From: Epiperipatus broadwayi | Lineage: Eukaryota > Animalia > Onychophora | NCBI GenBank assembly: GCA_028023455.1 | Contig: JAQFVV010000003.1 | Span: forward strand, 17,856,001 to 17,920,000 | Reading direction: 5' to 3' | DNA length: 64,000 nucleotides | In this document: positions 1 to 64,000 of the stretch, one piece after another | How the letters are laid out: the number at the start of each line of letters is the position of its first letter | How positions within the stretch are numbered: position 1 is the stretch's first letter | Position numbers and translations under genes: made by a program | The notes under the pieces: generated by a model | Told to the model about the DNA's origin: nothing | What the model saw: the letters and a program-made list of their open reading frames with translations, nothing else | Database searches by the model: none

Positions 1-3000
1 TGGTTGAGTTGTGAATTTGGGGTAATTTTGATTATATATACTATACGTATATGATGAAGATATAAATACAAAAATAGGGTAACTAATCATTTTAGTAATT
101 CAAATTTCTCCAGAAAAAAATCAACTATAACTTTAGGAAATACAGAAATTACAATCTATTATCTATACTTCTAACTTTGAGTGTATCTATTGATAAAGTA
201 TACAATAATTAATATAATTATGTAATTAAAATAACATATCCTCTACAAATTACAATTGATATGTCAAGTTATTTTTTTCCCCAAAGACAATTTTATTCAT
301 AGGAAAAAATATAGCTTTCTCTTGATTCTTGAGGAAATTGCTATTTCTAGAAATATTTATGTATATAGTATATTTACACAAACACATATTGGCTCTACTT
401 GTGTTTATTTTATTCAGATTGCTGATTCTCCCTACTCTCATAAACATATATATACCCTTAAATTTAATAAGCTAATCCTGATCTTTATTAATCACACTTT
501 TTTTAACCTTATGAATGCAGAAAAAACTAAACTCTAATTTTAATCTGTTTCAATATATATAGGTTTTTTTAAGCGAAATATATATTGCTTTCAGATATAT
601 GTAAAATAATAAATAAGTTTTATGACAATATTTCAGAAAAATAACATTCGTCTTATCAGTCTTTCATTAATTCAGATAAAAAACTAAATCTATATTAATG
701 CAAGCACTGACATTGTTGTTACCCATGAATGCATGCCATGGAATCTATTACTCACACAAACTCCTTACTCTTGACAATAAATATATTTATTGCGCAGATG
801 ATAACCTCACTTCCTGGAGTGTTCAGCATAATGATAAATAAACAGAGTCAAAAATTCAATTTTTTGGTTTAAATCTCAACTTGACATTTCTGATCCTTAA
901 ATATCAGATAACATTACAATAAACTAATCCATTCAATTATTTTCTCTTGTGTAATTAATTGCAGTAGTAAAGTTTCCTCTGCTAGAAAGTCACATGATTT
1001 TTCAAGCCACTAATCATTCAATAATGGTATGTTGTATATACTTCACTCTTGGATTACTCTTTCTTCTATTTTGATAATGGTTAGATTTAAAGATAATTAT
1101 TAGAGACTACTTCCTTCATAAATTGCCTCAAATCTGATAATATATTATTCTAATCAAAAAAGCAAGTGACATTACTTTTATAAGCTTGTATTTACAAAAA
1201 TTGCTTTTTTTTGCATATTAATTCTACCACTCAATTCAATTAAACACAATCATAAAAAAAAACATTTACGACAACACTTGTAATATATATATATATTGTA
1301 ATCTAAACCAATAATCACTCCACCCATCCCAAATTACAGATAGTAATTAAAAGTTTGTATAATCAAAACTGATTTAATTACTCTTCCAAATTAGTAATCA
1401 AAAACCCGTCTCATCTCTTCTTTTAAATAAACTTAACTACATTTCCTTATTTGGCCATTTCAATTGTGATATATGTAGAGCATTCTTAATCCAAAATCCC
1501 TGTTTCAAATAACTTTTCAGATTTGTGAATTTTTCAAAACACGTTTTATCTCTTCACTAGAAATCTTTCTGCTTTCAAAGTATTCAAATTAATTAAGAAT
1601 TTAACTAAATATAAATTTTCTTATCTATAATATATAATATTTAGAAAGGAAAAAAGGCCAAGCATCATATATAAACATCATGCAAAATCTACAGAATTCT
1701 TATCTAACTGTTAATCAGACAAAAGTGAGCCATTCCACTTTTGACTACAGCCCAAAAACTTATATGGAAGGCAACTTTTGACAGTAACTATGAGAATAAA
1801 GTTTGATTTGTTGTCTAAATTTGCCTCCCATGTAAGTTCTTGCAAGACTTCCACATTATTTATATACAAAACTTGGATATTTTTTGCTCCAAATACATTA
1901 AATATATCATACTATAATTTCTTACATATACAGTATATACTTTTTGTATGCTGCATATATTATTTTTTAATGAATACAATTATTTAAAATATATGCTTGT
2001 CTTTATATAATAATAATTAAAACAATAAACATGTCCCCTGCTTTGTTAAATTTATTTAAATAATAATAATAATAATAATAATAATTTAAAAACTCATTAA
2101 ACATTAATACGTTTTGATCACTAGGATATGATTATTATATCATAGTAACCATTGCACTAATAAATCTGCCCCCCCCCCCCTTACTGCATTGATTCAAAAG
2201 CTAGACAGCTTATTTGAGAATTTCTTTCTTTTCCTCTGGTGACTTAGCGCAATCACATGGTGACTGAATCAAAAGCTAGAAATTCACAGATAAAAGCTCA
2301 ATCTGTAATTTTTAGTGCTTGAATGTCACATGATTTGGAGGAATTAACCATTAGATTACTTTATTTCTTTTCCACTAAGCAATTGTATGTAATTCTTTTT
2401 AAAGCCCAAAAATCTTTGAAAAGCATATTTTGTCTTCTTCAGAGATTTCTTTCTCTTTTCTATTATTAATTATAACATTGATCATAAATTAATAGTGCTA
2501 TTGCACTGTGATAGACCAAATAAAACAAGAAGTTTATAATATTTAAGCATATTAATTTATAGATATTTAATGAATTTATTTTTCTTTAATTTTCAGTATG
2601 TGCATAATTTCATTTATTTACTATACAGGAGTTTTTTAATGTTTATGTATCCCAAAATTGAATAAAAAATATTAACAAAATAAACTGTAACTCAAAAAAT
2701 GGTAATTTGGCACTGGAGAAAGATTAAAAATCACTTGCATTTTTATCTAGATAATAGATCGATGTCTTTCAATTATAGGTAACTAAATTAAAGGTATTTA
2801 CCTATACTTTCAAAATAAAACTATACATACTCTATTTCCAAATATTCAGCTTGGACTTTGGCTGCTACTTAAATTTACCTAGCATCATATTATATTCATA
2901 ATGTATAGCACTGACCAAGTTTGAATAGTCTCAAACAAACAAATCAGGCACATTTTCATCTTCACTCTTTTATTTTAAAATAATTATTATGCTCACATTA

Positions 3001-3787
3001 TTCACTTTTCTTCAATATGGGCATAGACTTTATCGAGATCAACAACTTGTTGTTTCTGAGAATGTCTTAATTTTAATTAATGCTAATATCCAAATGAATA
3101 TTTATTATCCTAATAAAAACTTCTTTTTCTCCAATATTATCACAATATTACAGACTAATAATGCTCTTTCAAATAATTGATTTTAGAACCTAGTTTATTA
3201 CAGCATCGGTTCATTGAAGCTTATATTAAAATAAACATGTTTAAAGTAAGTCCATTCCAGGTCCACAAACTAGAACAAAGTTACAATTCAAAACCACTGT
3301 TTAAACAAAAATATAATTAAAATAGGTGTAAAAATAATAAAATTAATTTATTTAACTTTTATATGTTATATATGCAAATTTAGAAAGCAAAAGCAATCTC
3401 TTCTTAATGAAAATTACATAAAAGCTATACCATATTCAGCACTCACACCTTGTATACTTTATTCAAATTCTTACTTGGAAATTATTTGTTTCTTAATATC
3501 TAAGTTATTTGTTTTTTCATTCTATTTTATTAATTAGATAGAGTGGATCCATTCTATCTTTTAAAAAGACTTTATCTTGTGTTTGGAAGTGAGAGTATTC
3601 ATTATAAATAGTGTTACATCTGTAAAGCACATGTGCAGTGATTTTAGCCATTCGTTAGTATTATAGTTCATAGTAAATAAATGACACACTAACTCTGTCA
3701 AATAATGTAAATTATTGTATACATATTAACAATCAGAGTAAAAAAAATTCAAAAAATATTAAACACTAATATTATTTTGCCAAGCAC

Positions 3788-3839
3788 TTTCAGTACCATG
3801 TACCAGAATCATGGTGACATATTGGAACTGAAGGGTTAA
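3788..3839. mobile_element. Short palindromic remnant resembling a TTAA-CCCT-type (piggyBac-like) MITE end
   Basis: TTTCAGTACC...GGAACTGAAGGGTTAA with inner ATGTACCA/TGGTGACAT pairing; the right end is AGGGTTAA and the left end is degenerate. Confidence 0.35.
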
Positions 3840-6421
3840 TATTCCAGTGCATGACAAAATTCATAGCCAAAATTATATATGCATCAGAATAAATAATTAT
3901 AAAAAAATTCATTGTGAAAGATACAAATATATAGATAATTGAACTAAATTAATAAGTGATCGTTACAAACCAAAATAAATATTTCTCATATTCTAATTGA
4001 AGGACAAAGGTCCTGATAATATTGTGACATATGTGTGCTATTTCAGTTAATAGTATTCTCTTCTTTCATTTCAGTCTCTGTTGTAAGATTTTTATTTAAA
4101 AACCTGTATAATGTAACACTGTATAGAATTGTTCATTGTATTATATCCCAATATACTCTCTTTATAATTATAAGTGGTTCTCTAAATTATATAATCCCAA
4201 TTTATATAATTTTTAACTTATGTAAACAACTCCCAGAATCTTATAATGCTTCTTAATTTATATTTGTTTCCCCCTGTACTTGTTTTATTTTCACAGAATT
4301 CATTTGCATATTATGTAATTTACCAATTTCAACCATTTTTATATAGTCATTGTTCATATATATGTATACATGTGTGTGTTTATATGTATATTAAAGATTT
4401 CTTAGATATTTAAGATATAAGCATTGAAAATATAAATTTTCCCATGTAAAAAAAATAGATATAATCTCAGTTATGATAGAATCAGGCAACCACCAATTAA
4501 ACCATATGATCTAGCATTTGATTGCCTGCTTACATCTTACCTGAAATTTTATCTAGTTTATAATAAACTAAAACCAACAGAAAGGCAATTCCATCTTTGT
4601 TGAGCATGAAAAAATAATAGTGCATAGATTTAAACCCATGTCTGCTAACATTGTTTACTCAGAAAGACAATGCTAAATACAAGATCAGAGAAGCATTACA
4701 CATAGCAAGCAATCCTAAGTTCATAAATCGAAGAGAAGCAGGCTTTGCCCTGTCCCAAAAATGGCAGTTATAACTAATTTGCATTATTTTGCATAAATTT
4801 TCCTTCTAACAATACAGTTTTTAACAAGATAGTAGCTATGAATATGAGAGCAAAAAGTCTCTAGAAAGCACTCAGCTAAAATAGTATATTTGCTTTCGAT
4901 TATATATACTAGCTTCATTATCTGTGCGTACAACACATATATATATAGTATAGTTTATTATATGAAAAAATTCCAATAATGTTTAATATATATGTTTACT
5001 ATTAAATAATGTAGCATTAGATACATATTTCATTTAGACAGAAAAAAACTATGCTTTCACCTATGTGTTATAAAGAAACAACCTTCACATTCTTTTAAAA
5101 CATTTATTGATGTGGAAGGTTGTCTATTTATAGTGTATACATAGAAAGGTAGTTTTCTTTCATCTAAATTACATGTATATGTTTATATATAAATGATATG
5201 TAAATTAACACTGACCTAAGTTATTATTTATCTCAAGATAGGAGAATATATTTTACAATATACACTTGTTAAAAAATATTTTATTTAAACTTTTCAACTG
5301 TTAGTAATAGCATACAGATTAGTATTTCAAGTGGAACCAGTATCTTCTCTTCTTGAAATAGTGCTGACCTGTTAAGTACACTACTAGCATGTAAATTGAA
5401 CCTGTATCTTCATATTTGAGAATATTGAATTTAAACTGCTCTTATAACAATAGCAAATAATCCCATAAGACAACCTAGTTTGAGCATTTATAATGTTTGG
5501 CTTGTCTTTAGGAAAAGGTAAAAAAATTAGGAAATCATCATAGACAAGCATATGAAATTTCCATAGCCTAGTTAATTTAGAGTGTCACTTTAAAATCAAA
5601 TTAACAAATCTAAAAATCCAAGTTTGATTGCCATGCACACCTGAAAAAGAGAAAATAATACTACTCAAAATATTATGTTATATAATAAACAGAATATTTC
5701 ATATTACTTGTTTTGATGCATAATGAAATAGGTAAGAATAGAAAATTTTATAGAGATAGATGGTTTGTAAGAACAGGATAGTATTGGAGGCAGGTAGTAA
5801 AGCTTTTAGGGACATAAAATGGATAGTAAGAGTTAAAAGAATTGAAGTGAGTTATTAATGTAACAAATTAAGTAGTCATTATTAAACGGAAATAAATTTA
5901 ATTCTTTATGTATATTTGTGTGTGTGATAATATAGATTCACATATTAAATATATTAATTCATATAAATAATATTTTAATAAGGAAAAATAATATGTTTAA
6001 TAATAGGTAATATATTTAGTATATATTATGTTTGTCAAATATGTTTAAAAAGTAATCAAATAATGAGCTCAAGTCTATAATTTGATAAGAATTTAAATTT
6101 TATTTTTATATGCTTTAATTAAACAAGGATGTTTTTAGTTTAATTAAAAATTAGAAGGCAATTGTAGAAATAACAACATGAAGAAATTGTTATCTACTGA
6201 CATTGTATGTAACCATGAGATTTCCAGGTTTTGGTTATAAAAAAAGATTAGAAGCTTGAAAATTTTTATTTATTATTAATTAATGTAAATTTAATAACAA
6301 CATTTGAGTGGCCAGTATTCTAAAGAATCAAGCAAAAAAAAAAGATTACTATCTTATTCCTGCGTTAGCTATAGAAGAGAGTGTGAAACAGAAAAAAAGT
6401 TAAGATAATATTTTTTTGGCT

Positions 6422-6510
6422 GAACTGTTAGCCGAGAGGTCAACGCAGCTACCTTGCAAGCAAGTAGTTGGTTACAGGTGGTTGTTGCGGGTCGCCTCCC
6501 GGCCGATGCT
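6422..6510 (+). ncRNA. tRNA-like gene or pseudogene (copy 1) with an 18-nt anticodon-loop insertion; anticodon TGC or GCA depending on register
   Basis: A-box TAGCCGAGAGG; anticodon stem GCTAC/GTGGT (or CTACC/GGTGG); T-arm GCGGG-TCGCCT-CCCG; 3' CCGATGCT; the 5' acceptor strand is degenerate; colinear with 8899-8987 and 6586-6657. Confidence 0.6.
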
Positions 6511-6585
6511 ATGACATAAGGAGAAAAAAAAATGATTTTTTTACCTTATAAAGATTGTTCAATTTAAGAATATCCAATTAGTCAA

Positions 6586-6657
6586 GCGTTGGTGGCTTAG
6601 CGGTTAGGATAGCTGCCTTCCAAGCAGCCGGCCCGGGTTCGCTTCCCGGTCAACGCT
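6586..6657 (+). tRNA. tRNA-Gly-TCC: tRNA-Gly(TCC), non-canonical variant (gene or young pseudogene)
   Basis: Cloverleaf: acceptor GCGTTGG/TCAACGC, anticodon arm GCTGC-CTTCCAA-GCAGC (TCC at 6619-6621), T arm CCGGG-TTCGCTT-CCCGG; closely resembles the eukaryotic Gly-TCC consensus, but has a weak D stem, C at position 58 and T at 73. Confidence 0.8.
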
Positions 6658-8898
6658 TTGACATATAAAAAAAAAGAACATCCAATTAAACAACTAAAGA
6701 TTCCATTCGATCTGTTCCCATGGATTTCAGAAAGTGTTCCTATAAAATGTTTCTGCACACATCAAGGAAAAAGTCTGAATTTTAATTAGGGAGGGAAACT
6801 TGTCAAATTTCTGATTGCTGACCTGTAAGATTTAAAATCCAATACTGCTTATCACTCCCTTTACTTTCCAAGGAAAGAAAAAGAAAAATGAACTTAAAGC
6901 CATAAAATATGCATATTTTAAGTGTAATTTAACAAAAGTGTTTCTACTAATTTATTCAGTAATATTTACTAAGGCTTTAACCTCAAGACTATGCGTGTAA
7001 AAATGCGATGCCTTAGTAAATATTACTTACGTAATCAATGTGCGTTTAAATAAATTTATAATTTATTCAGCCAAGACTGTAAGTATATAATATTTTTTAT
7101 CTGTTTTGGAATTTTCAAAGGAAAGAAACCTAAAACTTTACTTGAAAAAACTGCAACTTTTATTCATGTATATATCAACTATAGATAGTTACTGTCATTT
7201 ATCAATTTTAGTATTAATGTCATTTATAAATTATAGATTGTTAAAATATCATAGGTTTCCATTTTTCTACATAGGATTGTTGTAAAGTTAAGAGACAATG
7301 TTAAAAATAATTATTATAAGGGAAGCGTTGTTGAAATTATAATCTGAGTTTATCCGCTCGCTTGCTTTTCGGAAAAAAAAAAAAAAAGAGAGACAAAGGG
7401 TATATGTTTAGTTTTAAAAAATCTAACAGAGTAATTAAATAAAATCCTTATATCTGATAAGCATTCTAAATATAGATTAAATTTTAAACTAATCGCACTT
7501 TAACTTAATTTTCTTGCTCTAATTTATAAATGGCTTAAATTAAAAATTAATCTAACTTATATTAATTTTTCCCAAATAATAAATATATTCTTAATAAAAA
7601 AAGAATTGTCTTAAATATTGAATCATTTATACATATATGTGCATGCTGAGGAGTGAGTATAAAAATATTTAGATAGTTGCCCATGTTCAGTCCATGAATG
7701 ATGCAATCAATACTATATAATTAGTAACTGTGAGTTAGCAAAAGCTATAATGGTATTGATATATAAAGTGAAATGATATACAGTACTCTTAAACCTAATG
7801 TAATAAAGCCATTTAATTATATCTCATCATTGCGGTTAATTTGAATTACATAAACAAAGTTGTTTGAACCTTAGTTTTGCCTGCGTTTAAAAGTTGTTTG
7901 GTTATTGATTAGACCTTATACTAAAGAAATCAATGTTTTGAGCTGAGCTATGAATACTTATGTTTATATATAATGAATATTATAAATTAAAATATCCCAA
8001 AGAAAATATAAGAAAGTAGTAAAATAAGCCCACAGCCAATTGTATGATGAATTATATAAGTTCCAGATTTTTCTGTAATCTAATGGCATCCAACCATATT
8101 GGTCTAAAGCACCTGCATATAAGGATGATGCAGAGAATACAATATAAATAATCATAAAATTAATGTGTTAGTTATTGCCAATAGTTACATATATATGAGG
8201 AGTTTAAATAGTTTTAATTTTTCTAAAGATAAATTACTGCTAAAATACAATCAACACAAATTTTCAGACAAACACTATTCTCTAATGTAATTTTCATTAA
8301 ATATTTTGATATATTTATTTTATTTATCCTGTAATAATTCAGGGATCTTTATTTTTTTACGCTTGATTAGTTTCCGGAAAAATTGCATGTAGATTGAATT
8401 TGTGATCAACGTTTAATTAATATTATAGATTAATAAAAGTGCATAATTTATTTTTAAATATTGATTTATGCTGCTGAAACATGTACACTCAAAAAAAGAA
8501 ATATATGCATTTGAATTGTGCCATAACCAGGGAGTACTTCTAACTCTCTAGATTACCACAGAAAATAATATGCTTATTTTAGACAACCATAAAACTGTCA
8601 AGCGACTATCAGTGCTAATCAGGAGATAAATGTCATCTTTCAGATACATAGTGAATAGAATTAACATTATAGAAAAGTATCTTTACAAATAACAAGCATC
8701 ATTTTTTCAAGTGATAAATCTTAAATATTTAGATATTAATATCATGGACAAGTTAAACACTGACAATCATTTATTAAACATGTTAAATTTCATATATTTT
8801 TTATGTATAGTGAAGTCATGATATCCATTACATTTTATTTCAAGCGCCCTTTGAGTATATTGTACATCATGTATAATAAGCTCGTTTCGTATTGTCAA

Positions 8899-8987
8899 GC
8901 ATTGTTAGCCGAGAGGTTAGTGCAGCCGCCTTGCAAACAAGCAATTGTTTGCAGACGGTTGTTGCAGGTTCGCCTCCTGCCGATGCT
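8899..8987 (+). ncRNA. tRNA-like gene (copy 2) with an 18-nt intron-like anticodon-loop insertion
   Basis: Acceptor (A)GCATTG/CGATGC(T), A-box TAGCCGAGAGG, T arm GCAGG-TTCGCCT-CCTGC; the insertion forms a 9-bp hairpin TGCAAACAA/TTGTTTGCA with the anticodon; TATAATAA about 27 nt upstream. Confidence 0.65.
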
Positions 8988-9130
8988 ATGACATATGGAA
9001 AAACAAAACTTTGATTACATCAGAATAAATATTACCCATTGAATTGCAAGCATACAGTATTTTTTAATATGCATATATATAGCACAGACATTTATATATA
9101 TATATATAATATGCATCTATAAATTAAAAT

Positions 9131-11860
9131 TATCATCATTGTCAACCATTATTAATATACTGCAGGATGAAGATCTCCAAATTCAATCCATCTCTGATCT
9201 ATAGCCTCTTTTCTCCACTCCTGCACACTTTTTTTATTTCATCCATCTATCTCACATATCGTCTATTTCTGGGTCTTTTACAATCTCTTGGAATCCCATT
9301 TGATTTCAATTGTCCATCTATTATCATCTCTTCTAGCAATATGTCCAGCCCAACTCCTAATAACTCTTGCAACATTTCCTGATGCTCTAAAGTATTATTT
9401 GCAAAAACAACTACACTATTTTCAAAATCTAAGTGACTTACATAATCTCCATTTACTTTTACTTTTTTAGCTTCCCATTTTAATCCACAAAATACTTCTT
9501 ACAGCACTGCTGTAAAAAGTTTTGGAAATATGGAGTCACCCTGTCTTATACTCTTCTCAATATTAACCTTCGTAGTATCGTTATGTAATTTAATTCTTGC
9601 TATTGCATTTTTATAAATATTCTTCAGAGTATGGCAGTATCCTGGGTCGATATCTTAATAATCCAATGCTTTAATTGCTGAAGAAATGCTTATAGAATCA
9701 AATGGCTTTTCGTAATCTACAAATCAAAGCATAATGGCAACTCATACTCATTGGTCCTTTCTATAATTTCTCTCAATATTTGGATATGATCTATTGTTTT
9801 ACTTTTAAATCCAGTTTGTTCTCTTGGTTGGTTGAAATCCAACATTCTCTGTAGACGAGTTGTAATTATCTTGGTAAAAATTTTGTATAAAATTGATAAA
9901 ATGCTAATAGATCTGTAATTTCTAATATCTTCCTTATCATCTTTTTAAAATATTAATGTTAATACTGCATTTTTTCAATCATCTGGTACATCTTTATCAT
10001 TTAGACTTTTGGTATATAACTTTGCCAAAAAATTTCTATTTCTTCACCTGCCATTTTCAATATATCAATTATAATTCCATCATTACCTGGAGCCTTTCCT
10101 TTCTTCATAAATTTAACTGCATGTCTCACTTCTTCATTTAAAATTCTGGACAATTCAGAAGATATAATAAATGTAGGAAGTACTGGTTCTTTATTATTAT
10201 ATAATTCTTGATAGAACTTTTCTTCCCATTTTATTATGTCATTTCTCTTTTTAGTAATAATTCCATCTTCTTTTCTTATTGCAGATATAAGTTTCCTACC
10301 AATATCAAAATGTTGTTTTACACTCTTGAGACTTTTATTCTCTTCTACAGCTTTCCTTACCAGTTCACAATTATACTTTCTTATATCATTATCAACTCTT
10401 TTTAACACCACTTTAAAAAATTTGAGATATTCAATCCTTTTTAATGCATCATTTTTATATATCTTCATATTCATTCTTTTCTTCATAAATTCTTTAGTCT
10501 CAATAGAACTTTTATTGATCAATTGCTGCTTTTTTCTACCAGCTATCATTGTTGCAGTTTTTAAAAGTGTATCAGTTATTTTCCTATTAATTTCATTCAA
10601 ATCTGAATCATGTTCAAAATCTACTAATACTTGAAACTGATTTGTAAGTTCTAATCTAAATTCATTAGAATGTTTCTGAAGATTAGGAATATCAACTAAG
10701 TATTGTTTTTTTAATAATTTTTGTCTCTCTGGTTTTGCATTAACATGTATCTTCTTACATCTTATTAATGAATAATCACTTCCTGTGTTGAATTTAATAA
10801 GGACATTACAATCTTGAAATATGTATTTTCTATTAGTCAAAATATAATCTAATTCTGCTATACTTTCATTTGAATGCTTCCACATCCATTTCCTTTTAAA
10901 AATTTTCTCAAAAAAGTAATTCATAATATAAAGTTTTTCTTTTTCTGCAAACTTCACAAGTCTATGTCCTCTCTTATTTCTATTACTATAACCAAATTTA
11001 TCTATAGAACTTTCATCTTTCATTTGTTTATCAATTCTTGCATTAAAGTCTCCCATAACAATTGAAAAATGTTGTTTAGTCTGATCAAAAGCCTTTTGTA
11101 CATCCACATAAAAATCTTCTACTACTTCATTGCTATAAGCACTTGTTGGAGCATTAACTGAATTATCTGCATTTGGTATCTGCTATTAAGTTGAATACTA
11201 ATCTTCCCACTCTGTCTGATATACCATCAATCTCCACAATGTTGTTCTTCCATTTTTTATTTATAATGAATCCTACTCCACTTGTACTTCCAATATTTGT
11301 GCCTTTGCAGTGGAGTACATATCCACTTTTTAAATCAATTGTCTCTTCACCTTTTCTTCTAACTTCACAAAGTCAAAATAATGTCCCATTTAATATGACA
11401 CTTCTTCCAATTCTTGTCATCTTTCTTCACTTGAAAGTAATCTGCAGTTGTAAATGCCTAAATAAAAACGTCATCATCAAATGGCAGCCTCTGTCTGCAA
11501 TAAGGGGATTAGCACTCTCTGCCTTTGGCCATCAACTGCTGCCTCCTGGGAATAAGGGTCATGATTTATTTTTGTCTGACATTATTGTATATATCTATTA
11601 GAAAAAAAATTTCATTCATGCACACACACACATTCAATCAGCTTTATCAGGCAACTGAGAAGAAAGACTATGATGTTTCTTGATCTTAAACTCAGAGGTA
11701 AAAAGCCAATAAACTCACCACACTGGCTAATGCATGTTGGTAAGCAGCTCATCCATGTTATTATACTATATGAATAATCACATAGTAATAATAGCTGCAA
11801 TGACAAGAATGTATGAAGTGGATATTAGGAATTTGGCTTACTTGGTTCCTTTAAGGCCTC
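9131..11860 (-). mobile_element. RTE-clade non-LTR retrotransposon, near full length, decayed, with an internal deletion in the C-terminal part
   Basis: ORF 10001-11107: APE endonuclease motifs (GDFNA, LDYIL, GSDY) and GKAPGNDG; further frameshifted RT motifs DYEKPFDS and RQGDSIFPKLF; (GAT)n-like 3' tail near 9132; 5' UTR homologous to 38476-38740. Confidence 0.9.
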
Positions 11861-12026
11861 CTTTCAGTTAACAGCAAAGTCCTTTCTGCAGCCAAATTAA
11901 AATTATAATCTATACAAAGTTTCAAAAAATAATAATGTAGTTATTAATAACAAACTGAGCAGCACATTTACATAAATATTTATTTAAACAAGCATCTATT
12001 TTTATAGCGCGATGTTTATAATTGTA

Positions 12027-12366
12027 ATTGACTAAATATCAGTCTTTTACAGCTACTGTACATGTGCTTTAATGAGTGTTAAATAATAAATGCTTTTCAG
12101 TGCCCATACAAGATATCATTAAGTCAGACAACGCGAACCGTAATTTAAAATGAATGATCTATCTTCATGCTTTATTTGCCAGTACTTAAGATTTGCCCAT
12201 ATATATACATTTGGGTTAGGAAAGAATACGTGGATTCACTTTTAGGATTCATTTTATTCTTTCTTAAATGCTATATCTTGTATGGGCACTGAAAAGTATT
12301 CATTTATTATTTAACACTCATTAAAGTGCATGTACAGTAGCTGTAAAAGGCTGATATTTAGTGAAT
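12027..12366. mobile_element. MITE-like or fold-back element with about 86-bp terminal inverted repeats
   Basis: 12031-12116 is the near-perfect reverse complement of 12273-12362; non-coding spacer of about 156 bp. Confidence 0.7.
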
Positions 12367-15300
12367 AAATATTTATTGTCTATGTATTCAATCCATTACA
12401 TTCATTCAAAAAATAATAAATACCTTATGATACCATTACCATATCTTTATTTTTGAAATAAAATGAATAAATCTGGATATCTTTTTCTTCAATAACTTTT
12501 ATTTTCCTAAGGCTAATTGTTTTAATGTTTCTAAGTCTGTATCAGCTTCAGAATTTATACTATCACACCTAATTGCCATTAGCCATTAAACTCTTCAAAC
12601 ATTAGGCTTTTTGACATAACAATAAACATTTTACACTTCTCATTTTAATATTTTCTTATATCAAAAAATAGCTCATTTTATTAAATTTTGTAAAACTTTT
12701 AGTATTATGTTTAGAAAATAGTTTATTATGCATTTACAGTACCACATCAAAATGATAAATAAAATATAAGTGCTTTCAACTTAACCCAAAGAAATAATTG
12801 TTCCTAATAGATAATAGCTGTTGCTATGTTATAAAATTTATTATATTTATGAATTTTAATGTTTTTATTTGTTTACATTTTTTGTTGTTTATTTATATGT
12901 TTGTGTGTTTTTTCCAGATAGTATGTAATCAAGATAATGTATGTTAATACAATGTATATCAAGGCCTCACTATATAACTTCAAATTTATATGTGTATTTG
13001 GAAGACTGCTTGTTAAGAAATGTCATTAAGGCAATAGATTTATGTTAACATTATAATTATAGAAAATCTTGTCACTGATGAAAAATGGAGGGTCTTTAAG
13101 TAATGTTTCATATGGTCCAAAATCATAAACATGAAGAACAATAAAGTATTTCATATGATGCCACTATACCTTTTCAAAGATGGTGATTGATTATAATATA
13201 AAATGAATAATCATTAATGTTTTTTATATTGTATAAATGTAAATCCACAATGATAATAAAAAATAAAAAAAAAGAAATATATATATATATGAATTCATAT
13301 CTTACTATGCATTTCATTGTTTAAAACTTCAGCAAGGTTTGGTTTTATTAAACCCATGAGTTAAATGATGGGGAAAAAAATTTAAAGCATGGTAATATAA
13401 ATAAAACTTGTAAATTTTTATTGGTTAATAAGAAAATTACATTAAGATTTTTAATCAATTATCCATTTATTAATTTGAAAACACTCCAAAATCTTTTATT
13501 TAAATCATTTTATAACAGATTATCTTTTATGAATATAAGGTTAATTTAAAACTTTTAAAAAATAATGGAAAGAAAAAATAAAAGACTACATGAACATAAG
13601 CACATGAAAAATTATGGGTACAAATATTACCCATGTTTATATATTCTCACATATAGAGTATTTTAATTGTTTGATTGTATGAAGAAATTACTTCTGGTAT
13701 AGATACCTCAATGGTAATTGACAAATTAGATCCAAAACAATTATTTAAACAAACTTGTAATAATGTCCTCTTTCTTGATAGGTGTATTGGAATTAGGTTT
13801 TCAATAGAATGACATTATATTCTCAGAACTACATATTTAAGTCATTTAAAATAAAAATCTTAAATAATATTCGATTGTTCTCTGAATTAATAATTTAAGA
13901 AGATTCCTACTAATATAATGTTTTATCTTTTCAAGCAAATAAGTGATTTACTTATATAATAACGATAGTTGGATAAACTGGACCATTTTGTCTAATTTAT
14001 AAATAAGCATTTATATATTAGCATTTGTTTGACCTTGTGCAGACATTGAATTTACTCTGCACATGTGTGTGATATTCAGCTTTGCACATGAGTTGTCTAA
14101 AAAAGAATAAAAGTCTGTAGGACAGCCCTAATTTATAATTCCCTACTGAGGATGGTTTCCACTGTTATGGTTTACCATGATATTTTCATTCCTATCATAG
14201 CTGGACTTATTTCTAGACATTAATCATGCAACTTCCAGATTTCTTCACACTGGATTAATTTTCATGACTCTTTATTACTTGTGAATACAATCTCTAGTAA
14301 GAAGTCCCTTGTGACGATAAGTTGCCTCTATATAGAGAGGATACCATAATATAAAATCAGATTGTAATGATTAACCAATCTTATTGCTTGTAGATTTGCT
14401 TTGTTCACCTCAGTCCTATTCAGGTGGTAATAATTAGTTAATTATATTAAATTATTTCATTTTTGGAGATAAGGTAAATTGAGTAAATTCACTACAAGGG
14501 GAAACAAAAAATATAGCAACTAAATTCTAAAAATGCCTTAATTAAACAATATTCAACCGATTCTTGTAAATATATTGGGCCAATTTTTTTAATAATTATG
14601 TAATTGGAACATAATGAATAAAATTAGTCATAGATGTTTTCAGAAAAAACAATAACTAAAAAAAAATTTTTTTTTAATAAATGTGTTTCAACATTACTTA
14701 GGTATAGATAGATTTGAGACTCAAATATTTATTTAAAGCGGCAAATGATAAAACTGCACATTACATAGTGAGTTATAAAGAAATGATTAATGGATCCATG
14801 GATAAGATATCAAACAATTATTATTGTCATTGGTGAAAAAAATTCATAAGCTGAAATAGAATAGGGAGGATGTGTTACTAGAAGAAATGGAAAATAACTG
14901 AACTCAAAAGATATTTTTAAAACTTGAAAGAAATCATATATGAGACACATGAGATAAGGCGGCTAACTGAAATAGGATAATCCATCAAAAAATATGATGA
15001 CTTAGATATATATAATTACTTACAAATAAAGTTCAAAAATAATATTTTCTAAAGCTAATTTAGAAAAGGCATTTAAGAAATAAGTTACATCAAGGATTTA
15101 GATACTTGAGAATTATTTTATCGAGTTTTATTACTTTGGCCTAAATACCTAAAATTAAACTTTCAATAAAGAACAACATATTACACTTACTTGTTTCTTA
15201 TCAATAAACGTGTAAAGATACTTATTTTTAGTAAGTAAACGTTATGTCTGATAAGTATTCAATATAACAAACTATTGTATAAATTGTGCAGTATTATATG

Positions 15301-17189
15301 TGTGTAGTTTATTTATTTTAGAATCGGAAATGATAAAAACTGAAACAAATACTTTTATTTTAATAAAACAAAGGGGTATTTTTTTTTTTAAAAAAAAAAA
15401 ACTTCCTTTTTCATTAAGCTTATATTGTTCTTAAGAATGAGATGAAAAAATAAAGTCATTAATCACTCAATGTTTTACAGCTGAAGTTTGACCTCAGGGT
15501 ATAACTGGAGATACTGTATTTTTATTTTAAACATAAACGCATTAATTGCAAAGGTGTTCCAGTATAATTTCCTCTCAGCACGATAAGTAAAACTATACAA
15601 ATAATATACAGGTTTATTTCCAGTTTTTGTTATTATTATAATTAAGTAGAATATCTCTTTCAGGTGCTTGTTTACCATTAGCCGGAATAAAATAAGCACT
15701 ACTGTAAATACAGATCAAAATAGTTCACACAATAAGAACTGAATGTGGTGTGTACATATACATTTTTCAAATGTATAGAATTTCATATATGATGGGGATT
15801 GTTACTTTGGATTTACATAAGAATGAAGACATCTGTACTAACATCAACTACCTGTGATCATATGATTTTCTTCAGCATTTTCCATCAATTTATTATTGTT
15901 TTCCAATAATACTTTACTATTGTCAACATGTGATTAACTGTTTTACATCATCATCATATATTACTATCTGCTATAAGATAATAAAATATGAAAAAATATG
16001 GACTCTCTCTTATGAAAGAAGATAAATCTCATTAAAGATTTTAGAATAAAGCTAGAGCATACTCAAAAAGTGGGGAAATGACATCTAGTTAAAGTATCTC
16101 GGTTTGATAAAGCCATATTTACTAGTTGTGACCTAACACAATTAAATCACATTAATTCATAAGTTATTTAATGGTTTAATTGAGCAGATTCCTATATACT
16201 TGTGATATATGAACATGGGAAATGATGTTTATTTTAGTACATCAGCCTTTCATCAAAACAAAATTGCCTGCATTTAAATCAAAGCAGATTTCTATTCTAG
16301 CATCATTTATAGTATGTAAACTTGAATAATCAGTCTTTGTCACATGGTAGAATTAATATCGCATGTATTTAATGTGATTTGTGATTAAATATATAATTTT
16401 TCCTCTGCTTTCTAATCTACATACCTGGAAAGCAAATTGGCCTGGGATCAAAATCATATGGTGTTCAAACTTTCGAGATCATTAGCTAAATAGAAAAAAA
16501 AATTACTCATTGGATAGATATAATGCTAATAGTACCCCATGCCAAGACAAAAGCTAATTAGTAGAAATCTTGCCATGAAGAATCTGATGTCCACATAATT
16601 AAATTTCATATCAATGGCAATCATATGGTAAATGAAGATATCAGTAATGCTTAATGCAGTTAGACAATTAGACATATGATGTTTAGTTTTGTATTCATCA
16701 TTTCTATGCCAAAAGATCATACCCATTTGCTATAAGCTAATAAGTGGGGTTATTAAAATAAATGCTTCATAAACTAAATTCAGACTTATTGACTGGATAA
16801 ACATATTGGTTTAGATTCAAAGCTTTTGACTTTTCAAGTTATTGGCTTAAATTGCAGAAAAGCTTAAAATGACTAAATGGAAAGTTGTCAATTTGTCCTG
16901 TTATGATGAAAACTCAACTACCTTCAACAATCTTATTCAATGACAGTCTTTGTGTCTTAAAAATAGCACTACTTTCTTATACTATCCATTAATAAGTTCT
17001 CATGTAAAACGTAGATATAAAATGCAGCTCAATTTTCTATTATTTTTAATCTCCTCCCACAAATTTTCTATTTTCAGGACTTTTCTATCTATAGTTCTAG
17101 TTTTACTTTATGTCAGTGCTCATATTATAGCTAACCTCATATTTTCTGTGCTTCATTATATGTGGCTTTCACTATCATTTTCAACATTT

Positions 17190-19150
17190 AATCTTTAGTT
17201 GCATAGTTTGTTGTTTTTTGCATGCCTTTCTTTATAATTCACATGTTATTATTCTCCATCACCATATAGTTAAAAGACTATGATGGCATTTATCTCATAA
17301 TTGTTTTCTTTTGAATAATGATGAGTGTAGATCTGTCTTGTAGAGAATCTTAATAATAACTAGAGCACCTCTGATATAGTTTTCTGGTGATTTTTGTATA
17401 ATAGTTTCACCTCAAAGATCCAGTTTGCATTTCTTCCAATCATAATACCATATTCTTATCTATAAACATGAAATAAAGTTCAAAAATAAGAAAAAAGCTT
17501 TCAATATTGCATCACTTGCAAGACAATTTGGATTAACTTTAATTACAATGTGTCACCCATACTGTTTTTGATGTGCTTAACAATTTCCGTAAAAAGTGTA
17601 AATAATTGAATAGTTTATTGTTAAAGTGATAGAACTGGACTTCGATCTCCAGAATTTGCCACTCTACCTCTGCATAAACCCATCCCATGCATCAAGTTAT
17701 ATTAATAAAAACTTTAATAAATACTTTTTTCATGCATTAATTATTAAAAACCCATCTTTAGATAGATATATCATATTCAAAATATTAATTATATTCTGTA
17801 GATATTCTTTTGAACTGACAAAAATAACACAACCATCAACATACTGTAAATCCAGAATCCAAAATGAAGTTCTTAATTTTGCTTTAAGTAGATTCAGATA
17901 AAAAATTCTATCAAACTTGCATTACATCTTGATTCATGTTTCATTATACCATCTCTAAACAGTTCCAATAGAAAACAATGTTGAGGCAAATACACACATC
18001 CTTGTTTAGCATCAATTTCTATTTCAATTGTCTCAAATTTTTCCCATAATAATAATACTTTCTTTCATTCCATCATGTAGAAGCTGGATAATACAAATAA
18101 ACTTTGGTGGACAACTAATTTCAAACAATGCCATAAACCTATATGATTAATTGAGTCAAATGCCTTGATCAAATCAATAAAAGCAATGTATAAAATAACT
18201 TTTTTTTTTTCACAAAATTTTTTATATTTGCAGCCAACAAAAACCATATCTTTAGTGTTTCTTGATTCTCAAAAAACAAACGAGTTGCTCATAACTACTC
18301 ATCTATGACTGAAAATAATGTATTTAACAAGATCCTTGAAAGTATCTTTGAGTAGTGGATAAAAATGAAATCCCCACAACAATTATGACAATCTTGTCTA
18401 TTCCCCATTATTTTTAAAAAATAAAACAATAGAAGCATCCTTGTGATCTGGCTGCACAACTACATAAATCCATGTCTTACCTAACAAGTTTCAATATTTT
18501 TGAATTAACATATTACTGCCCTATTTTAAAACTTCTCTATATATTTCATCAGAACTTAAAGGCTTTCCATTTTAAAGGTTACAAAGAGATGTGTTGGCTT
18601 CACTAAAATGAATATTTTTGACCAAATCTAAATGAGTATATAAAATGCATATATTATTAAAAATCAAAATTTCATTTCTTGTATCATCAATATATAATCC
18701 TGAGAAATAGTATTACAGTCCTCTTATATTCCTTCCATTTGTTTAAAATATCACTGTCATCACTGGATTTGATAGGATTAGTTTTAGTGGATCAGAAAAA
18801 AGATCAAGCAGTAAATATCTGTTTCATCTTTGCAATTTTAATTTACCAATTATTTTACATCATCTTGTCAGTCACTAAAGTTCTGTCTTTCAATGACTGT
18901 TTTTATTATAAAGCACCACATTTAATTTATTATTCGAACAAACAAAAATGCCATATGATTCTTTTATTAAAATCATCAATAATAGGATTATTGACAGAAA
19001 ATTAGTCATAATTCTTCTTTTTAGTGAATCCAAGAATAGATTTATTTGTATCCATAACACATTTCTTAAAATAGATTTACTTGTATCCATAACACATTTC
19101 TTAAAAAAATTCCAAAACATAGTATGACAAAACAGAAAATTCAATTCAGG
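17190..19150 (-). mobile_element. Heavily decayed RTE/BovB-type LINE remnant (second RTE family)
   Basis: ORF 18065-18247 contains IAFIDLIKAFDSINHIGLW (RT domain 3); flanking stop-riddled frames resemble the RTE linker and C-terminus. Confidence 0.6.
19035..19104. repeat. 35-bp tandem duplication (2 copies)
   Basis: AATAGATTTA(T/C)TTGTATCCATAACACATTTCTTA repeated head to tail. Confidence 0.9.
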
Positions 19151-20079
19151 AATTTTAGTTTTAATAGCTGGTGAAATCTTGTAGGGTATTTTAAAGAATA
19201 AATATCCATTTTATTGCAGATATGATGAGAACAAGATTTACTTTTAATGCAATTATCATTTTAATCTTGGTATATATTAATATGTAGTCCATTTAACAAT
19301 CTGCTTAGTATGTGTGCTCATGTAATGTAAACTTATTTTGTATACTGCCTCCTAACTATAATACAACTTATTAAATCTCATTGTTTAGAGGTTAGATGCA
19401 TCCGTGCTTCTTTACAACAATTTTTATACCTAAGCAATTCATGTGTTTTTCAAACATTCAGTAACAACAGACACTTAAATTTACATCATCAATATCATTA
19501 TTCCAATAACTTTTGGTTAAAATCTATTATTTTTACCAATAGATGAATTAAATTATCCAAAAAGAAAAATTTTGATTTTTTTACTTAAAAAAAAAAAATC
19601 TTTTTCTGAAATAATTGCTGATAGTGAACAAAAAAACCATCACAAAGATACTCAATTCATCTGGATTCAAGTGATCACTATTCAGTAAAGACTAATGTGC
19701 CTCCACGTCCTCATGAAATAGATGCAAACCTTGCTAATAAATAATCTGGGCCTTACAGGTTCATTTAGTATCAAACAAAGTAAATGATATTCTTATTTAA
19801 TAAAAACCCTACCCCATGTCAATCTTTCTAGTTGTTATATGAGTGTGTGATGAGGATTTAATCACTAGATTATTGGGGCAATTATATTGGATTTAATACA
19901 ATGGGTACAAAACTTGCAATAGTACCACTAATATCCAAGATTACAAAATACCTAACTATCTCTAAGGTTTTCCTTCATTCCCTACTATAACAAACATCAA
20001 CAATACATCTGATTCAACCAAATCTAAACCTAATTTCTAAACATCCAAAAAACTTCTACGAGATCCTTTAATTTATGAG

Positions 20080-20118
20080 TAATTAACCACTATCTGATTA
20101 ATTAACCACTATCTGATT
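20080..20118. repeat. 19-bp tandem duplication
   Basis: TAATTAACCACTATCTGAT x2. Confidence 0.85.
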
Positions 20119-21350
20119 TATCACCACATCTGGTGTCCTAACTTTAGGAGCATGAAACAGGAATTCATATTTTTCTAGTTTCCATAGTAAACAACCATCA
20201 TGAACTTAGGCATGCAAAAAACAATTGTATACCTGACTGTTCCAAGTAAATGCATCAAAACAAAATCACATATGAAATCATAAATGCAAATTGAATAATG
20301 AGGATAAAATAATAAACAGAGACCAATACTATTTGTCTGAAGGTTTGTAATGATGGTATATTATAAGATGTGATATGTTGGACTATTTTTATCATTTATG
20401 AGTGAATGGTGAATGTATAGAAAATTTTAAACTTTCCAAATACAAACAACTTGTTAGTAATAACATACAAATAGACAATACAGGTTAGTAATTACACAAT
20501 GTTTCGAGTAGTATTATTCTCCACTCTTCTTCAGGTGTTGCTGGCCTATATGCACAGTGACAATATTCACTTAGAAAGTTAAATTCGCACCTTTAGATTC
20601 TTAAATATTGAATTTAAGGCAAACACTCTATTAACTGAGCTATTCTGTCAAAGGCAACATATAGTAGAAATTTGATATATTTATATATGAGGGTTGGTTC
20701 AAATCCTCCTGAGTCCTTCAATTTTTTTTAATGAGGCTAATTAGTTTATTTTATTTTATTTTTTCCTAAGACACCAAAAGAGAAAACAATTATTGGTACA
20801 GTAGGGTATCCATACATACCAAGAATGGTGGACAAATTAAAAAAAGTCTGCAGTCAATATAACATTAGAACTGCTTTCCAAAGTCATACCACACTTCAAG
20901 GAATGCTTACTTCTACTAGGCCTAAACTGGAAATACTGAAGAACAAAAACTGCATCTATGAAATATAATGTGAATGTGGAAGGAAATACATTGGTGAGAC
21001 CTGTCGTATGTTGAACAGTGATTGGAAAAGCATAATCTAATGGTTAAAAGAGAAAAACTGATGTGTCTACCATAGCAGATCATGTATGTACTAATGACCA
21101 TATACTTAAGTGGGAAAATACAAAGATATTGGATAAAGAGAAAAAAATGCATAGAAGAAAATTCAAGGAAGCTGCTCATATGACAATGGTAAATAATCCT
21201 ATAAGTTAACCCAGTGTGGCAATACACAAAGCATCTAATTAATCTTGCTCTTAGGAAAATAAAAATTAAAATAAAAAATTGAAGGACTCAGGAGGATTTG
21301 AACCAAGCTTCATATATAAATATATCAAATTTCTACTATATGTTGCCTTT

Positions 21351-21441
21351 GACAGAATAGCTTAGTTGGTAGAGAATTTGTCTTAAATTCAATATTCAAA
21401 AATCTAAAGGTGCAAGTTCAACTTCTAAGTGAATTTTGTCA
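21351..21441 (+). mobile_element. tRNA-derived SINE-like unit inside the inverted-repeat arm (inverted copy at about 20558-20650)
   Basis: Acceptor-like GACAGAA/TTTTGTC, A-box TAGCTTAGTTGGTAGAG, degenerate B-box AAGTTCAACT; a homologous unit lies at 31292-31401. Confidence 0.6.
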
Positions 21442-21464
21442 CTGTGCATATAGGCTAGCAATAC

Positions 21465-21503
21465 CTGAAGAAGAGTGGAGAATACTACTCGAAACATTGT
21501 GTA
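21465..21503 (+). ncRNA. Type I hammerhead ribozyme core (antisense copy at about 20493-20534)
   Basis: CTGAAGA-A-GAGTGG/AGAATA/CTACTC-GAAA-CA-TTG-TG-TA; helices II and III pair, helix I is not evident. Confidence 0.6.
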
Positions 21504-21939
21504 ATTACTAACCTGTATTATCTATTTATGTGTTATTACTAACAAGTTGTTTGTATTTGGAAAGTTTAAATAAAGTTTAAAATTTTCTATACATTCAACA
21601 TTCACCCCTAAATGATAGAAATAGTCCAACATATCACATGAGACCAATAATAACTAAATAATTAAATAATGAACAAGAGTAAATTAGATGAGTTAGGAAA
21701 ATAAAAAGACTAGGCTAAACATTAAAAAGTAACATACACGGGGAAAAAAAGGATCAGATACAAGCGCAAAATGACATAAGGTGGCATAAAACCCTATGGC
21801 ATACACTTACTTATATCTATAAAAAAAAAGAAAACTAACTCAAACTGTCATATAAATTAATGATAACAAGGAGTGGAAGGCAATTACTAAATATGCATAT
21901 GAAATGTTCTGAAGGGACTAAAAATAGTAGTGATAGTGA

Positions 21940-24790
21940 GATGGAAGATGCTGCTGTTAGCAGTGGAGGGTCTTGACATATTCAGATACCAGGGGGTCCA
22001 ACAAGTGGTACATGTCATGGCTCAAGAAACACTTGGCATTGAAATGACTCAAGTGCCCAGAGTCGGAGTAGCACAGACTACAAGGGATGTGATGACCATG
22101 GAATGAATATTCCAAGTGATCATGGTTGGTGGTGAGAGACACCATGGTGACTAAAGCTGATGTAGAAAATATACATGTGAAGATTAACAGTATGAAAGAC
22201 TTAAAGGGAGACATGAAAGAAAAACTGAACAAGAATCAATGAGAATATGAAAGACAGCATGGATAGTCTAAAAGCAGATTTAAAAATGGAAATAAAGGCA
22301 TAGAAACCAGTCTGTCTGCTGAAATGGAGCAACTATCAATATAGAGGGACAGTGCTGAGAAAAAAAGTAGATGAGAAAGACATGAAATATCAACAGAGGT
22401 TTGAAGAATTTAAAATGTTTGGAGAACAAAATGGCCTCAACAGAAACAATCTCAGGCAAGGCAAATCTGGAAAAGGTGGTGGAAAACATGAATGACTGAA
22501 TCGGCCATATGAACGAAATCATCAACTAGAGATTAGGAATTTTCGAATCCCAGCTGTGCCAAATGACACCAGCCATTGGCATGCAACAGACTAAAATGGC
22601 CAAATCATCCATAGTGATAAAGAGAAATGAATCGATACAGAAAACAACCTCAATAGAATGATTGACATCTGTAAGAGATCTACTCTCCCACATCAGGCAA
22701 TTCTCAGGATAGATCCCCTTTTCAATTTTAACTTACAAGATGCATGAATGCTGACTCTGCCAATGAACTGCATGGAGACAGAGTGCCCAACTATGCAACA
22801 CAGATTAGCACAATTCACCAGTTCATGAGACTCAAGGTTTTCAAAGGATTATAAAGAAGCCCCTATAGAACACCCCACAAGCCTCAAGCCATACTACTCT
22901 GTAAACCGTAATTTGTCAGAGGGTGAAAAACTAATCATCATATACAGCCACCTTCAAGAAGATGCGTTGATGTGGTGGGAATAATTATTCCAAACCCCTT
23001 CCACTTTTGATGATTATCAGGCTCTACTAATGAAAAACTTTTGGAAGAGACAAGCAAGAAGCCCTACCTACCGACTCTTACAGTACAAGCACCAACCAAC
23101 ACTGATGAAACATTGACAAAATTCTTTCACTGCCTGGTCACTAAGCTAAGGACATTAAATAAGTACTACCTGAGTGAGAGTGAAATAATAATTAAAAGAA
23201 AATTGCCTTTCAGAATTGAACAATCACTTTTATGTATAAATGCTAAGAGCATTGAACAAGTGGTTAAGTTATTGAACAGTATCAACTGAACACTACCAAT
23301 GAATCCACTAGAGCTCCTAAGAAAAGGAATAAAATAAGACACCATTAACACTGTATATTATAAAAGGAGAAAAAACAATAATGACCCAAGCCATTGGAAG
23401 GGGAATTGTTACAGCAAATCTCCCATGCACTTGGTCACCCAACAAAAAAACTGAATCAACAATGGTAAAACCAGGGCAAGCCCTCCTAATAGTCCAAGGA
23501 AAGCCCCAAAGCCATGGTGCAGCAACTATCCACCCAAAGTTCAACAAAAACAAAACTAGAATGGGGCTTGAGACCATGTTCCTCACTTCACGAAACCAAC
23601 AAGACAATGAGAAATGCAAACCAAACTGTGAATAGAGACATCGTTAATTTAATATGTTCATAAGAAGATGAAGCACCTAATTTCACTTTCCAAAGTCACG
23701 CCAAGATAGAGATTTTGTTTGAGAGTTTGTTAGTTAAAGCTTTGTTAGACTCTGTTAGCCAGATATCAGTGGTATCAAGATAAGTTCTATCGTGAAATTT
23801 CCGAGTGAAAACCCCAACTTCAAAACCCTGCCACTGATGTCAATTCAAGTTACCATGGCTAACAATAGGATGGCTAAATCAAAAACAGATTTAGGTTCAA
23901 ATTGGCATTGTCCAAACAATACTCTATCATGTGTTTCTCATACTGAATGACCTAATACATGAGGTCATCTGAGGGGCATACTTCCTGCACTTGAATAATT
24001 GTACTATTGATTTCTCTGATAAGACAGAAAGGGTAAACAATGAGATCTTGGAGATGATGTTGCTTTTGAGACATGACCTACCTGAAGTTGACTGCATAAT
24101 AATATCTACCATCCCAGGGGCACTCATAGAAAACAAAATCATGTAATCTAATTTACTTGAAAGCGATGATGCAGTGAAATTGTGATCAGTTATTACTTAA
24201 TTTAGTCCAAATTTTCTCATAAATGCCAGGGGTGATAGAGAGTAAAAAATCAAACTAATCCAGGACCAACCATTCCAATCCAAATTGTACCCTATTCAAT
24301 ATCAGTATTGAGAAGAGATATCCAAGCAGATTAGCAAAATTCTGGATTGGGGGTTATTTCTGAATATTCTTCACCCTACTGTAACCCAGTTGTCACCGTA
24401 AAGAAGAAAGACAGGTCAATGAGATTTTGTTTAGATGCCCGGCAACTGAACAAAATTACAGTTCCTATTAGGAACATCCCACCATCCATACACTAATTAT
24501 TCGTGAAATTTGGAAACAGAAGTGTTCTCTACTTTCAATTTAACCTCCAGCTATTGGCAGATTGAACTCCATCCAGAGGATCACCAATACCCTGCATTCT
24601 GATAGGGGTTTTACCTATAAGTTTAAAAGATTGCCTTTTGGATTGACGAATAGTGGTGCCATTCTAATTAGATGTTTAGACAAAACCCTATCTCCTGAGG
24701 TCAAACAGAACACAACCATCTATGTGGATGATGTAATAATTGCATCTTGCACAATTGAAGAACATCTTCAACATCTCATCATGTTCTTTA
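21940..24790 (+). mobile_element. Ty3/Gypsy LTR-retrotransposon gag-pol remnant, 3'-truncated
   Basis: Coiled-coil and gag-like (DALMWWE...TFDDY...LMKNFW) segments; protease LVKALLDSVSQISVVS near 23730; RT motifs [35 protein letters not shown] and YVDD (24721-24732); many stops and frameshifts; no LTRs identified. Confidence 0.88.
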
Positions 24791-25418
24791 AATTATCTTA
24801 CTATATATAACTATTTTTATTGTTATTATTGTATTAACCTTTGTAATTTTTATTCAGTGTATGTTTTGCATATGATTGATAATTCTTGAAATTTGGTAAA
24901 TACTTTCTATATTTAAAAAAAATGTTTGCAATTTTGGTTAAATTTATTCCCTGCATATGTTTGCACATAATTAATGTATATATTTCTTTTGTATTTTTTT
25001 TTTTTTGTAATTAATTTTGTAATTTGATATGTATTATGAATAACTGCTGGCACAAATCTTCTTATTTGTTGTTATTTTATTTATATACTGTGTAATAAAT
25101 AAGATTATAATTATTACAACTATTATTAAAAAGCAGCAATATATGTCAAAATAATTTAAATAGTTGGAGGAGAAAGACTTTTCCAAGATGTTTACATAAA
25201 AAAAGATCTTACTTGACTAGAAAATCATTGGTTAGTGAAAGTTTTTCTAATTTCCCTTCCTCATTTTACAATCTAGCTAAGAAATAACAAAAAATTCACT
25301 TAATGTCTAAAAATTTGATGTCTAAGTGGGATGAAATGGTTCGTCTATCTGATTGTTTGTAAATCTTCAACTATCTGAAAAAAAATATCACCTGTATTTG
25401 AACCCCAGTTGGGGCAAA

Positions 25419-25620
25419 ACAATTTATTTGGTTTGAAAACTAAATATATACAAAGTTATATAATTTTTCTTGTATATCATTTGATTTTTTAAACTATTTT
25501 TGATTGTAAGTTAAGAAAGACAATTTATTTGGTTTGAAAACTAAATATATACAAAATTATATAACTTTTCTTGTATATCATTTGATTTTTTAAACTATTT
25601 TTGATTGTAAGTTAAGAAAG
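25419..25620. repeat. 101-bp tandem duplication (2 copies, only a few mismatches)
   Basis: ACAATTTATTTGGTTTGAAAAC... starts at 25419 and again at 25520. Confidence 0.95.
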
Positions 25621-26179
25621 AATAAATTTTATAAAGAATGGGGAGGGGGAGAAAAAAATGAAAGAGTGAAAAAGCTAGAGAGTTTTTGTTGCTTTGTTAA
25701 GAAATTTATAATAATATTTAGAATTATAATAAAAGGACATTAGAATGGGATAAAAAAAAATGTTCGTGTTGAGAGAATAATTTGGTAACAGTAAGTAAAA
25801 AAGAAATGATGGGTGAAGAAAAATATTTGGTCTTAAAGCAGTATGAAAAGATGTCTAAAGAAAAAAAATATTTAAATTGGCTCACAAATTTTCCCGTATT
25901 ATGACTTTCTATTATCAGAATCCCTTGACTTTATCTAAAAAGAAGTCATTCTCCATCTAAGCTAATATCCATATAATAGGATAATACAATTAAGAAGTAA
26001 GATTTGTTGTATAATTTTTGAAAAAAACATACATTTTATTAGATTTGATAAGAGTTTTCAATTTTTTAGGTCTCTGTCTGAAACTAGATGAGATTACCTA
26101 GATAATGCAAAACTATTGTTAGATGATTCTTAATAAGATAGTAGCCATTGTTGGCTACTCTTTTTATGTAATTTATTCT

Positions 26180-26500
26180 AATAACTTAATTCTGAGTTTA
26201 TTTAATGAGCTTTATCAATCATAGACAAATCCATTTTGCATATAGTGTATAACATCCGTTTCACATAATTTCTATTGAAGACTGAGCTACTGGTTGCAAA
26301 ATATTATGACCATACTACCATTATTGGCAAATCTTGTTTACAATAAAAATTCAGTTATATCAAAAGAATTTGTGCATTGCTTCTGATATTTCAGTGAATA
26401 GATTTGGAGTACCCAGGTGAAGATGCTTCTTAATGAAATTTCTTTGATTATCTTTGTTTCTGCTAAAGCTTTCTATAAATGTGCATTATGTACATTAAGA
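26180..26500 (-). mobile_element. Possible decayed LTR-retrotransposon integrase core fragment
   Basis: A minus frame gives HLGTPNLFTEIS...HNILQPVAQSSIE, loosely like the integrase G.P..I.TD and H.....P.ANG..E motifs. Confidence 0.3.
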
Positions 26501-26534
26501 GTTAAACATAGGATAATCACAGAAGATCAATTAT

Positions 26535-26770
26535 CTAGAATCAAGTCACACAAGTGTGAATGCAGTGTCATTTAATAATCTTTGATTTTGCTCATTTGCT
26601 TGCATTGTGACTTCTGGAGATGTCACTAGTATACTTTATTCATTTCCTTTATTTTCAATGGTCCTTATAAAGTATTCTAGTGACATCTCTTGAAGCCATA
26701 ATAAAGCAAGAAACAAAATTAATGTTCATTCAGTAAAAGCCCAGTACACTTCTGTGACCTGTTTGAGCTA
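26535..26770. repeat. Degenerate fold-back or MITE-like inverted repeat
   Basis: 26596-26639 pairs with 26667-26710 (GAGATGTCACTAGTATACTTTAT / ATAAAGTATTCTAGTGACATCTC); weaker outer pairing extends to about 26535 and 26770. Confidence 0.6.
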
Positions 26771-27139
26771 AATGACCTTTACACTGCCTTACAATTACAT
26801 TTATTAAGAAGTCATAATTAATCTAGCAATGACAAAGCTAAACAAAGAGTTTGTATGAAAGTCTGTGATTGCATATTTTACTTGTAACGATACAATGAGT
26901 CATTTCCATGATCAAGTTAAATAAAATGCCCACAAATATATTCAAGTTAGTATAGTGCTTTATACTGACCTGAACATTATTACAAACAGTTAAATGCACT
27001 TGGAAAAATATAATTTGAAAATTTTCTAAAAATATTTAAGTTTAACCAGATGATAAAAATAGTTCAACATATACTTACAAATAAATAAAAAAATTTCTTT
27101 TTCTTCTTCCTTTTCCTATGTATTGATTTCTACTTTAGT

Positions 27140-27373
27140 ATATCATACCATTTACACCTTTCTTAAACACTTTATTAATACTCTTTATTTATATCAAACT
27201 AACAGTTTTGACTGTCCTGCAGTCATCATCAGAGCTCTTCATAATCCTATTAGTTGGGTTTTGGAAATAGGATTGTGAAGAGCTCTGATGATGACTGTAG
27301 GATAGTTGAAACTGTTAGTTTGATATAAAGAGTATTGATAAAGTGCTTAAGAAAAGTGTAAATGGTATGATAT
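27140..27373. mobile_element. Fold-back (arms about 110 bp, 14-nt loop) of a hammerhead-bearing Penelope-like 3' end
   Basis: 27140-27251 is inverted relative to 27266-27373; each arm carries CTGATGAT-GACTG-YAGGA-YAGTY-RAAAC. Confidence 0.85.
27280..27321 (+). ncRNA. Minimal type I hammerhead ribozyme with an intact catalytic core
   Basis: Helix I GAGCT/AGTTT, CUGAUGA (27285-27291), helix II GACTG/TAGTT, GAAA (27308-27311), mini helix III AC-U-GU, predicted cleavage after U27316. Confidence 0.7.
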
Positions 27374-29308
27374 GTTAAATAAAAAAAGGGTTTAGAAAGA
27401 AATAACTTTGCCAGAAAAGTCAAATGCATAAGATTATTATATAATGATAAAGTGGCAAACGTCATTTAACTTATTAAACTTAAAGAAACTGAACTTGATT
27501 ATTATTCCAATTTACTTTTGAACCTATTTTATCAAAGTTCATAAATTTTATCAAAGTGATATTCTTTGATTCAGTAGTTTGCAAAATAGTATTTCAACTT
27601 ATTTGTTTAATTGCCATAGAATTGATGTTAAATGCTATTACATAAGCTTCTATTAGCAATTTAGATTTCTGAAACAAAAGCAAAAAAAAAAAAAAAATGT
27701 TTGGATTTAAAGAACAAGATTAATAATATATGATAAACAATGATTGATATTGCTATTGATTTTTCATAAAGTCTGTTTAAGAAGTCTCTCAGACTGATGA
27801 AAAATACATATCCTTGGAAATTCATATCAAAATTAATTTAAAATATTTTTTACAATTTTTTTATTGAAATACAGAGTAATTATTTTAGTGATATAGAATA
27901 AGGCATGAATTTAAATAATACTAGATTTCACTAGTTGAAAAAATAAATCTATTTTCTCTTCATATCATTTCTAATTGAAGTAACTTTGAACTTTCAGATC
28001 TGATATGATGATTATAATGATCTTTGCACTTTTACAAAATATAGTGCATAAATACATATAATTAAAAAACAATAATAAATTACCCAAAAACAGAAGAAAA
28101 TGGGTGGGTGAAAAACATAATTTTTGATATATTTATCTAAGCACATATCCTTTTCTATAAAACCAGGCATACAAGCACCTAAAAACAAGATAACATACTA
28201 ATAACAAGTATTATAATGGCAACATTGGATGACCTTCAATATAACCACCAGATTATCCCATTACACTATAAATGGAAGTTGAAATCTATTGAAAATCTCA
28301 ATTGAATGTCTTTGTCTCAATCTAAAATTCGAATTAAATATTATCACTCATTTTACCTAGAATTAAAATAAATCTTATTTAGTATTCTACAATTTTATTA
28401 GGATAATTAAAAGTTTATGTGGCGAGTGCAACAGTAAAGTGACAGAATTCGAACTAAATATTACAGCATCGATGTTCGACTAATAGCAGAAAATAAAAAA
28501 CTACTTGATTCAGATTAATTGAGTCGAACTATTAAATCATCTGTCATTAGGATGCATAAATATCACTTAACTTTCCAGGCAGTTAATGATATGATTATAC
28601 TAAGATAATTAAATATAATACTATCAAATTTTATATAAATAACAGTAATTGACTTTTAAAAAAAAATCCAACACATCTTTAAAACTCTTTTTTTTTTTTA
28701 ATTATGTGTAATTTAGCTTAGAGATAAAGCTGCAGATTGAAGAAGTACGGGTTTAGGAATCCATTACTAAATGAGTAAATTTGAAAAAAAAAATAATAAT
28801 AATTCACCCAATATATGAAAATACTGTGCTCAACGTAAGCCACACAATCTTCAGAGAAGCTAACAACATAATTATTATTTTTTAAATCTTTAGCTGAATT
28901 AAGTCACAGTCAAACTTAATTTGAATCAATCGCTCATATTTTTCAAATTAATCTTTTTTATCAACTTATATTACAATTGCTAATCATTTTAACATATCTA
29001 AAACATAATTTAATGGCTTATATTCTAGCAAAACAATTAGTTTATAATTACAAAAATCTTTATCAGATTGGCAGACGGAGAGCTAAAAGTCCATAAACAA
29101 CAGTTCAATGCTGTCACTTCCAGTGTTTGAAAGGCATATGATCTCCTGGGCAACAAATCGTTTAATTTTTTTTTTTTTAATACTGATCTTATTATTTTAA
29201 TGTCCAGCTATAATTTTCAATCCTCTATTTGTTTGCTTTAAGTATTCTTCAGATGTTTTTTGTTTCTACATATTTCATTTTATTTGGATAATTGAATTAA
29301 TGACATAA

Positions 29309-29380
29309 ATTGAGTTTAGCATAATGATAGAGTGCTAAACTGAAGAGTTAAGAGTTTGTGAATTGATTTCTAGTTCAACC
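29309..29380 (+). pseudogene. Decayed tRNA-Phe(GAA)-like sequence or SINE head
   Basis: TAGCATAATGATAGAGTGCTAAACTGAAGAGTTAAG resembles tRNA-Phe AGAGCGTTAGACTGAAGATCTAAAGG; the T arm is degenerate. Confidence 0.4.
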
Positions 29381-29780
29381 TATCATTTTAAGAGCAGCTA
29401 AAGCTAGAATCTAAATTCGAAAACCAAGTCTATTACTTTCAAAATATTCAGACAGTCTTGAATATATTTTATTTTTTTGAAATCTCTTATACGCAACAAT
29501 TTCACCATGTCCAATGCATTTAATTCCACGCCTTCCTGTGAATTCCTGAATTTGTGGATAATTGAAACCATGGATAATCCTATCTAATGTATATATTTAA
29601 CATAAATATATGCCCACTCACTATAATAAAATTTAATTTAAGAAGTATGCACATATTAAAATATCAATTAAAATAATTAACAAAAAATAGAATAATACAG
29701 TTTGAAAAAATAGTACAATAATAAATTAAGAGAAGTTCTAGTGTTTATGTTTATTTTTAAAAAAAATCGCAATCTGATAT

Positions 29781-30918
29781 TTTTATTCAGCAGATATCTG
29801 TTATAATGTTATAAGTATGCAAACTAACTTATATACACGACGCAATGTAGATATCCTTTCATTTAGCAAGTAATCATTACAATCGAACAGATGCTACAAC
29901 ACTATGGAAATTGAAACAATTTTTATCCCGTATATAAATATTATCTCAAGCTTATAAAATTATATCAATAGGTGAATATAATCTTTGTGTACATTTTTCT
30001 GTTGTTAATATTTAGATCTCTTCACTGAAAAGTAGATATCATCTGTTTTTTAAAGTAAAGAAACATTCCAATGGTTTCAAAACACTAAAAATTAATTCAA
30101 TGATGCTGTCCAATCAATTGTTTTCATCCAATCATTCTATCTGTTTTACAATTGTATACTTTTAAAAATAAAAAATCCTAAGAAAGAACTTAGATTTGCT
30201 TCTGTTGAAGTAGAGAGAGCTAGTTTTTTTTCTTCAGTTGGTAGTTGTGGAGGATATGCTCGATGGTACCGCAGCATCATCTGGTGGCAATCGAGCACAT
30301 CCTCCACAGCTACCTTATAACTTTTCCCATTGACATCATAGTAAATATATCAATACCTTGTATTCACTCTTTAATCAATTCTAACCAGCATACTATAAAT
30401 TAAAATCTTATACAACAAAGAAAATAAATATTATAGTATTATCATATACAACAAACATTTATGTTTTATAATACAAATACCATTCTTTCATTGTAACACA
30501 AATTAAACAATTTATAATACATTCTCACTACACTACACATATATTTTCATGCATATCTTTCCAGTACAATACTATACAAATAAAATATATTTGAGACATT
30601 AGACATTTAGTTTGTATTATTTATAATTAATTATCGTGAATGCAGTAACTAAAATACATATAATAACAAAAGAACAATAATTTAACGCAAATTAAATGCT
30701 TTATTATTCACACATCCATTTTAAAATGAGTGAAGTCATTTCACAATCTTATACAATATAATAATAAACAATTTTTATATCAATATAATCATTGTCATAG
30801 CAACACAGTTCAATGCTTTATAGGTTAAGATATCCACCATCAAAATCAAATAAGAAAAAAAAAAGTTATGACTGAAATTTTACCACATACTGAAACTCAT
30901 CTCAAACTTCAGTAGGTA
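29781..30918. repeat. About 1.1-kb non-coding dispersed repeat, copy 1 (copy 2 at 50243-51324)
   Basis: Colinear blocks along the whole length, e.g. TCAAGCTTATAAAATTATATCAATAGGT, AAGAAAGAACXTAGATTTGCTTCT, CCACATACTGAAACTCATCTCAAACTTCAG. Confidence 0.9.
30240..30314. mobile_element. 75-bp GC-rich hairpin mini-element inserted in repeat copy 1
   Basis: 25-bp arms GGTAGTTGTGGAGGATATGCTCGAT / ATCGAGCACATCCTCCACAGCTACC (2 mismatches); absent at the homologous site near 50692. Confidence 0.85.
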
Positions 30919-31291
30919 CAACATGTATATACATATGTAGACACACATTATAGATTAAATATTCATCATTATTTCAAAATAATAAAATAGAAGACTGTAG
31001 TACTTACATCTCACATTATGTACATTTTTATATAAAACATATTTTCTTATATGCAGTGGAATGATTGTATTCACTTTTTCAAAATGGTTTGAATCACTAA
31101 GGTGCTATATTTTGATAATGGCATTTTATTTGTAATTATAGCTTGGGCTATTTGCATCATTTAGTATAATTATTAGAAATTTTTAGAAAAATTCAAATTT
31201 TATTTAGTCTGTGAAATATATTCATATTTTAGTAATAACACAGGCTAATACATTATTTATTTCAAATGGGATTCTTCTTCTCTTTTTTAAG

Positions 31292-31401
31292 TGTTGCATA
31301 CCTGTGACAGAATAGCTTATTTAGTTAGAGCATCACATTACTTTCAGTAGTATTGAATCTAAACATATTGGTTTAATTTCTATACCAATACTGACACTGA
31401 T
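31292..31401 (+). mobile_element. tRNA-derived SINE-like unit, same family as 21341-21441
   Basis: TGTTGC...TGACAGAATAGCTTA-TTAGTTAGAG...AATCTAAA shared. Confidence 0.5.
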
Positions 31402-31529
31402 CAGACCAACAACATTTGAAGAAGAAAGAAAAAGAATATCAATCAAAATATATATACTAACATATATTATTATTTTTATTGAATATATTTGAAAGCTTTA
31501 AGTAGAATTTGAATTTTTCTAAAAACATG

Positions 31530-31800
31530 TGGCAATTAAACTAGATGACAATCACAAGACATCAAATGTGAAGATATGCATTAGATGCAGATGTGTGGAT
31601 GGCAAAGGAGGCAATTCAAGGAGAAATGGGATGGTCAAGTTTTTATATGAGAGATGCAAAAAGCAAAAATAAAAATTTTTGGTAGATAGCAATTTAAGGA
31701 TAATAAGAGAATAGCCAAAATAGTATTTAATTGGGTTACAAGTAAAGGGCAGGTAACAAGATGGGTGAGAAAGATAGTACAGTATACAGAAGATTTGGAT
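31530..31800 (+). mobile_element. Decayed non-LTR retrotransposon, post-RT region
   Basis: Frame reads YALDADVWMAKEAIQGEMGWSSFYMRDAKSK (31608-31643 = EAIQGEMGWSSF), a motif I recognise from arthropod LINE polyproteins; clade not assignable. Confidence 0.5.
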
Positions 31801-31898
31801 AAAGCTTTATGTCAGTATACTTATATAAAAGATGGAATGATTGTATTAGGAGGATTGTTGGGTGTTATAGTAGAAAAGAATGGGATAGAAGAATAGAT

Positions 31899-32137
31899 GC
31901 ATTAATATAAAATTGGGTGTTGGAGGGATGGAGAACTAATATGGAGGGTAAAAAGAGTTTAAATATATATATATAAGTAAATAGAATATTGGGTATGAGT
32001 TAATTTACGATAATAGCATTAATATAAAATTGGGTGTTGGAGGGATGGAGAACTAATATGGAGGGTAAAAAGAGTTTAAATATATATATATATAAGTAAA
32101 TAGAATATTGGGTATGAGTTAATTTACGATAATAGCA
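31899..32137. repeat. 117/119-bp tandem duplication differing only in (TA)n length
   Basis: GCATTAATATAAAATTGGGTGTTGGAGGG... at 31899 and 32016. Confidence 0.95.
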
Positions 32138-32502
32138 AGGAAAGTAATTTACTGTTTAAGGCTCAAACAGGATCATTAGCAACAAGGAAATATACACATA
32201 AATGGAGAAATGTGGGTGGTTTAGTCCACAATTTATGTAAGCAAGGCATGGAAAATATTAGGAATCTGCTAATTGAATGTAAATGATTATAAGCAGAATT
32301 AATCAGAAAGGGTACAAATAATGAATTTGTGAGATGAACAAAGTGATTTTACAGAAAGTGGTTTCTTGGTTTTTATGCTAAGTTTGGAAAATATAAGGGG
32401 GGTTTAGATATAAAGGCAACGTTGATGTTGTGGAAAGGGATGGAGCAAAATAGAGAAGAATATGGGAAAAACTTAGATTGGGAAATGGAAAGGGAAGGAA
32501 AG

Positions 32503-32590
32503 GTGGCTAACAGGCTTCTCTGGTCATAGTAGCTGAGAGATTCCTGACTTCGATAAAGGAGAAGTCATAGTGCATCGCGTGCATTGCAAG
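32503..32590 (+). repeat. About 85-bp structured dispersed repeat (second copy at 54434-54515)
   Basis: RTGGCTAACAGGMTTCTCTGGKCATARTWGCTGAGARATTCYTGACTTC shared. Confidence 0.7.
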
Positions 32591-33809
32591 ATGAGGAAGT
32601 GTCTAACTTAGATATAATTAACACCTCTGGGCAATGCGAATAAAATTCCATATTTTACAATAAACAGCAAAAAAAAAAAAAAAGCAGATAAGATAATAAT
32701 TAATATCTCTTATCTAAAATCTCCCCCCCCCCTCAAAATCGCAACAAAAAAAAATCTTTAAATCTAAAAGATATTTTAATTTATATCAATTATTTAAAAA
32801 TCCATATCATAAAAATGCTTTCTTCAAAAAAATAATAATAATAAGATTTTAACAAATAAAATTTAGATTTCAAGAATATTTCTCATTTATTTACTCTAAT
32901 AGCATTTATTGTAGTGTTTACCAGATGATAGTACAATTTAATTAATCCTCATCTCCAGACTGATTTCTAGATTGAGCTTTATTAAAGAGGACTTAAGATT
33001 CAAAACTCGACTCAGTGCAATTTATAAAACTGGCAACCATCTTTAACTCTTTTTTTTTTTTTTTTGGACTATCTAAGTTAATAGACTAAAATTCAAATGT
33101 TTTTGTTTATGGAGTAAGCTGAAAAAATCAAGAGACATGATGTTGGTATAAGCTTTTATATTTACTTATCTTTTAGTGAGAGTACTATAAGGGAATTAAA
33201 ATTGGTCACTATTTTATACATTTTCGAGTCTAGGCATATGTATTAACCATATCATCGTTAAAACTACCAATAAACAAATACATACTAATAATTCAACTTC
33301 ATTCATTAGTGATATAATCCTTCCTGAGCATTCAATCCAACCTTGTAACTAAAAGAAATATTCAGTCAGTATGAAATGAAAAATCACAAGTTAAAAAATA
33401 AATAGTAAATATAAAGCAAAAACCTCTTCAACATCCATCACTTGAGGTACAGTGATGAAGAAGACACTATTCAAGAGGCTACTCAATTGTTATTAGTAAA
33501 GGTCTATCTCCTTTGTTTTATCCAATAGCTAAATATAACGAGATATTTTCATACTAATCTATAATTGAATGATTAGTTAGCAGATTAAGAATTAATAATT
33601 CTAAACTTCATTAAAGATCCTTATTTATTCAGTTCATTCTATTCAAAAGTCATCTGATATATTATTCTAGCTTACAGTAGATGGTTCTAAAATAGAGTGA
33701 AGAGGTTTCTCCTAAAAGTATATATATGAAATAAACATGAATTTGTCTATTTTAAATCTTTAATTCATCATCATTATTACATTTGTCATTTTAATGATCA
33801 TAAATAGTG

Positions 33810-34270
33810 TGGTTAAATCACCTCTAGACTATTTTCCCCTCTGCTTTTGTACATCTTCTCATACCATTAATCCAATCTATTCTTTGATATACTTTATCCA
33901 CAAGAGTTTTGATAAGTCTCCTGTCTTGACTGATCCACAATTCAAATCGTAATATCTTTCTCCAGTGTGTCTGCTACAAGAAAAATAGTATTGTTTTCTT
34001 TTTGTTATTATCTATAACAGTCTTTATGCATTTGCTTCATCAAAGACTATTCATTAATTCTCTCAGCTATTCAAGGTTCACCATGCTTCCTTCAATAACA
34101 TTTCTTTAAAAAGCATCTAAATTGTCTTTTAATTTGTTCCAACAGTATCCATGCTAATGAATCGTATCAAATATAGTCTACATATTTTCTCTATAGACAT
34201 AAATTATGTGAATGTCTTCAATGCTAACAATCTTGATCTAGTCTGAAGCCCAGATTCACAAATTCTTAAA
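33810..34270 (-). mobile_element. Possible RTE-like LINE 3' remnant
   Basis: Stop-riddled minus frames resemble the RTE C-terminus (IITKRK..YF...LEKDI). Confidence 0.3.
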
Positions 34271-34553
34271 TCTGTTCGAGTCAAATCTTTTCACTGTTAT
34301 TACTACTATTTATCTGGTTAATAACATTAACCTTGTTACTTAAAAATTGTTAAGTTCAATCAAATTCAACTATCAGGTTATAAATATGGAAAGCAAATGA
34401 GCACAAAACCTTTTTCTGGAGTATTCATTCTAGTCTTAAAATTTTTAAATGTTTTCAAAATTGTATGTAAAAGAATGCAAATCTTTTTTAGCATAAGAAA
34501 AAGAAGATGGAAACACTATTAGCAGTAATCATAAAAAATAAAAACATTATTTA

Positions 34554-34827
34554 AAAAGTAGCTTAGAACATCCTACAGATTACCTGGATATTATTATTTT
34601 CATAAACCTTAAGATAAAAACATTAATATTTTTTTGAATAAAGAGCAACTTGATTATTTATAACAAAAAAAAGGATGCTAAGCTCATTAATGTTAGTAAG
34701 AATAGATACAATATAGATAATATTCTATCTTGCAAGCAAAAAAGAGATGTGTACATTCTCTATGGACAACAAAAGCAGCTTAAGAACATCCTACAGATTA
34801 CCTGGATATTATTTTTTCATAAACCTT
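34554..34827. repeat. About 55-bp direct repeat pair (34554-34610 and 34771-34827)
   Basis: AGCTTA(A)GAACATCCTACAGATTACCTGGATATTATT(A/T)TTTTCATAAACCTT twice. Confidence 0.85.
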
Positions 34828-35819
34828 TGGGCTAATCATGTATTAAATATAGTACTATGTAAATGTGATAATCAATGTATACTTGTGTTTGATGTTATGA
34901 CATCAACTTTGAAAAATTCTGTAGCTAATTAACTTCAAAATGAAATAAATTTATCTATTTTAATGAAATCACATTTAAAAAAAGTTTTTTCTAATAGACT
35001 GTAGATAATAATGATATCTGATTGAAACCTTTCCATATTTATTAAAAATAGATGCTAAATTTAACAAAAAAACAACCCTTAGATAACTAGAAAGACTATA
35101 AAAGTAAAAAACAGAGAAAAAAAATTGGAGAAAATATATTTAATTAATTATATAGTTAATGAATCATAGATGCATAAAAATATTATTCTGCTTGAAATTG
35201 CTTTTCTATAAAAATAATCAGAGTTTTGAAATGGTGTTACAGTGAGTACACAATAATCAAAGCATGTTTTAAATATGTGAATGTTTGTTTATGTGATACA
35301 AAGATATATGACTTCTCCTTCATCAAAGTCAAAAAATCTAAGTTAATAAGCCCAAAGAAACCTATTAGCTAACATTTTTCTCCTTTATCATATATTCTCA
35401 ATACCCTAAACTTTAAATTTATCAACACTTTATCTTTCCATGACATTACATTTGCCTATTCAATAATTTTAGTTATTAAAGTCATTCTAAGCATTATTCA
35501 ATCCAAAAGCCAAAATCCACTTTTGTCAATCCATTATTAATTTTTCTACAAATTCACTAATTTTATCCTTTCCACTTGTATTTACAATGCAGAAAAAAAT
35601 AACTAATGTTTTTCACTTCAGTAAAATATTTTGACAACTTTATTTTCAATCATTCTTTAAAACCATATGTTATTAAATTTATTTTGACAATACAGTCATC
35701 GGCATTTTCAACCATTAATTTAACATAAGATGAAAATTTTTCCAAGTTTAATCTAGTTACTCCAATCCCTTACTTCTCTTTTACACAATACATCACAAAG
35801 TGTTTTTATTTCATGCACC

Positions 35820-38428
35820 CATCTTACATGTGATCTCTTTCTATGTCTTTTAAATCTTGAGATCTAATTTAAAAGATCAAATCTCTGTCTATTATCACCT
35901 CTTTTAAAATCTCTATTCTTTCACTGATGTTACTAATACCTTTTGGTCTCTTACTCATGTATTTTGTTTCTGATTTCTCCTTGTTATTCATAATGTACAT
36001 CTCTCCATATTTCATTGAATGGTTTGAAGTCTCTGAATTTTTCTTTTGTTAAGGGTCCAACTTTCAGATCCATAAGTAAAAACTGCAAAATCCATTTATT
36101 TAAAACCATTTCCAGACACATAGGTGTATTTCTTTTTAATGTTAAGTTATTTTTACCAAAAGTACTCCACCCAAATTTATTTCTATAATTAATTTCACCC
36201 CTTATGTTTCCATCTGTGTTAAAAATCTGGCCAAAGTATTTGTAATCGTTAATTTCTTCTAATTCATGATTATCAATCTCAATTTTTTTCTGAAAAAATC
36301 CACTGAACATTAGACTTTTTGCATTTACATTTAGTTCTATTTTTTTTACTTACTCTTGCAACATATTCTGAAGCTCTGAAGTATTATTTGCAAACACAAC
36401 TACATTGTTTGAAAAATATAGATGACTCAAATAATCTCCATTTACTTTTATTTCCTTGCCTTTCCACTTTAATCCACAAAATACTTCTTGTGATATATAA
36501 GTTTTGTAGATATAGAATCAATTTGTTGTACACTATTTCAAATGTTAATCTTCTTAGTATCACTATCTAATCTAATCATAGCTGTCATGTTTTGATAAAT
36601 ATTCTTCAAAATATGATAATATCCTGAGTCTATATTTTGATGATCCTATGCTTTAATTATTATATAAATGTTTATAGGATCAAATGCCTTTTCATAATTT
36701 ACACATTCAAAACATAATGGCAATTCATATTCAGTGGATCCTTCTATAATTTTTGTCAATATCGTTGTGCTAAAACTACTTTTAAATCCAACTTTTTCTT
36801 TTCATTGAATAAAATCCAAAGTGCATTGTAGGCAAATTATAATAATCTCAGTAAGGATTTTATATAGAATTCATAAAAAACTGATGAATCTGTAATATCT
36901 AATGTCTTTTTATTACCTTTCTTAAATATCAATATAACTATTGCATTATTTTAATCATCTGGTATATCTTTAGCATTTAGAAATCTGATAAACAACTTGA
37001 CCAATAATTTTTCTATTTCTTCACCTGCTTTTTTCAAGATATCCATAACAATTCTATCATTTCTTGGAACTTTTTCCTTCTTTGAAGATTTAACTGCATA
37101 TCTCACTTCATATAAAATACTGGACAATTCAGAAGATGTACTAATTGTAGAGAATACTTTATTTCTTGCTGCTCATTAATATATAACTCTTTATAACTTT
37201 TCTTTCAATACCACACTTTTGAGATATTTATTTTTTCTTCTATAGTTTTCCTTACCAATTTGCAATTATATTTTCTTAAATCATTAATAATTCTTTCTTG
37301 TAACATTTTACAAAACTCTAAATAATCATTTTTTTTTAATGGACGATTTAAAAAATTTCTATTTCTTATTTTCTTCATATATTCTCTTGTCTCAAAGAAA
37401 ATTTACTAGTAAATTGCTTTTTTTTTATATATCAACTATCTTTTTTGACGTATTTAATAGAGTATCACTTACCTTCTTATTGATTCCAGTTAAATCTGAA
37501 CTATCTTCAAAATCTGTTGATATTTTCATTGAAGTATTTCTGTACATGAGTTTCTGAATAGTTTTCATTTCTCTAATTTGGCATTAACATATATCTAATA
37601 TATCACTAAACAATAATCACATCTTGCATTTAACCTATTAAGAACATTATAATCATGAAATATGTTTCCATCATTCAAAACAGCATCCAATTTCACTGTA
37701 CCTTCATTTAGATGCTTACATGATCATTTCTTTTTAACATTTTTCTCAAGAAAGAATTCATTATTATAAAGTTTTTCTTTTTCTATGAACTCCACAAATC
37801 TGTGTTCTCTCTCAATTTTATCATCATAATCAAATCTACCCCATAGCACTCACATCTTTTAATCATTTACCAATTTTCGCATTAAAGTCTCTCATGACAA
37901 TTTTAAAATGTTTTTGGTCTGATCAAAAGCATTTTCTATGTCTATATAACAATTCTCTACTTCTGCATCATAATGAGAATTCATTAGGATATAATCCTGA
38001 ATTAATTGCATTTGGTATCATCCATTAAGTTGAATAATTAATCTTGCTATTCTGTCTGATTTGTTGTCAATCTCTACAATGTTATTCTTATACTTTTCAT
38101 TTATAATAAATTTTATTCCACTTGTTCTCTTAATATTTATGACATTGGAATAATATCTCTTCACCTTTCTTATAAGTTCACAAAGTTCAACATTTCATTT
38201 AATATTAGACAGTCTTCCAATTCATACAATTTTTCTTCACTTGAAAGTGATCTGCAGTTGTAAGTACTTACATAAAAGATTATCATCAAATGGTAGCCTG
38301 AGTTCTCAATCAGGGATTCTTGGCATTCTTTACCTTTCACAGACAATTGCTGCTTTGGCTGGTGATTGTACATCCTCCTGGAAGTAAAAACTGTAATTTA
38401 GTTTTGTCTATCATGATCGTAAATATTA

Positions 38429-38468
<40 letters not shown>

Positions 38469-38740
38469 GACTATTCACACACACATTCCATCTGTCTTCA
38501 AGAAATCTCAATTAACATTTCAGTTAAAAACCATTAGGCAATTAAACAGAAAAAGCATAATGTTTCTTGATGTAAAAAACTCAGAAGTAAAAAGTCAATA
38601 AATACTATGATAGCTGATGTGTGTTGATGAAAATCCATCTATGTTTGTTTACTATATGAATAATTGCAAAGTAATAACAGCTATAATGATAAGAATGTTT
38701 GGAGTATTAGAAATTTACCCTGCTTGGTTCTTTGGGTCTC
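35820..38740 (-). mobile_element. RTE-clade LINE, near full length, decayed; same family as 9131-11860
   Basis: Colinear with 9131-11860 from the 5' UTR through the endonuclease (YNCRSLSSEEK, DFNAKI) and RT; ORF 35984-36310 has YKYFGQ...EINYRNKFGWSTF. Confidence 0.85.
38431..38463. repeat. (AAT)11 microsatellite
   Basis: Direct reading. Confidence 0.95.
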
Positions 38741-39797
38741 AAATGTTAGTGAACTTCTTTCAATACTATATTCCTCCTATAATATCCATGAATTCACTAT
38801 TCACAATTTCAATAATTCTAAGATTAAAAAAATATTAAATAAGAAACAAAAAATTGGAACTTTATAAATTTGAATTTATAAATATCATGTGTGAACAGAA
38901 TATCTGTGGTTGCTAACAAAGTAGAAGGATTATTTTATAATCATCATCTCACTGCTGTAAATTAATGAATCTTTTTTTAACATGGTCTCAAACTTAATGA
39001 TAATGGCAATTCTAAAAGAAGCTGCAAATTAGTTTTTTAATATGAAACAATGAAAATAATTAATTTAATAATGAAAGAAAAAAAGTCATTGCCAAGCAAA
39101 AAACATTAGTGAGAATATGTGTAAATGTGCTGCTGTTCTCAATTTATTATTATTTTGTCTTTCTTTCATAACTGTATTGTTCTATTTTTATATTAATTAT
39201 TTTTGTTGATGTCTTAATGTATATTATTTTTAAATAAAATTGTTTCAATTGTATCTGTAAATATGTTAAACAATATATTTCATAACTTTTCACTATTATT
39301 TGTAGTTTTAGGTATCTTTGTAATAACTTGAAATCAAATAGCCATGGATATGAGAGAATTTATATATACACAATTACAACATTCGGTATGTTTATATTAA
39401 CTTATATATACTTTTTAATGTGTATCTATATACAAATTTATTACCAAGATAATGCTACCAGATAAAACCGATAAAATATATACAAAACTAAATAACTATA
39501 TTACATATGCTTTAAAATCTCTAATTTTCTATATATTTTTCAAAGATATGAACAAAACATTTGAAAAAGACTAAATAATTCCAAGATGCTTTTCTGGTTG
39601 AACTAGCAACTCTTCAATATGCTAAATCACAATTTCTCATATAGTTTCTTCTTCTCAGTTAAATATTTTTTCAATAGAAAGTGATTTATAGTTCAATTTA
39701 CAACTTTCTTGTACTCACATATTTGATGATAATGTCTTTAGATAAATACATCACAAATCATTTATTGAACTAGAGCTTATTATATCATTTGTAAGTC

Positions 39798-39996
39798 AGA
39801 TATAAACTTTAAACCTAATTAAAGATTAATTAAGATGCTTTTATTTCTATGTTCAAAGTACAGTATATATATATAAAGTTAAAGGTTTAAAATTAATTTA
39901 AGATATTGTCCACAGAAGGAAAAAGAGGATAAAATTAAATAATGATATTATGATTTGTAATTTATTAATCTTTAATTAAGTTTAAAGTTTATATCT
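39798..39996. repeat. 33-bp inverted repeat pair (MITE-like), spacer about 133 bp
   Basis: AGATATAAACTTTAAACCTAATTAAAGATTAAT / ATTAATCTTTAATTAAGTTTAAAGTTTATATCT (1 mismatch). Confidence 0.7.
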
Positions 39997-42423
39997 AGAT
40001 TTAAAAAAAATTAATGTATTTAACTAAAGATATTATTCTTAAACAAATGAGTAGAAGATGTTTGGGCACTTGTAAATTCAATTGTAATAAATTAAAAATA
40101 ATTATACAGTTTTATATGAGAATATATAAGAAATGCAGTATTTATAAAACTAATAGACTGAATAAAGCTTATATAATAATTTTCAAAACTTTATTGAGTT
40201 ACATTTATGCTACATTACAAAAGTTTATATTCATTTTGCTTATTGTTTGTTATGACTATTAATGCTATATATGAAAAATTAATATTTAGAATTAATTATA
40301 AAATATAAAATTGTAAATATTCAATAAGTAAATAATAAATAAAATAAAATGTGATACATAATTTAATAAAGAAAATGTTTGTGAAAATGCATTATTATTT
40401 TGTATACAAATTATAAATGCAAAAAAGTTCATACGGAATAAGAAAACCCACATGAACATTATTATATATAAACTTATATATGCTTGATCCATGTTAAAAA
40501 TTAAAACTATATGTATATACTTATATATATATATATGTCTAAATGTGAAATATGTAAGCATAGAATCATATATATATATATATATGTGATAGCTATTGTC
40601 ATGGCGATGGCAAAATTACATTACGAATACATTTTGCAAAATAATTGCAAAATAACATGTGTGCTTACTTAGACACTAATATACATACAAAATGAAAATA
40701 AACAAATGAGGAATGAAATATTCATATGCAGAAAATGATTATGTGAATAAAGATTTCATTTATTCAGTAAATACACACTGATATATTCATTTAACTAATC
40801 TTAGTAGAGGAGACAATCCCAAAAATTTATAAATAAAGCAAAAAAATAAATAAATTAGTATGTAAATGAAGTCAATAATATGAAAAAAAGATAATTGACT
40901 CTCTCTGACACACTCTTGTTTAAAGAAGTAGAAAAGAAAAAGAATTAACTGACGAGATAAAAATAATACAAGTGTCAATTTTTTTTTAATTACTTTGATT
41001 TATTAAAAGTTATGAAAATACTTATTATATTCGGATATTCTTTTAATATGAAGCACTAGACCAAGGCAAGTAGCACATCAACTCTTATTCTTGATACATT
41101 ATCCAGTGTTTTCTTTGACAACTATTAGAAGCTGCTAAAGAGGGAAAAAAACAGAATCTTGCAGATAAATTGCCAAGAAAAATGTTTGTTTCAAGCAAAA
41201 TAATATACTAACACTACATGTAACTATACTCAATGTTAATGTGACAATAACTAAAAGAGGGAAGATATTCAAAGGAAGAAGAAAGACTTTCAATACAAAA
41301 TGGTATAAAAGGGAGAAACTTTAATGCTTTATATTGTTTTTGAATATTCAAGATGAATAAATAAAAAGACATATTAAACTATAAAAGAATATAGAATGAA
41401 AACAGAAATTTGAGATTGTCAAATAAGATATTATATTTTGTTCACGAATGAATGAGAATAATAAAATCTTTAAATTTGAATTATTCATTGAGCGATCTAT
41501 GTTATAATGCATAGAGAACAATATGAATGAAACTATTTCAATGAAAGTTGCACTGAAATAACTAATAATTTCTTTTTCATATACATATATGAGAAGTTAT
41601 AATGAACAACTAGAGAAATAAAAGATTTGAACTTTTGTTCTGATATCCAACTTGAGAAGTATTCAAGAGAGAATTTATAAATAATACTCTATTGATTTAC
41701 TTTTTTTTATTAATATTTTATTATTTATTAATTTGTTTGATTATTTTTTATGCATGTACTAAAGCAAATATTGGATATAATGCTTTTCTATTTTTTAAAA
41801 AAATATATGAGTTAATTATATTTAATTAGTATACAGTCATAATACCTTTTGTTTTATATAACACATGCTAATAATTATACAGCATTAGTACCACACATAT
41901 GAGTCACAGAAAGAAAGCACCCCATAGCTAAGAACATGCTCTACAATGTGCAAAGTTTGGAATGTGAGGTTATAGAAATATGTGTTTGTTAATACACCTA
42001 TTGTTGTGATTTTTATGTACAAAATCCCAAATACTACTCTTCAATTTTACAGTTATATAACTATTGATTATTTATTTATAACAGATAATGCTAAAACTAT
42101 CATTTGTTTCTCATTTTTTATTATCAACATCACTAGTTGGATGCTTTGTACATAGTTACCGATACAATATATATACACACTTAAAAAAAAACATTCAAAG
42201 TATACTTAATGCTGGTATTAAAAAGTATGCATGTAAAAATTGAAATATTAAGACAAAAATATATAGAGATTATGATATTTTTAGCTTTAAAATAATTTTT
42301 TTTATTAGACAACAAACCTGGTCTACTGTTTAATGTTTCAACATTTACTAAATAAATATAAGAATAGATAGATATTCATAAATATTACCAAAATCATACT
42401 TTTTTTTAATATCCTATAAATAC

Positions 42424-42708
42424 AATTTATCCAAATGATTTTGAACACTTTTTAGCAAAACTCTTTATTTGTACATATTTACATACACCTTACATTTCGA
42501 CTGTCCTGCAGTCTTCCTCAGAGCCAGTTCAATTTAATCTCTTAAAAGTGAACTGGCTCTGAGGAAGACTGCGGGACAGTGGTTTTTTTAAGAGATTAAA
42601 ATGAACTGGCTCTGAGGAAGACTGCAGGACAGTCAAAACATAAGGTGCATGTATATATGTACAAATAAAGAGTTTTGCTAAAAAGTGTTCGAAGTGGTTT
42701 AGATAAAT
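42424..42708. mobile_element. Fold-back with three hammerhead-core copies (Penelope-like 3' end)
   Basis: 42424-42547 is inverted relative to 42586-42708; a third partial copy fills the loop; core CTGAGGA-A-GACTG-CAGGA-CAGTC-GAAA-TGTA on the minus strand. Confidence 0.85.
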
Positions 42709-42849
42709 TATAAGAATTATAAATTAAAGGACTATTAATGGTTGAATCACAATCTTTACTTATAGATAATTTGCATATAAATATAATTCATAAATATATA
42801 AATAGCAAAAATATTATTTTATAAAATAATAGACAATAAAATATCTTTG

Positions 42850-42957
42850 TGTAAAAAATACTAAAACAGAGTTTAAATATAAAATTTAGAAAGATTTATT
42901 GTACCAAATATACTTTCAACACTTTCACATCATACTCTGTTTTAGTATTTTTTTACA
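42850..42957. repeat. About 23-bp inverted repeat pair
   Basis: TGTAAAAAATACTAAAACAGAGT / ACTCTGTTTTAGTATTTTTTTACA. Confidence 0.6.
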
Positions 42958-43686
42958 TTAATATTTAGAATGAAAGAATATCAAACCTAATAAAATATCT
43001 TTATATAGCAGCAATAATTATGTATATATAGTAAAAGTTCTTTTGGAAAATACTCCATTTTTGTCTTTTTCAATGTGTTGGAACTATTTTACAATTATTA
43101 TTATGCTATTTTACAATTTTAATCTACATTGCATACAGAATGACAACTATCTCTTTTATATAACAATAATACAATATGTACAAGGAGGAGATAAAAAAAT
43201 TGTATAAATGTATATTATATAATTTTCCATTCATTTATTACTTAAATTAATTGATATTTTACATATATTCATACAATTATGTTTGATGTAATTAATGTTA
43301 TAATTTATTTAAATATATAAAAAAGCAGCTTAATGTATTAAACTTCTTTCCATTTTTAATGATTTATAAAATAGATGTTGAATATGTGTTAATTATTGAA
43401 AACAAAAAAAAACCCATTAAATATCAATAAATTCAAATTAAATTTATTAAAGAACAATTAATGGAAGTTATAAATTTCTTTAAAATAATAATATAGATGT
43501 TGGATAATATAATTTAACAAAAATCAATGTAAAAAATACTGATAATAAAAGAATATCAAAAATTAACAACAATTAAGAATTTCATATATAAAAAATTAAT
43601 TTACTACTTTCTAATTAAAACAAAATTATCAGAAGTATACTATGTTATTCTTCTCCTTCACTTTCTTTGCATATCTTCATATAATC

Positions 43687-43875
43687 ATATATATTACTTA
43701 TAATACTTCATTCATATACACTTTAATGCAAGTAATTTTCTTAACCTTCTTTATTTTCTTACAGTTTCGACTGTCGAAGACTGCTGGACAGTCGAAACTG
43801 TAAGAAAATAAAGAAGGTTAAGAAAATTACTTGCATTAAAGTGTATACGAATGAAGTATTATAAGTAATATATAT
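43687..43875. mobile_element. Near-perfect 89-bp-arm palindrome whose junction lies inside a hammerhead core
   Basis: 43687-43775 vs 43787-43875: one mismatch (a CpG transition); 11-nt loop GAAGACTGCTG; GACTG-CTGGA-CAGTC-GAAACTGTAAG on the + strand. Confidence 0.9.
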
Positions 43876-43959
43876 AAAACAAAATTATAAAGAAGTTTTT
43901 TATTTGGTGGTCTTTTATTTAATTTGAGTTTATAACTATTGATAACTTTTTATTGTCAC

Positions 43960-44290
43960 ATAATTTTGAGAACTGTAAAAATAAATGGGACATTAATAAA
44001 CTATATGAGATTAGAAACAAAGGTACTTATTTGGAAAAGACCCAAATATTGGAAACTAAAGTGAAGTGGGATTCATTACAAACGAAAGATGAAAAAACAA
44101 TACTGTGCAAATTGATAATACCACAGATGGATGCATATGATTCAAGTTTAGATAAAAATGTTGCAGACACCTTTGGTTCATTATCATTTTCAAGCATTAT
44201 CAATTCACTGCAGGATGAAAATCTCTCCAATTTTAATTCAATTTTTCCAATCCATAATTTTTTTTCCATGCCACACCCACAAACTTCATA
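43960..44290 (+). mobile_element. Possible I-like LINE C-terminal remnant
   Basis: ORF 43953-44291 contains NKLYEIR...TILCKL, reminiscent of KL.EIK...ETILCRLRIGH; the zinc finger is not retained. Confidence 0.3.
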
Positions 44291-44297
44291 ATTATAA

Positions 44298-45590
44298 CCA
44301 TGTCACATATGATCTCTTTTGAGATCTTTTACAATTTTTTGTAACCTAATTTAAGAAATTAATTTTTACATCTCTTATCACATCTTCTATAATATGTCTA
44401 GTCCAGGACTACTTCAATCAATTAATTCTTTCCATGATGTCAATGACATCTATTTGTTCTCTCACTCAACTGTTACATTTTTTAAATCTTTTTGTTACTT
44501 CTGACATATACATCTCCATATTTCATTGAGTGATGAGAAATCTCTGTTTCTCTCTTTTGTTAAGTGTCCAAATCTGATTCATAAGTAAAAACTGCAAAAA
44601 CATATCTACTAAAACGTTTCTTTTTCAAACATATAAACATATTTCCTTTTAATGTTGAGTTCTACCAAAAGCATTTCAACCAAGTTTAATTCTATAATTA
44701 ATTTTATTCATCAAGTTTTTATCTATATTGTAATTGTTAATTTCTAATTTGTGATTATCAATCTTTTATTTTACTGAAAAAATCCACTGGAAGTTACTTT
44801 AGTCTTTTTTGCATTTATCTATAGATGTACTTTCATCTGATAATTGTTGCAATACTTCCTGAATCTCTGAAAAATTAATTGCAAAAAACAACCACATTAT
44901 TTCTAAATCTAGATAACTAAAATAATCTCCATTTACTTTTCCTTCCTTATCTTCCCATTTTAATTCACTAACAACATGTAAAATTGAGTAAGAAGTTTTG
45001 TAGATACAGAATTATTCTGTCATACACCATTCTCAGTTTTAACCTTCTTAGTATTACCATGCAGTTCATGCACTTTAATCATTGCTGCTGTAATTTGATG
45101 AATATTCTTCAGAATAGAACAATATATTTGGCTATATCTTGAGGATCTTAATGATTTAAAACTTTAATTATCATGGACATGTTTATAAAATCAAATACCT
45201 TTTTATAATCTACAAGTCCAAAACAAAATGGCAACTCATATTCATTGGTCCTTTCTATAACTTTTCTTATTTTTTGGATGTGCTCCCAATATGCTAAAAC
45301 TATTCTTAAATTCAACTTGTTCTATTGTTTCTCATTAATCCAAAGTTCATTGCAGATGAATTGCAATTATCTTGTTAAAGATTTAATATAGAACTGATAG
45401 AAAATCAATATATCTGTAATTTCTATCTTCTAAATTATTTTGCTTAAATACCACTGCATTATTCCCATCATCTAATACTTATTTATCATTTAGACATTGC
45501 CATTTTTCCTATTTGTCATCATCTTTTTTAAGATATCAATAATAATTCCATCATTTTTTGCATCTGCTCCCTTCTTCATAGATTTAAATG
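44298..45590 (-). mobile_element. RTE-clade LINE RT and C-terminal remnant (same family)
   Basis: Colinear with 9.3-10.1 kb and 35.8-37.1 kb (TCTCCATATTTCATTGA, AATAATCTCCATTTACTTT, GGCAACTCATATTCATTGGTCCTTTCTATAA). Confidence 0.8.
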
Positions 45591-45689
45591 TATATTAATA
45601 ATTTTTATTAGTCATTCATTAGACTAAAGATTATCCAATAATGAATAATATTTCTATAGTGTAATTTTCACTACACTACTCTCACGCAA

Positions 45690-47075
45690 AGTAGTATAAT
45701 AGAATAAATATGTGGGCCAAGAAAGAATGGTCTTGGTTTGATAATGCCTACAAATTGTGGTGCCATTTATAACAGAATAAACATGAAGGTATCCTCTTTT
45801 TTTAATGCCTCACAGATTTGGGAGTCATTTGTAACTGAATAACTATAATGATCATGGGACATGAAAACTTTAATATAATTTGAATGAAAATATAACCCAA
45901 TCATTGGTCATCATTTGCAACTTAATAAAAATATACTCTGAAGTTGAACGCCATTATAACAGAATAAAATTATTGGTCAAACTGTATCTTGAGTCATGGC
46001 TTAATTATTGTTCACCATTTGTAACAGAATAAAGCATGAACCAAAGAAGAACAATCCTAATTTATTAATGCCAATGAAAATAATAAACTAAATTAAAATG
46101 AATATCAATCAATAAATAACAATCTAACACTTAAGTTAATAAAACAATGATAATAATCTTTGTTGTAACCTTATAGATTCCAATAGCATTTAAAACAGAG
46201 AGAAAGCAAATAAAATATTACTTCAAGCTATCCTAAAATACAAGCATTATTTGCAATAAATTAAAGATAAAGCAATAAAACTAAATATCATTATCTTATA
46301 AATAATAGTATATTCCTATTATCTAAACCCCTTATAACAGAATGAAAATAATGATAAAAAATTACACAGATATACTTTAATATTCCTCATGAATCAATAC
46401 TCCATTTATAATAATACAAACTTATACCAAAATTCAAACATCGTTTCTATTTAAATAAAATAATTTATGAAAGGATGAAATAATAATCTTAATATGCCCA
46501 ACAAGTTTACAATATCAATGATATCTAACAAAATATATAACTCAATAAGTGATTTCTAATTACAATTAAATAAAATAAAAGTACTGCTAACTCAACTATA
46601 GTATTCCACTAATATCAACATACTCTTATTAACCAAGTCAATTATAATAAAATTAAATACTTTATAGTAATACAAAATCAATTAACCTAACATATCTTTC
46701 CACTTTCACCAACTTTAAATACTATAAAATAAAATCATCCTATTAAATAATCTTAAGATAGATTCTCTATATCTAATCATAACAATATATAAAATAAATG
46801 ATAGATTCCTATTTGATGCTTATTCCAACACAATTGATAAATCATATCCACTTTTCAGTTTAATAAAACTAAGTTATTAAAAGTTTAGACTATAACTGCC
46901 AAAGCATGTGAAAGATTATTAGTGTTTATTACAATCAAATATTAATATTAAAATTTAATACGTAAACTAAATTTATTATCCACATTAACGAACTTTAAAT
47001 ATAATTAAAGTAAATCACTCTAATTTGTAACAGAATAAAATATACTACTATTACCAGCTCTATAACTGAATAAAA
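45690..47075 (+). repeat. Degenerate array of the motif CCATTTRTAACAGAATAAA
   Basis: Copies near 45694, 45763, 45825, 45911, 45951, 46015, 46329, 47021 and 47058; the first six are spaced about 40-90 bp apart. Confidence 0.7.
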
Positions 47076-50000
47076 TTACAATTTTTATGGCTGTATGCTG
47101 ACTCAATATAACATTCATTTTAATTGAAAATGATTTAAAATAAAATATGTGAACATTTCATTGCAACTAACTTTACTCATCTTCAATAATCATCATTTGT
47201 ACCTTTATCAATCATAAATTAATTCATATATATAATTTCTATCTTAATATGACTATTATTTGTTACTAACAAAATAATTATAATAAGTTTATAATTACTT
47301 ATTAAATATTTAAGACTGTCAAATTAGTTCATTTATTGCTGTATAAAATCTATACCAGGACTGATAATAAACATTAAATTTAATATAAAGAAAATGGTAT
47401 GTAATTATAATCTCTTACCCATCCAGTGTTTTTTATTTCTAAACTATTTTGTAACTACTTTTAATGAATTATACAGTATGATCAATTGGTGAATATTGTT
47501 TCATCTGAATACAATTAACCAATAAATATGCTTTGTACAATTGAATGACAACCAAGCAAGTTTACTTGTTTTAAATAAATTAATTCAAAATTTATTAACA
47601 AATTGGTATAAATTAAAATCAATATATATATATATGAAAATAAACATTTAAAATAAATGCATATGATCCAATTTTACTTTATGCAATAGGTTTTCAATTG
47701 ACATTAGCTTCATATTTAAATAGATGATTGCACATCAATCTCTTGGATACAAAATACAAACACGTTTATGAAATACAAAATGTTGTAGAATGTGTATACT
47801 TTCCAAAATATAAGAGAGTTCAAGATATATTTTTTATACTTCATATAAAATGTAGTTAATGTAAATAATATATATTGAACCGGGTGGAGTGTTTTATTTT
47901 TTATTAGATAACTTGTGGGAGGAAACAAAATCGATTTATGCTTTTGACTCTTTAATAAAATAACATTATGAAATATAACTTGTAAAACTTTTATACAAAA
48001 TATGATACAATTATAACTTATATATTTGATCTACACCAATGCATTTTAAATATTGCACCACCATGGCCCTTGGGCAGAGAAGAATAATGTCTAGGAGGCA
48101 TCTGTGACCAAGCCAGAGATATATATATAAATATATAACTGTGACCAAGTTTGAAGGACACAGATCTCCTTAGCTGAGAATTCAACACCCATCATTCAAA
48201 GCATTTTTTGTTTCAGAGTAAACCCTGGGCGCCGGTCAGTTACCCATAGATAAATGATGCACTATGAATGATTGGAAAACTAATTCAACACCTAAGATAT
48301 CCCAACTAGCTCAATCAAAAGGATAATATAATATATGGTTACTTTATTTAGTGGTAAAAGAATTGACTAACAAATATTACGTTTAAAGATAATTTATTTT
48401 AACTAAACACTTATCATTCTAATTTTAACTCCTTTTATAAATCTTAACTAACATAAACAATGGTATTTTTATATAATGATCATGCACACATTCTGAATTC
48501 ATACACTAGAATATAATATAACAAAAGCATTAAATAATACATAACATTTAAAAAACACGCACATCAATAGTTCTTTATGCATGCTATAGAGTTCATTTAT
48601 TAACTGACTCTCGGAGGCTTCAGAGTTAGCAATGGCTACATTATTATCAGAAATGAAATAAGAAAATTATTCATCACCTATAGGATTTTTGATGTTAAAT
48701 TCTTGTTTGCTGCTTCAGGTGAAAATCTTTTCCAACCAGTTGGATTTGAGGTTTTGTGGAGGTTGCTTTGCTTAATACTTTGTGACACTATTCTTTAAAT
48801 TAGTTGGACATCCCTGGCAGTTTTTCAAGTTGTTAGGCAGGCATCACTTTTTCCAGGCAAATTGCAGATCTTCCATTGGATTAAGGGCTGGAGCAAAGCC
48901 ATATGATTCCAATGCTTGTTAGCACTGCATTGTCCTGGTAAACACTGGTTGATTGACTGATAGACTGACTGAACTGAACTCAACTGATTAATCAATGAAA
49001 AACTGGACTATTTATGTGATGACCCGTTGTCACTTTGTAAATTGGTTTTTATGTCTGCGAGCTATATCTGTTGATGAAATTCCTCCACTGTTTTTGATTA
49101 CATTCCTTTGATAAGATTTTAATCCTATTGTCAGATGGTAACCACTGCTAATTTGTTGTTTTGTGGATTTTTAATTAATAGCCATTGCTAAATTCCATTC
49201 TTTTATGTAGCTGTTAGTATATGCAATCCTTGAGGGAATTTATTTTAACTTGTAACTTTCACATTTATTCTTTAATATTTAACATGCATATATTTATTTT
49301 ATTAACAAGCACACAGTTTGCTATATTTAAAATCCACTCATCATTTACGCACATATATATTTCTAAAATCAACTTCTTATTTAGTTTTTAAGATTACTTT
49401 TCCCTCCCACTCCTTAAATAGTCCAAACAAAAAGAGAGGGTACCTCCAACCTTATACAATGATTTACTTCCCAAACCGCCACACTTCAACCCCCATTCAC
49501 TTTTCAAAATCTTTAAGTCAATTCCCTCCCCCCCCATCAACCCCCAAACCCCCAGTTTCAACATCTCTAAAGCAAACCCTTTTCCCCCCAACCAAGTACC
49601 TGCAACTCCACTGATAACAATTCTTTAGACCACCACAAATCCATTTATTTATTTATTGACCATCGCACCATTTATAAGAACCCTATTTCAACAATTTTTA
49701 GACAAAAATTTCATATGGATTGTTTTTTCATAAGTGGTACAATATATACAAAAATGAATCTATTTGTAAACATAAATTTAAAAGAACAAAATAAAATACC
49801 TATAATCCTTTTGAACTTCTAATATAAGTGATATACCTGAAATTAGTTTATAATCAATAAAAAATGAATATTTTAAATTAAAACAATAATTACTATGCTG
49901 TAAGATATAAATTCAAACATAGGAAGACATAACTCTTTTATATTTAGTTATATAAATAGATCACTACTTAACTTAAAAATATACTATTTATATTAATAAT

Positions 50001-50242
50001 TACTATACATTTTAAATAAAGAGAAAAAAAATATAACAATAATAATAAATATAAGCAAACAACATGAATAATAGTCTTTAAATACAGACTTTCTAAAATA
50101 GTATCATAGTTCTAGTGTTTATTTTTTTTTAAATTGTGATTTGATGTTTTATTATTCCAGACAAGGTATAAATATTGCAAAAAGCTACAAGATTCAAAGA
50201 ACATTTTATTAATTCCTATATTTTCCAAATATCCTAATTATC

Positions 50243-51324
50243 TTTTTATTTAGCAGATATTTGATCTATATAAGGTTATAAATGTGCAAATACTAATTTA
50301 TATGCATGATGATGCAATTAGATATCCTTTCGTGTAGCAAGTAATCAATTTTTATCCCATATATAAATAATCCATCAAGCTTATAAAATTATATCAATAG
50401 GTAAACATAATGCTTCACCATTGAAAAGTAAGTAATATCAATTTTTAAAGCAAAGAAACATTCAGATAGTTTTTGAAATACTAAGAATTAATTTTCATAT
50501 TTCAATAAATTATCACCTCTCGCAAATTCAATGACTCTTTCTAGTCAATGGATGAACATTATTGCTTTCAACCCATCATTCTATCCATTTTACAATCATA
50601 TACTTTTAAAAATAAATACTAAAAAAATCTTAAGAAAGAACATAGATTTGCTTCTATTGAAATCAAGATAGAGAGAGCTTTTTTTTATTCAGTTATATTT
50701 ATAACTTTTCCCATTGTCATTAGAATAACTATAGCAATACCTCTTATTAACTCTTTAGTCAATTTTAACCAGCATCTCTCAAATAAAAAAATGTATTTAC
50801 AAGAATAACAATAAATAAAATACATATTTTAGAATTATTATATACAACAAACATTTACGTTTTCATAATATAAATACCATTCTTTCATCCTGACATAAAC
50901 TAAACAATTTATAATACATTCTGGAAATATATTTTCATACATATTTTTCCAGTACAATACTATACAAATAAAATAATAAATATATTTGAGATATTAGACA
51001 TTTATTTAGTTGTATTGCTTGTAATTTATTATTGTGAATGCAGGAATGAAAATACAGACAATAACAAAAGAACAATGATTTTATCCAAACATGCTTTATC
51101 ATTCACATATCCATTTTAAAATGAATAAAGTCAATTCACAATCTTATACAATACAATTAATAATAAACAATTTTTTAATACCAATACTATTATTATCATA
51201 GCAATACAGTTCAATGCTTCATAGGTTAACATATCCACCATCAAAATCAAACAAGAAAGAAAAACAAAATTTTATGACTGACATTGCACCACATACTGAA
51301 ACTCATCTCAAACTTCAGCAAGTA
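50243..51324. repeat. About 1.1-kb non-coding dispersed repeat, copy 2
   Basis: See 29781-30918. Confidence 0.9.
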
Positions 51325-51329
51325 TGATA

Positions 51330-51967
51330 GAGATTGGTTTCTATCCACTTTTAATAATCTTTGGGAAGGAATGTAATCATAAAAATATGACTAAAGATAT
51401 GTGGAAAAGATCTATGTTCACCAAGGTGCACATTTCATGCTGAACTAGCACTCATCAGTTGGCCCAGACCACAATTTCTTACACATATCATTATAATTGT
51501 TCAGTTATATAAATAGATTGCAAATTACTATAGTTTATTTGATAGGTGTCAAATGTGTTGCAGTCACAACTTTGACACAAATCACTTAATGAAAGAATAT
51601 TAATAATTTTTATTAGTCATTCATTAGACTAAATATTATCCAATAATGAATAATATTTTTGTAGTGTAATTTTCACTACATCACTCTCATGCATTCTGGG
51701 GATCATAGATCTTTTTCACATATCTTTGGCCATAGATTTATGATTATATCCCTCCCCAACGTGTTAAAAGTGGATAAAAACCAGCCTCCATCTTGCAATG
51801 AAAATTACACTATAGAAATATTATTCATTATTGGATAATCTGTACTCTAATGAATAACTAATAAAAATTATTAATATACTTTCATTAAGTGATTTGTGTC
51901 AAAATTGTGAGGGCAGTACATTTGATACTTATCAATTAAACTATAGAAATTTTCTATCTATGTATAT
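51330..51967. repeat. Interleaved inverted repeats A-B-A'-B' with a minus-strand hammerhead remnant
   Basis: A 51330-51416 is inverted at 51704-51788; B 51507-51677 is inverted at 51799-51967; CTGATGA-GTGCTAGTTCAGCAT-GAAA on the minus strand at about 51428-51462; part of B recurs at about 45595-45690. Confidence 0.8.
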
Positions 51968-53904
51968 ATTGTACCTATCAAAAATTGAGTTCAATTTCAA
52001 TATATGATATAAGATCAGGGATATAATTAAAATATATATTTTTTTCTAAATAGTTTTAAAAAGTTATGCATTAATTTAGAGAATGTTAAAAGTGGTTGCT
52101 ATGTTAACAAAATGCTAGAGGAAGAAATGTATTATTATTATAACATAAGTTAATAAATTAATCTACTTTCAAAACACATATGACTAATAAAACAGTAATG
52201 TTAATAATAAAATAAATAACTTTAATAATATTCATTAATGTTTTTTCTATTTTTTTATTTATTGCTGTCATAACTAGTATCCTAAAGACACTACAAATAA
52301 ATGTTTAATATTCTAAACATACTAATTTTTATGTTTACATTACGTGTGATGTTTAAGTTAAGATAATATATATGGATTATATATTTCCAACACAATATTA
52401 TGAAAATATAGTTTAAATTATTTTAATTTGTATTAATTTAAAAGGTATAATATTTATTTTCAAAGTGTAAATTTTTTTTATATAAATATTATTTTATTTT
52501 CGCTATTGTTATAAAAGAAAAACTTTGATTTTGGAAAGCAGAACAAATCTAATTTTAATATTTAGGTAAAAACAGCATATCCTTGGTTTCAATGATGAAT
52601 ATTACGTCAAACATAACAAAGTTACAATTTAAAATCACTCTCTAATATTCTGACTTTCATTGAAGCAAATCTGAACACCCACATATATATATATAACTTT
52701 TATTTTATAAGTGTTCAATTTGATAACTATGAAAAAATGGAATAGCAAAAGAATGTATTTGTTTAGGAAACCAAACTGGTTTCTTCAAATACTTGCCAAA
52801 AGAAGAAGGAAAAACTTCTGATTTTAAAGCTCATTTTAAAATTGTCTGTCAACAAAGTGTTTTATTTATCAAATGTCAAAATTATCAATACACTGATATA
52901 TACATAAACTATTTTATTTAAAAATTAGCGTTTAACAATTGTGATGGATTATTTCAGCATTAGATTGAAATTGATTACTTATATATTACTTATGTTATAA
53001 AAGGATGCCAGCATCAGTTTGTTCTAACAACAGCATTTATGATATCAATCATTTTATTATGCAAAGGATGATAAAGTAATAATTGGAATTTACCAGGAAT
53101 TTGACTTTATATTTCATTTTGGATAACCATCTAAAATTGATTTCATACCAACCAAATCAGTGAATTTCACTGGATTATTTGAAGCTCACAGAATATAAAC
53201 ATTTGAACTATTGCGCTTTTCTGGAGTATACACATAGAAAGACTTAATGCAGATCATATATATAGATGTATATTTTATCTATTCATTAGTTTACATTATA
53301 TTGTATTATTATCATTAGTTATTATCTTGTATGTTAATAAGTTGTACATTCACATAAAAAAAAGGTAAAATAAATTTAAGTCTTAATTATATTCTAAATT
53401 TTAATATTTAAAATTTTAATTTAAAGTTTGATATATTTATTTGTTGATTGTATATTATTTTTAATGCACATATTGTGAGTATTGAAAAATTTAAATGATT
53501 ATATTATAACAAACCAATAAATATATGTTTTATTTTATTTTAATAAATTGTCATATAGGATGAATATTATATAATTACTATTAGCTTTCTTTAAGTTTAG
53601 CAATGTATTTGTTCAACAACACTCATTTATACACAAATTATTTTATATAATAAATATAAAATAGACAAACTTTTGCTTTATAAATATCTATCTTCTTTAA
53701 TAATAATTCAGATGAAAGATATAATTTACAATATTTAGCTGGAAAGTATATCACAATATCTTTTATTATTAACTTGTCATTTTTTTTATTAATAATAATA
53801 AATATTGATTTAATTAAATAAATAAACTCAATTCAGTAATCAATTTAATTAGACATGCACACTTATTTGCTAATATAATTTTAAATATTTAATGGTTTCA
53901 TATA

Positions 53905-54850
53905 CACCTGGGTCTCGTTTTATGCGGATTATTTTAATGCGATTTTGAAGTTATGCAATTCATGTTTCTTCTTAATATCCTTCATATTTCACTATATTTA
54001 TTAGATATCAAAAAATTTAAATTATTAATAACTTATTTTGACTTGAATGTTATATTAGCAGCTAACGTGAATATGGCCTGAAGCTGTATTTAGAATCTCA
54101 GCTTCTATATAAATAACCTACTTATACTAATGAGTAAATAATAATAATAGATTTATACTTATATATACAAATATCAAAATAAATATTCAAAATTTTTGAA
54201 CTTTTAAAACATATTTTGTTAAATATAACAGAAATAAATAATCGTAGATTTTTAAAATAAATAACGAAGATTTTATTGATTTTCTAAACAGAAAATAATC
54301 TTACTAATGATAATGTATAATCTTTTTGTTTTGATTGCGATCTCATTTTTTTAATATAGAAACAGAAAACCATTAATACAGCACAAGACTTAAAGTAGTG
54401 CTAGTTGTACATCACATCATGAATAAAAATAAAATGGCTAACAGGATTCTCTGGGCATAATTGCTGAGAAATTCTTGACTTCATTTAAGAAGCCACAATA
54501 CATCACATCACATCGAATCTAATTTCTTACCAGTTTACAAACGAACGCTAGCGGTAATGATTAAAATATTATGAAAAATGTAAAATTAAATACTGTAGTA
54601 ATAAAAAAAGTTTGTCTTGTATTAATTTTTTTCAAATATTTGAAATTTTTTATTAGTCATACTTTATTTGTTTATTTTTTTAACGTGAATTTTAAAGTAA
54701 TTTTTCCTTGTTGCTTTGCTTTTATGCGAATTCAGAAAATTACAGCACATATCCCCTATTTTTCAAGGTAAGTTATCTTTATTTTTGTGCGATTTCTTTT
54801 CTGCGCATTTTCTGAGTAATCTATCTACCACATAAAATGAGAACCGGGTG
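53905..54850. mobile_element. Non-autonomous Tc1/mariner-pogo-type DNA transposon (MITE), about 946 bp
   Basis: TIRs CACCTGGGTCTCGTTTTATGCGG / CCACATAAAATGAGAACCGGGTG flanked by TA on both sides; subterminal TT(A/G)TGCG repeats; no transposase ORF. Confidence 0.8.
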
Positions 54851-55529
54851 TATATTAATTTACATCTTATATTTCTTACATTATAAAATAAACAAAAACC
54901 CAGATATTGGATTGGTGTGTTTATTTTTATATATTACTTTCTTTTATATATTCAATATATTTGATTATTATTTAACCTTGATGTATGTAATATCTAAAAA
55001 ATCAGTACTTAGTGATCTAAATAGATACATATTTTTTACTATAATGGGTAAAAATAATGCTCATTATTAAATTTGATTATATACATTAAAATATATAAAT
55101 CTACATTTCTTATACTGATTGACTTTAATTAAATAGATTTTGATTTTTTAAATTTAATTAAATGATAACAAAACTGACATTTTAATATTTTTTGGATGTT
55201 AATTTGATAAATAAATTTAAAGGTGAATTCATTCTTTAATCCATCTAAATTATTTTAGTTTAGAAATAAATAATTTCATCTAAAGAATATAAATTTAAGG
55301 GATATTAACATTGTTATTATTAAAGTAAATATGTTATTATACAAACTTATAGTATGTTAATATAATTTACAGATATTAAGATAATCATTGATATAGCATT
55401 ATCTTAGATAGGGTATTTCAACAGTAAATCATATTTTAAATTATTCTATCTTGAATTATAGTTAAAGCGTTATCTTGGACTAGAACAGGTTAAATGATTT
55501 ATTATAGTTATTTTTTTATTACTGCATAA

Positions 55530-56560
55530 ATCTTCAAAGAATTCTTCCCCACATCTTTTCTTCTTATTGCTAAATGTTTTATTTTTTTTTAAAGTTTTAT
55601 TCTCTTCTATAGTTTTCCTCAACAATTCTCAATTATATTTTCTTATTAATTATTAAATCTTTTTTATAATATTTTATAGAACTCCAGATATTTGATTTCT
55701 CTTAATGAATAATTTTTACATATTTTCCTATTTCTTTCTTTCTTTTTGTCATATATTGTCCTTCAAATGTTTCCTTTTTGACCCAGAGACTTTTGTTGCA
55801 GTTCTTACTAGAGTATCAGTTGTCTTTTTATTAATCTCAGTTGAAACTTTGAATAATTTCAAAGTCTGCCAATATTTTAAAATGATTAATAAGTTCTAAC
55901 TTAAATTCATTGAACTGGTTCTGAGGGTTAGGAATATCAATTGTTAGTAATGACTTTTTTAATACTAATTTTTGTCTCTCTAGTTTTGTACTTCACTAAT
56001 TGATCGTTTCCTGTGTTGAATCTATTAAGAATATTACATATAATCCTGAAGTATACATTTTCTGACAGTCAAAATATAATTCAATTCTTTTTCTTTCATT
56101 TGGATGTGTCCATGTCCATGTTTTTTAAAGAAAGAATTCACTCATTTTTTTCTTTTTCTGAAAATTCCATAATTCTGTGTCATCTCTCATTTTTGTTACT
56201 ATCATCAAATATACCCACAGCATTTTGATCTTTCTATCATTTTCCAGTTCTAACATTAAAGTCTCCCATAGCAATTTTAAAATATTATTTAGTGTGATCA
56301 AACGCATTTTGAATATCTATATAAAAAATCTCTACTTCTTTATAACAATAAAAACATATTGAGGCATAAACTAAAATTTCTACATTTGATATCTTCATTG
56401 AATTGAATAAATAATTTTAGCACTGTTTGATATACCACCAATCTTTACAATATTGTTTTTCCACACTTTACTTAAAATAAATCCACTCCACTTGTGTTTC
56501 TAATACCTTTGTATTTGTAGTAAAATATGATCACTTTAATGTCTCTTCACTCTTTTTTAA
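55530..56560 (-). mobile_element. RTE-clade LINE endonuclease and linker remnant (same family)
   Basis: Colinear with 10.3-11.4 kb (AATTTTTGTCTCTC, TTAAAGTCTCCCATA, CCACTCCACTTGT). Confidence 0.7.
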
Positions 56561-56564
56561 ATAA

Positions 56565-56708
56565 ATGTAATTAGACAGGATTTGAACCCAGACTTTCAAG
56601 CTCCCTTTAGTCATCCACTCCATCTTAAACAACCAATGCAAATCACCACATGAAGTGGATGATTAAAGAAAACTTGAAAGTCTGGATTCAAATCCGTTCT
56701 AATTACAT
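56565..56708. repeat. 55-bp-arm fold-back containing B-box-like GG(G/A)TTCAAATCC
   Basis: 56565-56619 is inverted relative to 56654-56708; the same tail sequence occurs at 61575-61625 and, inverted, at 61905-61945. Confidence 0.8.
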
Positions 56709-56788
56709 CCAGTTTAAAGTATATACGCTATACTTGTATTTAAATATTACATATTCAGCCTGTATTCTGCCCATCTCTCTTCTGTGTT

Positions 56789-56967
56789 AAATGGGCTTAA
56801 GATCCTACATAGATCAAAATGACTTATGGTCAACATGAGTATGACAACAGAATTGGCAAACAAAGACCTTGAAAATATCACCATCTATTTTCAATAAAAT
56901 GAATGGTGAAAGACTTGGAGAGCATAGAGTATTTGAGGGTTCAGGATTTGCTATCTTGGTATGAACT
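56789..56967 (+). repeat. About 180-190-bp unit repeated at 61246-61434
   Basis: AAATGGGCTTAAG...AATGACTTATGGTCAACAT...GTATGACAACA...GGATTTGCTATYTTGGTATGAA shared. Confidence 0.85.
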
Positions 56968-58759
56968 CATACACTTCACCTAAGTTAATGTCTTATCCTA
57001 ATTATGACAATAACAAATTTATTACTACTTAAATAAAATACAATATGGTCTCTTAAATTTAAAATAAGATAAAGAATAAGCTAGGATTACACTCAGATAT
57101 TAAGAATGAGTAAGGGATTTTGTAACTACCCTAAACATCTTAGAACAAGTCTATATAACAATTTCTAAATATGAACTACATTTTGTAAAATTAAATCTTC
57201 ATAAAATAATAAATATGATCTTCCAATATGAAAATAATTTTAGAATAAATATGCACAGTGATTTAACTTTAAAGCGCTGATAAAATATATTTTATTGGCT
57301 GAGTGAGGTAAAAGTCAAAACTTTTAATTGGTTATTTAAAGTCAAGTCACAATTCACAAACTCAAACATTAAAATATATTCATCTTTTAATATTATATTC
57401 ACTTTAGTTTTGTTTGTAATAAGTATATTAATAATTTGTCAGGTTATAAAAATGAATTAAAGTTTTTTCAAAAATAAATTGTTATTATATAAATTTTCGC
57501 TAGCAGAAAATGTAAAACAAAATCTTACTCCCCAATCAAAACGTTTTGCTAACAATGTGATTTTCTTTGCCAATTTTAGTTGTAGAAAAAAGCAAATAAT
57601 TTTTTTTAAAAGTCTTAACTATTTTTCCAAAATAATTTTATTTTTAGCATATTTTATCAAAATAATTTATAATTTGTCAAAAAAATACTGTTAAAATGGT
57701 CTAAAACATTCGTTTATCATTTTCGAAATAAAACAAAAACAGGTCATAACTCTTTACTTTTTGGCAGCCATTTTCTTTGTTGTCAAAATTTAATAGCCAA
57801 TCAGATTTAAGAAGGGGCATTATTTTTTTCTTTGTTTGATGTAAAAGGTCATTTTTATTGATTTTTTACTTGTAAAATAATTCAAAAGAAGGCAGCATCT
57901 TACAGAACTTTTTTTAATCTTTACAAAGAGCCCAAAATTGTAATCGTAGTACGAAAAGTGACCGATTTAGAGTGACATCAAGCCACTTCACTTTTAAATG
58001 AATCAGGCATGCAAAGAGTTTAAAGCATATATGCTATACTTGTATTTAAAAATTATCATATTTATTTGAGTGCTACTGATACTGATGTATGGGTCATCTA
58101 TACACACAATTCACTTACATTCCATACACTCTTAATACTAAAAAAAACTTTTAAATAAATTAATTGCTTCAGAATCATAAATTTTTAATAATAAAAATTA
58201 TTTAATTCTTTTTATTTCATTTCTTTCAAAGACAATCATAGCCTCAACAAAACTAATAATGTGGCTTGTATCTTTTCATGGATATATAAAGCAGAACTGA
58301 GATATTTATTTCTAATCCTACTTTTATGTACCTTTAATCTTTCATTTAATCTCAAACTACTCTGACCTATATATACCATCTTACAAAACAAATAATAATA
58401 TATACTACTCCCAGAATAGACTTTCTATCAAAAATTTCCTTTGTATTATTTAATAAATTATTCAAAATAATACCCCCTTTTCAAGCAATTTTCTTACTTC
58501 CAAACAAATTATTATTTTTACTTAAAATTCTATTCTAATCTCAAAAGCTTTTATTTATGAAAAATAATGTTTACATACTTATAACAGACAGGAAAAAAAT
58601 GTTTTACACATCATCAACAGTCTGGGACCATTTGTATATTGATTATCTTCTGATAAATAATAGTATACTGCTGTAGCTTTTCCATTCACCTATCAGCATT
58701 GATACAAAATAAATCTATTATTCATCTTTTGCTTAGCCACTAATGAGTCGGTGGATCTG

Positions 58760-61020
58760 GTATATTAAGCAACTTTCACGTTTCATTATACATGAATTTT
58801 GATGCAATGATAGTCTCTGTTTTTTACTTTCCTAATATTGTTCATGAAAAGACTGACTGGTTCAGGGACAGGCACTGTGAACAATAGCTTACATCTGACA
58901 TTCCATATAGCATGTACAATAAAGATGGAAAGTCTAATAATAGGAAAATGTTTAGTTTGTAAGGCTTCCCTTATAGACATGATTTTGTAGTAATCCATCC
59001 TTAAGTTTTGGTATATGGCTAAATTTATTTTATTGAGCCCAGGGCATGAGTATGTTATATAATTGAATGACTCTTCTAGCCTTTTATATATTTGACAAAA
59101 AGGGTCTATCTTATTGTAGAATCTTTTGAAATGAAGGAATTTATTTGTGGGCATGGCTTCTAAGTTTATTTTAATAATGAGATTAAGGTATTTAGGCTCA
59201 AAAGTAAGAAATTTAAAAATTGTTGTTAATTTGTAGTTGGTGAAGCCAAGATTTGGAGCAATTGTGGGATAATTTAGATTAATTATACTGTACACCTCCC
59301 AGATGATAATTTTTGATTTTTGTAATTTTTGATCTATAGTTAAATGCTGGTTAAGCGTGCAGAGTAGTTGATCCAGCCAACACATTTTACAAGACAGAGG
59401 TCAGTCTGTAGGTTAAATTGGTTCACTGAAAGTTATTGATTCATGTTTTTTCATCAGGTTAATAATTAATGTAAAAGATTTTTGAAAAATAATTGCATCA
59501 ATGGAGTGGAAGGACAACCCATTGTATCTATGATGAACTTGCATTCTGGACATGCTAATTGATGTGGTGCTGTCCTTCCAGAAAATTTTGGAGCATAAGC
59601 TGTTAATCTTTTTGGAAAAGGCTTTTGAAATGGTAATGATTGGCAGATAGTATGCAATTCTCAACATGACTTTCATGTTGAGAAGTGCCACCTTTCCTTG
59701 TAATGACAAATATACTTTCAAGAGAGTTTGAATTATTTTATAGAATCTATTAGAGTATTTTGTAGCTGTCTTGACATTGATGATTGAGAAAGGTAAATAG
59801 GAAAGCCCAGAAATTCTTGTGGCTTGGCGAGAAATCTTGAGGTTATTGTTTTCCCCAGAATTTTTCACAAAGAGGATTTCTTGGGGTTGAATTTAAGATG
59901 AGATGACAATGAGAAATTGTCTATTATTTGGTAGAGCTTTGGTAGGAATTTTTGGGATGGAAGAATAACCAAGATATCATCCATATATGCGAATACCTTG
60001 AGTGATCTCTTAATTCTGGGTATGTATATTTCTGGGAATGATATTTTTATGTTTTTAGAAGTGGATTTAAATAACAGATGAACAGCAGGGTGCTGAGTGG
60101 GGAACCTTGTGGAATGGAAATATCGGGTTGGAAACCATTAGTATAGCATCCATTCAGGGCGATGTGAATTTGTCTATTGTTAAGCAGATTTTCTATGATT
60201 TGGATAATTTGAGAGGGAATGTTGATTTCACTTAATACAGCAAGAAGTTTGAGAATGTTGACAGAGTTGAACACCTCTGATGACGAGTTGAATTGTAATA
60301 GGCTTGGACATTCGCTTGGATCTAACATACTCAAAAGTGTCCTAACTTCACCAATTGCCATAAAAGGTGAAGATCCTTTCTTAGCATATTGGGACTGAAC
60401 AATGTGGTTAAGAATTGCCTGCTGTATTTTTTTCTTCATTACTCCTTCAATTACTTTGAGCATAATGGGAGTCATGGAGATAGGTCTTATGTTGTTGATA
60501 TTGGTAGAATCTTTATTTTTCTGTATGTATGGCACCAGTGCTATTGGGTACAGATTGTGTATTTGTCTTTTCCCAGTAGCAAGGTGGTCTACCATACCCA
60601 TCATAATCGGGATTGCAAAATTACTAAGGTGTGATATTAGGAATTTTGGTATGGCATGCATCCCTGGATGAACACTGACTGGAAGAGCAGAAAGTCTGTC
60701 CTGCAGATCAGAATATGTAATTCCATGGTTAATAGCATCAGAGTGAGCCTTCCAGTTACATTTGTTTGTAATTGGGTTATTTTGTAGATGGTTTTTAAAG
60801 TACTGACTTATGGATTCAATCATACATGGACCAGATATGCTGCTTCCATCTATTACCAGTGATGTAGGTGTAAGCAGTTTTTTGATAGCACCCATTTCCC
60901 ACCGCAGATAACTTCTGATCCAGCAATGCTGGCTGTGAGATAATTTTGTGCTTGTTTGATGGAAATGTATTTGGTGATGGCAACCTGCTTAACTTTATAT
61001 TGATGTTTAAGTTCCAAAAA
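58760..61020 (-). mobile_element. 5'-truncated L1/Tx1-like non-LTR retrotransposon (RT plus C-terminal CCHC-like region), few disruptions
   Basis: ORF 60047-60895 has RPISM and PQGSPLS..LF; a +1 frameshift leads to FAYMDDIL (59976-59987) and FLGFPI; ORF 59413-59868 has LSLQGKVALLN...KKINSLCSKIFWK...GLSF (L1/Tx1 signature); ORF 58786-59385 has a degenerate zinc finger; no endonuclease present. Confidence 0.85.
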
Positions 61021-61245
61021 TTTAAATGGCAAAGAAATAAATCATATTTTTCTTTATCTTTTACTTATGCTTTGTTTCAAAAAGATCAATTTTATTAAGA
61101 TTATTTTAATGATGGCTAATCTGATAAATTTGTTAAAAGTATTTTGATAGTAATAGTATTTGTAATAATATAAAGGAGAAAAAAAAATATTTTATTTCTT
61201 TGGCATTTGTACTTCTTATAGAATTGTATCAAAAAATAGTAATTT

Positions 61246-62012
61246 AAATGGGCTTAAGGTACTACATATTCAGAATGACTTATGGTCAACATAGGTATGA
61301 CAACACAATTGGAAAACAAAGATTTTGAACATATCATCATCAGATTTTCAATGACACAGATAGCTGAAGAGTTGACAGGTAGAGGATTGGGCCTGTCCAT
61401 TGAGGTTTGAGGATTTGCTATTTTGGTATGAATTGGCACTGATTATATATAGATATGTGGAAGATAAACATCCAGATCAACTGATGAGTGCTGGTTCAAC
61501 ATGAAATATGTATATTGGAGATCATTTATGTTTTTCATATGTATGTGGTTATGTGTATCATTTGTGTAAGATGAAGCTAATGACTAAAATGAGCTTGAAA
61601 GTCTGGGTCAAATCCCCTCTAATTAAATATAGAAATTCTAACTCCAGAATTTCAATAAGAAAATAAATATGAATTATTTATAAATATATACTATATATAC
61701 TTATATTTACCCACGTATTTACTCATTTTCTCAAACTGAATTTACATATATTTATACTCTAAAGATAGTGAGATATATGTTATAAAACTCATGCATATAT
61801 CTGCATTATATATTTGATAATTTAAAATAAATAAACAAATTATTAAGAAAAAAAATAAAAAAGTTTTAAAACAGATAGATTTGCAAAAATGAATTAAAAA
61901 CATAGGGAATTTGAATTCAGACTTTCAAGCCACTTTAACCATCCACACTATCTCATACTACTTGATACATATGTCCACACACATGCAGAAAAGATAAATA
62001 ATCACCAATATA
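61246..62012 (+). mobile_element. Hammerhead-bearing non-autonomous element with a partial inverted copy of its 3' part
   Basis: Unit 61246-61434, hammerhead 61476-61518, B-box tail to 61625; 61511-61617 is inverted at 61905-62012. Confidence 0.7.
61476..61518 (+). ncRNA. Minimal type I hammerhead ribozyme (second family)
   Basis: Helix I TCAA/TTGG, CUGAUGA (61481-61487), helix II GTGCTG/CAACAT (1 mismatch), GAAA, quasi-palindromic helix III ATATGTAT, predicted cleavage after A61514. Confidence 0.65.
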
Positions 62013-64000
62013 CATAAGACTGTATCATTTTCTTTTAGAATAAAACTATTTAAGAGTGAGGTGGGGGGGGGGAAATCAGATGACATAAGGATTTTAAAAC
62101 CTGGCTCTCTCTCTTATGTTTATAAACTAAATTTAGAAAAAAAAGATAAATGTTAAAAAAATAAATAAATGTGAAATCTTGTAAAATAAAAACTTGTCAA
62201 TAAGATTAATAGAAAACTCTTGTAAACTATATCATCGTCATGAATGCATAAGATAGTAGATTAATCTAGACAAAAGATTAGATAAAAGAGTAAAATTAAT
62301 TAAAAACCCAAATTAAAATTATGATTAAAAATAAACAATGGGAGAATTAGATATAAAAAGGGCAGCTTGTCTATTGTTTCCAGTTTCATTAGTTTGCCTT
62401 GAGTTTCTTTTCACTTTTATTCAAGTTTCACTTAAGTTTCATTATGAATGCCAGTTGAAGTTGCAGCAGAGTGTCAGTATTCATAGTTATTCTAACTCAC
62501 CAATTAATCAGAAAATATAATCAGAGGCCACAGAAGTAACATGTGTTCCTAAAGAACTTTGTAGTGTTCAGGTGGGCTTCATACCCTGGGTTTTCAGCTC
62601 CAACTGTTCTTGCCTGGAATCAATGCCTCGTCCATAATAAAGATGCTGTCATATACTCTCCCATTATCCATCTGAGAAATGGAAGGACACCTATAAATCC
62701 ATCAATGGAGACCAAAAGACCAGTTGGAAATAAAAACCAATGGAAATGTTTCATCTTGATATCATGAAAAACTTAGGTAAATATACCTTTCGATCATAAA
62801 TGTTTAGACATATTTTTTTAAATTGAAAAAACTGTAATGAAGGACAATCAATAATATTATTCTTTTGTGTTAAATTGTACTAATAGATTTATTTAAATAT
62901 GTGTGAATGTTGAATATTTGCTTAAAATGTTATTTGATCTCTCCCTTTTAACTGCTTTACCAGTAATTTAAGTTATAAATCTTTCCATGTGTAATTAGTA
63001 CTGCACTGGTTCCCCTGATCAAGAGTGTGAGCTAACCTGGGTAGATTTCAAGTGCTGGGTTCATGTGCCTGTCATCCAGGCATGCTGGCTATATATAACA
63101 TATATGGCCAGCTGGCACTTGAGACTTGTTCTCAAAACAAATAAATTGCTTTGGATAATAGGTTTTGGGCCCAGAAGTAGAGAGGTATTACAGCAGAAAA
63201 TATGGTAGTGATTGTGATTTTGTATAGCATCGATCTGGCTATAGGTATCACTGATGACTAATCTATCACTTGTATTCTACACCCTCTGCTTAAATGTGCA
63301 ATTTGAAGCCAAAGGTAATATAATAAGAAAGCCAATCTTGTAATACAATAACTAATAAATGTTAATAAGTAATCAATATATCAAAATAATTAATAATGTA
63401 TAAAAAAAAGATAAATATAAAAAATATTTTAGACAATGGCTGGTGGCAAATAAACCATAAAGATCTGTGGTGTGCATTGGATCATTACAAATGCTAACTG
63501 ACTTGGATTCTGATGTGCCATAAATGACCCAGCATAATTAAAATTAAAAGTTAAAAAGTTAGCAACTAAATTCCAAATAAACACCAAATTATGTAGAATG
63601 AAACTTGAACTCTGTGAGCAGTGTGAGAAGAGAAATAGACCAAGCAAACAAAATATAATATTGAGAATATAAAATATAAAAAATTATGAAATGTAAATAA
63701 GAGGAGAAAAAAGCTGCCAGAGAGATAAATAAATTTATATTGGGGGTTGATGTAATCAGGTGGGAATTAAAGAGAACTAAGGGTGAGTTTTGAGGTTAGG
63801 CGAACATTTTGTTTGATTTAAAATATTTAAAAATAAGGAAAATAAGTTATATAATATTATAAAAGAAATAATAAAGTATAAAAAATAATAAAGTTTAAAA
63901 TTAGTTATTAAAACTAATATGTATTAGAGCCAAAACAAAAATGAAGGCTCAAAATAAAGAATTAAGTAACATAGTATAACAGTCAGGAAGAAAGGGAGTC

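Follow-up and report, generated by a model that had tools for sequence, protein, structure and literature searches.

The window analysed here, a stretch of 64,000 nucleotides from the genome of the velvet worm Epiperipatus broadwayi, carries two tRNA-like elements containing an extra block of 18 nt on the 3' side of the anticodon (copy 1 and copy 2), together with a neighbouring Gly(TCC)-type element devoid of this block (Table 1). A preliminary description of the same DNA had presented the former as two tRNA-Gly-related genes with an intron-like hairpin and a switched anticodon, extending from 6422 to 6510 and from 8899 to 8987. These limits had to be revised, as the units are longer (6425-6532 and 8894-9008) and include the leader (copy 2), the trailer and the A-tail. 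The alignment with the Gly(TCC)-like neighbour could be reproduced over the tRNA-like part with a single gap of 18 nt (identity 64.8% in copy 1, 66.2% in copy 2), but it does not run position by position as had been claimed, since the first 8-9 nt of copy 1 are non-homologous (nhmmer starts at model position 9). The loop CTTGCAA, from which TGC or GCA can be read, is found in both copies as described, together with a T at position 73. G3:U70, the alanine identity element, is likewise missing from both: copy 2 displays A3:U70, and a homologous position 3 is lacking in copy 1. In both copies, position 58 of the T-loop is a C, the D stem has 2 bp and C31.A39 forms a mismatch. The D-loop is Leu/Ser-like in appearance.

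Table 1. Elements and sequence features of the window (coordinates relative to its first nucleotide)
Feature	Position	Strand	Remarks
Copy 1, older insert-type SINE	6425..6532	+	Homologous 5' end missing (5'-truncated or rearranged); A-tail 6524-6532
5' target-site duplication of the Gly-type copy, AAGAATATCCAATTA	6566..6580	+	14/15 match to 6674-6688; adjoins the first base of the element
Gly(TCC)-type sister SINE copy	6581..6675	+	Leader GTCAA, tRNA-Gly-like head with C58, trailer TTGACATAT, A-tail
3' target-site duplication of the Gly-type copy, AAGAACATCCAATTA	6674..6688	+	Match to 6566-6580
Copy 2, full-length insert-type SINE	8894..9008	+	Leader GTCAA, tRNA-like head, trailer TATGACATATGG, A-rich tail
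A-box-like segment of copy 2, TAGCCGAGAGG	8906..8916	+	10/11 match to the textbook A box
Hairpin of copy 2	8932..8953	+	9-bp stem 8932-8940/8945-8953, GCAA loop
B-box-like segment of copy 2, GGTTCGCCTCC	8967..8977	+	C replaces A58; 10/11 against GGTTCGANNCC
A-rich tail of copy 2, AAAAACAAAA	8999..9008	+	Read from the sequence

Copy 2 is matched by the family profile over positions 8894-9002 (nhmmer, 121 bits, model positions 1-110) and shows 9 differences from the family consensus over 106 positions (8.5%), 4-5 of which are CpG transitions. The textbook consensus of the A box is TRGCNNAGTGG and that of the B box GGTTCGANNCC; the corresponding segments of copy 2 lie 50 nt apart, each with 10 of 11 positions in agreement, and most positions of the A-box-like segment are at least 90% conserved across the family. 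The perfect 9-bp pairing between the insertion and the anticodon loop (8932-8940/8945-8953) noted in the preliminary description was confirmed. This hairpin includes the anticodon triplet as well as the greater part of the 18-nt block (8937-8954), and owes its perfection only to two variants of this copy, G44>A and G55>T. The complete element is far more stable when folded than its shuffles (z -6.0), with the acceptor stem or the T stem left one pair short by a 1-nt deletion. The search for a target-site duplication adjoining copy 2 returned nothing convincing, only weak or low-complexity matches.

Copy 1 is matched over positions 6425-6524 (92.6 bits, model positions 9-109) and departs from the consensus by 10 substitutions and a 1-nt deletion (~11% over the aligned part). 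The first 7-8 model positions are missing and the acceptor stem is reduced to three Watson-Crick pairs and one wobble pair out of seven. No cloverleaf fold was obtained for this copy (z -1.4 against shuffles), its hairpin is weak (z -1.0), and its flanks gave only a weak, low-complexity candidate for a target-site duplication.

Both copies belong to a repeat family whose unit, of about 106 nt, consists of a 5-nt leader, the tRNA-like head and a 12-nt trailer, followed by the A-tail. Homology between family copies begins at GTCAAGC... and ends at ...CATATGG(A)n, the (A)n tail being located directly 3' of ...CATATGG. A 31-mer chosen across the insert has 2,429 exact matches in the genome and, when up to 3 mismatches are allowed, 41,344 matches versus 0 for the reversed control. 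A 121-nt query built around copy 2 returned 4,732 first-look candidates, the best 40 of which are 91-94% identical and distributed over many scaffolds; a two-anchor pattern has 5,500 matches, among which at least three subfamilies are visible. Within the 264 kb of flanking sequence 29 further family matches were found, against 3 in the 64-kb window. A density-based estimate of 10^5 or more copies was nevertheless set aside because flank and window samples are ascertainment-biased, and the pattern counts were used instead, as lower bounds. The working definition of a SINE includes a short (<1 kb), interspersed and non-tandem genomic repeat (SINEBase, PMC3531059), and the insert-type copies are indeed short, spread over hundreds of scaffolds and embedded in unrelated flanks. 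With more than 40,000 occurrences of the SINE in the E. broadwayi genome, the two loci are therefore ordinary repeats and not new tRNAs. They are, with a probability of about 0.94, retroposed copies, now dead, of a tRNA-derived SINE of the 'simple' type that populates the velvet worm genome. The family itself is mature, old and very abundant.

The sampled copies are biased picks, being either the best matches to copy 2 or exact in the insert, and in these the changed cells amount to 19.0% at CpG versus 3.6% at other positions (5.2 times), 84% of the CpG changes being C>T or G>A. The non-CpG change rate ranges from 0.6 to 7.4% over all regions, with broadly comparable values in the stems, the leader, the trailer and the insert; being no lower in the stems than in the three others, it indicates that the stems are not specially conserved. 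Double changes in the stems were observed 22 times versus 15.3 expected, and 80.6% of the cells are paired versus 80.2% in shuffles. A single CpG/CpG pair accounts for 10 of the 16 double-changed cells, the excess being matched by unpaired CpG site pairs, and the covariation term of RNAalifold contributes -0.57 of -22.98 kcal/mol. Covariation beyond this one CpG/CpG pair is negligible. Two candidate cases of compensatory evolution were rejected. At pair 73:85 of the T stem, the excess of G:C to A:U changes is no larger than that of unpaired CpG site pairs. At pair 44:55 of the hairpin, the 2,429 exact copies divide into G.G (2,073), G.U (257), A.G (84) and A:U (15), the latter versus 11.1 expected (Fisher p 0.19). 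Over all CpG site pairs, co-decay was observed 147 times versus 114 expected, an excess consistent with mixed copy ages. The apparent compensatory A-T versus G-C pairs come from symmetric CpG decay, a possibility against which the preliminary description had cautioned. The preliminary description had also foreseen that hundreds to thousands of neutrally diverging copies, with neither covariation beyond CpG sites nor spliced or CCA-added reads, would speak against its proposal, and on the sequence side this is what was found: more than 41,000 copies, a neutral-looking decay dominated by CpG sites, and no covariation beyond one CpG/CpG pair.

These data bear on the proposal that the loci, or the source genes of the family, produce a non-translational Pol III RNA of the BC1 type in which the hairpin and the leader-trailer clamp are functional. 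The A and B boxes are retained, RNA close to the consensus shows unusual stability (z -4.75 to -6.0) and the hairpin has been kept in at least three successful subfamilies. However, the window copies are 8.5% and ~11% diverged, with a decay of the CpG type and a 1-nt deletion that breaks the frame or the loss of the 5' end, the hairpin carries a G.G mismatch in the most abundant subfamilies, and constraint is undetectable in the copies. The proposal would at best apply to source genes and not to these loci, and it is regarded as highly improbable. Some of the structure may still be important to the source gene, since the near-consensus fold is stable (z -4.75 against shuffles) and the hairpin holds 8 of its 9 pairs in nearly all copies, although a young-to-middle-aged repeat would look alike.

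Retroposition of the SINE is documented in the family at large. Target-site duplications with a score of at least 10 were found for 47 of 101 sampled copies versus 3 of 501 shuffled flank pairs. They measure 13-22 bp (median 16) and begin in A-runs, with an A at +1 in 38 of 40 cases. For copies 1 and 2, which show no convincing target-site duplication of their own, a retroposed origin is indicated by family membership, the A-tails and the exact family boundaries. Spread of tRNA pseudogenes at the DNA level, by tandem or segmental duplication or as a DNA transposon, could be invoked for the clustering of some copies, such as those found in the 264 kb flanks, and for the tandem or head-to-head pairs seen at L062, L045 and C4:7027480/7027607. 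It is extremely improbable as a general explanation, given that homology stops exactly at the unit edges with unrelated flanks beyond, that A-tails are combined with 13-22 bp duplications of A-rich targets, that terminal inverted repeats are absent and that the copies are dispersed over hundreds of scaffolds.

The remaining proposal is that both loci are functional intron-containing tRNA genes, with an Ala-UGC or Cys-GCA anticodon on a Gly-like body, whose block would be removed by endonuclease splicing. The tests of this proposal consisted of intron-aware tools applied to the unspliced reference. With the Rfam tRNA model (RF00005), copy 2 reaches 20.7 bits, below the 29-bit threshold, copy 1 has no match at E<=10 and six near-consensus copies have none at E<=1. 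Both the Rfam gathering scan of the window and ARAGORN, in bacterial mode or with default parameters and introns, report the Gly-type element only. Under relaxed settings ARAGORN does call copy 2 as Cys(gca) with a 20-nt intron, a call that is at the level of noise because the same threshold yields 100 calls in the 64-kb window. With introns allowed, 2 of 71 family copies were called. A type II (long variable arm) or Sec tRNA was also considered and dropped, as the extra block belongs to the anticodon arm and no more than 2 of 71 copies are modelled by ARAGORN as a tRNA of this type. The family displays C.C and G.G in the D stem, C31.A39, G49.G65 and C58, and no intact cloverleaf results. A gapped two-anchor search returned 341 shorter copies versus 5,500; these are heterogeneous, each having arisen via a deletion between short direct repeats, and block-less copies are rare, representing one among many deletion classes.

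The tRNA-gene proposal may draw on the location of the block just 3' of the anticodon and its pairing with the latter as in real tRNA introns, on the relaxed Cys(gca) call and on G3:U70, present in the family consensus and in 31 of 55 sampled copies, but it is reduced to a practically negligible likelihood by the dispersal of more than 41,000 copies, with their A-tails and target-site duplications, the broken acceptor stem of copy 1, the C58, 2-bp D stem and C31.A39 mismatch of the copies, the Rfam scores below threshold or absent even near the consensus, the neutral-looking decay devoid of covariation, and the rarity of block-less copies as one of many classes of deletion between short direct repeats. 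The two loci are not genes and the 18-nt block bears no sign of an intron. The earlier suggestion that the tRNA-like family is specific to the lineage and joins an acceptor of the Gly type to a non-Gly anticodon loop was correct, but none of the identities put forward for it (a spliced or mis-decoding tRNA, a non-translational Pol III RNA gene or a young SINE precursor) fits an old and abundant SINE. A false lead is thereby removed, since neither a new spliced tRNA nor a new mis-decoding one exists at these loci.

The neighbour taken for a tRNA-Gly(TCC) gene in the preliminary description is itself a retroposed SINE copy with a 15-bp duplication at its flanks. The genome search with this Gly(TCC)-type element returned 2,488 first-look candidates, the best being 92-98% identical including leader and trailer. 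Exact anchored matches number 1,488 for the C58 form versus 22 for the A58 form, and only about 4 matches bear the canonical tRNA-Gly(TCC) sequence. By eye, the Gly(TCC)-type head differs from the canonical tRNA-Gly(TCC) of this genome at about 6 of 56 positions, and a direct comparison of the insert-type with the canonical sequence, also by eye, gives about 72% over 58 nt. The insert-type heads are 65-72% identical to the Gly(TCC)-type head over 71-72 aligned nt, and the whole units are 61-74% identical apart from the single 18-nt gap. The two SINEs have in common the leader GTCAAGCGTTG, a trailer of the kind T(A/T)TGACATAT, the A-tail, the C58 T-loop and the anticodon-stem context. In contrast to the insert type, the Gly(TCC)-type SINE lacks the 18-nt block, retains the TCC loop, reads GGCTTAGCGGTTAGGATAGC instead of AGCCGAGAGGTCAGCGCAGC in the D-arm and still scores above the Rfam tRNA threshold (30-47 bits; 46.7 bits for the copy in the window). 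Since tRNA gene finders would over-call such elements, which reach 30-47 bits and yet are SINE copies, any velvet worm tRNA census must mask them.

The following scenario would account for the origin of these elements. A source gene would have descended from tRNA-Gly with retention of its internal Pol III A and B boxes, and would have acquired a 5-nt leader and a 12-nt trailer able to pair with each other (GTCA/TGAC), thereby lengthening the acceptor helix; this clamp may have a role in blocking tRNA end-processing. The insert subfamily would have gained the 18-nt block just 3' of the anticodon, probably when the region of the repeated TTGCA/GCAG/GTTG motifs was duplicated internally or underwent slippage, and its anticodon arm would so have become a long hairpin. 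The presumed Pol III transcript, ending in an A-tail, would be reverse-transcribed at nicked A-rich sites by the enzyme of a poly(A)-type LINE, with the A-tail and the A-rich targets pointing to a putative L1-like partner, and insertion would leave the A-tail and 13-22 bp target-site duplications. Once inserted, the copies decayed in a neutral manner, with the changes concentrated at presumably methylated CpG sites. What had been described as a 'switched anticodon' (TCC to TGC) and as an 'intron' goes back to substitutions and an indel that became fixed in the source gene of the SINE, and not to a decoding tRNA; the perfect hairpin and the A-T 'compensatory' pairs of copy 2 are the chance outcome of its own post-insertion mutations.

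There is a slim chance that the source gene or genes, as opposed to the window copies, yield a stable Pol III RNA which resembles a tRNA and serves its own function. One conceivable form is an alanylatable molecule with G3:U70 and a UGC loop on a Gly-type body; it is the presence of G3:U70 and the UGC loop in the consensus that leaves this small chance of aminoacylation. The other conceivable form is a BC1-like RNA in which clamp and hairpin would prevent processing as a tRNA and make capture by the LINE machinery more likely. Should such a functional RNA exist, the hairpin would be an adaptation for retroposition and no accident.

A search of the literature for the description of an onychophoran SINE of this kind found none, and the family is therefore considered as new, although of an already known type. 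The word SINE is absent from the main text of the E. broadwayi genome paper. The present family contributes to a genome made of 71% repeats (PMC9985152). Presence or absence of the insertions should be usable as a marker system for onychophoran phylogeny. Indirectly, the family also points to CpG methylation in the germline and to an L1-like retroposition pathway, active and dependent on poly(A), in Onychophora.

The closest known systems are the simple tRNA-derived SINEs, composed of a head and an A-rich tail only, such as rodent ID, camel vic-1 and armadillo DAS-I (SINEBase, PMC3531059). The velvet worm family resembles these in its short tRNA-like head with internal A and B boxes followed almost directly by the A-tail, in its tens of thousands of dispersed copies, in target-site duplications located, like those of L1-mobilised elements, at A-rich sites, and in diagnostic substitutions and indels that are common to the copies and absent from the cellular tRNA. 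It differs in its onychophoran host, in a head derived from tRNA-Gly and not from tRNA-Ala, in the mutually pairing 5-nt leader and 12-nt trailer, and in the subfamily whose 18-nt block produces a long anticodon-arm hairpin. With intron-containing tRNA genes (Tyr-GTA, Leu-CAA, Ile-TAT and Arg-TCT) it shares extra nucleotides located 3' of the anticodon and pairing with the anticodon loop. Real genes of this sort are conserved and few, are recognised by tRNA covariance models, possess A58 together with intact stems, and carry neither A-tails nor target-site duplications; the insert-type SINE fails every one of these features that was tested. SINE subfamilies are known to be founded by internal duplications, as in the quasi-dimeric B1 versus pB1 (PMC3531059). 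In the velvet worm as in B1, a short internal insertion or duplication was fixed in the source gene and inherited by a large subfamily, with the difference that the velvet worm block measures just 18 nt and that its origin by duplication is suggested by the repeated TTGCA/AGCA/GTTG motifs.

Copies 1 and 2 of the window, the two stretches carrying an extra 18-nt block 3' of the anticodon loop CTTGCAA, both belong to an abundant, otherwise ordinary and apparently undescribed tRNA-derived SINE, and both have decayed. In this simple SINE, a tRNA-Gly-derived head containing an A-box-like segment (TAGCCGAGAGG) and, 50 nt from it, a B-box-like one (GGTTCGCCTCC) is followed by a short trailer and an A-tail; insertion took place at A-rich targets and produced duplications of 13-22 bp.

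Reading of positions 6200-9200 confirmed the two tRNA-like stretches of about 89 nt noticed in the preliminary description (6422-6510 and 8899-8987). The sequence between them, 6585-6658, is called tRNA-Gly(TCC) by both ARAGORN and Rfam (46.7 bits). All three stay in register with a single 18-nt gap, as previously proposed, in the multiple alignment of the window elements (A1), except that the first 8-9 nt of copy 1 show no relation to the family. Across the tRNA-like part, copy 1 is 64.8% and copy 2 66.2% identical to the Gly-like element. The 9 perfect base pairs reported between block and anticodon loop of copy 2 are indeed present (8932-8940 with 8945-8953), and its 104-nt unit folds at -46 kcal/mol versus -27.7 in shuffles (z -6.0); the acceptor stem of copy 1 is unable to form and its fold is no better than shuffles (z -1.4). 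A profile built from family copies detects exactly three elements in the window, listed in the table. Relative to the consensus, copy 2 is changed at 9/106 positions, including four to five CpG transitions, and copy 1 shows 10 substituted positions, a 1-nt deletion and an absent 5' end. Another interspersed repeat lies directly 3' of copy 2 (~9063-9500), with matches of 75-96% identity over 45-311 nt in the fetched loci L019, L020, L027, L028 and L029, and an (AT)n microsatellite is found at ~9075-9110.

Elements of the window and canonical tRNA-Gly(TCC) loci (C, contigs of the same genome)
Feature	Coordinates	Strand	Basis
Copy 2	8894-9002	+	family profile, 121 bits
Copy 1	6425-6524	+	family profile, 92.6 bits, starting at model position 9
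Gly-type element	6581-6672	+	family profile, 37.8 bits
Canonical tRNA-Gly(TCC)	G000:C45:6442411-6442466		internal sequence with A58
Canonical tRNA-Gly(TCC)	C6235:4930880-4930935		internal sequence with A58
Canonical tRNA-Gly(TCC)	C12455:3860618-3860673		internal sequence with A58
Canonical tRNA-Gly(TCC)	C446:427422-427477		internal sequence with A58

The Epiperipatus broadwayi assembly comprises 5,601,407,943 bp in 18,588 scaffolds and is 70.9% repetitive (PMC9985152). Searching it with 8880-9000 returned 4,732 first-look candidates, of which the best 40 were scored and found to be 91-94% identical, on many scaffolds. Upon BLAST comparison of wider flanks with 30 fetched loci, homology was limited to ~8890-9011, and the edges of the unit are sharp in the alignment, starting with GTCAAGCGTTGTTAGCCGAGAGG and ending with GATGCTATGACATATGG followed by an A-run. 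A 31-nt pattern across the extra block is matched exactly at 2,429 places genome-wide and at 41,344 with up to three mismatches (reversed control, 0), exceeding the hundreds to thousands of copies that the preliminary description associated with an ordinary SINE or pseudogene family. The two-anchor pattern GCCGAGAGG ... TGACATATGG, with a gap of 68-78, has 5,500 matches representing at least three abundant subfamilies, all containing the block, and one apparently older subfamily. Extra family copies are common in locus flanks (29 in 264 kb). Closely spaced pairs of SINE copies are also present: a Gly-like copy facing an insert-type one head to head at a distance of 5 bp (L045:1463-1680), two tandem Gly-type copies, the second directly after the A-tail of the first (L062:1501-1690), and two insert-type copies in the same orientation, 127 bp apart (G000:C4:7027480-7027698).

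The family copies are retroposed. In 47 of 101 full-length copies from the fetched loci, a flanking direct repeat that abuts the first base and comes after the A-tail scores at least 10, versus 3/501 shuffled flank pairs. The median duplication is 16 bp. The upstream flanks of 40 copies whose duplications are clear show that these start in A-runs, with A at +1 in 38/40 and at +1 to +5 in 26-38/40, the preceding base being mostly T or C. Such target starts are preferred by poly(A)-dependent, L1-like retroposition and are similar to the TT/AAAA preference of the L1 endonuclease. Copies 1 and 2 have A-tails, and their flanks hold no convincing target-site duplication.

Decay was evaluated on 68 insert-type copies (loci L002-L090) aligned to the family profile. 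Changed cells amount to 19.0% at CpG positions versus 3.6% elsewhere, a ratio of 5.2, and C>T and G>A together make up 84% of the changes at CpG. Both figures point indirectly to germline CpG methylation of repeats in this onychophoran. By region, non-CpG rates lie between 0.6% and 7.4%, and stems do not have lower rates than leader, trailer or insert. The copies thus look to decay neutrally, as anticipated for a SINE family, with CpG changes dominating and stems not spared.

The structure tested for covariation combined the proposed cloverleaf, the hairpin and the leader-trailer helix. Double changes in stems numbered 22 versus 15.3 expected under independence, and 80.6% of cells were paired versus 80.2% in shuffles. 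Ten of the 16 double-changed cells fall in one pair with CpG on both sides (G:C to A:U). In a sample chosen independently of the T arm, this pair (one-sided p 0.015) is outranked by one other of the 105 CpG site pairs, an unpaired one, which bears out the earlier caveat that apparent A-T/G-C compensation can stem from CpG deamination. Co-decay over all CpG site pairs is 147 versus 114 expected, an excess of the kind that mixed copy ages produce. The RNAalifold covariation term is -0.57 of -22.98 kcal/mol, and neither it nor the pair counts reveal covariation beyond CpG sites. Genome-wide, the pair on which the perfect hairpin of copy 2 depends is G.G in 2,073 cases, G.U in 257, A.G in 84 and A:U in 15, with no significant excess of A:U (11.1 expected, odds ratio 1.44, Fisher p 0.19). 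The abundant subfamilies are accordingly mismatched at this pair, and the perfect stem of copy 2 is a chance combination.

Intron-bearing tRNA genes with a switched anticodon, as initially proposed, are incompatible with more than 41,000 family matches, Rfam scores below threshold or absent and neutral-looking decay. On Rfam tRNA, copy 2 scores 20.7 bits, under the 29-bit threshold, copy 1 has no match at E<=10 and six near-consensus copies have none at E<=1; Gly-type copies score 30-47 bits. ARAGORN with introns at default settings finds neither copy 1 nor copy 2. Of 71 insert-type copies, it calls two when introns are allowed, reading each as Ala(tgc) and the block as extra arm. The insert-type family carries C58, C.C and G.G in the D stem, C31.A39 and G49.G65. 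Novel tRNA genes at copies 1 and 2 are accordingly refuted on the preliminary description's own terms: copy number, neutral decay and lack of covariation.

A shorter gap in the two-anchor search yields 341 shorter copies versus 5,500 full ones; those among the matches listed are a mixture of many internal deletions between short direct repeats (GCAG..GCAG, TTGCA..TTGCA, GTTG..GTTG, TTG..TTG). The TTGCA..TTGCA class loses exactly 18 nt, so that its product happens to equal that of excision at 37/38 (e.g. G000:C77:4625035-4625108, G000:C72:1323622-1323695), and could mislead searches for 'spliced' retrocopies. Only a few of the 100 matches listed belong to it, so nothing in these shorter copies points to retroposed spliced RNA. 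Also among the matches listed are relatives that lack the block and have a normal GCTGC/GCAGT anticodon stem, which would fit the ancestral form before the 18-nt addition.

G3:U70 is the main alanine identity element. The insert-type consensus (e.g. L005:1505-1610, L058:1463-1568; columns 8 and 95 of A2, the alignment of sampled copies) has it in 31/55 copies, with A:U by decay in 21/55, beside a CUUGCAA loop (UGC, Ala). On paper, the source gene of the family would have borne this element on a Gly-derived body, the simplest origin of U70 being CpG decay of the Gly-type C70 that became fixed. This curiosity concerns putative source genes, not the window copies.

The 'neighbouring tRNA-Gly(TCC)' is itself a SINE insertion, with the insert-type leader GTCAA, the trailer TTGACATAT, an A-tail and a 14/15 target-site duplication (6566-6580 and 6674-6688). 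A first-look search gave thousands of genome relatives, the best being 92-98% identical, leader and trailer included. The C58 form of its T-loop has 1,488 exact anchored matches and the A58 form 22; the canonical metazoan tRNA-Gly(TCC) internal sequence is present in only four of the latter. Given about four canonical loci against 1,488 SINE matches, tRNA-Gly would be greatly over-counted by tRNA finders in this genome.

Pol III transcription of source copies would start 5 nt upstream of tRNA +1, and pairing of the leader GTCA with the trailer TGAC would extend the acceptor helix to 11-12 bp. This helix would impede RNase P and RNase Z and would thereby account for the leader and trailer kept in the copies, and the A-tailed RNA would be used by an L1-like reverse transcriptase. 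Slippage or a small internal duplication within a source gene most likely gave rise to the 18-nt block, which would have turned the anticodon arm into a long hairpin. A subfamily with GTTGTC..TTCGCTTCC and the trailer TTTGAC is nearer to the Gly-type (e.g. G000:C2:33081241-33081332, G000:C4:4790443-4790534) and has hairpin pair 44:55 as a perfect G:C, with T34:A64 at the arm base, whereas pair 44:55 is G.G in the three abundant subfamilies; the hairpin was therefore probably perfect at the origin of the block and relaxed afterwards.

No description of SINEs of this kind in Onychophora was found in the literature, and the word SINE is absent from the main text of the E. broadwayi genome paper (PMC9985152). 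In size, copy number and tRNA similarity the element agrees with the working definition of SINEBase (PMC3531059), and it shows the hallmarks of retroposition. Its structural class is that of the 'simple' SINEs ID, vic-1 and DAS-I, and quasi-dimeric B1 provides a precedent for a subfamily founded by an internal insertion (PMC3531059).
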